DNA from: an uncultured Nitrospiraceae bacterium
GTDB taxonomy: Bacteria; Nitrospirota; Thermodesulfovibrionia; Thermodesulfovibrionales; SM23-35
Direction of reading: 5' to 3'
NCBI GenBank assembly: GCA_963727775.1
Contig: CAVSHB010000001.1
Span: forward strand, 448,001-512,000
DNA length: 64,000 nt
Part shown: one piece after another, positions 1 through 64,000 of the stretch
How the letters are laid out: every line of letters starts with the position of its first letter
Numbering within the stretch: the stretch's first letter is position 1
The notes under the pieces: model-generated
Told to the model about the DNA's origin: nothing
The model's input: only the letters and a program-made list of their open reading frames with translations
The model's database searches: none
Translations under genes and position numbers: made by a program

Positions 1-2
1 AA

Positions 3-269
3 ATGTTTCCTCTGCCGTTTCACAAAGGAGCATATGCAAAGGCAAAAGCGATAGTCTGTGAAAAGTCCTTATCGCTGCTTGAGGATGCGTTTGCAAACAA
101 ATCCTTGCCTGAGCCGAAGTGTGAAACATCTGTGCTGGATGACAATCTCAAGCTTGGCGAAAAACTCGGCATCCGCGGAACACCCGCCATTATCTTCCCT
201 GACGGTAGTGTTATCCCAGGTTACAAAGATGCCGACTCTATAATTTCTCAGCTCGATAAATCTTCATAA
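3..269 (+). CDS. DsbC/DsbG-family thiol:disulfide isomerase, C-terminal part (cut by window edge)
   Basis: FPLP-H...AKAIVC...LGIRGTPAIIFPDGSVIPGY matches the C-terminus of the DsbC thioredoxin-like domain. Confidence 0.8.
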   Translation: MFPLPFHKGAYAKAKAIVCEKSLSLLEDAFANKSLPEPKCETSVLDDNLKLGEKLGIRGTPAIIFPDGSVIPGYKDADSIISQLDKSS

Positions 270-545
270 TAAGCTACAATCCGACAAATTTTTCTTGATA
301 GATTATTCCCTCTCATTCTCAGTGCAATCATAAAAGGTTATAGATAATCTGGGTTGGCACCTCCTCTCTCAGTCCTTTGATCTGGCGCCACATCTTGGTC
401 ATAAGCAACCCCACCATAGCAGATATTCACTATATTCTTCAAACTATCCCCCAGAAGACAGCAATGGAGATAGCTGAGTATATCCTTGGGACTTTTCAGA
501 TAAAACCCTGAAAGGGTCCAGGAGTTCGAACCTCGATGCCACTTT

Positions 546-582
546 AAAAAAACAGGAGGCGCTGCATGATGCGGCGCCTCCC
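546..582 (-). terminator. Rho-independent terminator
   Basis: Minus strand GGGAGGCGCCGCATCATGCAGCGCCTCCT GC-rich stem followed by G and a T7 run. Confidence 0.65.
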
Positions 583-873
583 GTTCTGAGAATATCCAAG
601 CCGTTATCAACCGTAGATCTTTTCGTTTTCCTTGGCTGCATCGCACTTTATCGATATATTGTTGGCAATAGACGCGGTAATCATATTATTATTTTACCCC
701 GTGGCGCAAGTTACCTACGCTGCATGGGTAAACATTCAGTATTTTATGTGCTCTTATCAGTGTTCGACGTGCAAAGCCCCGGTAATTAAATGTAAAATAT
801 GGCGTGATAGAAAAATTTTCCTTAGCGTTGTTTTTTTACGTTTACTAATCCCACCCAATTTTTGCTTTTTATT

Positions 874-1015
874 AATCTCCATACCCCGCCGTCTCTGCGG
901 CGGGCACCTTACGTCGTCGGGGTGCAGGGCGTCGGAGCGAAGCGCAGACCCTTGCCGACCCGCGGGGTCTAATACCCCGTGGTGTCGTGCCGAGCAAAGC
1001 GAGGTTTAGTTTATT
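874..1015 (+). mobile_element. 142-bp non-autonomous structured element, copy 1
   Basis: AATCTCCATACCCCGCC...GCGAGGTTTAGTTTATT, same sequence as five other copies; preceded by TTTATT. Confidence 0.9.
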
Positions 1016-1095
1016 GCACATCTATTTTATCCTGTACAAAGACCATTCTACAATACTCTGTTTGCTCCTTTTGTGTTTTTTGTACAACTAATGGC

Positions 1096-3090
1096 TTAGA
1101 ACTGTCCGATAATCCTGAAAAATATGTTGTTCGTTACGTAATCAAAATCAGAGAAGCTGGAATTCCGTTTTTCATATTTATACCCCAAATCTAATTGTAT
1201 CCATTCCCTGAATTTATAGGAAAGCGCGAGAGTACCCGAATAATAATCGTCTTCCAGCGGTTTTGTTATGCCGTTGAAAGTGAGCGCGCCCGTATATTGA
1301 TCATTTGTATAAGAGAGGTTTATATTACCTGTCAACTTCCCGGTAATTCTCTGCACATAGTTAGCTCCAAAGGTAGTGGCAACTATGAAATTCGTGCCGG
1401 CCACATCAGTTTCATCGGTTTTCCTTGATGCTTTGAGGATTAAGGAAGTTTTCGGGGTAAATTTATGGTCGATCTGCGCTTCAAGAATAAAATTATTACC
1501 GCCCTTTATGGCAGGGTCAACGAATTCTTTGACGCCGTAACCTGCCTTTATGCTTCCCTTGGATTTAGCGGTTATGTCCCATTGAATACCGCCGAAGAAA
1601 TTATTCTCCCGACTATTGGATAAAGTATCTGTGGCATAATTGATATCGGCAAATTCATATTCCACAAAGACAGATGTTTTCGGTCTGACTTTATAAAAGA
1701 TGTAGCTTGAAAATGTATTGTCGACGCGATCTCTGAATTTGTTCCTTGAGGCGTCATAGTTCAGAATAAAGTTGGTATAATCGATCCTAAACTTGAATTT
1801 ATCGCCGGAGTCATATGTCACTATAAAATCAGCCAGGTTATTCCAGAATTTGTCGAGTTCCGTTGTCACGCCTGATATGCCGGTGCTGCGAGCATCATGT
1901 GAGAATAAAAGATGGTCAGCGAATTCAAAGGAAAGGCCGCCTCTCAGGTTATACTGGAAAAGGCCCCCTGCTGTGTGGCTGATGTCGTTTCCTGAAGAGT
2001 TATTAGAAAACAGCTCAATATCAGCATTGTAAAATAAATACGTCTGATACCGCTTAAAGGTCTGGGGGCTATACCTGCTGAGGCTGAACCCGCCCGGTGA
2101 TAAGTTTGATGTATCGATATTGAGCAGCCTTTCATTAACGTGCGGAAATGTCAGCCATATCCCTGGAGTTATTACCGTTGCGAAATCACTCTTTTTGTTG
2201 TCTTTGGTGTAAAAAACATTGTCGGTATAATATCCGGTAATCGCCAGGAATGGATGCAGAAAACCTTTCCTTGTACCGAAGACATACTCTGTAGACTTTC
2301 CTTTTGGGGTACCGGAGGGTATATTTTCAGTCGGCTGTAACGGAGCAGGCTCGCTCCTGGTTTCTCCGGCAGTTGAGATAGTGCTTGACGGCGCTTCAGG
2401 AAGCACAGCCGGTCTTTCTTCCATAACAGATTTTTCTGCAGGAGAGTTTATCGGCGGGGGTGGCTCCTTTGTAATTTCCCGTGAAGGCGGGGTATCGTTT
2501 GCCTGAGCTTTTAGTCCTCCATACGGGGTCCCTTCTCCATGGTCTTCTTCAGTTACTGATGGTCCCTGTAATTCAGCTTCCTCTCCGATTTCGACGGGCG
2601 ACAGGGCATCTTGAGACCGGTCCGTCTGTTTTTTGGCAAAAACAGAATAAATTATAGTATTGTCCTCAGAAACATCGCTTTTCAGTACTGTCTCATATCC
2701 TTTGTTGTTTAATCCTTCTGCAAAACGGATAGCATCCTCAATGTCTCCGAAAGTCTTAAGAACAGCAATCTGTGTTTCATCGGAAGGCAAAGCGTTTTTT
2801 GATAAGTCTTTGACTTTTGCGGCAAAAACTCTATATAACGTTTTTTTGTCTTTTGAAGGGCCCTTTCGAATTTCTACTTCGTATCCTTCATCCCTTAATT
2901 CCCTTGCAAATTCTTCTGCGTTCTTTTTAACCTTGAAGGTTGCAACCTGTTTCAATTGTGAATTGTGGGAGGCGATGGTCCTGGAAGATTCAGCAGGGCA
3001 TACTCCCATTAGGGGGGAGAAAAGTGTAACGATTATGAATAGTGCTATCCATTTTATGTTCATATTTGGAAAGGAGAGCCTGTCAGGCAA
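1096..3090 (-). CDS. Outer-membrane beta-barrel protein (EpsL/BBP2-like) with N-terminal SPOR-like domains
   Basis: Signal-like N-terminus; QVATFKVKKNAEEFARELRDEGY and a second SPOR-like repeat; Pro/Glu-rich linker; aromatic alternating beta-strands; terminal Phe. Confidence 0.75.
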   Translation of the reverse strand: MPDRLSFPNMNIKWIALFIIVTLFSPLMGVCPAESSRTIASHNSQLKQVATFKVKKNAEEFARELRDEGYEVEIRKGPSKDKKTLYRVFAAKVKDLSKNALPSDETQIAVLKTFGDIEDAIRFAEGLNNKGYETVLKSDVSEDNTIIYSVFAKKQTDRSQDALSPVEIGEEAELQGPSVTEEDHGEGTPYGGLKAQANDTPPSREITKEPPPPINSPAEKSVMEERPAVLPEAPSSTISTAGETRSEPAPLQPTENIPSGTPKGKSTEYVFGTRKGFLHPFLAITGYYTDNVFYTKDNKKSDFATVITPGIWLTFPHVNERLLNIDTSNLSPGGFSLSRYSPQTFKRYQTYLFYNADIELFSNNSSGNDISHTAGGLFQYNLRGGLSFEFADHLLFSHDARSTGISGVTTELDKFWNNLADFIVTYDSGDKFKFRIDYTNFILNYDASRNKFRDRVDNTFSSYIFYKVRPKTSVFVEYEFADINYATDTLSNSRENNFFGGIQWDITAKSKGSIKAGYGVKEFVDPAIKGGNNFILEAQIDHKFTPKTSLILKASRKTDETDVAGTNFIVATTFGANYVQRITGKLTGNINLSYTNDQYTGALTFNGITKPLEDDYYSGTLALSYKFREWIQLDLGYKYEKRNSSFSDFDYVTNNIFFRIIGQF

Positions 3091-3226
3091 AATAAGAGTC
3101 CACTTCTTAACATATCAGGCAACATTGCATCATCGGCATCGGATAGTATTGGACCTTTACTCATAACTTAATTCTGGTGATATAGTGAGCCTTCTCCTTC
3201 AAGGCTATTGTCTCTATTTGATCAAT

Positions 3227-3785
3227 TTAGTTGGCAAGCAATTCAAATACTTCTTTAAATTCTTCTGAGAGATTCACAAATTCACCGAGGTGATCGACAT
3301 CTGGTTTATAATGGCTTTCTTCATGTTCTTCCATTAAATCTATAAGTTCTTTTATCTTCTCCCATGAATCATCTGTGAATTTCAAGCCAGCTGTATATAC
3401 GGGAATAATATTGCCTTTATGATCGGCTTTGGATTCAGTCAATGAAGACCATACAACAACCCCTTTTACCCGTATGTCACTATCTTTAGTTTCCAATCTG
3501 AGTAGATACTCTTTTCCGATATTCAATCGCCTGTCGGCTTTCAATGAGGCTCCTCCCATACTTAAATTATGAAGTACCACCTCATCGGCAAAAGCCATTT
3601 TGACATTGATTAATCTCCATACCCCGCCGTCTCTGCGGCGGGCACCTTACGTCGTCGGGGTGCAGGGCGTCGGAGCGAAGCGCAGACCCTTGCCGACCCG
3701 CGGGGTCTAATACCCCGTGGTGTCGTGCCGAGCAAAGCGAGGTTTAGTTTATTTTGTGCCTCTTATATTTTCTTTTATCTTCCAT
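3227..3785 (-). pseudogene. PilZ-domain protein interrupted by 142-bp element copy 2
   Basis: Removing 3612-3753 restores the frame MEDKRKYKRHKINVKMAFADEVVLHNLSMGGASL (RxxxR and NxSxGG PilZ motifs), 139 codons. Confidence 0.8.
3612..3753 (+). mobile_element. 142-bp element, copy 2
   Basis: Identical repeat; preceded by TTGATT; lies inside the PilZ gene. Confidence 0.9.
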
Positions 3786-3861
3786 ATCATTTATCTAAGA
3801 CATTGTTGATATATCGAGGAGATTCCGCTTATATTTTAGAGGTCTCAACAATGAAATACAT

Positions 3862-3875
3862 CCTACCTAGGTAGG
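3862..3875. promoter_or_regulatory. Palindromic operator-like site CCTACCTAGGTAGG
   Basis: Perfect 14-bp palindrome upstream of the PilZ gene; one-mismatch copy at 7261. Confidence 0.55.
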
Positions 3876-3920
3876 GGAAGAGAGAAGATATTTTTTCAGT
3901 TTTTTGGCTAGATTTTGCTG

Positions 3921-4511
3921 CTAGGAAGAATACATGAGGGTTCGTATAAGTGCCATTCTGTTTTCAACACCTATTTTCATATAAATGTTACTAAGATGGT
4001 CTTTTACAGTCTGCTCTGTTATCTCAACGTCCTCCGCAATTTCAGTATTTTTTAAGCCATCGAGAACACGTCTAAGAATATCTGTTTCCTTTCTTGTCAA
4101 TCCATACTGCCTTCTTATTTCATTCATCTCCAGTTTATTGGAAATCTTTTCTTCCATAATGAATATCACAACAAGCGGGTTGGGGGTTTCAAATATTAGG
4201 AAACTAAACCTCCAATTGCTTGGTGAGCCATCAAGCGTTTTTGTTAAATGGACTTCTCCTGGAAATAGTTCATTAGTTTTAGATGTTTTTATGGCATCAA
4301 AAATTCTTTTGTTTATAGTTGTTATCTCATCTGGGAGTTTGTGTCTGTTGAGAAAATACCTCGCTTGCCTATTACTATAAACAATATCTAATTTCTCATC
4401 AAAGACAATGACACCCGTGGGCATTTTATAAAGGATATGGTCGGTAATCTCATTGTTGAAGCACATGTTATCAGTGTTCATCTTATAGGCCTCTTTCAAA
4501 TTATGCATCAA
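3921..4511 (-). CDS. PAS-like plus LuxR-type HTH transcriptional regulator
   Basis: C-terminal LTRKETDILRRVLDGLKNTEIAEDVEITEQTVKDHLSNIYMKIGV LuxR HTH; N-terminal MPTGVIVFD...YSNRQA PAS-like segment. Confidence 0.85.
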   Translation of the reverse strand: MMHNLKEAYKMNTDNMCFNNEITDHILYKMPTGVIVFDEKLDIVYSNRQARYFLNRHKLPDEITTINKRIFDAIKTSKTNELFPGEVHLTKTLDGSPSNWRFSFLIFETPNPLVVIFIMEEKISNKLEMNEIRRQYGLTRKETDILRRVLDGLKNTEIAEDVEITEQTVKDHLSNIYMKIGVENRMALIRTLMYSS

Positions 4512-5482
4512 AATTCAAATTTACCGGGAATTAAGGGAAATTCAAAGTCTATTTTTGGAAAGATCGTATCGAATGCTTTGACAACATTTGGGTCAAATTG
4601 TTTCCCCGAGTTTGATAGAATTTCTTCTTTAGCTTGTAATGGCGAAAAGCCTTTGCGATACGGACGGTCTGAAATTAAAGCATCGTAAACGTCAGCAACT
4701 GCGATAATCCTTGCTCCCAAAGGAATATTTTCTCCTTCTAAGCCTTGGCTTCCACTCCCATCATATTTTTCATGATGATATAGAATGAGTGGTATGAGTT
4801 GTAGCACCCTTCCACCCATAGGATGCAATACATCAGCGCCATATTTTGCATGAATATTCATATGGGTACGCTCTTCGGGTGACAATTTGCCAACCTTTTG
4901 AAGAATCGTGCTGCTAACTCCTATCTTCCCTATATCGTGAAGTAAAGCTGCAATCCTAATATTTTCCATTTCCTCTTCAGGACATATCATCTCTTTTGCA
5001 ATCATTTCAGAAATAACAGAAACTCGATACGAATGACTCTGGGTCTCTTTGTCTACAGAATCTATTACGAGAGATAACATCTCAACAATACCTCTATAGG
5101 TTAACCGTATCTCCTTGTTAGCGTTCTCCTTCTTTTCATAGAGAAGTCCCATGTAATAACCTGTAATCGTAAGGAAGCATCCCCAAGTAAAAATATCTAA
5201 CCAGAGATTCAGTTGGCTATCCAAAGAACTATGAATAAAAGTATATGGATAAACATATGCAATTATAGAAATGATAATAACTGACAATATTGCCGAATAA
5301 GTAGCATGGCGTTTGCCATAAAAATATGCACCAATGAGCACTGGCAAATAGAAGAAATTCAAAAAGGCGCGCTGATTATATACAAAAAAGAAGATGAAGC
5401 CAGCAATAGCGACAAGGAGGAAGACAATAATTAATTCCTTGTCAACTTTGAAATAATCTTCAATGCGTTCTTTAAATCGCAA
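4508..5482 (-). CDS. Membrane-anchored HD-GYP-type phosphodiesterase
   Basis: Several TM helices; HSYRV, LLHDIGK, HHEKYDGSG, ARIIAVADVYDAL and DRPYR motifs; GYP replaced by GSQ. Confidence 0.85.
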   Translation of the reverse strand: MRFKERIEDYFKVDKELIIVFLLVAIAGFIFFFVYNQRAFLNFFYLPVLIGAYFYGKRHATYSAILSVIIISIIAYVYPYTFIHSSLDSQLNLWLDIFTWGCFLTITGYYMGLLYEKKENANKEIRLTYRGIVEMLSLVIDSVDKETQSHSYRVSVISEMIAKEMICPEEEMENIRIAALLHDIGKIGVSSTILQKVGKLSPEERTHMNIHAKYGADVLHPMGGRVLQLIPLILYHHEKYDGSGSQGLEGENIPLGARIIAVADVYDALISDRPYRKGFSPLQAKEEILSNSGKQFDPNVVKAFDTIFPKIDFEFPLIPGKFEF

Positions 5483-5724
5483 TTTTTATCCTACACTTTC
5501 AGCGACGCATAATAAAAATTGTTAAAAAATTGTGCTTCCCATAATTTATTGCCTAAAAACATATTCTCATTATACCAAATATACTAAATACCAATATTAA
5601 GGGTAAATTATGTAGTGAAGTTGCATTATATGGATCCAGCTTTGGGTAATGAGTTGATGAATATATATGCCGTCTCTTATCCTCTATTATGCGTCTGAAA
5701 GCTGAACCTGAATTGAGAAGTCTT

Positions 5725-6279
5725 TTACGATAGCACTCTCTTTATGAAGTCCCTTAATGCCCACTGCGCATCATTCTTGATTTCTTTGAACGCGATTCCC
5801 ATGCCGGATATATGCTCGATAGGATGTTGAATATGAATGACGACGCCTTTCATTTGGATATCTCCGACTGTTTCCAGTAGCAGCCTTATTCCCACTTCAG
5901 TACCTACGAGAAAAGGCATTGCTGTTTTGATGTACATTCCTCCTTCCGCGAGGTTACTGGTGTAAAGTTCATGAGTGTTACCCTTATAAGTTATGTAAAC
6001 TTTGTTTGATAAGATAACTCTCTGATGTCTTCTTCGGGTACCTGACGGTGAGGAGATGTTTGCAATCTCTGCCTTGAGGATATCAAACACCTTCTTTGAC
6101 AGATCCTCGTCGATGAATAAGGCAATCCTTTTGCTGATCCTATCAGCAGCGGATATCAAACTCTCTTTATTCTCAGCTGCTGCGTTTATGATCTCCAAAG
6201 TCTTATTAATGAACATAGTGCTGGCAATCTCGCTCAATCGTTCACTAATAATCTCCTTAAAATGGTCTTTGGCGTTCAT
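5725..6279 (-). CDS. PilZ-domain protein
   Basis: RRHQR and NLAEGGMYI motifs, GMGIAF near the C-terminus. Confidence 0.85.
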   Translation of the reverse strand: MNAKDHFKEIISERLSEIASTMFINKTLEIINAAAENKESLISAADRISKRIALFIDEDLSKKVFDILKAEIANISSPSGTRRRHQRVILSNKVYITYKGNTHELYTSNLAEGGMYIKTAMPFLVGTEVGIRLLLETVGDIQMKGVVIHIQHPIEHISGMGIAFKEIKNDAQWALRDFIKRVLS

Positions 6280-6641
6280 AATACATGAGTTACAGTCCTA
6301 CCTCTTTTATTAAGAACTTCAGCCATAATCTCTCTGCCCTTATTCTTAAATTTTATCACTCATTTAATAACAGTATCTTTGCTTAACAGTAGGTTACCTA
6401 TATTTTCTTTTGTGCAATTTACAAAAATTTGTGTAGTTATTGTTTTGGTCGAAGGTCCGATTATTGCTGATTCATTTTTGCAATATCCTGCAAAAAATAC
6501 AGTTGTCTTTCCAGAGTGACTATTAAAAATCGATGCTAATCTGCCTGATATCATTTCAGCATATCCATTAGAAAATGTTCCTGAAAGCAAGACAAGTGCG
6601 AGAATTGTAAATACGAATGTTATAACCCCAATCGCGGCATA

Positions 6642-6980
6642 TTATATGTTGACTATTTCCTTCAAATGGGATGTTATAAGAGATTTCAAATAGTGTATGT
6701 ATGTTGTATCTTTTCCTATGAGTTCAACTCCCAACCCACGCTTCCTATCAGATTCAGGCAGTTCGACTCTTCTTCTCACAATACCAGTAACAAGCCAACT
6801 TGTATTGTCTGGCATAAATATTTCAATGTCGATTACCTCATCGATTGCGAAGTCCTGATCACCTTTTATGAATAAACCATTTTCAGAAACATCACACAAT
6901 AGACCCCAGGACACTATTGATTGATAACTGAGTTTGACATGAATTCTCGCAGTAAATCTCCTGTATTTTCTTTTGTCCAT
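6642..6980 (-). CDS. PilZ-domain protein
   Basis: KRKYRRF and DVSENGLFI motifs, GLGVEL. Confidence 0.85.
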   Translation of the reverse strand: MDKRKYRRFTARIHVKLSYQSIVSWGLLCDVSENGLFIKGDQDFAIDEVIDIEIFMPDNTSWLVTGIVRRRVELPESDRKRGLGVELIGKDTTYIHYLKSLITSHLKEIVNI

Positions 6981-6992
6981 GAAACCTACCTC

Positions 6993-7205
6993 TTACGTGA
7001 CTTTATCAGCATTCTTGAGTAGTTGACGTCCTTCCTCTCCTTCGAAATCAATGATGGGCTCTTTTCTTATCGGGGCGGCATCAAGCAAGCACCACCCCGT
7101 TGAACGCAAAAACTTCTTTATTTTTCTATTTACAATAAGTTCATCGAGTTCAGAGTCTTCTACTAAGCCATATTTACCAGTCTGATAAATTACATTAATA
7201 AGCAT
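6993..7205 (-). CDS. Small conserved protein (GSU3473-like)
   Basis: MLINVIYQTGKYGLV...LDELI...IKKFLRSTGW pattern recalled for this family. Confidence 0.6.
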   Translation of the reverse strand: MLINVIYQTGKYGLVEDSELDELIVNRKIKKFLRSTGWCLLDAAPIRKEPIIDFEGEEGRQLLKNADKVT

Positions 7206-7260
7206 AATCTTACCTTAACCTTACACTGCTGATTATAATGATCTAAATTCATGCGTCAAT

Positions 7261-7274
7261 CCTACCTGGGTAGG
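7261..7274. promoter_or_regulatory. Second copy of operator-like palindrome CCTACCTGGGTAGG
   Basis: Matches the 3862 site with one mismatch, same ATCCTACC..GGTAGGGG context; upstream of the 7205(-) gene cluster. Confidence 0.55.
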
Positions 7275-7518
7275 GGTATAACTACAATTGAACGGCAGTT
7301 GAGCCTCCTTGATTTTGCGGACTTGACCAGGTCTACTACGCACTTGGCGAAAAAATGTTGAGCATACGATCTACATGAAAAAATGGGAAGTATTTGATTG
7401 CCTGCAAAATATGTTAAGAAAAAAGCAAAATATGCTTGATAATTCTGATTTACATAGTTGTTACAATTCTTTATACTCTGGAATTAGCGTTCGCTTGATG
7501 CATTATTGCAAGCCCTAA

Positions 7519-8250
7519 TTGAGAATAATGGACAAAAAATCCCTTCTTTTAGTTGATGATGATGAATTTATCAGGGATATAATTAAGGCTTCCCTTGAGA
7601 AAGAATATAATATATTTGAGGCTTCCCAGTATTCGGATGTTCTTGGTTTGTCCGGGTCCCATATCGACCTTGCCATTATAGATTATGCCCTGCCTGATAG
7701 TGACGGGTTTGAGGTATTAAAGACTCTCAGGAAAACCAACCCCACACTGCCTGCAATAATAATGACCGGCTATAGTGATGAGGATATTGTCATAAAAGCC
7801 ATAAGGTCTACAGTGACTGATTACATAAAGAAACCGCTGAGCCTTGCGTATCTCAGAATGCGCGTAGCGGAAATACTCGGAGAAAAAGAATTAGATATGC
7901 CTATCCGGGATGTGGAAGAAAAAGATGACTTCATACTGGACGGCATTGCATTACATATCAAGGAAAACTATATGAAAGACCTTACTCTCGATAAACTTGC
8001 ACGTATGGCATGTATGAGTAGATTCAGGTTCTGCAGGTCATTCAAAGAGAGGTTCGGGCAAACTTTTGTTTCTTACATCAACGGTATCAGGGCAAATAAT
8101 GCCGCCGAGCTTCTTAATAATCCCGATCTGAATATCGCGGAAATAGCATTCCATGTAGGGTTCAAGAGCGCAGGGCATTTCTGCCGTGTCTTTAAAATGG
8201 TGCATGAAACATCTCCCAGTGAATTTCGGAAAAGAATAACGGGCCCGTAA
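7519..8250 (+). CDS. Response regulator with AraC-type HTH output
   Basis: Receiver motifs LVDDD, IIDY, MTGY, KKP; AraC motifs LTLDKLARMACMSRFRFCRSFK and IAFHVGF. Confidence 0.9.
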   Translation: MRIMDKKSLLLVDDDEFIRDIIKASLEKEYNIFEASQYSDVLGLSGSHIDLAIIDYALPDSDGFEVLKTLRKTNPTLPAIIMTGYSDEDIVIKAIRSTVTDYIKKPLSLAYLRMRVAEILGEKELDMPIRDVEEKDDFILDGIALHIKENYMKDLTLDKLARMACMSRFRFCRSFKERFGQTFVSYINGIRANNAAELLNNPDLNIAEIAFHVGFKSAGHFCRVFKMVHETSPSEFRKRITGP

Positions 8251-8624
8251 TGACTAAAAAGATACTCATCGTTGATGATAATGAGTCCAATCTGGAGATT
8301 TTCAGTACGCTGCTGAAGCGCAGTGGATATGAAACGATCGAGGCGCAAAACGGATATGAGGGCATAAAGCTTGCGATGAAAGAAAATCCTCATCTTATTC
8401 TTTTAGACATACAGATGCCGGTAATGGACGGGTTTGAAGCTTTGAAATTTCTCAAGGAGCAGCCTTCCACCAAAAACATTCCTTCTATAGCGATTACATC
8501 CTATCCGATGAGAGACGGAAGACACGGGTTTCTCAATTTCGGTTTTGATGATTATATTTCTAAGCCGATCAATATGAAGGAATTTATGAGTGTTATCAAC
8601 AGATATCTAAGGACGGGTATCTAA
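8250..8624 (+). CDS. Single-domain response regulator (DivK/CheY-like)
   Basis: ILIVDDN...LILLDIQMPVMDG...ISKPI. Confidence 0.9.
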   Translation: MTKKILIVDDNESNLEIFSTLLKRSGYETIEAQNGYEGIKLAMKENPHLILLDIQMPVMDGFEALKFLKEQPSTKNIPSIAITSYPMRDGRHGFLNFGFDDYISKPINMKEFMSVINRYLRTGI

Positions 8625-9119
8625 TGTTCCACATATTGAACAGGGGATTAAGGTACAGGAGTATGCGATCCCCTGTATTTCTTCCGGCGATTCGCTCCGC
8701 GACAGTTTGTCGAGGAGCATAGGGAATACTTTCTCCCCGTCACCCAGCACTGCCCATGATGCGCCGGTATAACGCAGCAATTCTTCCGGCATAACAGAGA
8801 CAGCAGCCCCTCCGAGGATGACAGGCGCTGATGTGAACCTGCGGACTGTATCTATCAGTGGGATTAGGTCTCTAATAAAAAAGGCCGGGGATCGCATGTC
8901 GTTGTTATCGATATTCCTCACAGAAAGCCCTACAACGTCGGGATGTATTCTTTCCATTTCGCGCTGAACTGCTTTCAAATGGGCACGCTCGAACATCAGA
9001 TCCACTAAGCTGACTTCGTGCCCTGCCCGCTCAGCCGCTTCAGCGACCATACAAGCTCCGATCGGAATGACAGGCATCGGCAATTGGTTGCGATTTGTAC
9101 TGATAAGAAGGATATTCAT
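8607..9119 (-). pseudogene. Truncated B12-binding radical SAM protein (B12-binding domain only)
   Basis: PDVVGLSVRNIDN, VILGGAAVS and GDGE motifs; ORF ends before any CxxxCxxC radical SAM motif. Confidence 0.75.
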
Positions 9120-9250
9120 GTGACTTTAGTTAGAAATAGCTAATGCCCCCCTCAACTTTTTCACTTTTAGTGTGATTGAAGCAGCTATTTAAAATGTAGC
9201 AGGATAAATACTAATATGCAATATGCTATGGGACAAAGAAAGGATTTAAA

Positions 9251-10810
9251 ATGAAATGTTACAATAATTTCATGTTCAATAAATCATGTAGTAATCTACT
9301 TGTAAGAGGGGTTAACTGGATTGGTGACAGTGTAATGACACTCCCTGCGTTAAGGGCGCTGAGGAAAGGATTGCCCGGAACAAAAATCTCTCTCTTGGTA
9401 AAACAGTGGGTGTATCCTGTTTTTGAAAATAGTCCGCATATCGATGAACTCATTATTTACAATGAAAAGCATAAAGGCATAATCGGCAAAATAAGACTTT
9501 CAAGGCTGCTGCATCAAAAAAAATTCTGCAGCGCAATTTTGCTGCAAAATGCATTTGACGCAGCCCTGCTTGCGTTCTTTGCCGGCATAAAAGAAAGGAT
9601 CGGGTATGACAGGGACGGCAGGGGTTTTCTTTTGACATCTGCGGTCCCCGTGCCGCAGTACGAAAAAAAAACGCATCAAATTCATTACTATTTAAACCTT
9701 CTCGATCAGATAGGGATTAAAACAGACTATTCGTTGCCTTACATATATCTCACTTTAGATGAGCGAATGAATGCGAGAAAGTTGCTGAAGGACATGAAAC
9801 GGCCGATCCTGGGCATTAACCCCGGCGCGACATACGGTTCGGCAAAGAGATGGTTCCCCGATAGGTTTGCAGAGGTCGCAAACTGGTTTATAAAAGACAC
9901 CCACGGAAGTGTTGTAATATTCGGTGGGAAGAACGAGACGGATATAGCTCAGGAAATAGATAAATACATACTTCAGGACAAACTCTTGCTCGCGGGCAAT
10001 ACGTCACTCAGGGAGCTTATCTCCCTCATCTCAGAATGCGATGCCTTTATTACCAACGATTCAGGTCCCCTGCATATTGCGTATGCGGTGAGGACACCTC
10101 TGGTAGCAATCTTCGGCTCCACTGACCACGTGCTTACAGGCCCTCCCCACGGAACAGACGGAGATGGAAATGTAGTGGTGACTTCAAACCTTTCCTGCAG
10201 TCCCTGTTTTGAACGCACCTGCCAAAGCGAAGATATGATGTGCATGCATGCGATAACATCAGACGATGTTTATTTAGGGATAAAGAAGATACTGCCTGAT
10301 AAGCCTGCTGTGTTTTTTGACCGGGACGGGACGTTGTGCAAAGATAAAGGCTATATAAACGACATGAATGACTTGCAGATTTTTACGGGGGTTGATAGCA
10401 TTGATCTTCTTAAAAAAGCAGGGTTCAAGCTTATCGGTATTACCAACCAATCCGGCATTGCAAGGGGCATTGTTGATGAAAGTTTTGTAACAAAGGTGAA
10501 CGCTCTGTTTATAAAGGAGTACGGGTTTGATGATTTTTATTACTGTCCCCATCACCCCGATGACCGCTGCTCATGCAGAAAACCTGAGCCGGAGTTGCTT
10601 CTCAGGGCGAGGATGAAGCACAAGATCGACCTGAAGAGATCATATATAGTGGGAGATAAGGAAGCGGATATGCTGCTCGCAAAGATGGTCGGCGCAACAG
10701 GGATCCTTGTATTGACGGGAGAGGCTAAAGAATCCGGGCATGCCGCTTTTATAGCAAAAGAACTCAGGGATGCGGTAAACATCATAATCAGGCACAGTAA
10801 ATCAAAGTGA
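9251..10810 (+). CDS. waaF: LPS heptosyltransferase II fused to D,D-heptose-1,7-bisphosphate phosphatase (WaaF-GmhB fusion)
   Basis: GT9 motifs NWIGDSVM, NPGATYGSAKRW, NDSGPLH; C-terminal HAD motifs FFDRDGTL, TNQSG, CPHHP..CSCRKP, GDK. Confidence 0.9.
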   Translation: MKCYNNFMFNKSCSNLLVRGVNWIGDSVMTLPALRALRKGLPGTKISLLVKQWVYPVFENSPHIDELIIYNEKHKGIIGKIRLSRLLHQKKFCSAILLQNAFDAALLAFFAGIKERIGYDRDGRGFLLTSAVPVPQYEKKTHQIHYYLNLLDQIGIKTDYSLPYIYLTLDERMNARKLLKDMKRPILGINPGATYGSAKRWFPDRFAEVANWFIKDTHGSVVIFGGKNETDIAQEIDKYILQDKLLLAGNTSLRELISLISECDAFITNDSGPLHIAYAVRTPLVAIFGSTDHVLTGPPHGTDGDGNVVVTSNLSCSPCFERTCQSEDMMCMHAITSDDVYLGIKKILPDKPAVFFDRDGTLCKDKGYINDMNDLQIFTGVDSIDLLKKAGFKLIGITNQSGIARGIVDESFVTKVNALFIKEYGFDDFYYCPHHPDDRCSCRKPEPELLLRARMKHKIDLKRSYIVGDKEADMLLAKMVGATGILVLTGEAKESGHAAFIAKELRDAVNIIIRHSKSK

Positions 10811-11826
10811 AACACATCACCCCCTCTGCAAACATACAAAAGATTCTTATTGTCAAACCGAGTTCTTTGGGCGACATTGTCCATAGCCTGCCTTTTCTGA
10901 ATGCAATAAAGACTGAATTTCGAAATGCCCGGATACACTGGGTTATCGCGAAGGGTTTCAAAGGACTACTTGAAGGCCATCCGATGATCGATAAACTCTG
11001 GCCCATAAATAAGGATGAATGGAAGAAAATTAAAGGTGTGAAGGGCACGATAAACGAGCTCAAGAATCTGTTTGGAAGTTTGAAAAAGGAAAAATTTGAC
11101 TTAGTCATTGACCTGCAGGGGCTCCTGAGAAGCGGCATCATTACGGCGGCCACTTGTGCGCCTGTAAGGATCGGCTTTAAAGAAGCAAGAGAGGGAAGCC
11201 GGCTTTTTTATACGCACAGGGTTGAAGGCGGGAAGAATATTCATGCTGTTGACAGATATTTGAAAATAGCCGCTTTTCTGGGATGTGATATAACAGATGT
11301 TGTTTTCCCTTTGCCGATTCCCAATTATCCCTCGGCCCACGGGCAGGTTTCCGACTTCAAAGATTATGCGGTCATGGTCCCCGGCGCGAGATGGGAGACA
11401 AAAAGATGGCCTCCGGGGAGTTTCGGGAGACTCGCTTCGCTCTTGCCTTTGAATACGGTCATAATAGGAAGCGGCAGTGATGAAGGCATAGCAGATGAAA
11501 TTGTTTCTTTGTCGGACGGCAAAGCGCTCTCTCTGGCAGGGAAGACAAGCCTGAAGGACCTGACAGAAATAATAAGAGGAGCAAGGTATATCGTAAGCAA
11601 TGACTCCGGCCCGATGCATATTGCCGCGGCCCTCGGTGTCCGCGTCTTTACCGTCTTCGGGCCGACGGACCCATTAAGAACAGGTCCCTACGGAAAAGGA
11701 CACAGCATAATTAAAGCAAATATCTCATGCGCGCCGTGTTTCAAAAAGGCATGCGATGACGTAAAATGTATGAATAGTATATCTGCGGAAAAGGTTTACG
11801 AACTGATTAAGATCAGCCTTGTTTAG
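10807..11826 (+). CDS. GT9 LPS heptosyltransferase (WaaC-like)
   Basis: [32 protein letters not shown]. Confidence 0.85.
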
Positions 11827-12301
11827 TGCCTTCGCGGGCTATCGCTATCTTTCCGGTTCTTACAAATTCCTTAATACCCATGGGCTTAAGAAGCTCTATA
11901 ATCGCTTCTATTTTCTTTTCATCGCCTGTAATTTCTATGGTGTACGTCCTCTGGCTTGAATCCACAATCCTTCCCCTGAATATCTCAGCGAGCCTGAGGA
12001 CCTCTGCCTTGTCTTCGTGTTTGGGCGCCACCTTTATCAGGACCATCTCTCTCTCGACATGATCAAGCTCTGTCATGTCGACTACTTTTATAATGTCGAT
12101 GAGTTTGTTCAGCTGCTTTGTAATTTGCTCTATTATCTGGTCATCCCCGGTCGTAACGATGGTCATGACCGACATCTGAGGGTCTATGGTTTCTCCCACA
12201 GAGAGGCTCTCTATGTTGTATCCCCTTCCGCTGAAGAGGCTGGCAACCCTTGAAAGCACCCCGAATTTGTTTTCAACCAGAAGTGAGATTGTATGACGCA
12301 T
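11813..12301 (-). CDS. ilvN: Acetolactate synthase small subunit
   Basis: [33 protein letters not shown]. Confidence 0.95.
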
Positions 12302-14035
12302 TTATTTCACCGCCTTCAACTTCTTTTCAGACTTATCTTTCTGTTCATCAAACAACATGTGATCTATCGGCGCGCCTGCGGGGACCATCGGGAAAACTTT
12401 CTCTTTCCAGTCAACAACAAAGTCCATAAAAACGGTCTTTTTTATTTTGAAAGCCTCCTTTAATACAGGCTCGACCTCACTCGGTTTTGTGGCCCTTAAC
12501 CCGACCGCGCCATATGCCTCTGCAATCTTGACGAAATCCGGGACACTCTCATCGAGCTTTGTATGAGAGTATCTCTCACTGAAGAACAGTTCCTGCCACT
12601 GCCTTACCATGCCCAGGTATCTGTTGTTCAGTATGGCCACCTTTACCGGCAGCTTATTGATGACCGCTGTCGCAAGCTCCTGGATATTCATCTGAATACT
12701 TCCATCACCTGCTATGTCGATCACAAGCTTATTAGGATGCGCAAGTTGAGCGCCGATCGCAGCAGGAAAGCCGTAACCCATTGTGCCGAGTCCTCCTGAG
12801 GTCAATAACATCCTGGGTTTATCGAACTTGTAGAACTGTGCAGTCCACATCTGATTTTGTCCGACTTCGGTTGAGATGATAGCGTCCCCTTTTGTCAGTT
12901 CATAAATCTTCTCAACGACAAACTGTGGCTTTATTATTTCATCGCTGGGGAAATATGTCATCGGTCTTTCTTTTTTCCATGTGTCTATCTGCTTCAACCA
13001 TGCCTTGCGGACCTCTTCCCACTGCTCTTTGACATCTTCCTTCAGGACTTTATTTAATACTGCAAGAACTCTCTTTACATCCCCCACTATCGGCGTATCT
13101 ACACGGACATTTTTCCTTATCGAAGTCGGATCGATGTCAATCTGGATAATCTTTGCCTGGGGCGCAAAGGCCTCGATTTTGCCCGTTACCCTGTCATCAA
13201 ACCGCATGCCTATTGCAATCAGCAGGTCGGATTCCTGTATGGCCTTGTTTGCATAGTAAGTGCCGTGCATCCCGGGCATGCCGAGAGAAAGCTTATGTGT
13301 TCCGGGGAAAGCCCCGAGTCCCATCAAAGTCATAGTCACGGGAATATCTGAAAACTCCGCAAGTTCTTTGAGTTCCCTGGCCCCACCGGAAAGTATCACC
13401 CCGCCGCCTGCGATAATGACCGCCCTTTTTGATTTTGAGATCAGATTGGCTGCCTGTGTTATCATCCACTTATTGCCTTCATATGTGGGGTTATAGCTTC
13501 TTATTTTTACCTCAGGCCATTCAAATTCAGCTTTTGCCGACGTCACATCTTTTGGAAGGTCGATAAGCACAGGACCCGGACGGCCGGACGATGCGATAAA
13601 AAACGCCTCTCTTACAATCTTTGACAGGTCTTTTACATCCTTTGCCAGAAAATTGTATTTGGTGCACGGCCTTGAAATGCCCACGATGTCGGCTTCCTGA
13701 AATGCGTCATTGCCTATCAGCATAGTCGGCACCTGCCCGGAAAATACGACGATCGGTATCGAATCCATAGCCGCGGTAGCAATCCCCGTAACGGTATTTG
13801 TAGCTCCGGGACCTGAAGTCACCAGCACGACCCCGGGTTTCCCTGTAGACCTCGCATAACCGTCTGCCGCATGAACGGCGCCCTGCTCATGCCTTGTGAG
13901 GATCAGCTGTATGTCCTTATCGTCATAAAGCAGATCAAAGATATTGAGGACAACACCCCCGGGATATCCGAAAATATGTTTTACCCCTTCCCTTTTCAAA
14001 CTTTCGATGAATATTTCGGCTCCCGACATTTTCAT
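12302..14035 (-). CDS. ilvB: Acetolactate synthase large subunit
   Basis: [20 protein letters not shown] and [15 protein letters not shown]-binding motif. Confidence 0.95.
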
Positions 14036-14465
14036 AAGCTCTTATTACCTCGTTAAAAAATTATATAATTTTACCACAAAACGGAACGAAGATGTAAAAT
14101 CAAAAGAGATAAAATTTATTATCATATCTGATACCTTGTAATCATCGGTTCACTGCGTTCTCAGCAGGTTTTTTTACTTGCTGCAGATAGGCGCCTATTT
14201 ATATCGTAACCCCAGTTGGGTTTGATATTTAACCTTCATAATGTTTTCATGTTTCCTTCGCAATTTCTTCATTTTTTTCTATATTCTAAAAATAAGAAAA
14301 AAACCTTCATTCTTTTTAGCAGCCGGTACTCTCCTACTGGCTGCTCACCTCCAAATAAGCCTAACCCTTCTGCATTTGTTGGAATGGGACTTGGTTTCGT
14401 GTATCATAAATAATGTAATAGGGTCGTCATTAATAAGGACAAATGCGTAGGGAAGGGGAATAAAT

Positions 14466-16130
14466 ATGGAACGCGAAGTTATAGAATTCGAGGTTATCTT
14501 TGTCGGCGGCGGGCCTGCCAATTTAAGCAGTGCAATTCATCTGACGAATCTCGTCCGAAAATATAATGAAGATATCGAAAACGGGGAACAGCAAGGCGAG
14601 AAAATCGATATCGAAGACAAAATTGCCGTTCTCGAAAAAGGCGCGTATTTCGGCGCGCATAACATTTCCGGGGCGGTGCTCATCCCTGATGTGCTTTCGG
14701 AACTATTGCCTGACCATAAGCAGCTTGGCTGCCCCATTGACGCAGAGGTGAACAAGGAATCGATTTACTTTTTGACCAAAAGGGGGCAAGTCAAGGTCCC
14801 TTTCACTCCGTCGTTCTTGAATAATCACGGCAATTATTTCCTTTCGCTCTCCAAATTTGTCGGTTGGCTTTCTAAGATAGCTGAACAGAACAAGGTGATG
14901 ATGCTTGAGGGAACCGCGGCAGTTGAAATTCTCTATGAGGGCGACAAAGTGATCGGTGTCCGAACGGACGACAAACGTCTTCAGGAGGATGGAGAATACG
15001 AGACCCCCGGTTATATCCTAAACTCAAAGGCTGTTGTGCTGGGAGAGGGGAGCAACGGTACTTTGCGCAAAAGCATCGTTGAAAAACTGCATCTTGATAA
15101 AGGCAGGGCACCTTCCATCTATGAACTCGGCGTGAAAGAGATATATGAACTGCAAAATAATCCTCTCCAAAAGGGCGAATGCATCCATACACTCGGGTAT
15201 CCTTTTCGGAAAGGGCTTTCCGGGGGCGGGTTTATATATTGTATTTCCGAAACCAGGGTTATCCTCGGGCTTATCGCTCAACTCAGTTCCGAAGACCCGC
15301 AGTTCGATCCGCACAAGGAACTTCAGAAATACAAACAGCATCCATTGATTTATGAGATCGTCAAAGACGGAAAGCCCACGCATTACGGCGCCCGGACTTT
15401 GCCCTGCGGCAGCTATTTTTCGATACCTAAGCTTACCTATGACGGAGTTATGATAACCGGCGACTCCGCGAACCTTGTCGATTCCCAGAAGCTAAAAGGA
15501 CTGCATACAGCCATAAAATCGGGAATGCTTGCGGCCGAAGTTCTCTTTGAAGCCTTCAAGATTAATGATTTCTCGGCAAACCAATTGGCAAAATATGAAG
15601 AGAAATTGAAAAACAGCTGGATATACTCCGATCTCAGGAAGGGCCGCAATTTCACTCCTGTAGTTGCCATGGGAGTTCCTTTTCCGGGCGGGCCGCTCCT
15701 CGGGTTCCAGATTCTTGCCGGCGGTGCAACACCGATAGGTGATCTGAAAACAAAACCCGATTACTCGACAACCGAAGATATGCAACATTTTTACGGCAGT
15801 AAATCACCCGAAGCATTGCTGAAGGCGGATGACAGAATTATTGTCGACAAGTTGACGGATGTTTATTTCTCCGGCACAGCACATGACGAAAAACAGAAAA
15901 GCCATATCCGGGTGATAGATGCAGCTGTATGCAAGAAATGTATTTCAGATTATAAAGCGCCCTGTACGGTGTTCTGCCCTGCCGCCGTCTATGAACTGGA
16001 AGATGATAAAATAAGAGTGAACTTCAGTAATTGCATGCACTGTAAAACCTGTGATTTGAAATGTCCTTTTCAGAATATTGTCTGGAACCTGCCGGAGGGT
16101 GGGGGTGGTCCGCGCTACAGCCTGCAGTAA
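14466..16130 (+). CDS. Electron transfer flavoprotein-quinone oxidoreductase
   Basis: VGGGPA FAD motif, KGLHTAIKSGMLAAE, C-terminal FCPAAVYE...NCMHCKTCDLKCP, PEGGGGPRY. Confidence 0.92.
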   Translation: MEREVIEFEVIFVGGGPANLSSAIHLTNLVRKYNEDIENGEQQGEKIDIEDKIAVLEKGAYFGAHNISGAVLIPDVLSELLPDHKQLGCPIDAEVNKESIYFLTKRGQVKVPFTPSFLNNHGNYFLSLSKFVGWLSKIAEQNKVMMLEGTAAVEILYEGDKVIGVRTDDKRLQEDGEYETPGYILNSKAVVLGEGSNGTLRKSIVEKLHLDKGRAPSIYELGVKEIYELQNNPLQKGECIHTLGYPFRKGLSGGGFIYCISETRVILGLIAQLSSEDPQFDPHKELQKYKQHPLIYEIVKDGKPTHYGARTLPCGSYFSIPKLTYDGVMITGDSANLVDSQKLKGLHTAIKSGMLAAEVLFEAFKINDFSANQLAKYEEKLKNSWIYSDLRKGRNFTPVVAMGVPFPGGPLLGFQILAGGATPIGDLKTKPDYSTTEDMQHFYGSKSPEALLKADDRIIVDKLTDVYFSGTAHDEKQKSHIRVIDAAVCKKCISDYKAPCTVFCPAAVYELEDDKIRVNFSNCMHCKTCDLKCPFQNIVWNLPEGGGGPRYSLQ

Positions 16131-16244
16131 GAGCACGCGTGAGTAATGTCTGTAAACTGGATTCCCGCCTGCGCGGGTATGACGTTCAAAGAACCAAAAA
16201 ATGAGGGAACTCCTGTCGACTTATGATTCCCGCCTTAGTAACAT

Positions 16245-18101
16245 GTGCTAAAATATTTACCGATGATTTCTGAACACCAGAATAAAGAACGGGAAACGCT
16301 CGAAACACTTAAGACCGTCTTCGGTTTTCAGAGTTTTCGTCCGAACCAGGAATTTATTATTCAAAGTGTCCTGGACAGACAGGATGTCTTTGCGGTAATG
16401 CCTACAGGCGGGGGAAAATCCCTCTGCTATCAGCTGCCGGCCAAGATGATGCAGGGCACGGCCGTTGTTATCAGCCCGCTGATTTCGCTGATGAAAGACC
16501 AGGTTGATGCCGCCCTGGAAAACGGCATATCGGCGGCTTTCATGAACAGCTCCCTTAACGCGCAGGAAATTGCCGATATATACCGCATGTTGAAATACAA
16601 CAAGATAAAACTGCTTTATATCGCGCCCGAGCGCTTTGCAATGTCGCATTTTCTTGAAACCCTGAAGACCGTTTCCATTTCACTCTTTGCCATAGATGAA
16701 GCCCACTGCGTTTCAGAATGGGGACATGATTTCAGGCCTGATTATCTAAGCCTTTCTGTTATTCCGAAGATATTCCCCGATGTTCCTATCGCGGCTTTTA
16801 CTGCAACAGCTACCCGCAGGGTCCAGGAAGATATCATCGGCAAGATCGGCCTGAGATCACCACAGATAGTCCGCGCTTCCTTTGACCGTCCGAACCTTTT
16901 TTATGAGGTAAAAAGAAAAGAGAAGACAGATTTGCAGATACTCGAATTTTTAGGCGGACATTCGGGAGAGCCGGGCATCATCTATCGTGCTACCCGTGAT
17001 TCCGTCATGGGCACGGCCGATTTCCTGGTATCGAAAGGAATTAAGGCGTTGCCCTACCACGCTGGTTTGACTGCGGATGAGCGGAACAATAATCAGGAAG
17101 CCTTCAACAAAGATGAGGCATCGGTGATCGTGGCGACTATTGCCTTCGGTATGGGAATCGATAAGTCCAATATACGCTTCATCATTCATGCGGACCTTCC
17201 GAAGAATATCGAAAGCTATTACCAGGAAACCGGACGTGCGGGACGCGACGGAGAGCCGGCCCATTGCATCCTTTTTTTCGGCAGGGGAGACATTCCGAAA
17301 ATCCGTTATTTCATAGACCAGATTACAGACGATCAGGAACGCTCTATCGCTATGGAGAAGTTGAACCAGACAGTAGGATTTGCTATACATAATGTATGCA
17401 GGCGCAGGCAGCTCTTAAGCTTCTTCGGAGAGGATTATCCTTCAGATAATTGCGGGGCCTGCGATATCTGCTCCGGCAGCGTCGAACAGATCGACATTAC
17501 AATGGATGCGCAGATAATAATGTCCGCCATGTCGAGGACACAGCAGAGGTTTGGGACAGGACATATTGTAGACATTGTGACAGGCGCTGATACCAAACGC
17601 GTCCGTGAGCTTCAGCACGACAAGATCAAGACTTACGGGGCCGGGAAGCAGAAAGACAAAAAGCACTGGCGGTTCATTGTAGACGAATTGCTCGCGCAGT
17701 GTCTTATCCGGCAGGACGGTGACCGGTATCCTGTCCTGAAGCTGACCCAGAAAGGTTCTGATGTGCTCTACGGCAATGATCAGGTTTCCGCATTGCAAAG
17801 AGAAGAGCCAAAGAAGAAACAGCCGATAAAGGGCAGTGAAGCGGACCGGTTCGATAAGGACCTTTTTGAGCGGCTTCGTACGTTGCGGAAAAATATGGCG
17901 GATGAGCAGCAGGTCCCACCCTATATTATTTTTTCGGATAAGACTTTGCATGAAATGTGCAGGCATTATCCGGTATCACTATCTGATATGATAAGAATCA
18001 GCGGTGTCGGGGATGTCAAGCTTGAACGGTATGGAATTTATTTTGTGCGGGAAATAGAAAAATATCTGAGTAAGGCCGGGCCACAACAACTGAAAGGGTA
18101 G
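16245..18101 (+). CDS. recQ: ATP-dependent DNA helicase RecQ
   Basis: MPTGGGKSLCYQ, DEAHC, QETGRAGRDG, RQC and HRDC regions. Confidence 0.95.
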   Translation: MLKYLPMISEHQNKERETLETLKTVFGFQSFRPNQEFIIQSVLDRQDVFAVMPTGGGKSLCYQLPAKMMQGTAVVISPLISLMKDQVDAALENGISAAFMNSSLNAQEIADIYRMLKYNKIKLLYIAPERFAMSHFLETLKTVSISLFAIDEAHCVSEWGHDFRPDYLSLSVIPKIFPDVPIAAFTATATRRVQEDIIGKIGLRSPQIVRASFDRPNLFYEVKRKEKTDLQILEFLGGHSGEPGIIYRATRDSVMGTADFLVSKGIKALPYHAGLTADERNNNQEAFNKDEASVIVATIAFGMGIDKSNIRFIIHADLPKNIESYYQETGRAGRDGEPAHCILFFGRGDIPKIRYFIDQITDDQERSIAMEKLNQTVGFAIHNVCRRRQLLSFFGEDYPSDNCGACDICSGSVEQIDITMDAQIIMSAMSRTQQRFGTGHIVDIVTGADTKRVRELQHDKIKTYGAGKQKDKKHWRFIVDELLAQCLIRQDGDRYPVLKLTQKGSDVLYGNDQVSALQREEPKKKQPIKGSEADRFDKDLFERLRTLRKNMADEQQVPPYIIFSDKTLHEMCRHYPVSLSDMIRISGVGDVKLERYGIYFVREIEKYLSKAGPQQLKG

Positions 18102-18105
18102 AGAC

Positions 18106-20639
<2,534 letters not shown>

Positions 20640-20921
20640 AGAATGCAAATTTTGTAAAACGACGGGTTTTGCGTACGAGGTTTTAGCTCTATATGCATTT
20701 GACTCCTCACAGAAGAAGAAACCCTCACGTTCATGGAATCTCGTGGCTCTGCATGTTACAAGCAGGAATACTCACAGCTAAATGCACAAAAGCAAGCCTG
20801 ACCCTGCAGCCGCTGAAGAACTATGATCTCTGGAGTTTTCCGATCTGCTCTTAAGGTTAATGTGTTTGCAGTTCTTTTCTCTCTTCAAATTAACTGCTGG
20901 CGACGAGCACAGACAAAGGAA

Positions 20922-22211
20922 TCAATGGTACAAGCTTCTCTTAAGTTTCTTGTTTTCATACATAGCCTTATCTGCTTTTGCCAGAAGTTCATCCACAGAA
21001 CACGGGGATTCAGGGTCGTAATAAGCAACACCAATGCTCATCGAAATCCTGTAGGCCAGACCTGTCTGTGAGTTATGCAGATCGATGTTTTTCTGCAATC
21101 GTGAAATGTTCATGTTGATATCGTCTCCGGCGGTTCCAATGGGAAAGACCACAAATTCATCTCCACCCATGCGGGCTATAATGTCGGAATTCCGGTAAGT
21201 CTCTCTCAAAATATCGGCGGCACTGACCAATATCTTGTCGCCTTCTTTATGGCCGAGTGTATCGTTGATATGCTTGAGACCGTCTATATCGGCATAGAGA
21301 AGGAAGAACTTCTGCCTGAGACGGTTTGACAGTTTGAGCTGATGTTCTGCCAATGCGACTAACCCTCTTCGGTTGTAAAGACCGGAAAGTTCGTCGGTAA
21401 GCGACAGGGTCCGCAATTCATCTTCCTTTTGTTTTCGCTGCTCGATTTCCTGTTTTGCGATTGAAAGTTCAATCTCAATTTCGGCTACCTTTTTCAAAAT
21501 GGCCAAAACCGGACGGTTTTCGATCGTAAGCCCCTTCTTATCGCTTTGCCAATGCAGATAGCCGTACAAAAAAGGCAGCGCAAAGACCGAGATGATCAAG
21601 CGACTGGCCAGAGTCCCCTGCATAATGCTGAGGTACGTGGACGTACCCACAAAGGCACCGGTTGCAAAAAGAATTACGTCCAGCCACATGACTCCCAGAA
21701 GAGTTAAAAAGGCACGAAGCCATAGCTGCATCTTCAGAAAAGGCTTACCCAGAAACTCCCATGCAATAGCTAAGAAAACAAGATCAAGCAAAGTTGCAAT
21801 CACTGAGGCAGTATTGATTCGCAGACTCGGCAGAGGCACATAATCCACTGAACTATTTCCTATAAAAGCAGCCTGAAGACGCAATGTCATTGCTATGAGT
21901 GGCACCATAATTGACACTCCTACAATAGTTGATATTGCAATTCGCGTGGCTCTTGGACCATCAAATACATAAACGACAAATACTCCCAACAGCAGGGAAG
22001 TATAAAAAACAGTCGACCCAACGACGAATGTAATTCCTGCCACTTGAATTTTCAATCCTGCATCGGTAACCCAGGACATTATGGCCGTAATCCCGCCGAT
22101 AAGTGCATAGAAATGAACAGGTCCGAAGCGGTGGCGCAGCGAGTGCGCCCAGAGGACCAGAAAGTAAATTACCATTGCCTCGACTATCAAAATAATAACT
22201 TCGGTACTCAT
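20922..22211 (-). CDS. Membrane diguanylate cyclase (multi-TM domain plus GGDEF)
   Basis: About 7 hydrophobic segments then DELSGLYNRR and ARMGGDEF; start placed at MSTEVII because the longer track ORF starts inside repeat copy 3. Confidence 0.88.
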   Translation of the reverse strand: MSTEVIILIVEAMVIYFLVLWAHSLRHRFGPVHFYALIGGITAIMSWVTDAGLKIQVAGITFVVGSTVFYTSLLLGVFVVYVFDGPRATRIAISTIVGVSIMVPLIAMTLRLQAAFIGNSSVDYVPLPSLRINTASVIATLLDLVFLAIAWEFLGKPFLKMQLWLRAFLTLLGVMWLDVILFATGAFVGTSTYLSIMQGTLASRLIISVFALPFLYGYLHWQSDKKGLTIENRPVLAILKKVAEIEIELSIAKQEIEQRKQKEDELRTLSLTDELSGLYNRRGLVALAEHQLKLSNRLRQKFFLLYADIDGLKHINDTLGHKEGDKILVSAADILRETYRNSDIIARMGGDEFVVFPIGTAGDDINMNISRLQKNIDLHNSQTGLAYRISMSIGVAYYDPESPCSVDELLAKADKAMYENKKLKRSLYH

Positions 22212-22317
22212 TCGTTGTTGGTCCTCGTCAGGCTTGCCATACTTTTTCTCGCCAGTTAGCTGTACGAGACCTTTGTGATGTTTGTACACAAACCAGCCTA
22301 TAGGCTGATCTGATAAG

Positions 22318-22459
22318 AATAAACTAAACCTCGCTTTGCTCGGCACGACACCACGGGGTATTAGACCCCGCGGGTCGGCAAGGGTCTGCGCTTCGCTCCG
22401 ACGCCCTGCACCCCGACGACGTAAGGTGCCCGCCGCAGAGACGGCGGGGTATGGAGATT
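22318..22459 (-). mobile_element. 142-bp element, copy 3 (reverse orientation)
   Basis: Reverse complement of the repeat; preceded on the minus strand by TTGATT. Confidence 0.9.
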
Positions 22460-22679
22460 AATCAATTATAATTATAATCTATATCTGCAATATTCAAAAG
22501 TTTGTACTCGTTGAGACCTGAGACGATCCAGGCATGGTCATTGATTGACTTCTGATTCAAGAAGAATGCTTTTGAGGACCGTGGACCAAATGGGTAACTA
22601 TTGTCCCCAAAGAATGGCTTTTGTCTGACGGTATTCACAAGGCTCGGGTTGATATTCCTATGGAAAAATACTAAGCTTT

Positions 22680-23510
22680 TTGTATTATTGGAATATGCGA
22701 AAATATCATCATATCATAGGAGGGCGCTCAAAGGTGAGAAGAAGGAAGGGCGGAGTAAAGTGGCACCGGTTGTTTGTGGTTATCATAGTAGTAGCGATGG
22801 CAATGGTTATGGGAGTGCTGGCAAAGGTCGATGCAGCGCCTGACATCGAGATGGTCTTTGTGAAGGGCGGGTGTTTTCAGATGGGGGACACCTTTGGGGA
22901 TGGGGGTAATGACGAAAAGCCAGTGCATGAGGTCTGCATTAATGACTTTTACATCGGGAGGTACGTAGTGACGCAAGGGCAGTGGCAGTCGGTAATGGTG
23001 AATAATCCATCAAAGTTTAAGGGTGACAGAAGGCCGGTGGAGAATGTGAGTTGGGATGATACGCAGCAGTTCATAGCTAAGCTTAATTTACAGGCAGGCA
23101 GGAGGTATAGATTACCGACCGAGGCAGAGTGGGAGTATACTGCGCGAAGCGGCGGCAAGAGAGAGGAATGGCCGGGGACGAGCAACCTGCAGGATCTTGG
23201 GGATTATGCATGGTATAGCAATAATTTGGGGGAGACGCATCCTGTGGGTGAGAAGAAGCCCAACGGGTTGGGGATCTATGACATGAGCGGAAATGTATGG
23301 GAGTGGTGCCAGGACTGGTATAACTACGTGTATTACAAGGAGAGTCCCCGTGATAATCCACAAGGGCCCGGGAGCGATACATTTCGGGTGCTGCGCGGCG
23401 GCTCTTGGGGCAATAATCATTTAACCGTGCGCGCCTCGGATCGCTACGGTGACACGCCATGGCACCGTGACAGCAGCATCGGCTTTCGGGTGGTACTTCC
23501 TGCCCAGTAG
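22680..23510 (+). CDS. Exported FGE-sulfatase/CLec-fold protein; probable DGR target gene
   Basis: TM/signal segment, GGCFQMGD, RLPTEAEWEY, NGLGIYDMSGNVWEW, C-terminal RVLRGGSW...IGFRVV; true start probably later than the track start. Confidence 0.88.
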   Translation: MYYWNMRKYHHIIGGRSKVRRRKGGVKWHRLFVVIIVVAMAMVMGVLAKVDAAPDIEMVFVKGGCFQMGDTFGDGGNDEKPVHEVCINDFYIGRYVVTQGQWQSVMVNNPSKFKGDRRPVENVSWDDTQQFIAKLNLQAGRRYRLPTEAEWEYTARSGGKREEWPGTSNLQDLGDYAWYSNNLGETHPVGEKKPNGLGIYDMSGNVWEWCQDWYNYVYYKESPRDNPQGPGSDTFRVLRGGSWGNNHLTVRASDRYGDTPWHRDSSIGFRVVLPAQ

Positions 23511-23590
23511 TTATTTTCTGAGTTCTGAAATTCTATTTTCTGGATTTCAGGGGTACAGGGGCGGTGCTCTGTCAGACGCAAATTTTTGAA
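23511..23590 (+). promoter_or_regulatory. DGR-type downstream cis element (TTCTG repeats plus GC-rich segment)
   Basis: TTCTGAGTTCTGAAATTCT...GGGGTACAGGGGCGGTGCTCTG...AATTTTTG directly after the target stop codon. Confidence 0.5.
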
Positions 23591-23608
23591 AAACGGGAAC
23601 TGGCTTAG

Positions 23609-24885
23609 TGCCCTGCTTCATAAATTCGGTCACGTATTTCCCAGAGCTATGCGGCTAATGGAAAATGTACTATTGTAACCCTGCTTATCTTTTTGAGCAA
23701 TTTGCCAAGATCCTGTCTTGTAAACTTCCACTCGAACGGCGTGGCGATTTTTTCATAATATTGTTCGAAGGAAATCAATCGGTTTTCAAGGGCCGAAAGC
23801 GAAGGGAAGGCATTAGGGGTCAGGGCTTTCCTTTGCAGGATCGAAAAATAGATTTCGATCTGATTCAGCCAGCTGGCATGAACTGGCCCATGAACAAGCT
23901 CCAGATTCGGATGCCTTTCCTTCAGTCGTGCGACCGACTTTACGCCGCGATGTGAGGAACCGTTGTCGACAATCCAGAAAACCCGTCTGGCTTCGTTATA
24001 GGGCGATTGTGCCATAACCTGCATCACTAATCGGTCGAATGGTGCAATCCCACTTTTTCTCTCGCAGCGTCCGAAAACTTTTGCCCGGTGAACATCGAGT
24101 GCAGCGATATATGCCCACGCACCGCATCGTTTGTACTCATGTTCCACCCTCATGGATGCACCTTGCGCTGGTGGCAGTGTTGGATGACGCCGAGATCGGG
24201 CCTGAATGCTTGTCTTCTCATCAGCCGATAGGACAAATTCGTCGTCTTTTAGGCATTTTTTATTCCAAACCCTCTCGTAAAGGTCGAGAATACGACCAGC
24301 TTTCGCAGTAAATTCAGGATCACGAGGAAAAATCCAGCAACGATGCTGCCACGGACGGATAGCATCTTCATTGAGCCAACGCCATACTGTGCAATCACTG
24401 ATAGTAGAGACTAGTCCAGTCCGACGAGCCTCGCGAGTAATATCCGCTACACTGAATCGTGAGAGTGGGAGATTGTGTGTAGCAGGCAATTCGCAGGCCA
24501 GTGCCTTAATGCTCATGACCAGCTCTGGGGGAAAAAGCCCGAGGCCGACCCGAGCGAGGGCGTTCTTCAATACCGTGCAACCGTTCTTCAAAAAAACGTT
24601 TTCTCCACATGCTGACAACCTCCCGCCGCGTATTCAAACGGTGGGCTATTTCGTCGTTCGTTAACCCATCCGCGGCCAATAGAATCATCTTGGCGCGAAG
24701 TACTTGATAATACGGTAACGTATATTTTGTGGCACATCTCATCAAGTGTTCCACTTCCTCTGGCGTCAGCCTTATGCTATATGGACTTTTCCTTGGCATT
24801 GATGACCTCCTTACGATCAATCATGCCATATTCGATTCTATTTAGCAAGCTAATATTACGTTAGTGTAGTTATGATATTATGTAC
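23609..24885 (-). mobile_element. IS630-family insertion sequence
   Basis: Imperfect terminal IRs (TCATAA...ACGTA); TTAG on both flanks; two overlapping ORFs. Confidence 0.85.
23647..24820 (-). CDS. IS630 transposase (HTH ORF 24506-24820 plus DDE ORF 23647-24618, probable frameshift)
   Basis: RAKMILL..DGLTNDEIA HTH; DEKTSIQA, VDNGSSH, ASWLNQIEIYFS; TTTTTCCCCC slippery run in the overlap. Confidence 0.85.
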
Positions 24886-24891
24886 TTAGCT

Positions 24892-25006
24892 ATGGAATGA
24901 GTTGCCGTTGTTCGTGAAGACCTATGATTATACGAAGTGGCTCCTTGAGTATACGATCAAGTTTCCCCAAAGCCAGCGTTTTGTGAATAATCATTGTTGG
25001 GCGTGA
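24892..25006 (+). pseudogene. avd: 5' fragment of DGR accessory gene avd
   Basis: Translates NELPLFVKTYDYTKWLLEYTIKFPQSQRFV, like the bAvd N-terminus; similarity stops at about 24985; the ATG at 24892 is one base out of frame. Confidence 0.72.
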
Positions 25007-25095
25007 AAATAGATAATAACTATTCAAATAGATATAACCTTCGCAAAGCAACTAAATACAGGGCTATACGTAAGATTATTAACAGGACATTCATT

Positions 25096-25237
25096 AATCT
25101 CCATACCCCGCCGTCTCTGCGGCGGGCACCTTACGTCGTCGGGGTGCAGGGCGTCGGAGCGAAGCGCAGACCCTTGCCGACCCGCGGGGTCTAATACCCC
25201 GTGGTGTCGTGCCGAGCAAAGCGAGGTTTAGTTTATT
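25096..25237 (+). mobile_element. 142-bp element, copy 4
   Basis: Identical repeat; preceded by TTCATT. Confidence 0.9.
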
Positions 25238-25261
25238 ATTCAATGAAAAAGAGGAGGAGGG

Positions 25262-25537
25262 ATGGCTAATTATAAGATTAAATGTGAAGCTATCGCCGTC
25301 CGCAGTGAATCCGGAACTTGCCCAGGTTCAGCTAAATGCCGAAAGGGAGAAACTTATATCCTGACAGCTCGAACACCTGAACCCGGAGGGATGTGCGGTC
25401 GGGCATTTGCTTCCATACATCCAATGGCATTTGCCATGCGGTGGTCGGAGAAGATGGAGTGGGAGAAGACTGATCACGTTAATGTCATTTGTCCGGACGG
25501 TTTCGTGACCTACAGACTTTCGAGAATAAAAGAATAG
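25262..25537 (+). CDS. Small Cys-rich protein (TIGR04076-like)
   Basis: GTCP...GMCGRAFASIHP...ICPDG; strong RBS GGAGG. Confidence 0.65.
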   Translation: MANYKIKCEAIAVRSESGTCPGSAKCRKGETYILTARTPEPGGMCGRAFASIHPMAFAMRWSEKMEWEKTDHVNVICPDGFVTYRLSRIKE

Positions 25538-25685
25538 GCTGATAAGCGCTTCTTCCTCTTCTATGTCTTCTATGTGGCAAGGCAGGAACATGATGCCGTG
25601 GCGCTGATTTTAACGGATAATCGACACCGCAAGACAACCAAGCCAATATTATACTGACTTCTCTTTTTCTGGTAATATAGACATA

Positions 25686-26036
25686 ATGCATAACGGCAAA
25701 ACCTATCCTCTAAGAAAAGATTTACTCACAGCGGTAGTTGATTCAGAGAAATCCATCGCAAAGGTGGAGATTAAAGAGGTGACCATGGGACCAAAACAGA
25801 AGGCTCCCTTACACTTACATCCATGTCCAACAGTCGGGCTAATTACCGAGGGAACAATTTCGTTTCAAATTGAGGGTAAGCCCGTTCAACCCCTTAAAGC
25901 TGGTGATGCATTCTATGAACCTGCAAACGTTAGAGTAGCCAAATTTGATAATGATGGCGATACTCCTGCGAAATTTGTCGTGTTTTATCTGCTCGGAAAA
26001 GACGAGCACGAAATTGTTCGCATTCTACCCAAGTGA
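25686..26036 (+). CDS. Cupin-domain protein
   Basis: PLHLHP...EGTI...LKAGDAFYEP. Confidence 0.8.
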   Translation: MHNGKTYPLRKDLLTAVVDSEKSIAKVEIKEVTMGPKQKAPLHLHPCPTVGLITEGTISFQIEGKPVQPLKAGDAFYEPANVRVAKFDNDGDTPAKFVVFYLLGKDEHEIVRILPK

Positions 26037-26217
26037 CAATCCGAAGGATAGAGCAATGAATGAAGAAGCAAAAACGGCAGCAAGTACAAATTATACAGTG
26101 GCACAGATAAGCACATTTAATAAACTCAATAGCTACAAGTTCAGTCATCAGAAGCTGCCATTCGACGTCTTAGCGCAGCAATCTTCACCAGAGCATCAAG
26201 TATAAGGAGCATAACAG

Positions 26218-26655
26218 ATGTCCATCAGTAGCAATGCCAAAGAGATACTCATTCAATTTACCCGCGAGGTATGGAGCGAAGGCAATATCGAAGCCTCAGA
26301 TAAATATATTGCACCAAAATACACAATTCATCACGATCCTGGCGATCCATGGGAAGGTCGGGAACTTGATCTCGCAGGCTATAAGGAGCGCGTCAAAACA
26401 TTGCGTGCGGCGTTTCCCGATCAGTTCTTCGACATACAGGGACTTTTTGCCGACGGTGACGCTGTTGTGATGACTTGGCTCTGGTCAGCCACGCACAAGG
26501 GGGACATTCCTGGATTTCCCGCTACAGGCAAGCAAATCAAGATGTCTGGAGCTACGGTTTACTATTTCGATGGTAGCCGACTCACTGGGCATTGGCAGAT
26601 CACTGATCGTCTTGGCGTGTATCAGCAGTTACAGCGGGCATCTACTCGTGCCTGA
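26218..26655 (+). CDS. SnoaL-like ester cyclase family protein
   Basis: AAFPD...ADGDAV...THKGDIPGFPATGKQI...DRLGVYQQL. Confidence 0.85.
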   Translation: MSISSNAKEILIQFTREVWSEGNIEASDKYIAPKYTIHHDPGDPWEGRELDLAGYKERVKTLRAAFPDQFFDIQGLFADGDAVVMTWLWSATHKGDIPGFPATGKQIKMSGATVYYFDGSRLTGHWQITDRLGVYQQLQRASTRA

Positions 26656-26663
26656 CGAATGCC

Positions 26664-26728
26664 GCCCACCCATCATTCCACCGGACCTGCGCGAAAAGCC
26701 GCGCATGCCGCTGAATTCAAACATTGCC
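26664..26728 (+). other. Degenerate integron attC-like site
   Basis: Imperfect palindrome ATTCCACCGGACCTGCGCGAAAAGCCGCGCATGCCGCTGAAT just after a stop codon; RYYYAAC and GTTRRRY ends are mutated. Confidence 0.6.
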
Positions 26729-26810
26729 TGTTCACTTTTAACGGTAATCAAAACTTTTTTCACATTATCGATCCCGAGTAGTTGCGCGGTGAAGTCACCC
26801 TTCTCAATAA

Positions 26811-26870
26811 CTTCCTTGAAGTCCGCAACATTGAAACCTGATATAATTGTGCATAGTACAACTGGAAATG
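26811..26870 (+). repeat. Conserved inter-gene site, copy 1
   Basis: CTTCCTTGAAGTCCGCAACATTGAAACCTGATATAATTGTGCATAGTACAACTGGAAATG. Confidence 0.85.
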
Positions 26871-26893
26871 CGCATTCCTGATTTGCTTGAAGA

Positions 26894-26909
26894 TAACATA
26901 TATGTTATA
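26894..26909. promoter_or_regulatory. Palindromic operator of the TA operon
   Basis: ATAACATATATGTTAT perfect palindrome upstream of the toxin gene. Confidence 0.6.
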
Positions 26910-26923
26910 CTTCAAGTGTAATT

Positions 26924-27271
26924 GTGATGAACTGGACTATCGAATATTACAGGGATTCAAAAGATAAGGAACCCGTTAAAGAGTTTATTGATGGTCTTCC
27001 TGAGAAATCGCAGGCACAAGTAATCGGGAAGATTGAACTTTTAGCAAAGTATGGCGTATTGCTGAAAGAACCTTATACCCGACACATCAGAGGGAAGATT
27101 TGGGAGCTTAGAATAATTGTCAGCAAAGGATATAGCCGAATTTTTTATTTTTCGTATACAGGTAGAAGATTTGTTTTATTGCACGCTTTTTTGAAAAAAA
27201 CAGATAAGACCCCGCCAGCGGAAATAGACATAGCTGAAAAAAGAATGCAGGATTTTATAAACAGACAGTAG
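26924..27271 (+). CDS. RelE/ParE-family (HigB/Gp49-like) toxin
   Basis: EPVKEFI...KIWELR...RIFYF...LLHAFLKKTDKTP. Confidence 0.88.
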   Translation: MMNWTIEYYRDSKDKEPVKEFIDGLPEKSQAQVIGKIELLAKYGVLLKEPYTRHIRGKIWELRIIVSKGYSRIFYFSYTGRRFVLLHAFLKKTDKTPPAEIDIAEKRMQDFINRQ

Positions 27272-27290
27272 ACGACCAAGGAGGATATAG

Positions 27291-27608
27291 ATGAAAAAGA
27301 AATATGTGAGAGGTACAACTATAGAGGAACATAAGGCAGAGCTTATGAAGAATCCGAAATTCAAGAAGGCGTGGGAAGAGTTGAAACCTGAATTCGATCT
27401 TATGGAAAAGATGATTATAGCGAGAGGAAAGGCCGGGATATCTCAGAAGGAATTAGCGCGGAGGATCGGCACAAAGCAGAGTGCGATAGCCAGACTTGAA
27501 GGGGGAGGTTTTAACAAGGCGACCGTCGAAACTTTGGGGAAAATCGCCGACGCTCTTAATTTTAAGTTAGTAATAAAGCTGCAGCCCAAAAAAGAGGCTA
27601 CGGCTTGA
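27291..27608 (+). CDS. XRE-family HTH antitoxin
   Basis: ISQKELARRIGTKQSAIARLE...TLGKIADAL, downstream of the toxin. Confidence 0.88.
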   Translation: MKKKYVRGTTIEEHKAELMKNPKFKKAWEELKPEFDLMEKMIIARGKAGISQKELARRIGTKQSAIARLEGGGFNKATVETLGKIADALNFKLVIKLQPKKEATA

Positions 27609-27628
27609 TATAGCTTCGTTGTGATGTC

Positions 27629-27687
27629 CTTCCTCTTCTCCACACATACCAGCCGTGATATAATTGTGAGTAGTACAACCAGAAATG
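27629..27687 (+). repeat. Conserved inter-gene site, copy 2
   Basis: CTTCCT...CCGTGATATAATTGTGAGTAGTACAACCAGAAATG. Confidence 0.75.
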
Positions 27688-28047
27688 AACAAAACCGGCT
27701 GGGACAATAAAGACGTCTACGACGGAGGGCGCATGCGCTGGTATCACTACATTGCCTACTTCTTTGGTGGGGCGTTCCTCTCGAACGCCGTGCCCCACTT
27801 CGTAAGCGGCGTGTCTGGGCATTCGTTCCCCAGCCCGTTCGCGCATCCACCCGGGGAAGGGCAGTCGCCCGCGCTGGTGAACGTGCTTTGGGGCTTTGCG
27901 AACCTCATCATCGGCTACTTGCTTATCTGCAAGGTGGGAACCTTTGAGCTGCGACGCTGGCGGCACGTCCTTGTGGCCGGGGCCGGAGCACTCTTGATGG
28001 CCGTGATGCTCGCGCGGGCATTCGGGAAGCTCTACGGCGGGTTGTGA
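27685..28047 (+). CDS. Small integral membrane hypothetical protein
   Basis: Three hydrophobic segments, NAVPH...FPSPFAHPPG motif; visibly more GC-rich than its neighbours; start may be 27733. Confidence 0.75.
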   Translation: MNKTGWDNKDVYDGGRMRWYHYIAYFFGGAFLSNAVPHFVSGVSGHSFPSPFAHPPGEGQSPALVNVLWGFANLIIGYLLICKVGTFELRRWRHVLVAGAGALLMAVMLARAFGKLYGGL

Positions 28048-28098
28048 TAGGGACCTCTCTCTCGACCCTCCAAATTTGGTGATCCGAAATCAACAATC

Positions 28099-28160
28099 CT
28101 TCCTTGTTTAGTCCGCACCTATTAAACCTGATATAATTGTGTGGAGTATAAAGGGTAATT
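28099..28160 (+). repeat. Conserved inter-gene site, copy 3
   Basis: CTTCCTTGTTTAGTCCGCACCTATTAAACCTGATATAATTGTGTGGAGTATAAAGGG. Confidence 0.85.
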
Positions 28161-28190
28161 AATGATTAATGTCGTCGCAGATTATCTTCT

Positions 28191-28361
28191 ATGGCAATAG
28201 CAATTGTCCCGTGGCATTGTGAACGCTGTAAAAGTGAGATTGGCGGAGTCTTCAGGCTACGTTGTTCACAGTGCAACAGAATGATATGTTTGTTCTGCGT
28301 AGCTCCGATTGCTTCGGTAAAGGCAAGGAAGGTATTCTGCAGAAGTTGTAAGCCTATATAG
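28191..28361 (+). CDS. 56-aa protein with four CxxC pairs (zinc-finger-like)
   Basis: Hand translation MAIAIVPWHCERCKSEIGGVFRLRCSQCNRMICLFCVAPIASVKARKVFCRSCKPI; absent from the ORF track. Confidence 0.6.
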   Translation: MAIAIVPWHCERCKSEIGGVFRLRCSQCNRMICLFCVAPIASVKARKVFCRSCKPI

Positions 28362-28508
28362 ATAAATTCATATCTTCCTGAAAGCCACACTATGGACATA
28401 CGCTTTTTTGCAGGTCAGTTTCTATCGGAAATGTGTTATTATTCCGTTCATGGGATCAGAAAATACCCGCAGGGTATAGTAATTGTGTACCACCAAAAAG
28501 GAGTACTT

Positions 28509-28964
28509 ATGAAAAAATATTCAATCTATGCGGTCATAGCAGGACTCATTTTTTTATTTTCTTCCAGTGTAGATGCTGGCGTGTACTCGGATGATTTATC
28601 CCGATGTTTAGTCGAATCTTCAACATCCTCAGACAAGCTCATGCTTGTGAAATGGATGTTTACTTCCATGTCTCTTCATCCAGCCGTCAAATCGATGGCA
28701 TCTGTATCAGCCAAACAACTTGCTGACTCTAGTAAAGAAACAGCAGATATGATCGTAAACCTTGTCACTAAAACTTGTAGAGATCAAGCCAAAAAAGCAA
28801 TAAAATATGAGGGTGGGGTCGCACTTCAATCGAGCTTTAGTGTTTTTGGACAAGTAGCTGCTAAAGAATTGTTCTCCCACCCTGATGTGGCCGCTGGGTT
28901 GGCAGGGTTAGAAAAGTATTTGAGTGCTAAAAAAATAAAAGAGGCCTTGGAGATAACTGAGTAA
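28509..28964 (+). CDS. Exported hypothetical protein
   Basis: RBS GGAG, signal peptide MKKYSIYAVIAGLIFLFSSSVDA, DDLSRCLV...LVKWMF. Confidence 0.75.
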   Translation: MKKYSIYAVIAGLIFLFSSSVDAGVYSDDLSRCLVESSTSSDKLMLVKWMFTSMSLHPAVKSMASVSAKQLADSSKETADMIVNLVTKTCRDQAKKAIKYEGGVALQSSFSVFGQVAAKELFSHPDVAAGLAGLEKYLSAKKIKEALEITE

Positions 28965-30456
28965 AATATTGGCTAACCGGCTCATTCACCAGATGGCGAC
29001 AAGCGCGGCGCAGGTCGTTGCGTATAGCGCCCGTAAGTCTTCAGTCTCGATCCTTGCTTGATTTTGAGGACTTGTAGGGTATGCTGTGTAAAACGTATGA
29101 CTTGTCGGTTAAAGTCCGACGGTGGGAATTTGGTAGCTCGCCCACATAGCTTGAGGGAGGTGCCAAGGGTAACCTAAAGCATCAAGTTTCCTGACAAAGG
29201 CTCCGAAAGGGAGCTGAGCAAATCTGTGGGTCGCAGCTAATGCGAACCCAGACGTAGCCTCGAAATGCACAATGGAGTTGTCGACCCTCTCCTACATTGG
29301 GGAAGACCGCTGCATCTATCCTAACAAAAACTACCATAACCGATAGATGGACTTCCGGGGTAACAGGGGTGACACGCAGAGGAAGCCATATGACAATGAA
29401 CACAGGAGACCCTTGTCGATGCTGTACAGGACAGTAACCGGTGGATATAAGGCGACGAAATTCCACGGGGTCGGCAAGGGAGTCGGATTTGCCCATAGCG
29501 TACCGTTTGTATCCCGAAGACAACATAACTTTGGGAGAGGGAAGGGGCAATGCTTTTATCATGTTTTCGAAGAAGTAAAGGAAAGGAGATTGCGTAATGC
29601 TGAAAACTCCGGAAAAGATTCGAGAACTTCAGAGAAAACTATACCAGAAGGCCAAGCAGGAAAAGGAGTACCGATTCTATCTTCTATATGACAAGGTCTA
29701 CAGGCTGGATATCCTGAACCATGCCTATAATCTTGTCAGAGCAAACAAGGGTGCGCCGGGAATAGATGGTGAGACCTTTGTCCTCATAGAAGAAAGAGAA
29801 GGAGGAGTAACGGGATATCTTGAAGAGATCGCCGTGGAACTCAAGCGGAAGGAGTACAAGCCGAAGCCTGTCCGTAGGGTATATATCCCGAAGACAAGCG
29901 GAGGCAAAAGGCCGCTTGGAATCCCAACGATCAAAGACAGAGTAGTGCAGATGGCTGTAAAGATAGTGATCGAACCCATATTCGAAGCCGATTTTCAGGA
30001 AAACTCATACGGGTTCAGGCCGAAGCGGAGCGCTCATCAGGCGGTAGACGATGTGAAAGAGCAACTCATGAGAGGCAAGACTGACGTAATTGATGCCGAC
30101 ATCTCCAAATACTTCGACACCATTTCCCACGACAAACTTATGCAGTTGGTAGCGAAGCGGATAGTGGATAAGAACATTCTGAGATTGATAAAGATGTGGT
30201 TGAAAGCGCCGATTGTGGAGGAACGTGAGGATGGAAAGAAGGAGTATAAAGGGAATGATAAGGGGACTCCCCAAGGCGGTTTATCCAAAGCTTTGGATAA
30301 TCCGCCTTATCAAAAGTAAAATATTATCCAAAGTAAATGCTGTAAGCGCTTGATACAGTTAGGTTTGGGGTTCATTTACTTTGGATAATACGGCAGACCA
30401 AGGTATTTATGGGAGATTGAAGAACCGATCTCACTAAATATTTTGGAGGAATACCG

Positions 30457-31692
30457 ATGAACAGCCCGCCTTTGCAAGATTTAATCACACGACTGGAAAA
30501 AGAACTGTACCGTCTCCATTACAAAAAAGATACGGTAAAGTACTATCGCATGATGTGGAAACGTATTGTCGCGTTTTTCGAAAACGAAGGAGTCGACCAC
30601 TTTGCAGAAGAAGTGGGTATGCGTTTTCTGGACAAGCAGTATAACTTTTTCGAATTAGAGGAAGCGGGAGATCTAACGCAATCGATCATTAACGCCTTTC
30701 GAGTTGTCCGGATGCTTGGTGACTTCCAGCAACATGGCAGCATTCTGCGCAGGTACTACAAACAGAAAGAGCTGCTGTATAACGACGAATTCAAGGAGGT
30801 ACTGCAGTACTATGTAACCCATTGCCAGCAGAAGGAATACTCCAAAGTGACACAAAATCACTATGGTAAAATTTCCGAACAGTTTCTGAGTTTTTTGGAA
30901 TCACAAAAGATTGTCTCTTATTCAGATATTACCGCTAAACATGTATCCGGCTATATCAACACGTTGTTGGGGTACAGCTATAAGACTGTAGAATTGCATC
31001 TTTGTGCGTTGCGCTCGTTTTTGCGCTATCTTCACACTAACGATCTTCATCCACAGGACCTGGCAGAAACCATCCCTGCGATTAAGGCCAGAAAGCAAAA
31101 CAGAATTCCTTCGGTATGGACTCCGGAGCATGTCGCCAAGTTGCTCGATGTCATAGGCAGAGGCAATCCTGCCGGAAGAAGGGATTATGCAATGATCCTT
31201 CTGGTCGCGCGGTTGGGCCTCCGTACGATAGATATCAAGCGTTTGAAATTGGACAACCTGAAATGGCCGGATAATCGCATCGAATTGATACAGTCCAAAA
31301 CGTCCGGAGTGCTGAGCCTCCCACTTCTTCCCGATATCGGCTGGGCGATCATTGATTATCTGAAAAATGGGCGTCCCAAGGTGGAAAGCCCCTACGTTTT
31401 TTTGCGGCACCTTGCGCCACTGGAACCATTCTCGGATGAAGACAGACTGCATCAAATCTTGGTCAAATATATGAGACTGGCCAAAATCCCGATTTCTCCT
31501 CAGAAAAAGAGAGGCATGCATTCCTTACGGCACACGCTGGCAAGCAGATTACTTCAAGAGAAAACACCCTTATCCGTTATTTCCGATATATTGGGACACG
31601 TCAGTTCGGATTCAACGGCTGTCTATCTTAAGGTGGACGTGGAGATGCTACGTGAATGCGCGCTGAACCCCGAGGGGGTGTTCGAGTCATGA
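30457..31692 (+). CDS. Tyrosine recombinase (RitA-type)
   Basis: RDYAM...GLR, HSLRH, LGH, TAVY. Confidence 0.92.
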   Translation: MNSPPLQDLITRLEKELYRLHYKKDTVKYYRMMWKRIVAFFENEGVDHFAEEVGMRFLDKQYNFFELEEAGDLTQSIINAFRVVRMLGDFQQHGSILRRYYKQKELLYNDEFKEVLQYYVTHCQQKEYSKVTQNHYGKISEQFLSFLESQKIVSYSDITAKHVSGYINTLLGYSYKTVELHLCALRSFLRYLHTNDLHPQDLAETIPAIKARKQNRIPSVWTPEHVAKLLDVIGRGNPAGRRDYAMILLVARLGLRTIDIKRLKLDNLKWPDNRIELIQSKTSGVLSLPLLPDIGWAIIDYLKNGRPKVESPYVFLRHLAPLEPFSDEDRLHQILVKYMRLAKIPISPQKKRGMHSLRHTLASRLLQEKTPLSVISDILGHVSSDSTAVYLKVDVEMLRECALNPEGVFES

Positions 31693-32675
31693 CCGAATTC
31701 ATATATAGCAGTCCATTTCAGGAATTTATCCAGGAAGTGATTCTACAAAAGCGTTCGCTGGGGTATAAGTATGACAGCAGTGCACGGGTGCTTTACCATT
31801 TTGATCAGTTCTGTCTGACATACGGCTGCACAGAACCGGTACTGTCCAAACAACTTGTCGATTCATGGCGTCAGAAACGCCCGAATGAAGCTCAGGCGAC
31901 TTTACAGATCAGGGTATGCGTTGTACGGCAACTGGCCATGTACATGACTCGTCTCGGGGTGCATGCTTATGTGCTTCCCAAAAATACCCTCCCGAAGGGA
32001 CCCAGATACATTCCCTACATTTTCAGCAATGATGAGCTTGCAGAGTTTTTCAAACAAGTGGATGCTTGCCATTACTGTGCCGAAGTTCCGAACAGACATT
32101 GGATCATGCCGCTGCTGTTCCGTATGTTGTATGGCTGTGGGTTGCGTATTTCGGAGGCGCTGAATCTCAAAGTGCGGGATGTAGATTTGAACACTGGTGT
32201 CCTCACGATTATGGATGGGAAATTCAACAAGGACAGGCTGGTTCCTATGTCCAAGGAATTACTTCATAGATGTCCTGCCTATATGAAGCAGGTCCATTTG
32301 TTTTCTGATTCTAACGCTTATTTCTTTCCTTCTCCGAACGGAAAAACGATAACCAAAGGGAATGTCTATAAAAATTTCAGGAAATTCCTTTGGAAAGCCC
32401 GGATTTCTCATGGTGGATGGGGAAAAGGGCCGCGGCTCCACGATTTGAGGCATAGCCATGCTGTTCATTGTCTGAGGCGCTGGGTGCTGGAAGGAAAGGA
32501 TTTGACTGCCTACCTGCCTATTCTCAAAACGTATCTGGGCCATCATTCCTTTAGCGATACATCCCAGTACTTGAGGCTGACCGCTGAACTTTATCCGGAT
32601 ATAACGGCAAAGGTGGACCATGCTTTTGGCCATGTCATACCTATTATGAGGAGTGAAGACTATGAAACCAACTGA
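31689..32675 (+). CDS. Tyrosine recombinase (RitB-type)
   Basis: GCGLRISEA, KFNKDRLVP, PRLHDLRH, YLGH...TSQY. Confidence 0.92.
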   Translation: MTEFIYSSPFQEFIQEVILQKRSLGYKYDSSARVLYHFDQFCLTYGCTEPVLSKQLVDSWRQKRPNEAQATLQIRVCVVRQLAMYMTRLGVHAYVLPKNTLPKGPRYIPYIFSNDELAEFFKQVDACHYCAEVPNRHWIMPLLFRMLYGCGLRISEALNLKVRDVDLNTGVLTIMDGKFNKDRLVPMSKELLHRCPAYMKQVHLFSDSNAYFFPSPNGKTITKGNVYKNFRKFLWKARISHGGWGKGPRLHDLRHSHAVHCLRRWVLEGKDLTAYLPILKTYLGHHSFSDTSQYLRLTAELYPDITAKVDHAFGHVIPIMRSEDYETN

Positions 32676-33672
32676 CTTTGCCAAGGCATTATCTCATTAC
32701 CTATCCGTTTATCTGCCGGGCCAGCGCAATGTCAGCCCCAACACGATCAAATCTTATCGGGATACTTTCAAACTGTTTCTCATATACTGCAAACAGGGTT
32801 GCGGCCTGTCCATTGAATATATCTGTCTACAACGCATCGATGAGCCACTCGTGGTTGGGTTCCTCTCATGGCTTGAACAAGACAGAAAAAGCAGTATCGC
32901 TACGCGCAACCAACGATTGGCCTGTATTCATGGCTTTTGTAGGTATATGCAGGTCGAAGACCCTGTCGGTCTATTGTCATACCAGAAAATTCTCTCAATT
33001 CCGATGAAGAAAGCTCCAAAGCCAACGGTGCATTATCTCACACCTGATGCATTGAAACTCATTCTTGCCCAGCCCGATCTTTCCAAAGCCAGTGGCCGTC
33101 GTGACTTAACGATGCTTTCGGCACTGTATGATACAGGGGCCAGAGTTCAGGAGTTGATTGATCTAAAGGTTCGTGATGTCCGATTGGATCATCCACCAAT
33201 CCTGACCCTGACTGGCAAAGGCCGCAAAACCAGGCAGGTTCCAATTATGTCCAATATGGAATCCCTGCTGCGGCAGTACATGACCGAAACTTATCTGCTT
33301 CAAAACGGCATGCAGGACCGCCCGTTATTTGTAAATCGCCAGCGCGGCAAGCTGACTCCAATGGGCGTTACATTCATTCTGAACAAATACGTGTCTCGTG
33401 CAAGGGCAGTGTCTTCGATTATTCCGGATAATGTTACCCCCCATGTTTTCAGGCATACGAAGGCGATGAATTTGTTACAGGCAGGGATTAACCTGATTTA
33501 TATCCGGGATCTTTTAGGGCATGTCGATATTTCAACAACTGAAATTTATGCCCGTACAGATACTGAGCTGAAACGAAAAGCGTTAGAAAAAGCATATCCC
33601 GACATGGTTGTAACTGATTTGCCGCAGTGGAACCAAGATGAAGGGCTACTTGCCTGGCTAAGCCGTCTCTAA
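32662..33672 (+). CDS. Tyrosine recombinase (RitC-type)
   Basis: SPNTIKSYRDTF, TRNQRLA, TGARVQE, PHVFRH, LGH...TTEIY. Confidence 0.92.
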   Translation: MKPTDFAKALSHYLSVYLPGQRNVSPNTIKSYRDTFKLFLIYCKQGCGLSIEYICLQRIDEPLVVGFLSWLEQDRKSSIATRNQRLACIHGFCRYMQVEDPVGLLSYQKILSIPMKKAPKPTVHYLTPDALKLILAQPDLSKASGRRDLTMLSALYDTGARVQELIDLKVRDVRLDHPPILTLTGKGRKTRQVPIMSNMESLLRQYMTETYLLQNGMQDRPLFVNRQRGKLTPMGVTFILNKYVSRARAVSSIIPDNVTPHVFRHTKAMNLLQAGINLIYIRDLLGHVDISTTEIYARTDTELKRKALEKAYPDMVVTDLPQWNQDEGLLAWLSRL

Positions 33673-34591
33673 CACACGCAGTATTATCCAAAGTAAATGA
33701 AACACAAACCTAACTGTATCAAGCGCTTACAGCATTTACTTTGGATAATATATTACTTTTGATAAGGCGGAATAGTCTCGCCCCTCCTCGCCAATATCTA
33801 CCTCAATGTGCTCGATACGTTATGGAAGATCGAGAAAGTGCAGGAGAGATTTGGTGCACGGCTTGTGAGGTACGCTGACGATAGTATAGCATTATGCAAA
33901 GGCAGTACCGAGCAAATATTGAAGGGAATGAAGGCGGTTCTCAGTAACCTGGGGTTAGCCCTGAATGAAGAGAAGACAAGGGTTGTGAATGCACAGCACG
34001 AGAGCTTCAATTTCATGGGTTTTACCATAGTAATGAGAAGGGGCAAGAGAACCGGACGTGAATTTCCTCTCATCATGCCGTCTAAGAAGGCGCTGAAGCA
34101 CATCCGGTCAGAAATCAAACAATTGACCACTGAGCGGTATAGTGCAACCCCTACTGAAGATGTAATCCAGCGAGTTAACGAAATCGTTAGAGGATGGGTG
34201 GGCTATTTTTATTACGGCAACTGCACCACAGCGATGTCATCTCTGAGGAACTATCTGGTACGGAGGATACGGATATACCTGCACCGTAAGCATCATTATA
34301 ACGGTTATGGGTATAAGCGGTTTCCGGATGAGTACTACTACCAGACCTTGGGTTTATACAAGATCCCGAGAACTGCCCCATGGACTCAGTCTGTGAAAGC
34401 ACCTGGATGAAGATAATCGGTAAGCCGTGTGCGGGAAAACTGCATGCACGGAATTGACGAGGGGGAACTGGAGATAGAACCACTCCGGCTACTACGCCAG
34501 TTCTCTACTCTACTGGCTTTGAGAAAAACGGTATGCGTCTTACGGGGCAAAAGAAACACAGTATTCCAGAGACTCCCGTGAGGCAATGATC

Positions 34592-34650
34592 CTTCCTGAA
34601 ACATGCCTCCCTTAAACCTGATATAATTGTGATGAGTATAACCGCAAATC
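34592..34650 (+). repeat. Conserved inter-gene site, copy 4
   Basis: CTTCCTGAAACATGCCTCCCTTAAACCTGATATAATTGTGATGAGTATAACCGCAAAT. Confidence 0.85.
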
Positions 34651-34672
34651 ATCGGACAATAAGGAGGTAGAT

Positions 34673-34840
34673 ATGCCCGCTTATGAATATATCTGTAAAG
34701 ACTGTAATCGTGAGGTCACTGTCTTCCTGTCTATTAAAGAATTTGAAGCTAAACCAAAAATCAAATGCCCTCATTGTCAAAGTGATAATGTGCAGAAAAA
34801 AATCTCGGAGTTTACTGTAAAAACAAGTAAAAAATCATAG
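34673..34840 (+). CDS. FmdB-family zinc-ribbon protein (55 aa)
   Basis: RBS AAGGAGG; MPAYEYICKDC...CPHCQSDNVQKKIS; absent from the ORF track. Confidence 0.85.
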   Translation: MPAYEYICKDCNREVTVFLSIKEFEAKPKIKCPHCQSDNVQKKISEFTVKTSKKS

Positions 34841-34856
34841 TCTATGGAACTAATTT

Positions 34857-34915
34857 CTTCCTGAAACCCGCAACATTGAAACCTGATATAATTGTGCGTA
34901 GTGCAGGAGATAATA
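34857..34915 (+). repeat. Conserved inter-gene site, copy 5
   Basis: CTTCCTGAAACCCGCAACATTGAAACCTGATATAATTGTGCGTAGTGCAGG. Confidence 0.85.
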
Positions 34916-34975
34916 AATAATGATTAGACATGGAATCATATGCCTCATTGCAGTATTTCTTATTGGCTGTGCTAG

Positions 34976-36678
34976 GAGTCTGTCGGACTTTCAACATTTC
35001 TGAAAAGTTTACTTCTTGAAGGACACGGCAGTCTCTTAAGAACCTTTATTGCAAACTGGGCAGCAGAAATCTTTTCGGCCTGTAATTATCTAAGTCCGAC
35101 AGACCTGCATGGGCGTTCCTTATGGCATAATAGACAAGCGGCATAAGAATGAACAACAGGAGATCAGCATAATGTTCAAACAATGTGACAGAGAGACGAT
35201 ATATTTATTTCCGCCGTCGGTGCAGGAATGGTTGCCCGAGGGTCACTTGGCGAGATTTGTCGTAGAGATAGTGGATCAGCTTAATCTTGACCGGTTGAAA
35301 AATGATTATGCAGGACGAGGCAGTGAGGCATACAGCCCTGAGATGCTGGTGGCATTATTATTTTACGGATATGCGACGGGAGTCTTTTCGAGCAGGCAAT
35401 TAGAGCGTAGCACGTACGACTCTGTAGCATTCCGGTATGTGGCAGCCAACAGTCACCCTGACCATGACACAATAGCAACCTTTCGACGTCGGTTTTTGCC
35501 TAAGCTGAAAGAACTGTTTGTGCAGATACTAATGATAGCAGCAGAAACCGGGGTATTGAAGTTAGGCACGGTCAGCTTGGATGGGACCAAAATGAAAGCC
35601 AATGCCTCAAAGCACAAGGCGTTGAGCTACGGGCATGCATGCAAAATAGAGAATAAGTTGAAAGTGGAAGTGGCGGAACTGATGAAGAAAGCTGAGGCTG
35701 CTGACAAAGCTGACATTCCTGACGGCATGAACATCCCGGAAGAGCTGGAGCGGCGAGAGAAGCGGCTGAAAATGATAGCTGAAGCAAAAGCTGAGATAGA
35801 GCGCCGTGCGGCAGAGCGGCATGCAATGGAACAAGCCGACAGTGAAAAGAAACAGGCAGAGCGTGTAGCCAAACAAAAGCAGAGCGGCAAGAAACCCCGA
35901 GGCAAAGGACCCAAGCCGCCTGCAGCCGGGCCAACTGACAAAGATCAGGTCAATCTGACCGATGAAGAATCTCGCATAATGCCGGCATCGGGTGGAGGAT
36001 TCAAGCAGGCTTATAATGCTCAAGCAGCCGTGGATACAGAAACAATGCTTATTGTCGCAACGCATGTAACACAACAATCCAATGACAAACAGCAGATGAA
36101 ACCAGCGCTTGAAGCGCTTACATATCTGCCCGAACAACTTGGCAAAGTAAAAACTATAATAGCCGACAGCGGGTATTACAGCGAAGCAAATGTGCAAGAA
36201 TGTGAGAGCAAAGGAATAGAGCCATATATAGCAGTAGATCGGCAGAGTCATAATCAGCCTTTATGGGAGCGATTCGTCGAACCGCCTCCATTGCCGGTTG
36301 ATGCTGATGCAGTGACAAGAATGAAACATCGGTTGAAGACAGTTGCCGGTAAGGCAATTTATGCGATACGCAAGAGTACTGTGGAGCCGGCGTTTGGGGT
36401 AATCAAGGCAGCTATGGGATTTGACCGATTCCTGTTGCGTGGTTTTACTGCAGTCAATGGCGAGTGGGATATGATCTGCATTGCATGGAACATCAAAAGG
36501 CTGCATGCATTGAGGAACAGCCAGGTAGGCGCCTGAAAATGGCGATGGCATAATGTATCCAACAAAACACCGGCAGGAAAGAACCGATGACAGACGATCA
36601 AATCATGAAAAATAACTACAATCGACTCTCTCGGATTCCAACCGCTGTCAAAAACAGCAATTCAAGTCCGACAGACTC
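34976..36678 (+). mobile_element. IS1182-family insertion sequence
   Basis: 15-bp IRs GAGTCTGTCGGACTT / AAGTCCGACAGACTC; CTAG flanks. Confidence 0.9.
35109..36536 (+). CDS. IS1182-family transposase
   Basis: WLPEGHLARFV, SSRQLE, PDHDTIATFR, DGTKMKANAS, TDEESRIM, YNAQ, ADSGY, VEPAFG; start probably 35172. Confidence 0.9.
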   Translation: MGVPYGIIDKRHKNEQQEISIMFKQCDRETIYLFPPSVQEWLPEGHLARFVVEIVDQLNLDRLKNDYAGRGSEAYSPEMLVALLFYGYATGVFSSRQLERSTYDSVAFRYVAANSHPDHDTIATFRRRFLPKLKELFVQILMIAAETGVLKLGTVSLDGTKMKANASKHKALSYGHACKIENKLKVEVAELMKKAEAADKADIPDGMNIPEELERREKRLKMIAEAKAEIERRAAERHAMEQADSEKKQAERVAKQKQSGKKPRGKGPKPPAAGPTDKDQVNLTDEESRIMPASGGGFKQAYNAQAAVDTETMLIVATHVTQQSNDKQQMKPALEALTYLPEQLGKVKTIIADSGYYSEANVQECESKGIEPYIAVDRQSHNQPLWERFVEPPPLPVDADAVTRMKHRLKTVAGKAIYAIRKSTVEPAFGVIKAAMGFDRFLLRGFTAVNGEWDMICIAWNIKRLHALRNSQVGA

Positions 36679-36682
36679 CTAG

Positions 36683-36817
36683 GAGCCTGTCGGACTTTCA
36701 ATATTTTTTGAAAAGTCGACCTCCTGAGAAGCCCTTCGCTTAAAAAACTTTTTTAGGGCAAACTGGACACCCAAAATCATTCATTTTTGCCGAAAACACG
36801 CTAAGTCCGACAGACTC
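36683..36817 (+). mobile_element. 135-bp MITE with IS1182-type ends
   Basis: GAGCCTGTCGGACTT...AAGTCCGACAGACTC, CTAG on both sides, no ORF. Confidence 0.85.
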
Positions 36818-37561
36818 CTAGTATCGCAGAACGTCAAAACTATATAGTTTCAGAATATCTTTCGACCAATGCGGATATCGATTCGACTTTTCGGGAAGCT
36901 ATGAAGTCCGGCAAAGTTATTAGAGGAATGACTGCGGAAGAGGTATTTATTGCGAGCGGCGCAAAAGCAAGGAGATATGAAAATTACTCCTCGATTTGGG
37001 TTGTTCGCGAAGACGGCACGCTACACCTTCCACCGTTTTTCCTTAGACCCGGAACTCCGACCGCCTTAATTTTTAAGAACACTACGCAATATGATACGGC
37101 AGTACCTCAGCTTTTCGTAGTATACATGGATGCGGATGACAAGGTATTAAGAGTAGAGCGGGGGACTGCCAATTTGACACATATTAAGTGAATAGAGCCA
37201 TAGTTTCAAGCTCAGACAATAGACCTTTGTCCGTATGCCACATTGCTTCCTGTTATCCACATCTTTGATCCTGCTGTCAGAACTGTGTATTTCTTGTGTA
37301 AATCAACTTTTGTCAATGATCAGAAATCTATTAGCGCACTTATTTCCAAAAAGGAAACAATAGGATTTGCTATACTTAAATGTAGGGCGAATTTTAAATC
37401 CCTATATCAAATATAGGGCGCGTTAATAAGTTCTAATTCTTATAGCAGTCTGTGGTTTAGGACTGAGTAATTTGTTATTGAAGTGAAAGAGCTACGTCCA
37501 TGAGAGTGACAATATAAGGAAGGTATAGTACTCGTTAAAACAACTGTCAAAGGAGTGTAAC

Positions 37562-37842
37562 ATGAAACGTTTAGTAATATTATCAATTATGGTTTTAAGC
37601 ATTGTGTTTTCAACTACCGGGAAAAGTATCTTTGCTGATCAGCCGACAGAAAATACAAATGACACATCTTCGCTATCCGGTAAGGTAGTTGAAACAATGG
37701 ACAGTAGCGGATACACTTATGTGTGTCTTGAGAAGAGCGACAAAAAAATATGGTTAGCGGTCCCCAAAATGAAAGTAGTTGTAGGGCAGAATATGTCTTT
37801 CAAACCCGGTATTGAGATGGTAAATTTTGAGAGTACGACCCT
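37562..37842 (+). pseudogene. Exported protein (OB-fold-like) truncated by the IS481-like element
   Basis: Signal peptide, LSGKVVETMDSSGYTYV...WLAVP...NFESTTL, then element end. Confidence 0.65.
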
Positions 37843-37857
37843 TGTGCACGCCAAGAG

Positions 37858-38901
37858 TTAATGATACCGAAATGAGAAAAAATTGGGTAACACTTTTCCA
37901 TTAATCGTAATCGTAATAAAGCCTTTCATGTTCAGCCATGCCTCCACGGCGATGCGCCAAGCCGCCTGGGGCTGAACCCCTTCACTGCAAAGTATATCAC
38001 TCTGCAAGGTCGTTATCCAAACATAGGCATCCCTCCTTTCCCATTTGGAAAAAGCTCTTTTTCCGATGAAGTACACCCTGCAGGCGTTGTTACCGTTCAA
38101 GCACGGACGAGGTTGGTGATTAAGATCATGCTCAACCGTCGAGGCGTATGCCTCTATGTGTTCTCGTGGGCAAAAGGGCCTGTACGAGAGCTTAGCGGCA
38201 AGCCCATTTTTCAGCTCGGTTTGCGCCTCTTCGATCGCACCGTTATAAGGCGGATAATGGACCGGGCTATTCACCGGTAGGACAAAATAATCGGCAAGCA
38301 CGTCATTGACAGCTGCATGATTGAGGTTACCTCCATTGTCCCGTTTTAGGAACAGGGGTGCTCCAAACCGATTGAAGGTTGCCGCAAGATAGCCGGATAT
38401 CTCTTCGCCGCAGGGAACTTCTCCCGTCATGGGATTAAACTTATAGCGTGACGCGAGATCTTGCATCTGGTTCAGGTATACCTTTGCACCAGTTGCGTCA
38501 CGCTGTTCGTATTCGCAGGGGTCCATGGACCAGGCGACGTTCGGCACGTTCCAGCGGATGCGCCGCAGATTCTGACGATGGTAGGTATTGAGATCGTGCC
38601 GCGCCATTGCTACCATTGTATGCAGCTTCCGCCTTGATACGGTGGATCCGTAGCGAACATATAACGCCCCGGTTCCCTGCGTGCGATTGTGCCCGTGAGA
38701 TAACTGTGCTATATCCTGCTCAATCTTGCCAAAATCCGGTGGCTTGACCTTGGGAGGACCAGGTTGCCGCACCAAGGGCGTATCTTTTTTGCGCCGTATG
38801 CGCCACCGCATAAAACTCGGGTAGGGCAGTCTTACGGCATAGCAGATCGCTCTGTAGGGCATCCCGGTCCTCTCCCTGATCTGGTCAATCATGGCAAGCA
38901 T
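37858..38901 (-). CDS. DDE integrase-core (rve-like) protein
   Basis: AWSMD, QDLASRY, KRDNGGN, PPYNGAIE, NHQPRPCL. Confidence 0.8.
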   Translation of the reverse strand: MLAMIDQIRERTGMPYRAICYAVRLPYPSFMRWRIRRKKDTPLVRQPGPPKVKPPDFGKIEQDIAQLSHGHNRTQGTGALYVRYGSTVSRRKLHTMVAMARHDLNTYHRQNLRRIRWNVPNVAWSMDPCEYEQRDATGAKVYLNQMQDLASRYKFNPMTGEVPCGEEISGYLAATFNRFGAPLFLKRDNGGNLNHAAVNDVLADYFVLPVNSPVHYPPYNGAIEEAQTELKNGLAAKLSYRPFCPREHIEAYASTVEHDLNHQPRPCLNGNNACRVYFIGKRAFSKWERRDAYVWITTLQSDILCSEGVQPQAAWRIAVEAWLNMKGFITITINGKVLPNFFSFRYH

Positions 38902-38906
38902 ACGAG

Positions 38907-39293
38907 TTATCGTTTCTTCCTTTGCTTTCGTTTTTTTTCCTCCCGATTTGTCGGGACGCTTTTCTTATCACCGGCATTCTGCAACTCATACGCATGCAAC
39001 ATATCCCGCACTTCTACCGTCTTTTCAGCGACAAACAACTTCTTCCGGAGTTCGGTAACCTCCTCCTGTAAACGCTGCTTCTCCTCGTCCTGCGGCATGT
39101 TCGGTCTGCCGGCAGATTTGTTTTCCATGGCTTCTGTCATCGCCTGTAATGCCCGGCTTTCCCATTCGTAGTAGGTCTTGCGGGACACGCCCAGTCGGCG
39201 CGCACCCTCCTCGGCTGTTATCTGGCCGCTGCGCACGGCAAACACCACCGCTGCTCTTTGGCGGGCACGCTCCTTATCCTTTGAGTCGCTCAT
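38907..39293 (-). CDS. HTH plus coiled-coil protein (IS3 OrfA-like)
   Basis: TAEEGARRLGVSRKTYYEWE followed by a coiled coil. Confidence 0.75.
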   Translation of the reverse strand: MSDSKDKERARQRAAVVFAVRSGQITAEEGARRLGVSRKTYYEWESRALQAMTEAMENKSAGRPNMPQDEEKQRLQEEVTELRKKLFVAEKTVEVRDMLHAYELQNAGDKKSVPTNREEKKRKQRKKR

Positions 39294-39437
39294 AGCACAC
39301 TCCCTTTAACAACTAAAAATCTTCGGATTGAGAGAAAATCGCCTTCCTCAGAAGCCCTACAATCGATTTTCTCAACTCGGTCCATATTTAACCATCACCC
39401 GTTTTCTGCCTTGCCCCATTATTAGGATGTCTCTACG

Positions 39438-39866
39438 CTACGGTTTCTCAGTTTTCCGCAAGGCTTCGCCGGAGGGTTTTATCTCCTTCGACTGAGGCGT
39501 CTCCGCTTTCCTTGCTTCCTGTGCCTTTGATAGCGTCCTTTCCAGTCTGCCCTGCACTGTGCTCGTCAAGAGCGTCAGACGCTTCTTCTCCAGCAACGCC
39601 TGCAAGCGGGGAGAAAGCGCTGGCCCCCTGTCCAGGCTCACCCTCGGCTCCAGCGCCTGGAGCATCCCCTCCATCGCCCGCCTCTGCCAGTGCGCAAGCG
39701 CCATCCAGGGGATCGACAGCTCCCGGCATATCTCCGCCGGTCTGCGCCTCTCCGTCCATACAGACAGTACCGCCTTGCACTTTTCCATTGCCCCGTAGTT
39801 CATCGGCTGCCGCTTCTTCTCGCTCTTTATCTTCTCCGTCTTCTCCATTGTCATGTCCTTTCTCAT
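39438..39866 (-). CDS. HTH-like hypothetical protein overlapping the transposase tail
   Basis: KCKAVLSVW...AEICRELSIPW...WQRRAMEGMLQAL resembles the adjacent HTH ORF. Confidence 0.6.
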   Translation of the reverse strand: MRKDMTMEKTEKIKSEKKRQPMNYGAMEKCKAVLSVWTERRRPAEICRELSIPWMALAHWQRRAMEGMLQALEPRVSLDRGPALSPRLQALLEKKRLTLLTSTVQGRLERTLSKAQEARKAETPQSKEIKPSGEALRKTEKP

Positions 39867-41010
39867 TTAGATTGTAAACTACTTCCTGCGTAATGTCGTC
39901 GTTTTCGGCGTCAACCGACAACCTCAGCCTGCCCTTTTCCGCACGCAGCACCACCGACTGCCCCTCCATCCGGCCCACCATGTAAAACGGCAGGCGCGGC
40001 TTGCCCCTTAGCGCCATCTCAAGGAGGTTGTCCTGGATGCCCTGCTCGATGGTCTTTCTAAGCTCGCTCTGGATCTCAAAATACCGGTCTGCGGGACACA
40101 AGCCGCCGATACCCTGATGCGGCCTTTTATGGTTGTAATACTTCACCCACTGACGTATCCGCTCAACCGCATCTTCAAAGCTACCGAACTGGGCTCGGCT
40201 TAGGAACTCCAGAAAAATCGTCTTCCAGAATCGCTCTATCTTCCCTAATGTCATCGGGTGGTGAGGCTGCGATTTGATGTGGTGGATTTTGTCTTTCTTT
40301 AACTCCAGTTCGAAGCGGCTGTTGCCGCGCCAGCTCGTATACTGCCGCCCATTATCCGTAAGCATCTCTTTGGGCGGGTTGTACTCGGAGGCCGCCCGAC
40401 GGTATACCTCTATAACATTCTGCGCCGTTTGGCTGCGGAAAAGCTCAAGCCCCGTTATGTAGCGGGAATAATCGTCTATATAGCCGATCAGAAACGCATA
40501 GCGGCCCCCAAGTCGAAACGTAAAGATATCCGTCTGCCAAAGCTGGTTCGGTGTTGATCGCTCGAAAAACCGGGGACGGGTAATATTACGCTGCCGCTTC
40601 TTGGGTGGGGCCGTCATGAGGGATGATTCATGCAGTGTCTTACGGACCGTCTCAGGGCTGGCGGAAAGGAAAAACACTCTCTTTAATAGTTGCGAAATGC
40701 GCTTGATACCGAAAAGCGGGTTGCCTTCTTTGATTTCGACGATCTTCTCTTTCACTGGAGTGGGAAGGCTGCGTCCCTTACCGGTGTACCTCATCGATAG
40801 TCCGGCTTCGCCCTCACGACGATAGGCACGTACCCAGCGTCTTACCGAATTACTGCTCACTCCGCATTCCTGCCGGATCACCGGAACGGGAACGCTCTCC
40901 TCAACGTACTTCTTGACTATTTGAAGCTTGAAATCGGGCCCGTAACGATTGCTTCGCTTCGGAAACTTCCTCTTTGTACTGCTCTTTTGTACACCCTCTG
41001 CTGGTTCCAT
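39448..41010 (-). CDS. IS481/IS3-superfamily transposase
   Basis: N-terminal HTH; WQTD, DDYSRY, TDNGRQY, GKIERFWKT, YNHKRPHQGI. Confidence 0.88.
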   Translation of the reverse strand: MEPAEGVQKSSTKRKFPKRSNRYGPDFKLQIVKKYVEESVPVPVIRQECGVSSNSVRRWVRAYRREGEAGLSMRYTGKGRSLPTPVKEKIVEIKEGNPLFGIKRISQLLKRVFFLSASPETVRKTLHESSLMTAPPKKRQRNITRPRFFERSTPNQLWQTDIFTFRLGGRYAFLIGYIDDYSRYITGLELFRSQTAQNVIEVYRRAASEYNPPKEMLTDNGRQYTSWRGNSRFELELKKDKIHHIKSQPHHPMTLGKIERFWKTIFLEFLSRAQFGSFEDAVERIRQWVKYYNHKRPHQGIGGLCPADRYFEIQSELRKTIEQGIQDNLLEMALRGKPRLPFYMVGRMEGQSVVLRAEKGRLRLSVDAENDDITQEVVYNLNEKGHDNGEDGEDKEREEAAADELRGNGKVQGGTVCMDGEAQTGGDMPGAVDPLDGACALAEAGDGGDAPGAGAEGEPGQGASAFSPLAGVAGEEASDALDEHSAGQTGKDAIKGTGSKESGDASVEGDKTLRRSLAEN

Positions 41011-41095
41011 CTATGACACTCCTTTCGTTAACCTAAACTTGGAGTGTCACCCTATTTCCTCAAATCTTTGGTATCATTATCTGGTCGTTAGCACA

Positions 41096-41673
41096 GGATT
41101 TCGGAATTAGAAAAATCAGAGGCAGAGCGCAAAGGGGCAGAGAAAGCGCTACGCAAATCAGAAGAGCAATATCGGGCTGTCTTTGAAAATACCGGAACTG
41201 CAATAATAATTTTCGAAGAAGATTTTACTATTTCCAGGGTAAATAGAGAAGCTGAAAAACTATCTGGTTATTCCAAGGAAGAAATGGAACGCAAGAAGAA
41301 ATGGACAGACTTCATTGCTGAAGATGACCTTGAGCGGGTGAAAGAATATCACCATCTTAGAAATATAGAACCTCATATAACTCCGAAGAATTATGAGTTT
41401 CATCTCGTCGATAAACGTGGAAATATCAAGGATATCCTTTTAATGATTGATATAATTCCTGGTGTGAATAAAAGGGTAGCCTCCCTTATAGATATAACAG
41501 AATACAAGCATGCAGTGGAGGCTTTGCGTAAAAGGAAAGAAGAACTCAAGGAGAAGGTGAAAAAGCTTGAGATGTCTTATGAGATGGCGGTTCTTAAGGA
41601 ACGTCGCATGAAAAAGTTAGAAGAAGAAAATGAGAAATTAAAAGAAGAATTGGGAAGATATAAAAATCAATAA
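41096..41673 (+). pseudogene. 5'-truncated PAS-domain sensor protein
   Basis: Frame open from the element end: ISELEK...ALRKSEEQYRAVFENTG...VNREAEKLSGY...DITEYK. Confidence 0.7.
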
Positions 41674-42458
41674 AAAATTCCGTGCGCGCAATTTGTCTTT
41701 CATTGCACATTTTAACTGGAAAACAGCAATCCTCTGAATTTGATAGAACTGATGATTTGTAGGTGCTAGATCGCAAGACTACCTTTTCAGCTCTCTAAGG
41801 CTGTGCATACTTCAGGGCGAAACTTTATTTTCTGCGTGTGGTCACGTTGTTCATTAATTATCAAAAGTAACTAACACTGCAGGCTATCTCTCAGAGGAGT
41901 TGGACTGACGAGTGGCAGAAATTTCCGTTGCGATCGTGCCGTGCGTATTTTGAGACAAACTCATCGTGAATTGCCGCTCTGCATAAATGTAGAGTATCAG
42001 ATGGAAGAAACGTTCTCAAACTTTAAACTGGGACGGGAGTTACTGGATGAACACCACAGATTGAATAGGGCCCTGGTGCGAGGATTAGAAATGGTAATTA
42101 TTACTGTGGTGTAATGTCCACAGTGTCATGTTGTAGGTGGACTCCACACCGGCCGATGAAAATTCTGATCTTCTTTCTTCTTGCCTGCGCCGATAAATGT
42201 TTCTTCCAGTATTTCACGCGGGAAAAAGTGGGTCTCTGAATCCACTCGCCGAAAAATTGAATTCCAGACGCCGGGGGAATTCGTAAAGTTATGCGGCGGA
42301 CTCCGCAGTCATGCAAAAACGATGATGGTATCGACTTCCGTGAGAAGTATTGCCATTAGATACCTATATAAACGGCAGGTGCAAACAGGGCATTCAGGGA
42401 GTCCCAAGCGATTATTATCATCTTGTCGAAAAGTCAGCTATTTATGTAAAACTTAATT

Positions 42459-42600
42459 AATCTCCATACCCCGCCGTCTCTGCGGCGGGCACCTTACGTC
42501 GTCGGGGTGCAGGGCGTCGGAGCGAAGCGCAGACCCTTGCCGACCCGCGGGGTCTAATACCCCGTGGTGTCGTGCCGAGCAAAGCGAGGTTTAGTTTATT
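42459..42600 (+). mobile_element. 142-bp element, copy 5
   Basis: Identical repeat; preceded by TTAATT. Confidence 0.9.
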
Positions 42601-42630
42601 GTCTTCGTTTTTTGCCGGAGCTGTCAAAAA

Positions 42631-42730
42631 GTAAGAACTTAATTGTTTAAGTAAAGACTTAATTGTCTAAGTAAAGACTTAATTGTCTAAGTAAGAACTT
42701 AATTGTCTAAGTAAGAACTTCATTGTCCGC
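42631..42730. repeat. Five tandem 20-bp repeats GTAARRACTTAATTGTCTAA
   Basis: Directly visible with a 20-bp period and no spacers. Confidence 0.9.
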
Positions 42731-42754
42731 AGATAAGAAATATAAAGAAAGACG

Positions 42755-42844
42755 TGGCGGAGGGGGTGAGATTCGAACTCACGGTAGAGTCACCCCTACA
42801 ACGATTTTCAAGACCGTCGCCTTAAACCGCTCGGCAACCCCTCC
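42755..42844 (-). tRNA. tRNA-Ser(TGA)
   Basis: GGAGGGGTTGCCGAGCGG...CTTGAAA anticodon loop, long variable arm, GTTCGAATC, CCA end. Confidence 0.95.
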
Positions 42845-42982
42845 GGGTACAAAAACAAAGAGAAAAAATAAGCAGTAAAAGAAAAAATTCTGTAGCTATT
42901 ATAACAGAAATGATATTTGACTTTTTAGGCCTGAATTCATTTTAATAAATTTAGCTTAAACTATAGATTATATGAGGTTATT

Positions 42983-43612
42983 ATGAAAGATTCGGCGATT
43001 CAGTTAATCCTGCAGGCAGGTATTATAGTAAAGATTGTTTTAATCATCCTTCTGTTTTTTTCGGTGGTATCGTGGGCGATCATATTCTTCAAACAGAGAT
43101 ATTTTTCAAAGGCGAATAAAGAGTCTCAGGAATTCTTAAGGGCCTACAGATCGAACAGGGACTCTAAAGGCTTGTTCCAGGCAACAAGGAATTTGATGAT
43201 GAGCCCTATTGCAAATCTGTTCAGATCAGTATATACCGATGAAATACATAAGGATAAGAGCGAGTCTAAGAGACTTCTCAGAAGATATGGCGCCCTCGAA
43301 TCCGCGAAACTTGAGAAGTACCTTAATTTTCTTGCGACAACGGGCTCGACAACCCCGTTTATCGGATTATTCGGGACAGTCTGGGGGATCATGAATTCCT
43401 TCAGGAATATCGGTACAGCCGGCGCTGCCTCACTCGCGGTTGTCGCCCCCGGAATCGCCGAATCCCTTATAGCCACTGCCGCGGGACTTGTCGCAGCTAT
43501 ACCTGCCGTAATCGCGTACAATTACTATCTCAGCATGGCCCGGCGGATGATTATTGAGATGGAGGACTTTTCAGAAGAACTCCTCGATTTTTTTACAAGG
43601 GATAATGCATGA
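42983..43612 (+). CDS. tolQ: TolQ
   Basis: TPFIGLFGTVWGIM...VVAPGIAESL...AIPAV. Confidence 0.92.
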   Translation: MKDSAIQLILQAGIIVKIVLIILLFFSVVSWAIIFFKQRYFSKANKESQEFLRAYRSNRDSKGLFQATRNLMMSPIANLFRSVYTDEIHKDKSESKRLLRRYGALESAKLEKYLNFLATTGSTTPFIGLFGTVWGIMNSFRNIGTAGAASLAVVAPGIAESLIATAAGLVAAIPAVIAYNYYLSMARRMIIEMEDFSEELLDFFTRDNA

Positions 43613-44010
43613 AGTTGAATAAAGAGAGAACTGTCCTCTCTGAAATAAATGTGACCCCTTTTGTCGATGTAATGCTTGTGCTCCTTGTGATCTTTATGGT
43701 AACAGCGCCTTTACTTCAGCAGGGGATAGATATAAACCTTCCGAAAGCCAAGGGAAAAGACCTGCCCCCTGAGGAAAGAATAACCCTCGTAGTAAAAAAG
43801 GACGGGATGGTTTATATGAATGATAATCCTGTTACGGTGGCGGAAATGCGGCAAAAGCTCGAAGCGATAAGCAAATTGAACCCCAATGTGTTTCTGAAAG
43901 CGGATAAAGATGTGCCTTACGGGTTTGTTGTCGAGGTTATGGGTGAGATAAAGGAGGCAGGCATAGAAAAGCTCGGCATGATTACCGAGCCGAAAATAAG
44001 CCTGAAATGA
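43609..44010 (+). CDS. tolR: TolR
   Basis: EINVTPFVDVMLVLLVIFMVTAP. Confidence 0.92.
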   Translation: MKLNKERTVLSEINVTPFVDVMLVLLVIFMVTAPLLQQGIDINLPKAKGKDLPPEERITLVVKKDGMVYMNDNPVTVAEMRQKLEAISKLNPNVFLKADKDVPYGFVVEVMGEIKEAGIEKLGMITEPKISLK

Positions 44011-44687
44011 GAGGACCGAGCCTTTCGAAGACGGCTTTATTGTCTTTTGCCCTCCACCTTACAGCATTCTTGATCATCTTTCTTGTTTTGAGGCAATCCA
44101 ATCACATGATTATGTCCTCACCTTATACTGTCAGTCTTATCAGCCCCGATGCCCTCACAGGGCTTGATAAAGGACCGGTTGAAGAGGGGAAAAATATCGA
44201 TGCAGATAAAGAAGCTGTCATGCCGGTCGCTCCTGCTGAGAAACCCAAAAAAAACAAGAAAGAGACGGCGAAAGAAAAGGAGATGGTGAAGAGAAAGATA
44301 TCCGCCATTGAAGCAAAGAAAAAGATCGAAAAGATAGCCAGGCTCCGTTCGGTTATTTCTCTAAAAGCAGGTGTGGACAGGCGAAATATTAATTCTAAAA
44401 TAAGCCTTCCGTCTTCCGGCAAAAGCGCCATGTCCGATGATTATTATTCAAAGATAATAAAGGAAATCCATGAGCAATGGTCTTCCCCGCCGGGCGTAGC
44501 GAAGAAAGATATCGAAGCCGTCATATCAGTGCGGATACTGAAGGACGGGACTGCTATTGTCCAGAAGATAGAGAAGAGTTCGGGTAACACATTGTTCGAC
44601 AAATCGGCAGTCAGGGCGCTCGCAAAGGCAAGTCCGCTGACGCCGCCTCCGTATGAAATGGAGATAGGAGTGAGGTTTTTTCCATGA
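44007..44687 (+). CDS. tolA: TolA/TonB-family protein
   Basis: N-terminal TM with SxxLH, Lys-rich linker, SSGNTLFDKSAVRAL; position in the tol operon. Confidence 0.8.
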   Translation: MRGPSLSKTALLSFALHLTAFLIIFLVLRQSNHMIMSSPYTVSLISPDALTGLDKGPVEEGKNIDADKEAVMPVAPAEKPKKNKKETAKEKEMVKRKISAIEAKKKIEKIARLRSVISLKAGVDRRNINSKISLPSSGKSAMSDDYYSKIIKEIHEQWSSPPGVAKKDIEAVISVRILKDGTAIVQKIEKSSGNTLFDKSAVRALAKASPLTPPPYEMEIGVRFFP

Positions 44688-45982
44688 AGACAGGGTTCAA
44701 AATTCAAAGTTCAAAATTCAAAGGTTCAACAATTTTACTGTTTACTGTCTGCCTGCTGTCTGCTGTTTGTCGTCTGCTGCCTGCTGTTGCTGAGGCAAAG
44801 GTTTATATAGACATTTCATCCCCTGCTTTTAGAAAACTGCCTGTTGCCATACAGGAATTAACCGGACCGTCGGGCAAGGAGATATCGGACATTATTAGAA
44901 ATGATCTTGAAATTACCGGTCTTTTTGCTTTCATTGAAAGGGCCGCCTATTTAGAAAAACCATCCCAGCCTTTTAACCCGAAGAACTGGACGCCCATCGG
45001 CGCAGAGGCGGTTGTAAAGGGCTCTGTAACAATGGCGAAGGATTTGATTGTGACGGTGTCTCTATATGATGTTGTTGAAGGGAAGGAGATACTCAGGAAG
45101 GAATATAAGGCGGGGAAAGAACTTCTCAGGCCTTTGTCACATACAATCGCAAACGATATCTATTATGCGCTCACGGGTGAGACAGGCGTCTTCAGGTCAA
45201 GGATAGCCTGTGTCGGTGAAGACAAAGGCGAGAGGTCTGTCTATATTATGGATTGGGACGGCAACAGGATAACGAGGACGGGTTTGAAAGGGAATATAAT
45301 CCTTTCTCCCAGGTGGTCGAGAGACGGCTCAAAGCTTATCTATTCCACTGAAAGAAATAGACAATGGGGCATTTATCTGTTAGACTTTACAAAAATGAGC
45401 GAGCGAAAAGTATTTTCCTCGAAGGGCACGAATATGGCTGGTGATTTTTTCCCGGACGGAAATGAATTTGTCATCTCATCTTCAAAGGGCGGGAACCCCG
45501 ACCTCTATGTTGTAAATCTGAAAAATGGCGCTGCAACGAGATTGACGTCTTCCCGGGGGATTGAGGTTTCCCCTGCCGTTTCTCCCGATTCCGGATATAT
45601 TGCGTTTGTCTCCGACAGGGGCGGCAGCCCCCAGATATATGTCATGAGAAAAGACGGCTCCGGTGTGAAGAGAATAACATTTGAAGGTTCTTATAATACG
45701 TCTCCGGCCTGGTCCCCGAAAGGAGACAAGATAGTCTTCGCGGGCAGGCGGGGTACAAACCAGATATTTATAGTCAACCCTGACGGCGCCGGATTGACAC
45801 AGCTTACATCACAGGGTAACAATGAAGACCCTTCATTTTCTCCTGACGGCAGATATATAACCTTCTCTTCCGATAGGGATGGAGTAAAAGGTATATATAT
45901 CATGAGGGCAGACGGCGAATCCCAGCAAAGAATTACCCCCAGAAATCTAAAGACATATAACCCCAGATGGTCGCCGAATTAA
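44684..45982 (+). CDS. tolB: TolB
   Basis: Repeated SP(R/A)WSPDG-like beta-propeller blades; operon context. Confidence 0.92.
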   Translation: MKTGFKIQSSKFKGSTILLFTVCLLSAVCRLLPAVAEAKVYIDISSPAFRKLPVAIQELTGPSGKEISDIIRNDLEITGLFAFIERAAYLEKPSQPFNPKNWTPIGAEAVVKGSVTMAKDLIVTVSLYDVVEGKEILRKEYKAGKELLRPLSHTIANDIYYALTGETGVFRSRIACVGEDKGERSVYIMDWDGNRITRTGLKGNIILSPRWSRDGSKLIYSTERNRQWGIYLLDFTKMSERKVFSSKGTNMAGDFFPDGNEFVISSSKGGNPDLYVVNLKNGAATRLTSSRGIEVSPAVSPDSGYIAFVSDRGGSPQIYVMRKDGSGVKRITFEGSYNTSPAWSPKGDKIVFAGRRGTNQIFIVNPDGAGLTQLTSQGNNEDPSFSPDGRYITFSSDRDGVKGIYIMRADGESQQRITPRNLKTYNPRWSPN

Positions 45983-46060
45983 TAGAATGTGGCCTTTGTA
46001 TTTTGCCTTGGACAGGAATTAAGATGTATAAACTATAAATATTCAGAGAAGGAGGTTTTC

Positions 46061-46642
46061 ATGAAAAACGTTTTTATAATGATCGTATTGGTGTCCGGAC
46101 TTGTATTCGCAGGATGTTCTTCCAAGCATGTGGTGCCGCCGGAGCAGCCTGCGCAGATCGAGATGCAGAAACAGGCCGTTGTTCCCGCAAAGGAACCGCC
46201 CAAGCAACTACCTCAGAGGCCGCCTGAAAACATAACAGACCAGCAGCTTGCGAAGGTCGAAACAACCGAAGAGGCCCCCACGTACTCAGAAGAGAAAAGC
46301 CCGTTTGAGGATATCCACTTTGATTACGATAAATATGAGATCCATTCGGATGCGCAAGTTGCTCTGAAGTCGGTTTCTTCCTGGCTGCTTAAGAATCCGT
46401 CCGCGAGACTCCTTATCGAAGGACATTGCGATGAAAGGGGAACGAACGAATACAACCTGGCTTTGGCGGATAGAAGGGCGAAGTCGGTAAGGGATTATCT
46501 GATTGCGCTCGGCATAGCTTCCCCCCGGGTTGAAATGGTAAGTTACGGAAAAGAAAAACCGATATGTATGGAGCATACGGAAGGATGCTGGGCAAAAAAC
46601 AGAAGGGCGCATTTTGTCATTCTGAGAGAGGCGGGTAAATAG
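46061..46642 (+). CDS. pal: Peptidoglycan-associated lipoprotein
   Basis: Lipobox FAGC; EGHCDERGTNEYNLAL, SYGKEKP, NRRA. Confidence 0.93.
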   Translation: MKNVFIMIVLVSGLVFAGCSSKHVVPPEQPAQIEMQKQAVVPAKEPPKQLPQRPPENITDQQLAKVETTEEAPTYSEEKSPFEDIHFDYDKYEIHSDAQVALKSVSSWLLKNPSARLLIEGHCDERGTNEYNLALADRRAKSVRDYLIALGIASPRVEMVSYGKEKPICMEHTEGCWAKNRRAHFVILREAGK

Positions 46643-47604
46643 TGGCGCTAAAAAGAAAATTAGAGTATTTTTGTAAAATCAGGATTTGTTTTTTACCTTT
46701 TGCTGTCTGTTGTTTGCTGGCTGCCGTCTACCTGTTGTCCGGATGCGCGACTTCTTCGGACATCGAATCTCTAAAACAGGATATCAATAGACTCCAGAAG
46801 GATTCGTTTGCTACAAAGGGAGAGGTAACAAGCCTGAAAGAGAAGACGGCGGATGTTGCAAAAGAAGAATCCTTCAATATTGTGAGACAGGGCCAGGCGG
46901 AGATGCAGGCCACAATATCGAATCTGTCGAAAGATATTCAGATGTTGAACGGCAGGTTTGATGAGAATAAATACTTTATTGAAAAGACCCTCAAAGATAC
47001 GACAGCGGAGATGGACCTGATAAAGGTGCAGATAACGAGCATGGAAAGCCGCTTAAAAGAAATGAGAGACAGGTTAAATGTCCTTGAAGGCCGGATGAAA
47101 GAACAAAAAGAACCTTCAAAGGAACAGGCAGGCGGGGACGAGAATATGGAAGAGCCTCAAAAGGAGCCAGAGCCCGCTGAGGCGCATCCTGCAAAAACAA
47201 CCGCCTCCGATAATGTTTCAAAGTACGAAGCTGCATATACCGCTTTTAAGAATAAGAAATATAAAGAGGCAAGGGAAAAATTCGAGGCTTTTATAAAAGA
47301 GTTTCCGAAGGATGAACTTTCCGACAATGCGCATTTTTGGGTAGCTGAGACATATTACAGTGAAAAGGACTACGAAGGGGCCATCCTTGCATATGAGACA
47401 TTCCTGAAAAAATATCCTAAGAGCAGGAAGGCTACTTCCGCCCTTTTAAAACAGGGCTTTTCATTCCTTGAAATAGGCGACAAAAAAACCGCCCGGGTGA
47501 TATTTGAGCAGGTCGTTGAAAGATATCCTGATTCAAAAGAGGCCGAGACTGCAAAAAAACAAATCGAGGGCCTTAATAAGAAACCTGTAAAAAAGAAGAA
47601 ATGA
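46642..47604 (+). CDS. cpoB: CpoB/YbgF tol-pal TPR protein
   Basis: Lipobox LSGC, coiled coil, TPRs (NAHFWVAETYY, ALLKQG). Confidence 0.85.
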   Translation: MALKRKLEYFCKIRICFLPFAVCCLLAAVYLLSGCATSSDIESLKQDINRLQKDSFATKGEVTSLKEKTADVAKEESFNIVRQGQAEMQATISNLSKDIQMLNGRFDENKYFIEKTLKDTTAEMDLIKVQITSMESRLKEMRDRLNVLEGRMKEQKEPSKEQAGGDENMEEPQKEPEPAEAHPAKTTASDNVSKYEAAYTAFKNKKYKEAREKFEAFIKEFPKDELSDNAHFWVAETYYSEKDYEGAILAYETFLKKYPKSRKATSALLKQGFSFLEIGDKKTARVIFEQVVERYPDSKEAETAKKQIEGLNKKPVKKKK

Positions 47605-48671
47605 GCGGACTTAAGGACACATATCAGCGCACTATAGATTACATGCGCGTATCGATAACCGACAGGTGTAATCTGCGCTGTGTTTATTGTATGCCCCCTA
47701 ATGGACTCAGGCCGATAGAACATAAAGAGATTTTACGCTATGAAGAGATTGTCAGGGTCCTGAAGATTGCCGCTGCCAATGGCGTCAGTAAAATACGCAT
47801 AACAGGCGGAGAACCGCTTGTGAGGAAAAATATTTTCTATCTTATTCAGGAGATAAAAAACATTGACGGCATAGATGACCTCAGCCTGTCGACTAATGGT
47901 ATCCTGCTCGGGAAATACGCTGAAGGGCTGGCGGCTGCGGGATTGGACAGGGTCAATGTCAGTCTAGATTCCTTAAGACCTGACAGATACAGGACTATTA
48001 CCAAAGGAGGAGATATTGGAGCCGTGCTCAGAGGCATCAAAGCAGCCGAAAAAGCCGGCTTGTCTCCTGTAAAGATAAATATGGTACCGATACGCGGACT
48101 CAATGAAGATGAAATAACGGATTTTGCGAGAATGACGCTCGATACCCCATACCAGGTCAGATTTATAGAATTCATGCCTTTGGGTGTGCAGAAGCTCTGG
48201 AGGTCTGAAAGAGTAGTCTCTGCCGAGGATGCGAGATCTGTAGTTGAAGATATAGGCAGCCTCACTCCTGTCAGGCTTAAAAAATCAGGACCTGCAAGGT
48301 ATTTCAGATTTGCCGGCGCAGCCGGGGTGCTCGGTTTTATCAGCCCGATCAGCAATCATTTCTGCGGAGAATGCAACCGCCTTCGCCTGACGGCTGACGG
48401 TAAATTAAGGCCTTGTCTTTTCTCGGAAACAGAGATAGATTTGAGATCTGTTTTGCGCAGCGGCGCACCTGATAATGAGATTGAACGCCTGATTAAACTC
48501 TCTGTCGCCGCGAAACCCCAAGGTCACAATATAAGAATAAAGGACTTATTTACCCCTGCTCATTCCTCCGTAACGGATATGCAAAGGATGGGAGATACGG
48601 ATCTCGGAGAGGTCGATTTAAGAACTCCGGTATCTCCTCACCAAAGGCCTATGTCAAGCATAGGCGGATGA
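47601..48671 (+). CDS. moaA: GTP 3',8-cyclase
   Basis: CNLRCVYCMP, TGGEP, FCGECNRLR, C-terminal MSSIGG. Confidence 0.95.
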   Translation: MSGLKDTYQRTIDYMRVSITDRCNLRCVYCMPPNGLRPIEHKEILRYEEIVRVLKIAAANGVSKIRITGGEPLVRKNIFYLIQEIKNIDGIDDLSLSTNGILLGKYAEGLAAAGLDRVNVSLDSLRPDRYRTITKGGDIGAVLRGIKAAEKAGLSPVKINMVPIRGLNEDEITDFARMTLDTPYQVRFIEFMPLGVQKLWRSERVVSAEDARSVVEDIGSLTPVRLKKSGPARYFRFAGAAGVLGFISPISNHFCGECNRLRLTADGKLRPCLFSETEIDLRSVLRSGAPDNEIERLIKLSVAAKPQGHNIRIKDLFTPAHSSVTDMQRMGDTDLGEVDLRTPVSPHQRPMSSIGG

Positions 48672-48811
48672 TCAGTAATATCTGTTGAAGGCCGCTTCTC
48701 TTCAGGTAAAAAACATTAGCTTTGCGTTGAAGTATGCGCGCCCATTTGATATAATCATTCCTGATTTTCACAATACTTCTGCAAAATTTCTTCATAAGGG
48801 ATGATTACACA

Positions 48812-49348
48812 ATGAGAAAAATTATCGTCTTTCAGCTGTTAATTTTTTTGTGTTTGATTTTAAGCGGGAGGGCTTATGGCGGGGAGAAGGACATGTCCTG
48901 GGATTTGGCCGTCGGCCCCGGTTTAAACCTCGACGGGATGAGCACCAAACAGCTGCTTATCGCGCCCGCACTGTCAATGAAAGTGCCGAAACATGAACTA
49001 TTGCGCTGTCGGTTTGAGGGGGACCTGGAATTAATCGACAGCAACGGAGCTATAACCGCTGTAATAGGGGTGGCGCCGTTTCTCAGGTTTTTGATGTCAC
49101 AAAAAGAGTCGAGGCCGTTCCTTGAAGCCGGTGCGGGTGTCAATTTGATCAGCAGGGACCATACAGACAGAAAAGATTCCGGGGGTATCTTTCAATTTAC
49201 TCTCATGGGAGGCGCAGGATATGAGTTTTCGTCTTCCGGAAAACCGATCAGCATATCCTGCAGATTCAGGCATATGTCAAATAGTCATATTTATCATAAT
49301 AATGAAGGCATTAACTCTTTATATTTAATCTTGGCATTCGGTATCTAA
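48812..49348 (+). CDS. PagL-like outer-membrane lipid A deacylase
   Basis: PFLEAGAG, FQF, RHMSN...NEGIN. Confidence 0.75.
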   Translation: MRKIIVFQLLIFLCLILSGRAYGGEKDMSWDLAVGPGLNLDGMSTKQLLIAPALSMKVPKHELLRCRFEGDLELIDSNGAITAVIGVAPFLRFLMSQKESRPFLEAGAGVNLISRDHTDRKDSGGIFQFTLMGGAGYEFSSSGKPISISCRFRHMSNSHIYHNNEGINSLYLILAFGI

Positions 49349-49393
49349 ATTCAGGAGTGATTTGGCTTCAGCGGCAAGTCTAACCAATAAATC

Positions 49394-49470
<77 letters not shown>

Positions 49471-49488
49471 ACGTAAAATAATAACATA

Positions 49489-50343
49489 TCACTGCAACAA
49501 AATATAATCCGCATCTCCTTCGGTAAACTCCCGGGGCTCAATGTGACCCGGTACTTGAGGAAGTATCACCCGGTATCTGATTTTTTCGGATGATGTCCTT
49601 ATCTGTTCGGGAATACCTTTGCTCCATGCATGTCCGTTGCCGGCCAATACAACGACGGTTTTGTCAGGATGTTTTTTGAGGAATTCGAGAAGATGTTTTG
49701 CCATTGCTTTGTCCCACATCAGTTGAGCTTCGCAGAAATAAAGAAACTGCCTGCTCCCGTGGCCGTGCATAGCATAAGCCCTCCTGATGAACTTCATGTA
49801 TGTTTCATCGACAAGACATCCGGCTTCAGCCGGCAATTTTTCAAGTTCCTTTTTTGTCAGTGCACTGAATCCTGAAACGGCTATCTTCTGTGTTATCTCA
49901 GGTGGAACGTTCAGCCCTACTGCAGGGATTCTATTGTTCCTTATGTAAAGAAAAATATCTTCATAGAGAGGCCATGGGAAGTTCCAGTTCTTATAATAAA
50001 CTGTTATAAAATCTTCCACAGGAAACGTCCCCGCTACCCACTGATCGAGATAGTTCTGGCTTTCGTAGGTAAACATCTCAAGCCCCACAGCTAAAGGAAT
50101 TTTTCGGCTGTCCAATGCATTTATGATGTCAAGCTGCAACCGGTGATGAGTTTTGTTGTCGTGGACTTCGCCCACAAAAACAAGGTTGGTATGCCTGAGA
50201 TCATCGATCATTTGATCATAGCGTATGGTTGTTCTATCTCTTAGCCGGAATACACTTGTGCTCCCTGCGCATATCCCGGTCTGAAAGAAAATCTGGAGAC
50301 CGAAAACCATAAATAAGACGAGCAGAAAGGTTTTTACGGCCAA
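49489..50343 (-). CDS. ChaN-family (TIKI/haem-uptake-like) exported protein
   Basis: VFVGEVHD...HHRLQ, GLEMF, AQLMWD, LAGNGH. Confidence 0.8.
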
Positions 50344-50413
50344 GCCCCTGCTGACGCTCGTGACTTTCAGCGGTCTTTTATTCTTCGCAGAAATTTTCAG
50401 TATTTTCCCCTGC

Positions 50414-51004
50414 CTATTTCTCTATGACCTTGATCTTTATTTCTATCCGTTCGTCGGGATTGTCTTTCCTGTCTCTCGGCTGGCTTACTATTTTGTCGGC
50501 AACTTCCATCCCGGAAACTACCTCACCAAAAACAGTATATTGTCTGTCGAGAAAAGGCGCATCAGCCACGCAGATGAAAAACTGTGAACCTGCGCTGTCA
50601 GGCTGCGCAGCCCTCGCCATGGAAAGGGTCCCCCTTTTGTGTGGTTTTTCATTAAATTCCGCTTTAATTGTATATCCCGGACCACCCATTCCGTGCATCG
50701 ACTTGTCCGGATTTTTTGAGTTGGGGTCCCCGCCCTGGATCATAAAACCGGGGATAACACGGTGAAAGATTGTTCCGTTATAGGACCCCTTTTTTGCAAG
50801 CTCAATGAAATTATTTACATGAATCGGCGCGACTTCAGGGAAGAATTTCAGTTCAATGTTACCGAATTTTGTTTCGATTACCGCCTTTGTTTCAGCCATC
50901 TTTTTGATCTCCTCTTTCGTGAAATTTTTCTTGATTGTCTCTCCATATGCAAAAGGAGAGGATAGTATAAAAAATAAAACAGACAGCATTGACAGGAAAC
51001 GCAT
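50414..51004 (-). CDS. Cyclophilin-type peptidyl-prolyl isomerase
   Basis: FHRVIPGFMIQGGDP, GSQFFI, YTVFGEV. Confidence 0.93.
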   Translation of the reverse strand: MRFLSMLSVLFFILSSPFAYGETIKKNFTKEEIKKMAETKAVIETKFGNIELKFFPEVAPIHVNNFIELAKKGSYNGTIFHRVIPGFMIQGGDPNSKNPDKSMHGMGGPGYTIKAEFNEKPHKRGTLSMARAAQPDSAGSQFFICVADAPFLDRQYTVFGEVVSGMEVADKIVSQPRDRKDNPDERIEIKIKVIEK

Positions 51005-51176
51005 AAGACCTCCTTAAAAAGATAGTCTTTTACTCTATCAAACTTTGAATACTAATTTCTATGTACGCCCGATCTTTCTTTCACATTTTCATTGACAATG
51101 ATACAAATTTCCCATACTATTTCGATTAGTTAGATTGTTTCGGACATTCTACGATAATCTCTGAAGGAGGCCACTT

Positions 51177-51581
51177 ATGAAAGTAGACGAGATAATGACG
51201 GAAAAATTAGAAATTATTGGTGCTAATGCTCTTATCTATGATGCCATCGAAAGGATGATCGACAAACGGATACGTTCCTTATTGGTAAAACCAAGAGACG
51301 AGCATGACGTCTATGGTGTTATTACGGTCAGAGACATTGTTCACAAAGCTCTTGGAAAGAATCTCGACCTGAATAAGACAAAAGTCGCTGAAATTATGTC
51401 AAAACCGGTGGTTTGCATTGATAAGGGCATGGATGTTGAGCATGCCATCAACTTAATGACCAAGTTCAATATTACCAGGGTTTTTGTCAATGAAGGTAAG
51501 GAAATTGTCGGGATTATTTCCCTGTTGGATGTTATGTCTGCTGCATTGATAACAAGAGCAAGAGAGGGACGCGGTGCTTAA
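51177..51581 (+). CDS. CBS-domain protein
   Basis: Two CBS repeats (VDEIMT, GVITVRDI, VAEIMS, GIISLLD). Confidence 0.88.
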   Translation: MKVDEIMTEKLEIIGANALIYDAIERMIDKRIRSLLVKPRDEHDVYGVITVRDIVHKALGKNLDLNKTKVAEIMSKPVVCIDKGMDVEHAINLMTKFNITRVFVNEGKEIVGIISLLDVMSAALITRAREGRGA

Positions 51582-52203
51582 AAACGTATTTGGCGGTAGC
51601 ACAGAGCAAAAGGTTATTGACAGCATAAAGAAGCATATGCAAATCCTCTATTCCGCATCGGAATGCTTTAAAAAGGGTTTGCAGGAATGGAATAAGGATC
51701 AGATGTATTGTGTTGCCGATCTCGAAAGGGAAGGTGACATTGTTCGGCGAGAGATAATCTCAATGATCTATGAAGGCGCCTTTTTACCTTTTCTCCGTAC
51801 GAATATCTGCCGGTTTGTTGAGATAGTAGATGAGGCATTTGACGTGCTGAAAGATGCTGCGTTTGAGTTCGAAAATCTGGGGCCGAAACTCGATGAAGAG
51901 ATAAGGGAAGACTGCATTAAAATTTCTGATATCAACCAGCAAATGTGCGATATGCTCATCATTGCTTTTGACGCCTTATTCAATAAGGGAGATTTGCGGG
52001 AGAAAACTCTGGCTATCAGGATCTATGAGAAAAAGGTTGATGATATGAAATTTGATCTGAACGGAAGACTAAGAAACAAAGAGGTAAAAGATTTCTGGGA
52101 GGGAAGAACACTCTCGGATTTCATATCGTATCTTACCCATATAAGTGATGTTATTGAAGATGCCAGCGACTATCTTCATATATTAAACTTGAGCATGAGA
52201 TGA
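51574..52203 (+). CDS. DUF47/PhoU-like phosphate transport regulator
   Basis: LEREGD...RREI, YEKKVD, ISDVIEDASD; adjacent to PiT. Confidence 0.85.
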   Translation: MLKNVFGGSTEQKVIDSIKKHMQILYSASECFKKGLQEWNKDQMYCVADLEREGDIVRREIISMIYEGAFLPFLRTNICRFVEIVDEAFDVLKDAAFEFENLGPKLDEEIREDCIKISDINQQMCDMLIIAFDALFNKGDLREKTLAIRIYEKKVDDMKFDLNGRLRNKEVKDFWEGRTLSDFISYLTHISDVIEDASDYLHILNLSMR

Positions 52204-52236
52204 CATCATGATGTCTCCAAATGATTATTCTGCTCA

Positions 52237-53169
52237 ATGACGGAACTTATCCCTGTTGCAGCATGCCTTCTCATAGCCTTTGGCATAGGTTCCAATGATA
52301 CCTCGAACGCCCTTGGAATATGCATAGGATGCGGAGTAATAAAAATACGAAGGGCGTTGCTTCTGTTCGGTTGCTTTGTCCTTATCGGAATACTGGTGCA
52401 GGGGCAAAGGGTCATGAAGACGGTTGGAAAGGACCTCATTGAGATAAATCTTTCCAGCATAGGCATATCTCTGTCGGTGGCTGCCGTTTTGATTATTATA
52501 TCCAACTGGAAGAAATTGCCTTTGTCAACGATTCAGGTAATAATCGGCAGCTTGATCGGTTCCGGGGTTGCCTCCGGAGCAGACGTGAATTATATAGCCC
52601 TTCTGAAGATCATAGTTTCGTGGATCATCTCTCCACTTGTTGCTTTTTTCTCAGCCATGTTCCTTTACAAAGCAATGGAAAAGACCATTTCAAAACTGTC
52701 GCTGTTCCGCATCGAAAGAATTTTAAGGTCCCTATTGATCCTCAGTGGTATTTTAATAGCCTATAATACCGGTGCGAATGAACTTGCTACCATTTTAGGC
52801 CCGGTGATTCATTCAGGATTGATGGAGCAAATGCGGGCATCTCTCATAGGATCTCTTTGCGTATTTCTCGGGGCGGTTATTTTGAGCCACCGTGTCATAG
52901 AGACGATAGGCAAGGGAATAACTACCTTGGACCCCTATTCGGGTTTTGCAGCCCAGTTCGGGGCAGGCATGTGCGTGATGTTTTTTACCATTCTCGGAAT
53001 GCCGATTTCAACTACCTATTGCATAATCGGCGCAATAAGCGGTGTGGGGATGTCAAAAGGGATGGAAACGGTCAAGCTTGATCTGATCAAAAAAATAATG
53101 GCCAATTGGGTTGTAGCTCCATCTTTAGCATTCCTTATCAGCTTTCTTATTATGAAAGCAGTATCCTGA
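52237..53169 (+). CDS. PiT-family inorganic phosphate transporter
   Basis: GSNDTSN and GANELA signature motifs, PISTT. Confidence 0.9.
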   Translation: MTELIPVAACLLIAFGIGSNDTSNALGICIGCGVIKIRRALLLFGCFVLIGILVQGQRVMKTVGKDLIEINLSSIGISLSVAAVLIIISNWKKLPLSTIQVIIGSLIGSGVASGADVNYIALLKIIVSWIISPLVAFFSAMFLYKAMEKTISKLSLFRIERILRSLLILSGILIAYNTGANELATILGPVIHSGLMEQMRASLIGSLCVFLGAVILSHRVIETIGKGITTLDPYSGFAAQFGAGMCVMFFTILGMPISTTYCIIGAISGVGMSKGMETVKLDLIKKIMANWVVAPSLAFLISFLIMKAVS

Positions 53170-53181
53170 CATTCCGTAAGT

Positions 53182-53922
53182 CTATTTCACTTCCGGTGAT
53201 GCATTCGGATCGAAAGGATTGGTTCTCACAGCAAGGGAGAAGAGATATGGATAATCAACCCTCAGATGTTTCATATACGATAACCACTCAAAAATCAGAA
53301 GCACATAGGCTCTTTTGATATCACCGGAGAGATGTTTATAGTCTGTATCAGGCAATTCTATGGTATTTGCCCTGCAGCTCAATTCTTCGGTCAGATGAAA
53401 TACAGCCCAGAGAAGATCTGTAAAGGTTTCGTGTTCGAGCAGATTCGGATTTTCCAGAAGTCCGAGAAGAAAATTCCTCTTGCCGGTTAGAAAACTTTTC
53501 AAAACCTCTAAATCACATGTTTTGCTGTCAAGCTTGTAACTAAAATCTTTAAGGCGATATTTTATGAGAGCAAAATTATGCTCTGACCACCTATCAGAGA
53601 TAATAAGATTCTCTCTGATTGTTTCATAATGAAGATCGAAATCAGAGAAGAGCTTTAACAGATTTGTTCCAACCTCATTGAAAAATGCACCGATAACCAT
53701 ATCCATTTTTTTCAGCATTGCACGTCTTTCTCTCATCCTCAGAACCTGGTCTAAAATGAGGGTTAATATCAGGACCGAGATAGGGACAAAGGCAAGGTCC
53801 TGAAAAATATAAAAGAACGTATTTTGGGGAGTTTTAAAGATTTGAATCTGGATGAAATAAATAAGAGCTGATAACGTAATCAGCGATGCTCCGAAAAGAA
53901 TCTGCCATTTCAAGTGTTTCAT
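53182..53922 (-). CDS. Conserved membrane hypothetical protein
   Basis: Two N-terminal TM helices; LLENPNLLEHETFTDLLWAVFHL; 246-aa ORF. Confidence 0.75.
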   Translation of the reverse strand: MKHLKWQILFGASLITLSALIYFIQIQIFKTPQNTFFYIFQDLAFVPISVLILTLILDQVLRMRERRAMLKKMDMVIGAFFNEVGTNLLKLFSDFDLHYETIRENLIISDRWSEHNFALIKYRLKDFSYKLDSKTCDLEVLKSFLTGKRNFLLGLLENPNLLEHETFTDLLWAVFHLTEELSCRANTIELPDTDYKHLSGDIKRAYVLLIFEWLSYMKHLRVDYPYLFSLAVRTNPFDPNASPEVK

Positions 53923-53989
53923 GTAATAATGTTTTACCTAAGAGTATTTCAATGTCATTCTGGCTTGCTCCAGAATCTTTCCTCTCAGC

Positions 53990-54013
53990 GGGTTCAATTT
54001 TGCAAATTGAACC
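53990..54013. repeat. REP-like palindrome GGTTCAA...TTGAACC (also at 55522-55545 and 55711-55735)
   Basis: Three related intergenic palindromes. Confidence 0.65.
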
Positions 54014-54054
54014 TTAATATCTGTGCGGAAACAAGTTTATAACTTGCTGCCTAT

Positions 54055-55401
54055 TTATAAACCTAATAATTCTGTATTTATCTCTTTTTTCACAATCACC
54101 GGCTTTACGGTTTTCTTTACTATCTCTGTTGTATTGATAACCTTGAGTTTTGAAAACAAGAGTGCGAACTTATCCGCGAGTTCCTTCATAATAGGCTCTT
54201 TTATGTTTGAGGGCAAATCCCACCACTTTTGCTTCAATGGTCCGAATCCCTTTTTCCTTGTGCTGTAAATAAACTGCTCTTCTGTCTGCCCTTCTTTCCA
54301 TTCCTTTGCATATTCCTGCTTTATAAATCCATAAACCTCTTTACGGAATTCCGAAGGCAATGCCTTATTGTCATACATGATATTCTGAAATCCTGTAGCG
54401 AGATGGACTTCGGATGTGCCTGTCTCCGGGAACATATGAAAAGCATCTTCCGGAAGTGTTGATGCGCCATGTTGCACTGCTCCTGAAAGGCCATATTCTT
54501 TTCTGGCAAGATCTGACAAAGTTCTTAAGGTATCGAAATCTATTTTAACCTGTGCAAGTGATCCGTCAGGCAATACCACTCCGCCATGGCTGGTTCCTGT
54601 CTGCACACTAAGTTTGCTGACTCCCTTGCCGGCTTTAAAAGTTTCCCTGAACCCGTCAAGATAAGCTCTGAGTTCATCTGGCGTGCTGTTTTTCTTGCCT
54701 ATTTCGCCGATTTCTCCACCTATGGATATATCTATACCTGCAGGCTGGATTTCTCTTATATATGTGGCGAGATCAGATGTCCTTTCGAAGTTTGGACGTT
54801 GCTGTTCCTTTATCGTTTCTTTTTCGATATCGACAATCGTGGAGGTATCAATATCGATGTTGTAGAATTCTGCCTCTATCGCTTCTTTGATAAGACCTTT
54901 TACATAATCAGTTTCTGGTTTAGCGTCCACGAGGTAATTTTTTCTAACAAGCTGGAAATGGTCTCCTTGAATAAATACCGGACCCTGATATCCTTCTTTT
55001 ACAGCTGCAGCAAGGACAACTGCAGAGTATTCGAGGGGTCTTTGCTTTGTATAGCCGATCTCCGACCGTGCTATCTCAAATATAAAAGGACCTACATGCA
55101 ATTCCAGGGCCTTTCTGAAAATAACTTTTGCAGTGTCATAAGTGAGGCCTCTTATATTCATTGCTGGAACAGTAAAGCCGGGATATGACTTCCCCATTTC
55201 TTCATAAAGCGTTTGGATTGATGTCGGAACTGCGCCTGCTGCCTTTGCAATCTCTTTGATGAGTATCAGTAGAGCATTCTTTTTGTCACCCTCTGCAAAT
55301 ACAGCCTCATAGACCAGACTGTCCATCATGTTCCTGAGTCCATTCAAATCTTTTATTGATACTCCATCCTTACTGACAGTAATAACATTTTTTAATTCCA
55401 T
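54055..55401 (-). CDS. Class II fructose-bisphosphate aldolase-family protein
   Basis: QGDHFQ, GGEIGEIG, GTSHGG, VQHGASTL. Confidence 0.88.
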   Translation of the reverse strand: MELKNVITVSKDGVSIKDLNGLRNMMDSLVYEAVFAEGDKKNALLILIKEIAKAAGAVPTSIQTLYEEMGKSYPGFTVPAMNIRGLTYDTAKVIFRKALELHVGPFIFEIARSEIGYTKQRPLEYSAVVLAAAVKEGYQGPVFIQGDHFQLVRKNYLVDAKPETDYVKGLIKEAIEAEFYNIDIDTSTIVDIEKETIKEQQRPNFERTSDLATYIREIQPAGIDISIGGEIGEIGKKNSTPDELRAYLDGFRETFKAGKGVSKLSVQTGTSHGGVVLPDGSLAQVKIDFDTLRTLSDLARKEYGLSGAVQHGASTLPEDAFHMFPETGTSEVHLATGFQNIMYDNKALPSEFRKEVYGFIKQEYAKEWKEGQTEEQFIYSTRKKGFGPLKQKWWDLPSNIKEPIMKELADKFALLFSKLKVINTTEIVKKTVKPVIVKKEINTELLGL

Positions 55402-56032
55402 GATGTCTATAACCTCCCTTTTGAAATTATTTATTTCTGGATTGCTTCATTGATATGTCTACTAATTTTAGCAGCATTATTCATCAACTTCTATTGTTTT
55501 TTGATTTTGGTATCGCTCTGCGGGTTCAAGTTTGTAACTTGAACCTGAATATTTTGCATTTTAATGAGTCAGCGAGAATTTGGAATCTGTTGTGTCGATC
55601 AAATATGTAATTCCAGTTTCTCACAGTAAAGGTAAGATAATAGATGCATGAGGTGAGTTCCTTTGAAATCCTTACCGATGGTATTATGGGCTATATTGTA
55701 GTAAAACAAAGGGTTCAACTTGCAAACTTGAACCCGCTAAAAGCTTGCCGCCGCCAGCGTCTTTCATCCCCCATGACTCATGATCCGGTCCCAATTCGCT
55801 GAGAGGGATGAATGATTTCGTTTTCAAGAGAGCCAATACCCATTCGTCAGTGGAGAATCCGCACATGGGGAATGTTAATGGGTTGCCGATTCGCGCCTCT
55901 GTAAGAATACCCATCATATTGCGAATCAATTTGTCCTTTTGGGGGAATACAGCGCTCGTAAGGTTTGGATGTTAGATTTTTGCAATGTGTTAGACGGTGC
56001 GATAACTTTAGTCTTTTTTCAATCTTTTTATT

Positions 56033-56174
56033 AATCTCCATACCCCGCCGTCTCTGCGGCGGGCACCTTACGTCGTCGGGGTGCAGGGCGTCGGAGCGAA
56101 GCGCAGACCCTTGCCGACCCGCGGGGTCTAATACCCCGTGGTGTCGTGCCGAGCAAAGCGAGGTTTAGTTTATT
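56033..56174 (+). mobile_element. 142-bp element, copy 6
   Basis: Identical repeat; preceded by TTTATT; at the 3' end of the endonuclease gene. Confidence 0.9.
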
Positions 56175-56853
56175 GTTGAATTTTGTCAATTACTTCAATA
56201 TTGTATATTTTCTTTTTCTTGCCACCGGATTTGACAGAATAAATAAAGAAAACACGTCCGCCAAATTTGTCTTGAAAATTTTTATGATTGACTTCGTGCA
56301 TTTTAGTCCATTGATATTGGTTTAGTGCCTGTCCAGAAGCTATCGGCTTAATTTGAAGGCCGATATATTTTTTGTCAACTTGAATGTAAAAATCAACATT
56401 GAAAGTTCTGTCCCACTTATCGGGAGCCGGCTGAATTTTTACGCTTAAAATAGACTCCAATTGCCCATATATTGTATCAATTTCTGACCTGTATCCCTCG
56501 TAAGTCCTATTCAAAACAAGATTATAAGCATAATCTGCACATTCTTCCTCTTGAATGGAATCCAATTCATTTTGAACTACTTCCGAGAGTTTTATGTGAA
56601 GTCTTTGTCCTAAATCTCTGATATATTCTCTGGTTATTTTGATTCCGTTATGTTTTTTCTGTGTGGCATTATTGAAATAAAAATCTTCCCAGACCTCAAA
56701 GGTATCTGGCGCACATTGCCTTATCAATTCAGATGTTGGTCCAACACTGGCTGCTTTATTTAGGCCCCATCTATTCATTCCATAATTCAACAATGTTTCT
56801 CTTTTGAATTTGAGATTCTTGCCTTCGATGCCTGAAATCCATTCCTTTGTCAT
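56170..56853 (-). CDS. Type II restriction endonuclease (MjaI-family-like)
   Basis: VGPTSELI, D..FNVDFYI...IGLQIKP PD-(D/E)xK-type motif; directly downstream of a methyltransferase. Confidence 0.75.
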   Translation of the reverse strand: MTKEWISGIEGKNLKFKRETLLNYGMNRWGLNKAASVGPTSELIRQCAPDTFEVWEDFYFNNATQKKHNGIKITREYIRDLGQRLHIKLSEVVQNELDSIQEEECADYAYNLVLNRTYEGYRSEIDTIYGQLESILSVKIQPAPDKWDRTFNVDFYIQVDKKYIGLQIKPIASGQALNQYQWTKMHEVNHKNFQDKFGGRVFFIYSVKSGGKKKKIYNIEVIDKIQQ

Positions 56854-56857
56854 TATC

Positions 56858-59423
56858 TTATCCCGTCAACTCCAAAAATTTAGATTTATACTTGTAATCC
56901 AATGAAGTATCGACATCGGCAAGTCTGTTTTTGATCAGATGAGCGTTAATAAAGGTCTTATTCTTCAGATACAGATAACACAACAGATTCCCTTCTTCAT
57001 CATATTTGACGGAATCATATTTTAAAAACACTTTTTCTCCCTTTAATTTAGCTATGAGAAATCTTAATGCTTCTCCATTTACCTCTTTTTTCTCCTTTAC
57101 TCCAAGCAATTTCAATTTTAGGCCGTTGTTTAAAATTATTAATTCAGGGCTCAAAATCTCTTTGATTGAGTAATAGTCTTCTCTTTTTTGGTTTTCAGAG
57201 TTGTCAATTTTTGAACCGAACTTTAGCTTTTTCAGATCTACTTTCTTATCAAACTTCACATGGTCTTTAAATATGTAAGGCAGTTCTTTAATTTTTTCTT
57301 TAAAGTTAATTTCAGAATGTTTTTGTTTGATTACGTTAAATACGGTTTTCTGAGCAAAGGTATTCTGTTGAAGTCCCAGTTTCTCTTTCATTGCAGATAA
57401 AAAATCTTCATTAATTTCATATCCGACAGAGTTTCGAGTCAACTTATTAGCTGCCAGAGCTGTTGTGCCACTTCCCATGAAGGGGTCAAGCACTGTATCT
57501 CCGACGAAGCTAAACATTTTAATAAATCGTTTCGGCAGTTCTTCAGGGAACATGGCAAGATGCTTATCTTGTCTTTCACCAGCGAAATTCCAATGACCAG
57601 AAAAATATTGATTCCATTCTTCCTGTGTGAGTTTTGATTGTTCTTTAATTTCTTTATCAACACTTGGAGAAACCCCGTATTTTTTGAAAATCAGTATGAA
57701 TTCATAATCGAGTTTGAGAATTCCATTTCTTGGATACGGAAAAGACCCCATTATTGTTGCGCCACCAGTAGTATTGCAAGTAGTGACTTTCTGCCAGATT
57801 ATGGCCCCCATATAATCAAAACCTATCGTTTCACAGAATTTTATTATCTCTGTCCGTATAGGGATAACTTTGTATCTTCCATAATATACAGAACGTGCAA
57901 ACTGGTCTCCTATGTTGATGCACAGACGACAGCCTTTGTGCAAGACTCTATGGCATTCATTCCAGACCAAATTAAGATTGTTGATATATTCTTCATAGGT
58001 GTCATTAAAACCAATCTGATTTCCGTTACCGTGATGTAGGATGGAAAAAGTGGACACCAAAGTCAGATAAAATAAATGAAAGACGGAGGTGTCAGAATGA
58101 AAGGGATTCCGCAGGGACGTTACACGAAGGAGTTTCGTGGGGAGGCAGTGAAGATGGTGTTAGCCGGGGGTATATCGTTGCTGGAGGCAGCTCACCGGCT
58201 GTCATTGCCGCCCTCGACGTTAGGGAACTGGGTCAAGGCGCATAAAGCTGGCAAGCTGGAAGATATAGGCAAGACACAGAAGCCACTGACGGAGCTAGAG
58301 ATGGAACTGGCAAGGGTAAAGAAAGAGCTGGTAGAGACGAGAATGGAGCGTGATCTGCTAAAAAAAGCTGCCGCGTACTTTGCGAAGGAGTCGCTGCCCG
58401 GTACGCGCTAATGAAAGAAATGCGACTTCAATATTCAGTGCCGCTGATGTGCCGGATATATAACGTATCGGCAAGCGGATACTATGCACACGTGACAAGG
58501 CCGCTTTCTAAGCGGGGGCAGGAAGAACGCCCGCTTGGAGGTTGAGATTAAGGCTGCACATAAGAGGACACGGCGGGTATGCGGCGCTGAGAGATTACAG
58601 AAGGATTTGGCAGACAACGGTATTGCAGTGGGTGTTTGCCGGATCAAGCGACTCAGGAAGAAGCTCGGTATACGCTGTAAGCAGACGAAGAAATTCAAAA
58701 CTACAACTGACTCAAAACATACGCTTCCGGTGGCTGAGAACCTACTGGACCAGCAGTTTGAAGTATCCAGGCCGAACATGGCATGGTTGAGCGATATAAC
58801 ATATGTTTGGACCGATGAAGGATGGCTGTACCTTGCCGCGCACAAGGATCTTTTTAACGGTGAGATAGTCGGATACGCAATGGGAGAACGGATAACGAAG
58901 AGCCTTGTAAGTCAGTCTTTATTCCGTGCCGTTGCAGCGAAGCGTCCAGGGAAGGGGCTGATTCATCACTCGGATCGCGGGAGCCAATATTGTGCTCATG
59001 ATTATCGGAAGCTTCTTAATCAGTTCGGCATGACGGCATCAATGAGTAGAAAAGGGAATTGCTACGACAATGCCCCGATGGAGAGTTTCTGGGGCACGCT
59101 GAAGCAGGAGCTTGTCCATCACAGACGCTACAGGAACAGACAAGAGGCAGTGCAGGATATCACGGAATATATCGAGATCTTCTACAACAGGCAGCGCCGA
59201 CAGGCAAGACTTGGATATCTATCCCCAGTTGCTTATGAGTATCAATTCTATGCACGAGAGCTGGCAGCATGAAAGGGTTTGGTGTCCACTATTGACATCC
59301 GAGGTCACCGTAGTCCTTTAGTTGCCAGTACGGAGGAGAGGTAACAACAAGATGAATAGACTCATCGGGGATTTCTTTCATGCATCTTGAATCACCAATA
59401 ATTATTTTGTGGGAGGTTTTCAT
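56858..59423 (-). pseudogene. N4/N6 DNA methyltransferase with C-terminal thermonuclease-like domain, interrupted by IS3
   Basis: 5' part MKTSHKIIIGDSR...VTSPPYWQLKDYG (59423-59308) continues as NGNQIGF...DPFMGSGTT...KYDEEGNLLCYLYL after IS removal. Confidence 0.88.
58032..59307 (+). mobile_element. IS3-family insertion sequence
   Basis: TG...CA ends, IR core GTGGACACC, 3-bp CCG duplication; orfA 58097-58411 with A6G slip site; orfB has WLSDITY, HSDRGSQY, ESFW and an extra frameshift near 58530. Confidence 0.92.
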
Positions 59424-59801
59424 ATCAGATAAAGTTTACCATATCAAGAACCATCGTTTCGCATCTTGTTCATTAATTTATAGGAATATTTCTCATGATT
59501 ACCACGCAAAGTCTTGAGAAACATCAAACAGTACAGAGCGCTTTGTTACAGGAAGAATTTTCTCAGCGTCAAATCCTTTTAATAATCTGTTTGTAAATGT
59601 CTTTTCGGTTAATAATAGCGGATATCCACACTTCGTTTCCCTCAACTTTGCAGGCTACCCTGTAATCGCCGACTCTCAGTTTCCAGTATCTCTTGAGAGT
59701 TTTCCTGAGCGGTACTCTCCTGTTTTCTGAAGGTTGTCAGCAAGCATTTTGATGTTTTCATTTATTTGTTCTGCAGGCATTCCCTTACTTATGTTTCAGC
59801 T

Positions 59802-60087
59802 TTACAATCCCCTCATCAAATCAAGCGTGCTGTGAACCTTTACCCCTATGCCCTCAAAATCCTTGTCATTGCTCCAGATGGGGCAGTTGAGTTTCATAGA
59901 TAAAGCAAGGAGATGAAAATCATGAGGGTCTCTTTTCCCTATCATTAATTCAGCCTGCCGGATTTTACTTTTGTAAAAGTCAACATCACATAAAGACAGA
60001 GGGAGCATTGATAATGCTAAATAAAGATCCTCTTATTGCGGATAGAATAGGATTAGCGTCTACGGCGAGTTTTTCTATGCTTTTCAA
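59802..60087 (-). pseudogene. PIN-domain toxin with internal deletion/frameshift
   Basis: KLAVDANPILSAI N-terminus abuts an out-of-frame EDLYLAL...RDPHD...IWSNDKDF C-terminus. Confidence 0.7.
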
Positions 60088-60316
60088 AATCTTCAAGTAT
60101 TTCTTCCTCTTTTACCCCTTGCAGTTTGAGTTTTTTCGTGATTGATTCGGTCAGACTGATAAAAATATCCTTTTTGAATTCAAAAGGGATTGAATCTAAC
60201 GGAGTCGGGAAAAAAATACCGGCGACCTCACCGCGTCGCATAATGATAAGAGGCTCTTTGCTTTTTAGCGCTTTTGTTGCGCTGTCTCTGAATTCTTTAA
60301 CTGGCAGCAATTTCAT
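60053..60316 (-). CDS. Phd/YefM-like antitoxin
   Basis: VKEFRDSATKAL...PLIIMRRG; upstream of and overlapping the PIN gene. Confidence 0.7.
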   Translation of the reverse strand: MKLLPVKEFRDSATKALKSKEPLIIMRRGEVAGIFFPTPLDSIPFEFKKDIFISLTESITKKLKLQGVKEEEILEDFEKHRKTRRRR

Positions 60317-60365
60317 ACTGTGACCACCTTCATGACCATATTATATCATAGAATTAACCAGCAGC

Positions 60366-61489
60366 TAAACATAACGACATAATAGTTGCCGCATAAATAT
60401 GCTATCATATAGCCATATCCCTTATAAGGAGGTGGCAATGCGGAAACTGATAATTGGAGATGCTGAGTTGATGCAAATTGCAATTCGCCAGGAAATAGAT
60501 CGAACAGATGAGTCGCGTTATGATCATCGTCTTCACGGAGTGCTTCTGGTTGCAAGTAATCACACATGCACCGAAGTAGCGAGATTGTTCGGTGAGGATC
60601 GCCGGACGATCCAGCGGTGGGTCAAAAAGTTCGAAACGGGTGGCTTTGATGGTCTTCGAGAGGGAGATCATCCTGGCCGACCGGACAGGCTTGACGAGAG
60701 GCAGTGGGAGTCTGTAGCTGCTGACCTGCGAAAAAATCCTCGCGATTTTAGACATGGGCAAAACCTTTGGGATGGCAAAATGCTGAGTGAACATTTGAAA
60801 CAGCGCTATCATGTTAAGCTTGGTGTGCGACAATGCCAACGTATGTTCAGCAAACTTGGGTTTCGACTGCGTAAGCCAAGACCTCAGGTAGCCCAAGCCG
60901 ATCCCGTTAAGATCGATGTTTTTAAAAAAACTGCGGCGCCTGGCAAGAAAAAAGGACATTGAGATATGGAGTCTGGACGAATGCCATTTCCAGCAGCACG
61001 GCACACGAAGCCGAATGTGGGTACCACCCGAAACAAAAGACCCGATATTGTACCATGCGCCTACTCGCAAATCGGTAGCGTGCTTCGGTGCGGTCAACAT
61101 GAACACTGGCAAGTTCGTTCGAACCATTTGCGACAAGTTCAACGCAGAAACATTCGAGCTTTTTCTGAAACAATTATTGCGACACCGAACACGCGGCAAA
61201 CGGATGGTGATCATCCTGGACAATGCCCGATACCACCATGCGGTGCTGCTTGTTCCATTATTGGAAAAATATCGCAGCATTCTGAGATTGGTGTTTCTGC
61301 CGCCATACAGCCCGCAACTTGCTCCAATCGAGAGAGTATGGAAGCTTGCCAGGCGCATTGCAACACACAACCAATACTTTGTAACGTTGAGCATGTTGAT
61401 AGAGGTCGTCGGATCATGTTTCGACCAATGGAAAAAACCAAACCGGATTCTGACAAGATTATGCGGCATAACTTAAGTCGCTATGTTTA
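60366..61489 (+). mobile_element. IS630-family insertion sequence (ORFs 60438-60962 and 60916-61476)
   Basis: IRs TAAACATA.CGAC...TGCCGCATAA, TA ends; DECHF, LDNARYH, LPPYSPQLAPIERVW; T6A7 slippery run. Confidence 0.9.
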
Positions 61490-61518
61490 ACGAGGTAATT
61501 TGCTTCGAGAGACCTATG

Positions 61519-61621
61519 GTAACCATTCAGTTACAGGTCGTAGCCGCAACCCTTAGGTTGCGCCATGAGCGCAGGCTAAAGCCTGCGGCTACCAAAATTC
61601 CTCCCGTCACTGAATGGTTAC
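61519..61621. mobile_element. 103-bp MITE-like element containing a GTAG-type REP doublet
   Basis: 13-bp perfect IR GTAACCATTCAGT/ACTGAATGGTTAC around GTAGCCGCAACC...GGTTGCG and CGCAGGCTAAAGCCTGCGGCTAC. Confidence 0.7.
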
Positions 61622-61637
61622 TTTCTATGTAAAATTA

Positions 61638-62027
61638 TTATTCTCTGCAATAACGCAGTGAGGCCAAGGGGGAAGGCAGTCTCTGAGGTTTCCCTTCTTT
61701 ATTGATACAGGCAATCTTAACAGCAGCGTCAACCAGCAGAGCGGTGTCTTTGAAAATCTGATGTCTGAAGGTAATGGTTACATTAGTCATTTCTGCGATA
61801 TCAGTGGTTATATCTATGATTTCTCCAAGCCTCGCCGGTCTTCTGTAGTATATATCGACATGGACAACCGCAAACAAATAACCTCTATTATGATATTCTG
61901 CGACGTCTATACCCTTCTCTGAAAAGAGTTCGGTCCTCGCGCGCTCCAGATATCGCAGGTAGTTGGCATAGTAAACAACGCCTCCTGCGTCGGTGTCTTC
62001 ATAGTAAATCTTGATCTTGATTCCCAT
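61638..62027 (-). CDS. ybgC: YbgC-family acyl-CoA thioesterase
   Basis: IYYEDTDAGGVVYYANYLRYLERARTE. Confidence 0.9.
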   Translation of the reverse strand: MGIKIKIYYEDTDAGGVVYYANYLRYLERARTELFSEKGIDVAEYHNRGYLFAVVHVDIYYRRPARLGEIIDITTDIAEMTNVTITFRHQIFKDTALLVDAAVKIACINKEGKPQRLPSPLASLRYCRE

Positions 62028-62050
62028 TTGAATCCCCGGTCCTTTTGACC

Positions 62051-62674
62051 CTATTTCGATTTAAGAATTATATACGTAGCTCCCAATCCGCCGTCACAGC
62101 TTTTTGCTGTAGAATAAGCAAGAATGTATTTCCTTAAAGATCCCTGGAGCCATTTTTGTAAGGCCTCCTTAAGCACAGCGCCCTTGGGTGATCTGAGCCC
62201 CCTCCCATGTATCACCTTAATGCAGAAAAGCCGTTTTTTTAAAGCCCTTGCAAAAAAAGAACAGAAAACTTCTTCTGCTTCAATAAGATTCAGGCCATGA
62301 AGGTCGATAGAGTCCTGCACAGAAAAATAACCCTGATGCAACTTCCGGGCAATGTCTTTTCTCATGCCGGGATGTATCCATTCTATATATTCACCCGTAT
62401 CAGAGAGCGTTATTTTTATTTCACCTTTAATAATCCGGCGTAATGCCTCGATGGAATCATCCTTTTGCGGCGGAACGAGTTTGAACTTCGGCGGCTTTTT
62501 GAGCGGGATTTGTCTGAACTCTTTGATCTCTCTGACATCAGCCATAGCATCATGGAATATATCATCATCTGTCCTGGTCTCTAAAAAGATTTTTTTACTG
62601 AGTAGGCGGTTGTTGTTTTCGAGGGCCTTTTTCAGGCCTTTAAACGGGGCAAATGACCATTCTGTTGTCTTCAT
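62051..62674 (-). CDS. Smr-domain protein
   Basis: IDLHG, VIHGRG, GGLGATYI. Confidence 0.9.
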   Translation of the reverse strand: MKTTEWSFAPFKGLKKALENNNRLLSKKIFLETRTDDDIFHDAMADVREIKEFRQIPLKKPPKFKLVPPQKDDSIEALRRIIKGEIKITLSDTGEYIEWIHPGMRKDIARKLHQGYFSVQDSIDLHGLNLIEAEEVFCSFFARALKKRLFCIKVIHGRGLRSPKGAVLKEALQKWLQGSLRKYILAYSTAKSCDGGLGATYIILKSK

Positions 62675-62824
62675 TCTAACCCTCCGTCTTACTCAAACTT
62701 TAATCTCTATTATACTATTTTGTCATGACATAGGGTCCAGAATGCAGCGGCGGGCCGGTGAACCGGTCCGCCGCATTTCCTCTGTATTTCAGAGCATGGG
62801 GTACCCTGAAAGTTTTGTGCAGAG

Positions 62825-63811
62825 TTACCTCTGCTCGTGACCTTTCCCAGAAGAGCTACCACCTGAGTGCCCACTTGAATGGCCGCTAACTGACGATTTA
62901 CCAACTGACGATTTGCTAACTGACGATTTACCAACTGACGATTTACCAACTGACGATTTACCAACTGACGATTTGCCAACTGACGATTTGCCAACTGACG
63001 ATTTGCCAACTGACGATTTGCCAACTGACGATTTGCCAACTGACGATTTGCCAACTGACGATTTGCCAACTGACGATTTGCCAACTGACGATTTGCCAAC
63101 TGACGATTTGCCAACTGACGATTTGCCATCCTTGCTCTTGCCGTCTTTGGTTTTACCATCAGGCGGGAACTTGTTCTTGCCATCTTTGGTTTTACCATCA
63201 GGCGGGAACTTGTTCTTGCCGTCCTTGCCTTTTTTGCCACGGTCTCTGTCACGGTCCCGATCCCGGTCGCGCTTATTCTTCTCGCGTTTCTCCTTTGAAC
63301 GTTTATGCCTATCCCGCTTTACGTCAATGTTCTTCTCATGATTGTACCAATCATATTTGTTCCAGTGTTTTTCTCGGTCCCAATCATGCCAGTGCCTGTG
63401 GAAGTCGCCGTAATGTATCCTTTCATAATCAGGCGGCAGGACTTCAACATATTCGGGCGGTACATCCACGACGACCTGAGGGACGACAGCTATTGCCACA
63501 TAGCCCCATGGTCCTTCGTAAGATATAGACCGATACCAACGATCGCCATAGAAACGGAACCAGTAGCCATTGTAGAAATAAAGGCCTTCCGCATTCGGGA
63601 CCATATAGATAGTCGCTGCTCCACTGGGTACTGCCACTACATCAGGCGGTTGGGTAAATTCCTCGGGCGGCGGAGCTTCCGCCGCAACGTCCGGTGCTGG
63701 GGAGATGGCGCCCGGGCCGGCGTTGATATTGATGTTAAAATCTGCGGCCGAACCAACAAACGGCATGCTGACCAAACTTAGAAAAACAATAAGGAATACG
63801 ATATGCCTCAT
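62825..63811 (-). CDS. Exported protein with low-complexity basic/Ser-rich tail
   Basis: Signal peptide, Pro-rich and aromatic domain (FYNGYW...WYRS..Y.GPW), RD repeats, (GKSSV)n. Confidence 0.8.
   Translation of the reverse strand: MRHIVFLIVFLSLVSMPFVGSAADFNININAGPGAISPAPDVAAEAPPPEEFTQPPDVVAVPSGAATIYMVPNAEGLYFYNGYWFRFYGDRWYRSISYEGPWGYVAIAVVPQVVVDVPPEYVEVLPPDYERIHYGDFHRHWHDWDREKHWNKYDWYNHEKNIDVKRDRHKRSKEKREKNKRDRDRDRDRDRGKKGKDGKNKFPPDGKTKDGKNKFPPDGKTKDGKSKDGKSSVGKSSVGKSSVGKSSVGKSSVGKSSVGKSSVGKSSVGKSSVGKSSVGKSSVGKSSVGKSSVGKSSVSKSSVGKSSVSGHSSGHSGGSSSGKGHEQR
62889..63128 (-). repeat. About 16 tandem 15-bp coding repeats (GKSSV)
   Basis: CCAACTGACGATTTG repeated without spacers. Confidence 0.95.
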
Positions 63812-64000
63812 AACGTGGTCCCTCCTTTTGGGTTTATAGTGAATAAGGAATGGGGTCTTAAAATATCAGTTCCTTATTCATCTATTTTGATTTATCCCCA
63901 TTATAGTGGATAAAAGATGATTTTACAACAACTTTACCCCTGTAATTATGCTTACTATGAACCACTATGATACGCTACCCCTTATACCTTTCGAACGGCC

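What the first reader, a model, noticed from the sequence alone, without database searches (positions are those of the whole stretch)
26811..37290. Integron-like array of small genes delimited by a conserved non-attC site containing a perfect extended -10 box
Seen: five copies (26811, 27629, 28099, 34592, 34857) of a bipartite ~55-bp site, CTTCCT-N21..24-TGATATAATTGTG-N3-AGTRYA. All are on the + strand. Left-half-only remnants occur at about 28374 and 37246, and possibly 25555. Copies 2, 3 and 5 and the half-sites lie 12-55 bp after a stop codon. Each full copy precedes an unrelated short module: a RelE/XRE TA pair, a GC-rich membrane gene, a 4xCxxC micro-protein, an FmdB zinc ribbon and a lipoprotein. 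The site is not an attC (no RYYYAAC...GTTRRRY hairpin). Known: TGnTATAAT is the extended -10 consensus, and tyrosine-recombinase core sites are two ~11-bp arms around a 6-8-bp spacer. Inference: ACCTGATATAA-N6-(A/G/T)(T/G)AGTRYAAC weakly fits that geometry, so this may be a gene-capture/cassette system in which each insertion regenerates a recombination site that also acts as a promoter. No cognate recombinase is identifiable in the window. An alternative is stacked ends of an unknown mobile element.
Basis: partly seen in the sequence, partly recalled or inferred. Interest (0 to 1): 0.85.

Follow-up and report, generated by a model that had tools for sequence, protein, structure and literature searches.

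The report
Two-ended, promoter-bearing shuffled gene cassettes
In a group of sediment bacteria, small unrelated genes are packaged between two kinds of conserved DNA 'ends', one often carrying its own promoter, and are swapped exactly at those ends, which points to an undescribed gene-cassette system whose enzyme is still unknown.

Summary
The five sites are real and belong to a larger system. The genome holds 78 'start' arms (S: 7-bp core CTTCCTG, a fixed ~58-bp arm, extended -10 box in about half) and 35 'end' arms (E: ~56-bp arm, then core GTAGGTG), with none in controls. Both arms carry a part-palindromic box ~46 bp from the core. Two 'half-sites' are promoter-less full arms. S arms occur in 50 of 57 same-family genomes. 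The sites are not attC, dif or known IS ends. Four IS110 types sit in the S core and one in the E core (bridge-RNA guides of three match); a group II intron sits in the E core. No cognate recombinase, empty site or circle was found. Best reading: a trans-acted, integron/pdif-like cassette system with mobile parasites. The scan reported the S arm before on another piece of this genome (e1-2104804); its listing did not mention the E arm or the IS110/intron targeting.

The parts
25262..25537 (+). 91-aa cargo gene, head lost; the same module is headed by a full S arm in G042
   Evidence: L243: 96% over 800 bp, S score 51
25552..25622 (+). Degenerate S arm; core followed by IS110-A-like letters, arm displaced by about 12 bp
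   Evidence: homolog L249 has an intact core and arm
25686..26036 (+). Cupin cargo gene
26218..26655 (+). SnoaL-like cargo gene
26660..26726 (+). Decayed true attC-like hairpin (an integron cassette carried as cargo)
   Evidence: fold -18 kcal/mol on the bottom strand; related contig ends reading GTTAG in three wetland/sediment runs
26729..26791 (+). Weak E (end) arm
   Evidence: score only 5 bits; supported by the 19-bp spacer behind it
26792..26810 (+). 19-bp E-to-S spacer ('Q')
   Evidence: near-identical spacer between E and S in L083, L028, L094, L137; 10 E-to-S distances of 26 bp
26811..26874 (+). S arm 1 with extended -10 box (26839-26847) and D box
26924..27608 (+). RelE/Gp49-like toxin and XRE antitoxin cargo
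   Evidence: the same module in G005, G068 and G069 has a different 43-bp segment behind the core
27629..27691 (+). S arm 2; letters after the core match the IS110-A end (probable footprint)
27685..28047 (+). GC-rich membrane gene; module 27624-28104 has a 95% copy at C3:204112-204586 that starts and ends at S cores with other neighbours
28099..28164 (+). S arm 3
28191..28361 (+). 4xCxxC micro-protein; the G006 homolog ends at the same core and is followed by another gene
28374..28436 (+).
28509..28964 (+). 151-aa exported protein, followed by a truncated attC-like stem (28969-29016)
29018..29078 (+). E arm (D box, ~30 bp, GTAGG); its core is completed by TG at 34514-34515 beyond the intron
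29079..34513 (+). Group II intron inserted inside the E core; its RT gene is split by a RIT element (30298-33774, three tyrosine recombinases)
   Evidence: same insertion point at C1:35953 and in G006/G042 loci
34516..34591 (+). 76-bp conserved E-to-S spacer ('P')
34592..34654 (+). S arm 4 with extended -10 box
34673..34840 (+). FmdB zinc-ribbon cargo; the same module, core to core, in G022 with other neighbours
34857..34919 (+). S arm 5 with extended -10 box
34920..37191 (+). Lipoprotein gene interrupted by an IS1182-type element (34972-36682) and a partial end copy
37246..37308 (+).
   Evidence: 27 bits
41703..41765 (+). E arm closing the array
   Evidence: 45 bits

Best explanation
The repeats are recombination sites of a gene-cassette system of Thermodesulfovibrionales. 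SHOWN: there are two site types. S is a 7-bp core CTTCCTG followed by a fixed-length arm; E is a fixed-length arm followed by a 7-bp core GTAGGTG. Each arm has a part-palindromic D box about 46 bp from the core, facing the cargo. About half of the S arms carry TGnTATAAT. Modules (S-gene up to the next S, or S-genes-E) occur in different neighbourhoods, and identity switches at the cores. RNA-guided IS110 elements and a group II intron insert at these cores. INFERRED: a protein recombinase encoded elsewhere (most likely a tyrosine recombinase, because exchanges keep a shared 7-bp core), helped by a D-binding accessory dimer at fixed spacing, recombines like with like. S x S in direct repeat excises single-gene circles that re-enter at another S and bring their own promoter. 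Paired S x S and E x E exchanges swap whole two-ended modules, as in pdif modules. New cargo is joined near the D box. The IS110s and the intron are parasites of a common, safe intergenic target, as IS1111-attC elements and IIC-attC introns are for integrons.
For: 78 S and 35 E arms in the genome against 0 and 0 in controls. For 17 of 35 E arms the previous same-strand arm within 6 kb is an S; 2 of 35 have an opposite-strand S upstream. Among 186 sites, 60 pairs share only downstream DNA, 14 only upstream, 0 both; the identity profile switches between -6 and +4 of the core. With stricter identity, 18 + 18 one-sided S pairs cluster at -6 and +2. Of 21 pairs with E arms at least 80% identical, 16 have unrelated downstream DNA, breaking at or just after GTAGGTG. 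The next ORF is on the same strand for 136 of 153 sites. Cargo: 548 proteins, 451 clusters, 402 singletons. No consensus fold on either strand, so recognition is likely on double-stranded DNA. IS110-A is found in 5 of 57 genomes, sites in 50 of 57.
Against: No recombinase was found beside the arms; nearby integrases are unrelated tRNA-island types. No filled/empty pair among 723 arm pairs tested. No joints in four laid runs (they hold under 10% of the stretch). No inverted core-binding repeats flank the 7-mers. The mirror similarity of S and reverse-complemented E (r 0.28-0.31; shuffled maximum 0.21) is hardly above the forward alignment (0.24), so the geometry is not settled. A second switch zone lies near +39 to +45. 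The pair counts are not independent events, and the absence of 'both' pairs is partly expected because no same-genus relative was available.
Confidence: 0.55

Rival explanations
1. The IS110 bridge recombinases themselves do the shuffling. Copies inserted in neighbouring cores move the gene between them as a composite and then excise, leaving exchanges at the core. The arms are promoter or regulatory sequence that the IS110s learned to target.
For: IS110 is the only recombinase family that recurs at the arms. All 5 copies of IS110-A, and types B, C and D, sit at the CT of the S core; D2 sits at the E core. The target loops of C and D fold as an internal loop whose guides read the S core. Several S arms carry IS110-end letters in register. 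IS621 cuts just after its CT core (PMC11208158).
Against: Bridge targets span about 11-14 nt (PMC11208158 and PMC11208160, passages), while the arms are conserved over ~58 bp in fixed register, also without a promoter. Promoter conservation does not explain E arms behind terminators. IS110-A was found in only 5 of 57 genomes, although draft genomes lose IS and types C/D were not profiled. The intron also targets the E core, which fits shared parasitism.
Confidence: 0.25
2. S and E are the left and right ends of a non-autonomous transposon or integrative mini-element that crosses over at a shared 2-bp TG (serine-recombinase or IS607-like); S-only modules are one-ended captures.
For: Both cores end in TG, and the letters after E resemble those after the S core. 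Single S-cargo-E units of 0.6-2.8 kb exist. In the joined form the D boxes would lie symmetrically. A small resolvase lies 59 bp before an S arm at C1:1061195.
Against: At most one doubtful in-register E-to-S junction among 95 E arms without the P spacer; E and S are separated by conserved 19- or 76-bp spacers. No large serine recombinase in the genome. The resolvase occurs in 7 of 57 genomes, and 3 of 7 relatives' loci have an arm. The genome's IS607 copies carry no arms. Left and right D boxes of one unit are no more alike than random pairs (7.79 vs 7.72).
Confidence: 0.12
3. The motif is an ordinary promoter/operator of a regulon, and the swaps arise by microhomology or homologous recombination between copies.
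For: A perfect extended -10 box in many copies, and a part-palindromic box over the start region. Some swaps fall within the conserved promoter block.
Against: 143 of 279 S arms lack the box. The cargo is unrelated accessory genes. Cores lie 12-55 bp behind stop codons. E arms follow genes and terminators. Most switches fall in a 7-bp core.
Confidence: 0.05

Closest known systems
Integron cassette arrays and CALIN (PMC4889954, passages)
   Same: Same-strand arrays of single accessory genes, one site per cassette, shuffled, with no integrase nearby; targeted by IS110-family elements and group II introns, as attC sites are (PMC3001079, passages).
   Different: No R boxes or hairpin; the site heads the gene; half carry a promoter (integron cassettes rarely do); a second end-type site exists; the only intI-like gene is broken and about 445 kb away.
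pdif / dif modules of Acinetobacter plasmids (PMC13141974, passages)
   Same: Modules bounded by sites with orientation, exchanged only between sites with the same core or spacer; toxin-antitoxin and small cargo; host enzyme in trans is possible.
   Different: No 28-bp XerC-6-XerD structure; ~60-bp one-sided arms; two fixed cores rather than variable spacers; long runs of direct-repeat S sites; chromosomal.
CIMEs and tandem accretion of att-flanked elements (PMC5704250, passages)
   Same: Enzyme-less units that keep recombination sites and pile up in tandem.
   Different: Mostly 0.3-3 kb units, tens of loci per genome, no single tRNA-type target, built-in promoter.
IS621-type IS110 elements with bridge RNA (PMC11208160 passages; PMC11208158 passages and part 4 of 9)
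   Same: Types C, D and D2 here have a CT core, and C and D have a target loop that folds as an internal loop; crossover position coincides with the module switch.
   Different: They are insertions in the site; the modules have no transposase, no structured RNA and different cores at their two ends.
IS607 serine transposons (PMC6188088, passages)
   Same: No terminal inverted repeats or target duplication; long protein-bound ends.
   Different: GG core and TnpA-encoding; the genome's own copies show no S or E arms.

Membership tests
Integron / CALIN | attC with R and L boxes forming a single-strand hairpin | tested here: not met
   The five sites fold within about 2 sd of shuffles, in both directions; RNAalifold gives 0 pairs on either strand. 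My R-box scan also missed the decayed attC at 26660, so it is insensitive.
Integron / CALIN | IntI integrase at or able to act on the array | tested here: not met
   No TIGR02249 match over the cut-off; one broken gene at C1:927995-928957
Integron / CALIN | Single-gene units in one orientation, reordered between genomes | tested here: met
Integron / CALIN | Cassettes mostly promoterless | tested here: not met
   136 of 279 S arms carry TGnTATAAT (up to 1 mismatch) in register; activity not measured
pdif modules | 28-bp XerC site - 6 bp - XerD site like the host dif, crossover in the spacer | tested here: not met
   Probable dif at C1:~1518196 differs in the XerD arm; switches map to CTTCCTG
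pdif modules | Inversely oriented site pairs, exchange only between identical cores | tested here: inconclusive
   S..E pairing and like-with-like switches fit; mirror test r 0.28-0.31 against forward 0.24
pdif modules | XerCD dependence | not testable with these tools
   needs genetics
IS110 (non-autonomous derivative) | Same core dinucleotide at both ends, structured bridge RNA in an end | tested here: not met
   S and E cores differ; no fold in the arms; no IS110 with S or E as its own end among 20 loci compared or among genome repeats
IS607 / serine-recombinase element | 2-bp core shared by both ends and target, cognate serine recombinase | tested here: inconclusive
   TG is common to both cores, but no clear hybrid junction; PF07508 0 hits; resolvase in 7 of 57 genomes
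IS91 / ISCR rolling-circle elements | Arm equals the ori end of a Y2 transposase element (feature recalled, not from a call) | tested here: not met
   Ends of the genome's IS91-like elements do not resemble S; one copy begins at an E-like core, as a target
CIME / att-flanked element | attL and attR of an identifiable integrase, empty attB in relatives | tested here: inconclusive
   No empty site among 723 pairs; no integrase linked

The most novel reading that the evidence does not exclude
This is a third natural gene-cassette platform besides integrons and dif modules: two heterospecific double-stranded sites that allow both single-gene excision and natural cassette exchange, a promoter built into the site, a dedicated unknown recombinase and D-box protein, and its own guild of RNA-guided IS110 and group II intron parasites.
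Probability: 0.45. Interest if true: 0.92.

Novelty: new variant of a known kind. Interest (0 to 1): 0.8.

Why it matters
Only two site-specific gene-cassette systems are well known (integrons and dif modules; my own knowledge). A lineage-wide third one, with sites that supply expression, would explain how these sediment bacteria collect hundreds of unrelated accessory genes. It makes the open question of how cassettes are created testable, because cargo joins map near one box. The unknown enzyme, acting on two non-cross-reacting cores, would be a candidate cassette-exchange tool. The locus also shows several RNA-guided IS110 types and an intron aimed at one repeated site.

Tried and rejected
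Hairpin or RNA structure of the arms: none. Target duplication between the two D boxes: none. Linked recombinase: 125 neighbours against Pfam (only proteins of 150 aa or more), 13 recombinase queries against all ORFs, clustering of 548 neighbours, and 80 of 102 proteins before E arms against NCBIfam (the 22 left out were mostly ones scanned before or already recognised). Only IS110, one IS256 and unrelated DDE transposases appeared. Nearby phage-type integrases are tRNA-island types. The RIT trio, double-integrase unit, GMT island, IS91-like, IS607 and resolvase were each examined and not linked. Viral contigs: 0 hits for either pattern. Empty sites: 9 candidates, all self-hits or paralog artefacts. 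Sequencing runs: no RNA holder listed; 14 DNA runs with shares of 0.05-0.08; four laid, no joints. Literature: eight full-text searches returned no description of this system; the library lacks most subscription journals. No supplements were opened; IS110 target tables in the supplements of PMC11208160 could list these elements. Not used: structure prediction, complex prediction, protein homolog searches (no candidate enzyme to submit).
Full report
OBSERVATION. The five copies, their spacing, their distances from stop codons and their cargo are as described. The window lies at G000:C1:448001-512000 of a 3.43-Mb, 4-contig genome. A PWM seeded with the five sites converged on 51 sites above 24 bits, with none in reversed or complemented genomes. 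The largest cluster is C2:264741-286849, a site-gene-site-gene run of about 17 sites.

DISTRIBUTION. A sequence-only model (R1) matched 50 of 57 same-family genomes at E up to 0.01, and 43 of 57 with a best E of 1e-5 or less; copy numbers ran from 0 to 75. A strict pattern matched 10 of 24 same-family genomes and 0 of 16 from other families of the order. The exact pattern in GTDB genomes gave 10 loci; their titles name Nitrospirota, Thermodesulfovibrionales, Ca. Sulfobium or Nitrospira-type bins. The spacer model R2 also hit 4 of 11 genomes of a second family, where S arms were seen nearby. Viral contigs gave no hits.

THE SITE IS A SWAP POINT. Among 186 non-redundant sites, 60 pairs shared only downstream DNA, 14 only upstream DNA and none both. 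In the closest pairs (15 and 7), upstream-sharing pairs fall to background after +4, and downstream-sharing pairs are at background before -4 of the CT in CTTCCTG. Window examples: module 27624-28104 has a 95% copy on C3 bounded by cores; the FmdB and 4xCxxC modules end at the same cores in G022 and G006 with other neighbours. A stricter repeat on 358 S arms gave 18 downstream-only and 18 upstream-only pairs, with modes at -6 and +2 around the core's last T. That test confines breaks to about +/-10 by design, so only the modes inform. Pairs are not independent events, and no same-genus genome was available, so the lack of two-sided pairs is partly expected. A second, softer switch lies near +39 to +45: 67 pairs with near-identical arms have unrelated cargo, and the toxin-antitoxin module has a different 43-bp segment in the same register in three genomes.

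FULL ANATOMY. A conserved block ('P') upstream of 22 of 186 sites was used for a metagenome scan. It gave 91 rows and 81 non-redundant copies, of which 64 had the core at the fixed distance and 18 a promoter-type arm. The remaining arms are degenerate but in register (leave-one-out 8.0 bits against -2.7 shuffled), which reclassifies 28374 and 37246 as promoter-less full arms. Upstream of P lies a second arm, E: the same D box, about 30 bp, then GTAGGTG. E is a family of its own. Final ungapped models find 78 S and 35 E arms in the genome, 0 and 0 in controls, and 365 and 186 in all DNA fetched (the E set is enriched by the P-based scan). For 17 of 35 E arms the previous same-strand arm within 6 kb is an S. 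E is also a swap point: 16 of 21 pairs with similar E arms diverge at or just after GTAGGTG, and 13 pairs share only what follows it. E and the next S are separated mainly by 19-bp (Q) or 76-bp (P) spacers (the P count is inflated by ascertainment). D is centred 46 bp from a CT in both arms and pairs best at +/-5 (0.95) and +/-7 (0.60-0.68). TGnTATAAT is in register in 136 of 279 S arms and near the mirrored place in 1 of 145 E arms. Whether E is a mirror of S or a direct-repeat partner sharing TG is not resolved (r 0.28-0.31 against 0.24). No arm folds, and there is no target duplication between D boxes.

PARASITES AT THE CORES. All five copies of one IS110 (A) sit at CTTC-CT-G with CT duplicated; two of the five are in arms I judged degenerate by eye. 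Types B, C and D sit at the same place. The leaders of C and D fold into a stem with an internal loop whose two strands read the left and right of the S core (z -2.3 for D but +0.6 for C, so the fold of C is not unusual in energy). This is the arrangement described for IS621 (PMC11208158: passages and part 4 of 9; PMC11208160: passages). D2 has guides for, and sits in, an E core (read by eye, not folded). The group II intron of the window lies between GTAGG and TG of the E core, as do relatives at C1:35953 and in other genomes. Some S arms begin with IS110-end letters in register, probably footprints (inference). This parallels IS1111-attC elements and IIC-attC introns (PMC3001079, passages).

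NO ENZYME FOUND. Cargo is diverse: 548 proteins in 451 clusters. The only recurring recombinase is IS110. IS110-A is in 5 of 57 genomes and the nearby resolvase in 7 of 57. There is no large serine recombinase, and intI is broken and distant. No empty site and no joint in public contigs was seen.

MECHANISM. Shown: two fixed-geometry sites, exchange at their 7-bp cores, polarity S...E, an optional promoter, targeting by IS110s and an intron. Inferred: a trans-acting recombinase with a D-binding helper; S x S excision and re-entry of promoter-bearing single genes; two-step exchange of S-E modules, like the cointegrate route proposed for dif modules (PMC13141974, passages). The tyrosine-recombinase guess rests on recalled knowledge that such enzymes need a shared 6-8-bp overlap; it is the weakest step. 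Overall 0.55. Rivals: IS110-driven shuffling 0.25, two-ended TG-core element 0.12, plain regulon 0.05.

COMPARISON AND NOVELTY. It works like integron arrays and CALIN (PMC4889954, passages) and like dif modules, but fails their defining site tests. It recalls CIME accretion (PMC5704250, passages) and is not IS607 (PMC6188088, passages). Eight literature searches found no description; other papers in those lists were seen only as listings. An earlier unchecked note of this scan (e1-2104804) reported the S module and shuffling between CTTCCTG boxes on another piece of this genome; I tested that claim independently. Its short listing did not mention the E arm, the D box, the spacers or the parasites. 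Verdict: real; a new variant of the cassette-array kind, possibly a new platform; interest 0.8.

Noticed in passing
window 29079-34513: Group II intron whose RT gene is split by a RIT trio (30298-33774); the RIT has a 99.9% copy at C1:37764-41240 next to another intron copy.
   Followed up: partly
window 34972-36828: IS1182-type element (at least 10 other near-full copies) plus a ~150-bp partial end copy interrupt the lipoprotein gene.
   Followed up: partly
window 26660-26726 and 28969-29016: True attC-like stems behind two cargo genes; many E arms elsewhere also follow attC-like stems or terminators, so integron cassettes are captured into this system.
   Followed up: partly
window 25100-25240: GC-rich REP-like repeat with near-identical copies (window ~22340-22460, ~42500-42630, and elsewhere in the genome); it stands where a relative has the S arm of the 91-aa gene.
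   Followed up: no
G000:C1:927674-928957 (L024): Broken integron integrase, with a small intervening gene inside it, beside a short array of small genes.
   Followed up: partly
G000:C2:675903-680524: Three-gene unit resembling a gamma-mobile-trio island (name recalled, not tested) directly before an S-cargo-E unit.
   Followed up: no
G000:C3:79165-81227 and C2:259113-264019: Two-integrase element with 16-bp inverted ends; a related end abuts the start of a P spacer in L190.
   Followed up: partly
G000:C4:175434, C1:630558, C1:1571826: A variant of the P spacer ('P2') that runs into an IS21-like end; one copy follows the same E arm that precedes P in L095.
   Followed up: partly
G000:C1:23533 and C3:339424: Integrase plus IS91-like elements bounded by a dif-like palindrome begin at S-like and E-like cores.
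   Followed up: no
G000:C1:375968 and 375996: Two S arms back to back, 28 bp apart, facing away from each other; similar divergent pairs in G006.
   Followed up: no
G000:C1:~1518196 (-): Probable chromosomal dif site.
   Followed up: partly
G000:C3:81650-82630: Ankyrin-repeat gene with a 99-bp tandem unit inside an S-headed block.
   Followed up: no
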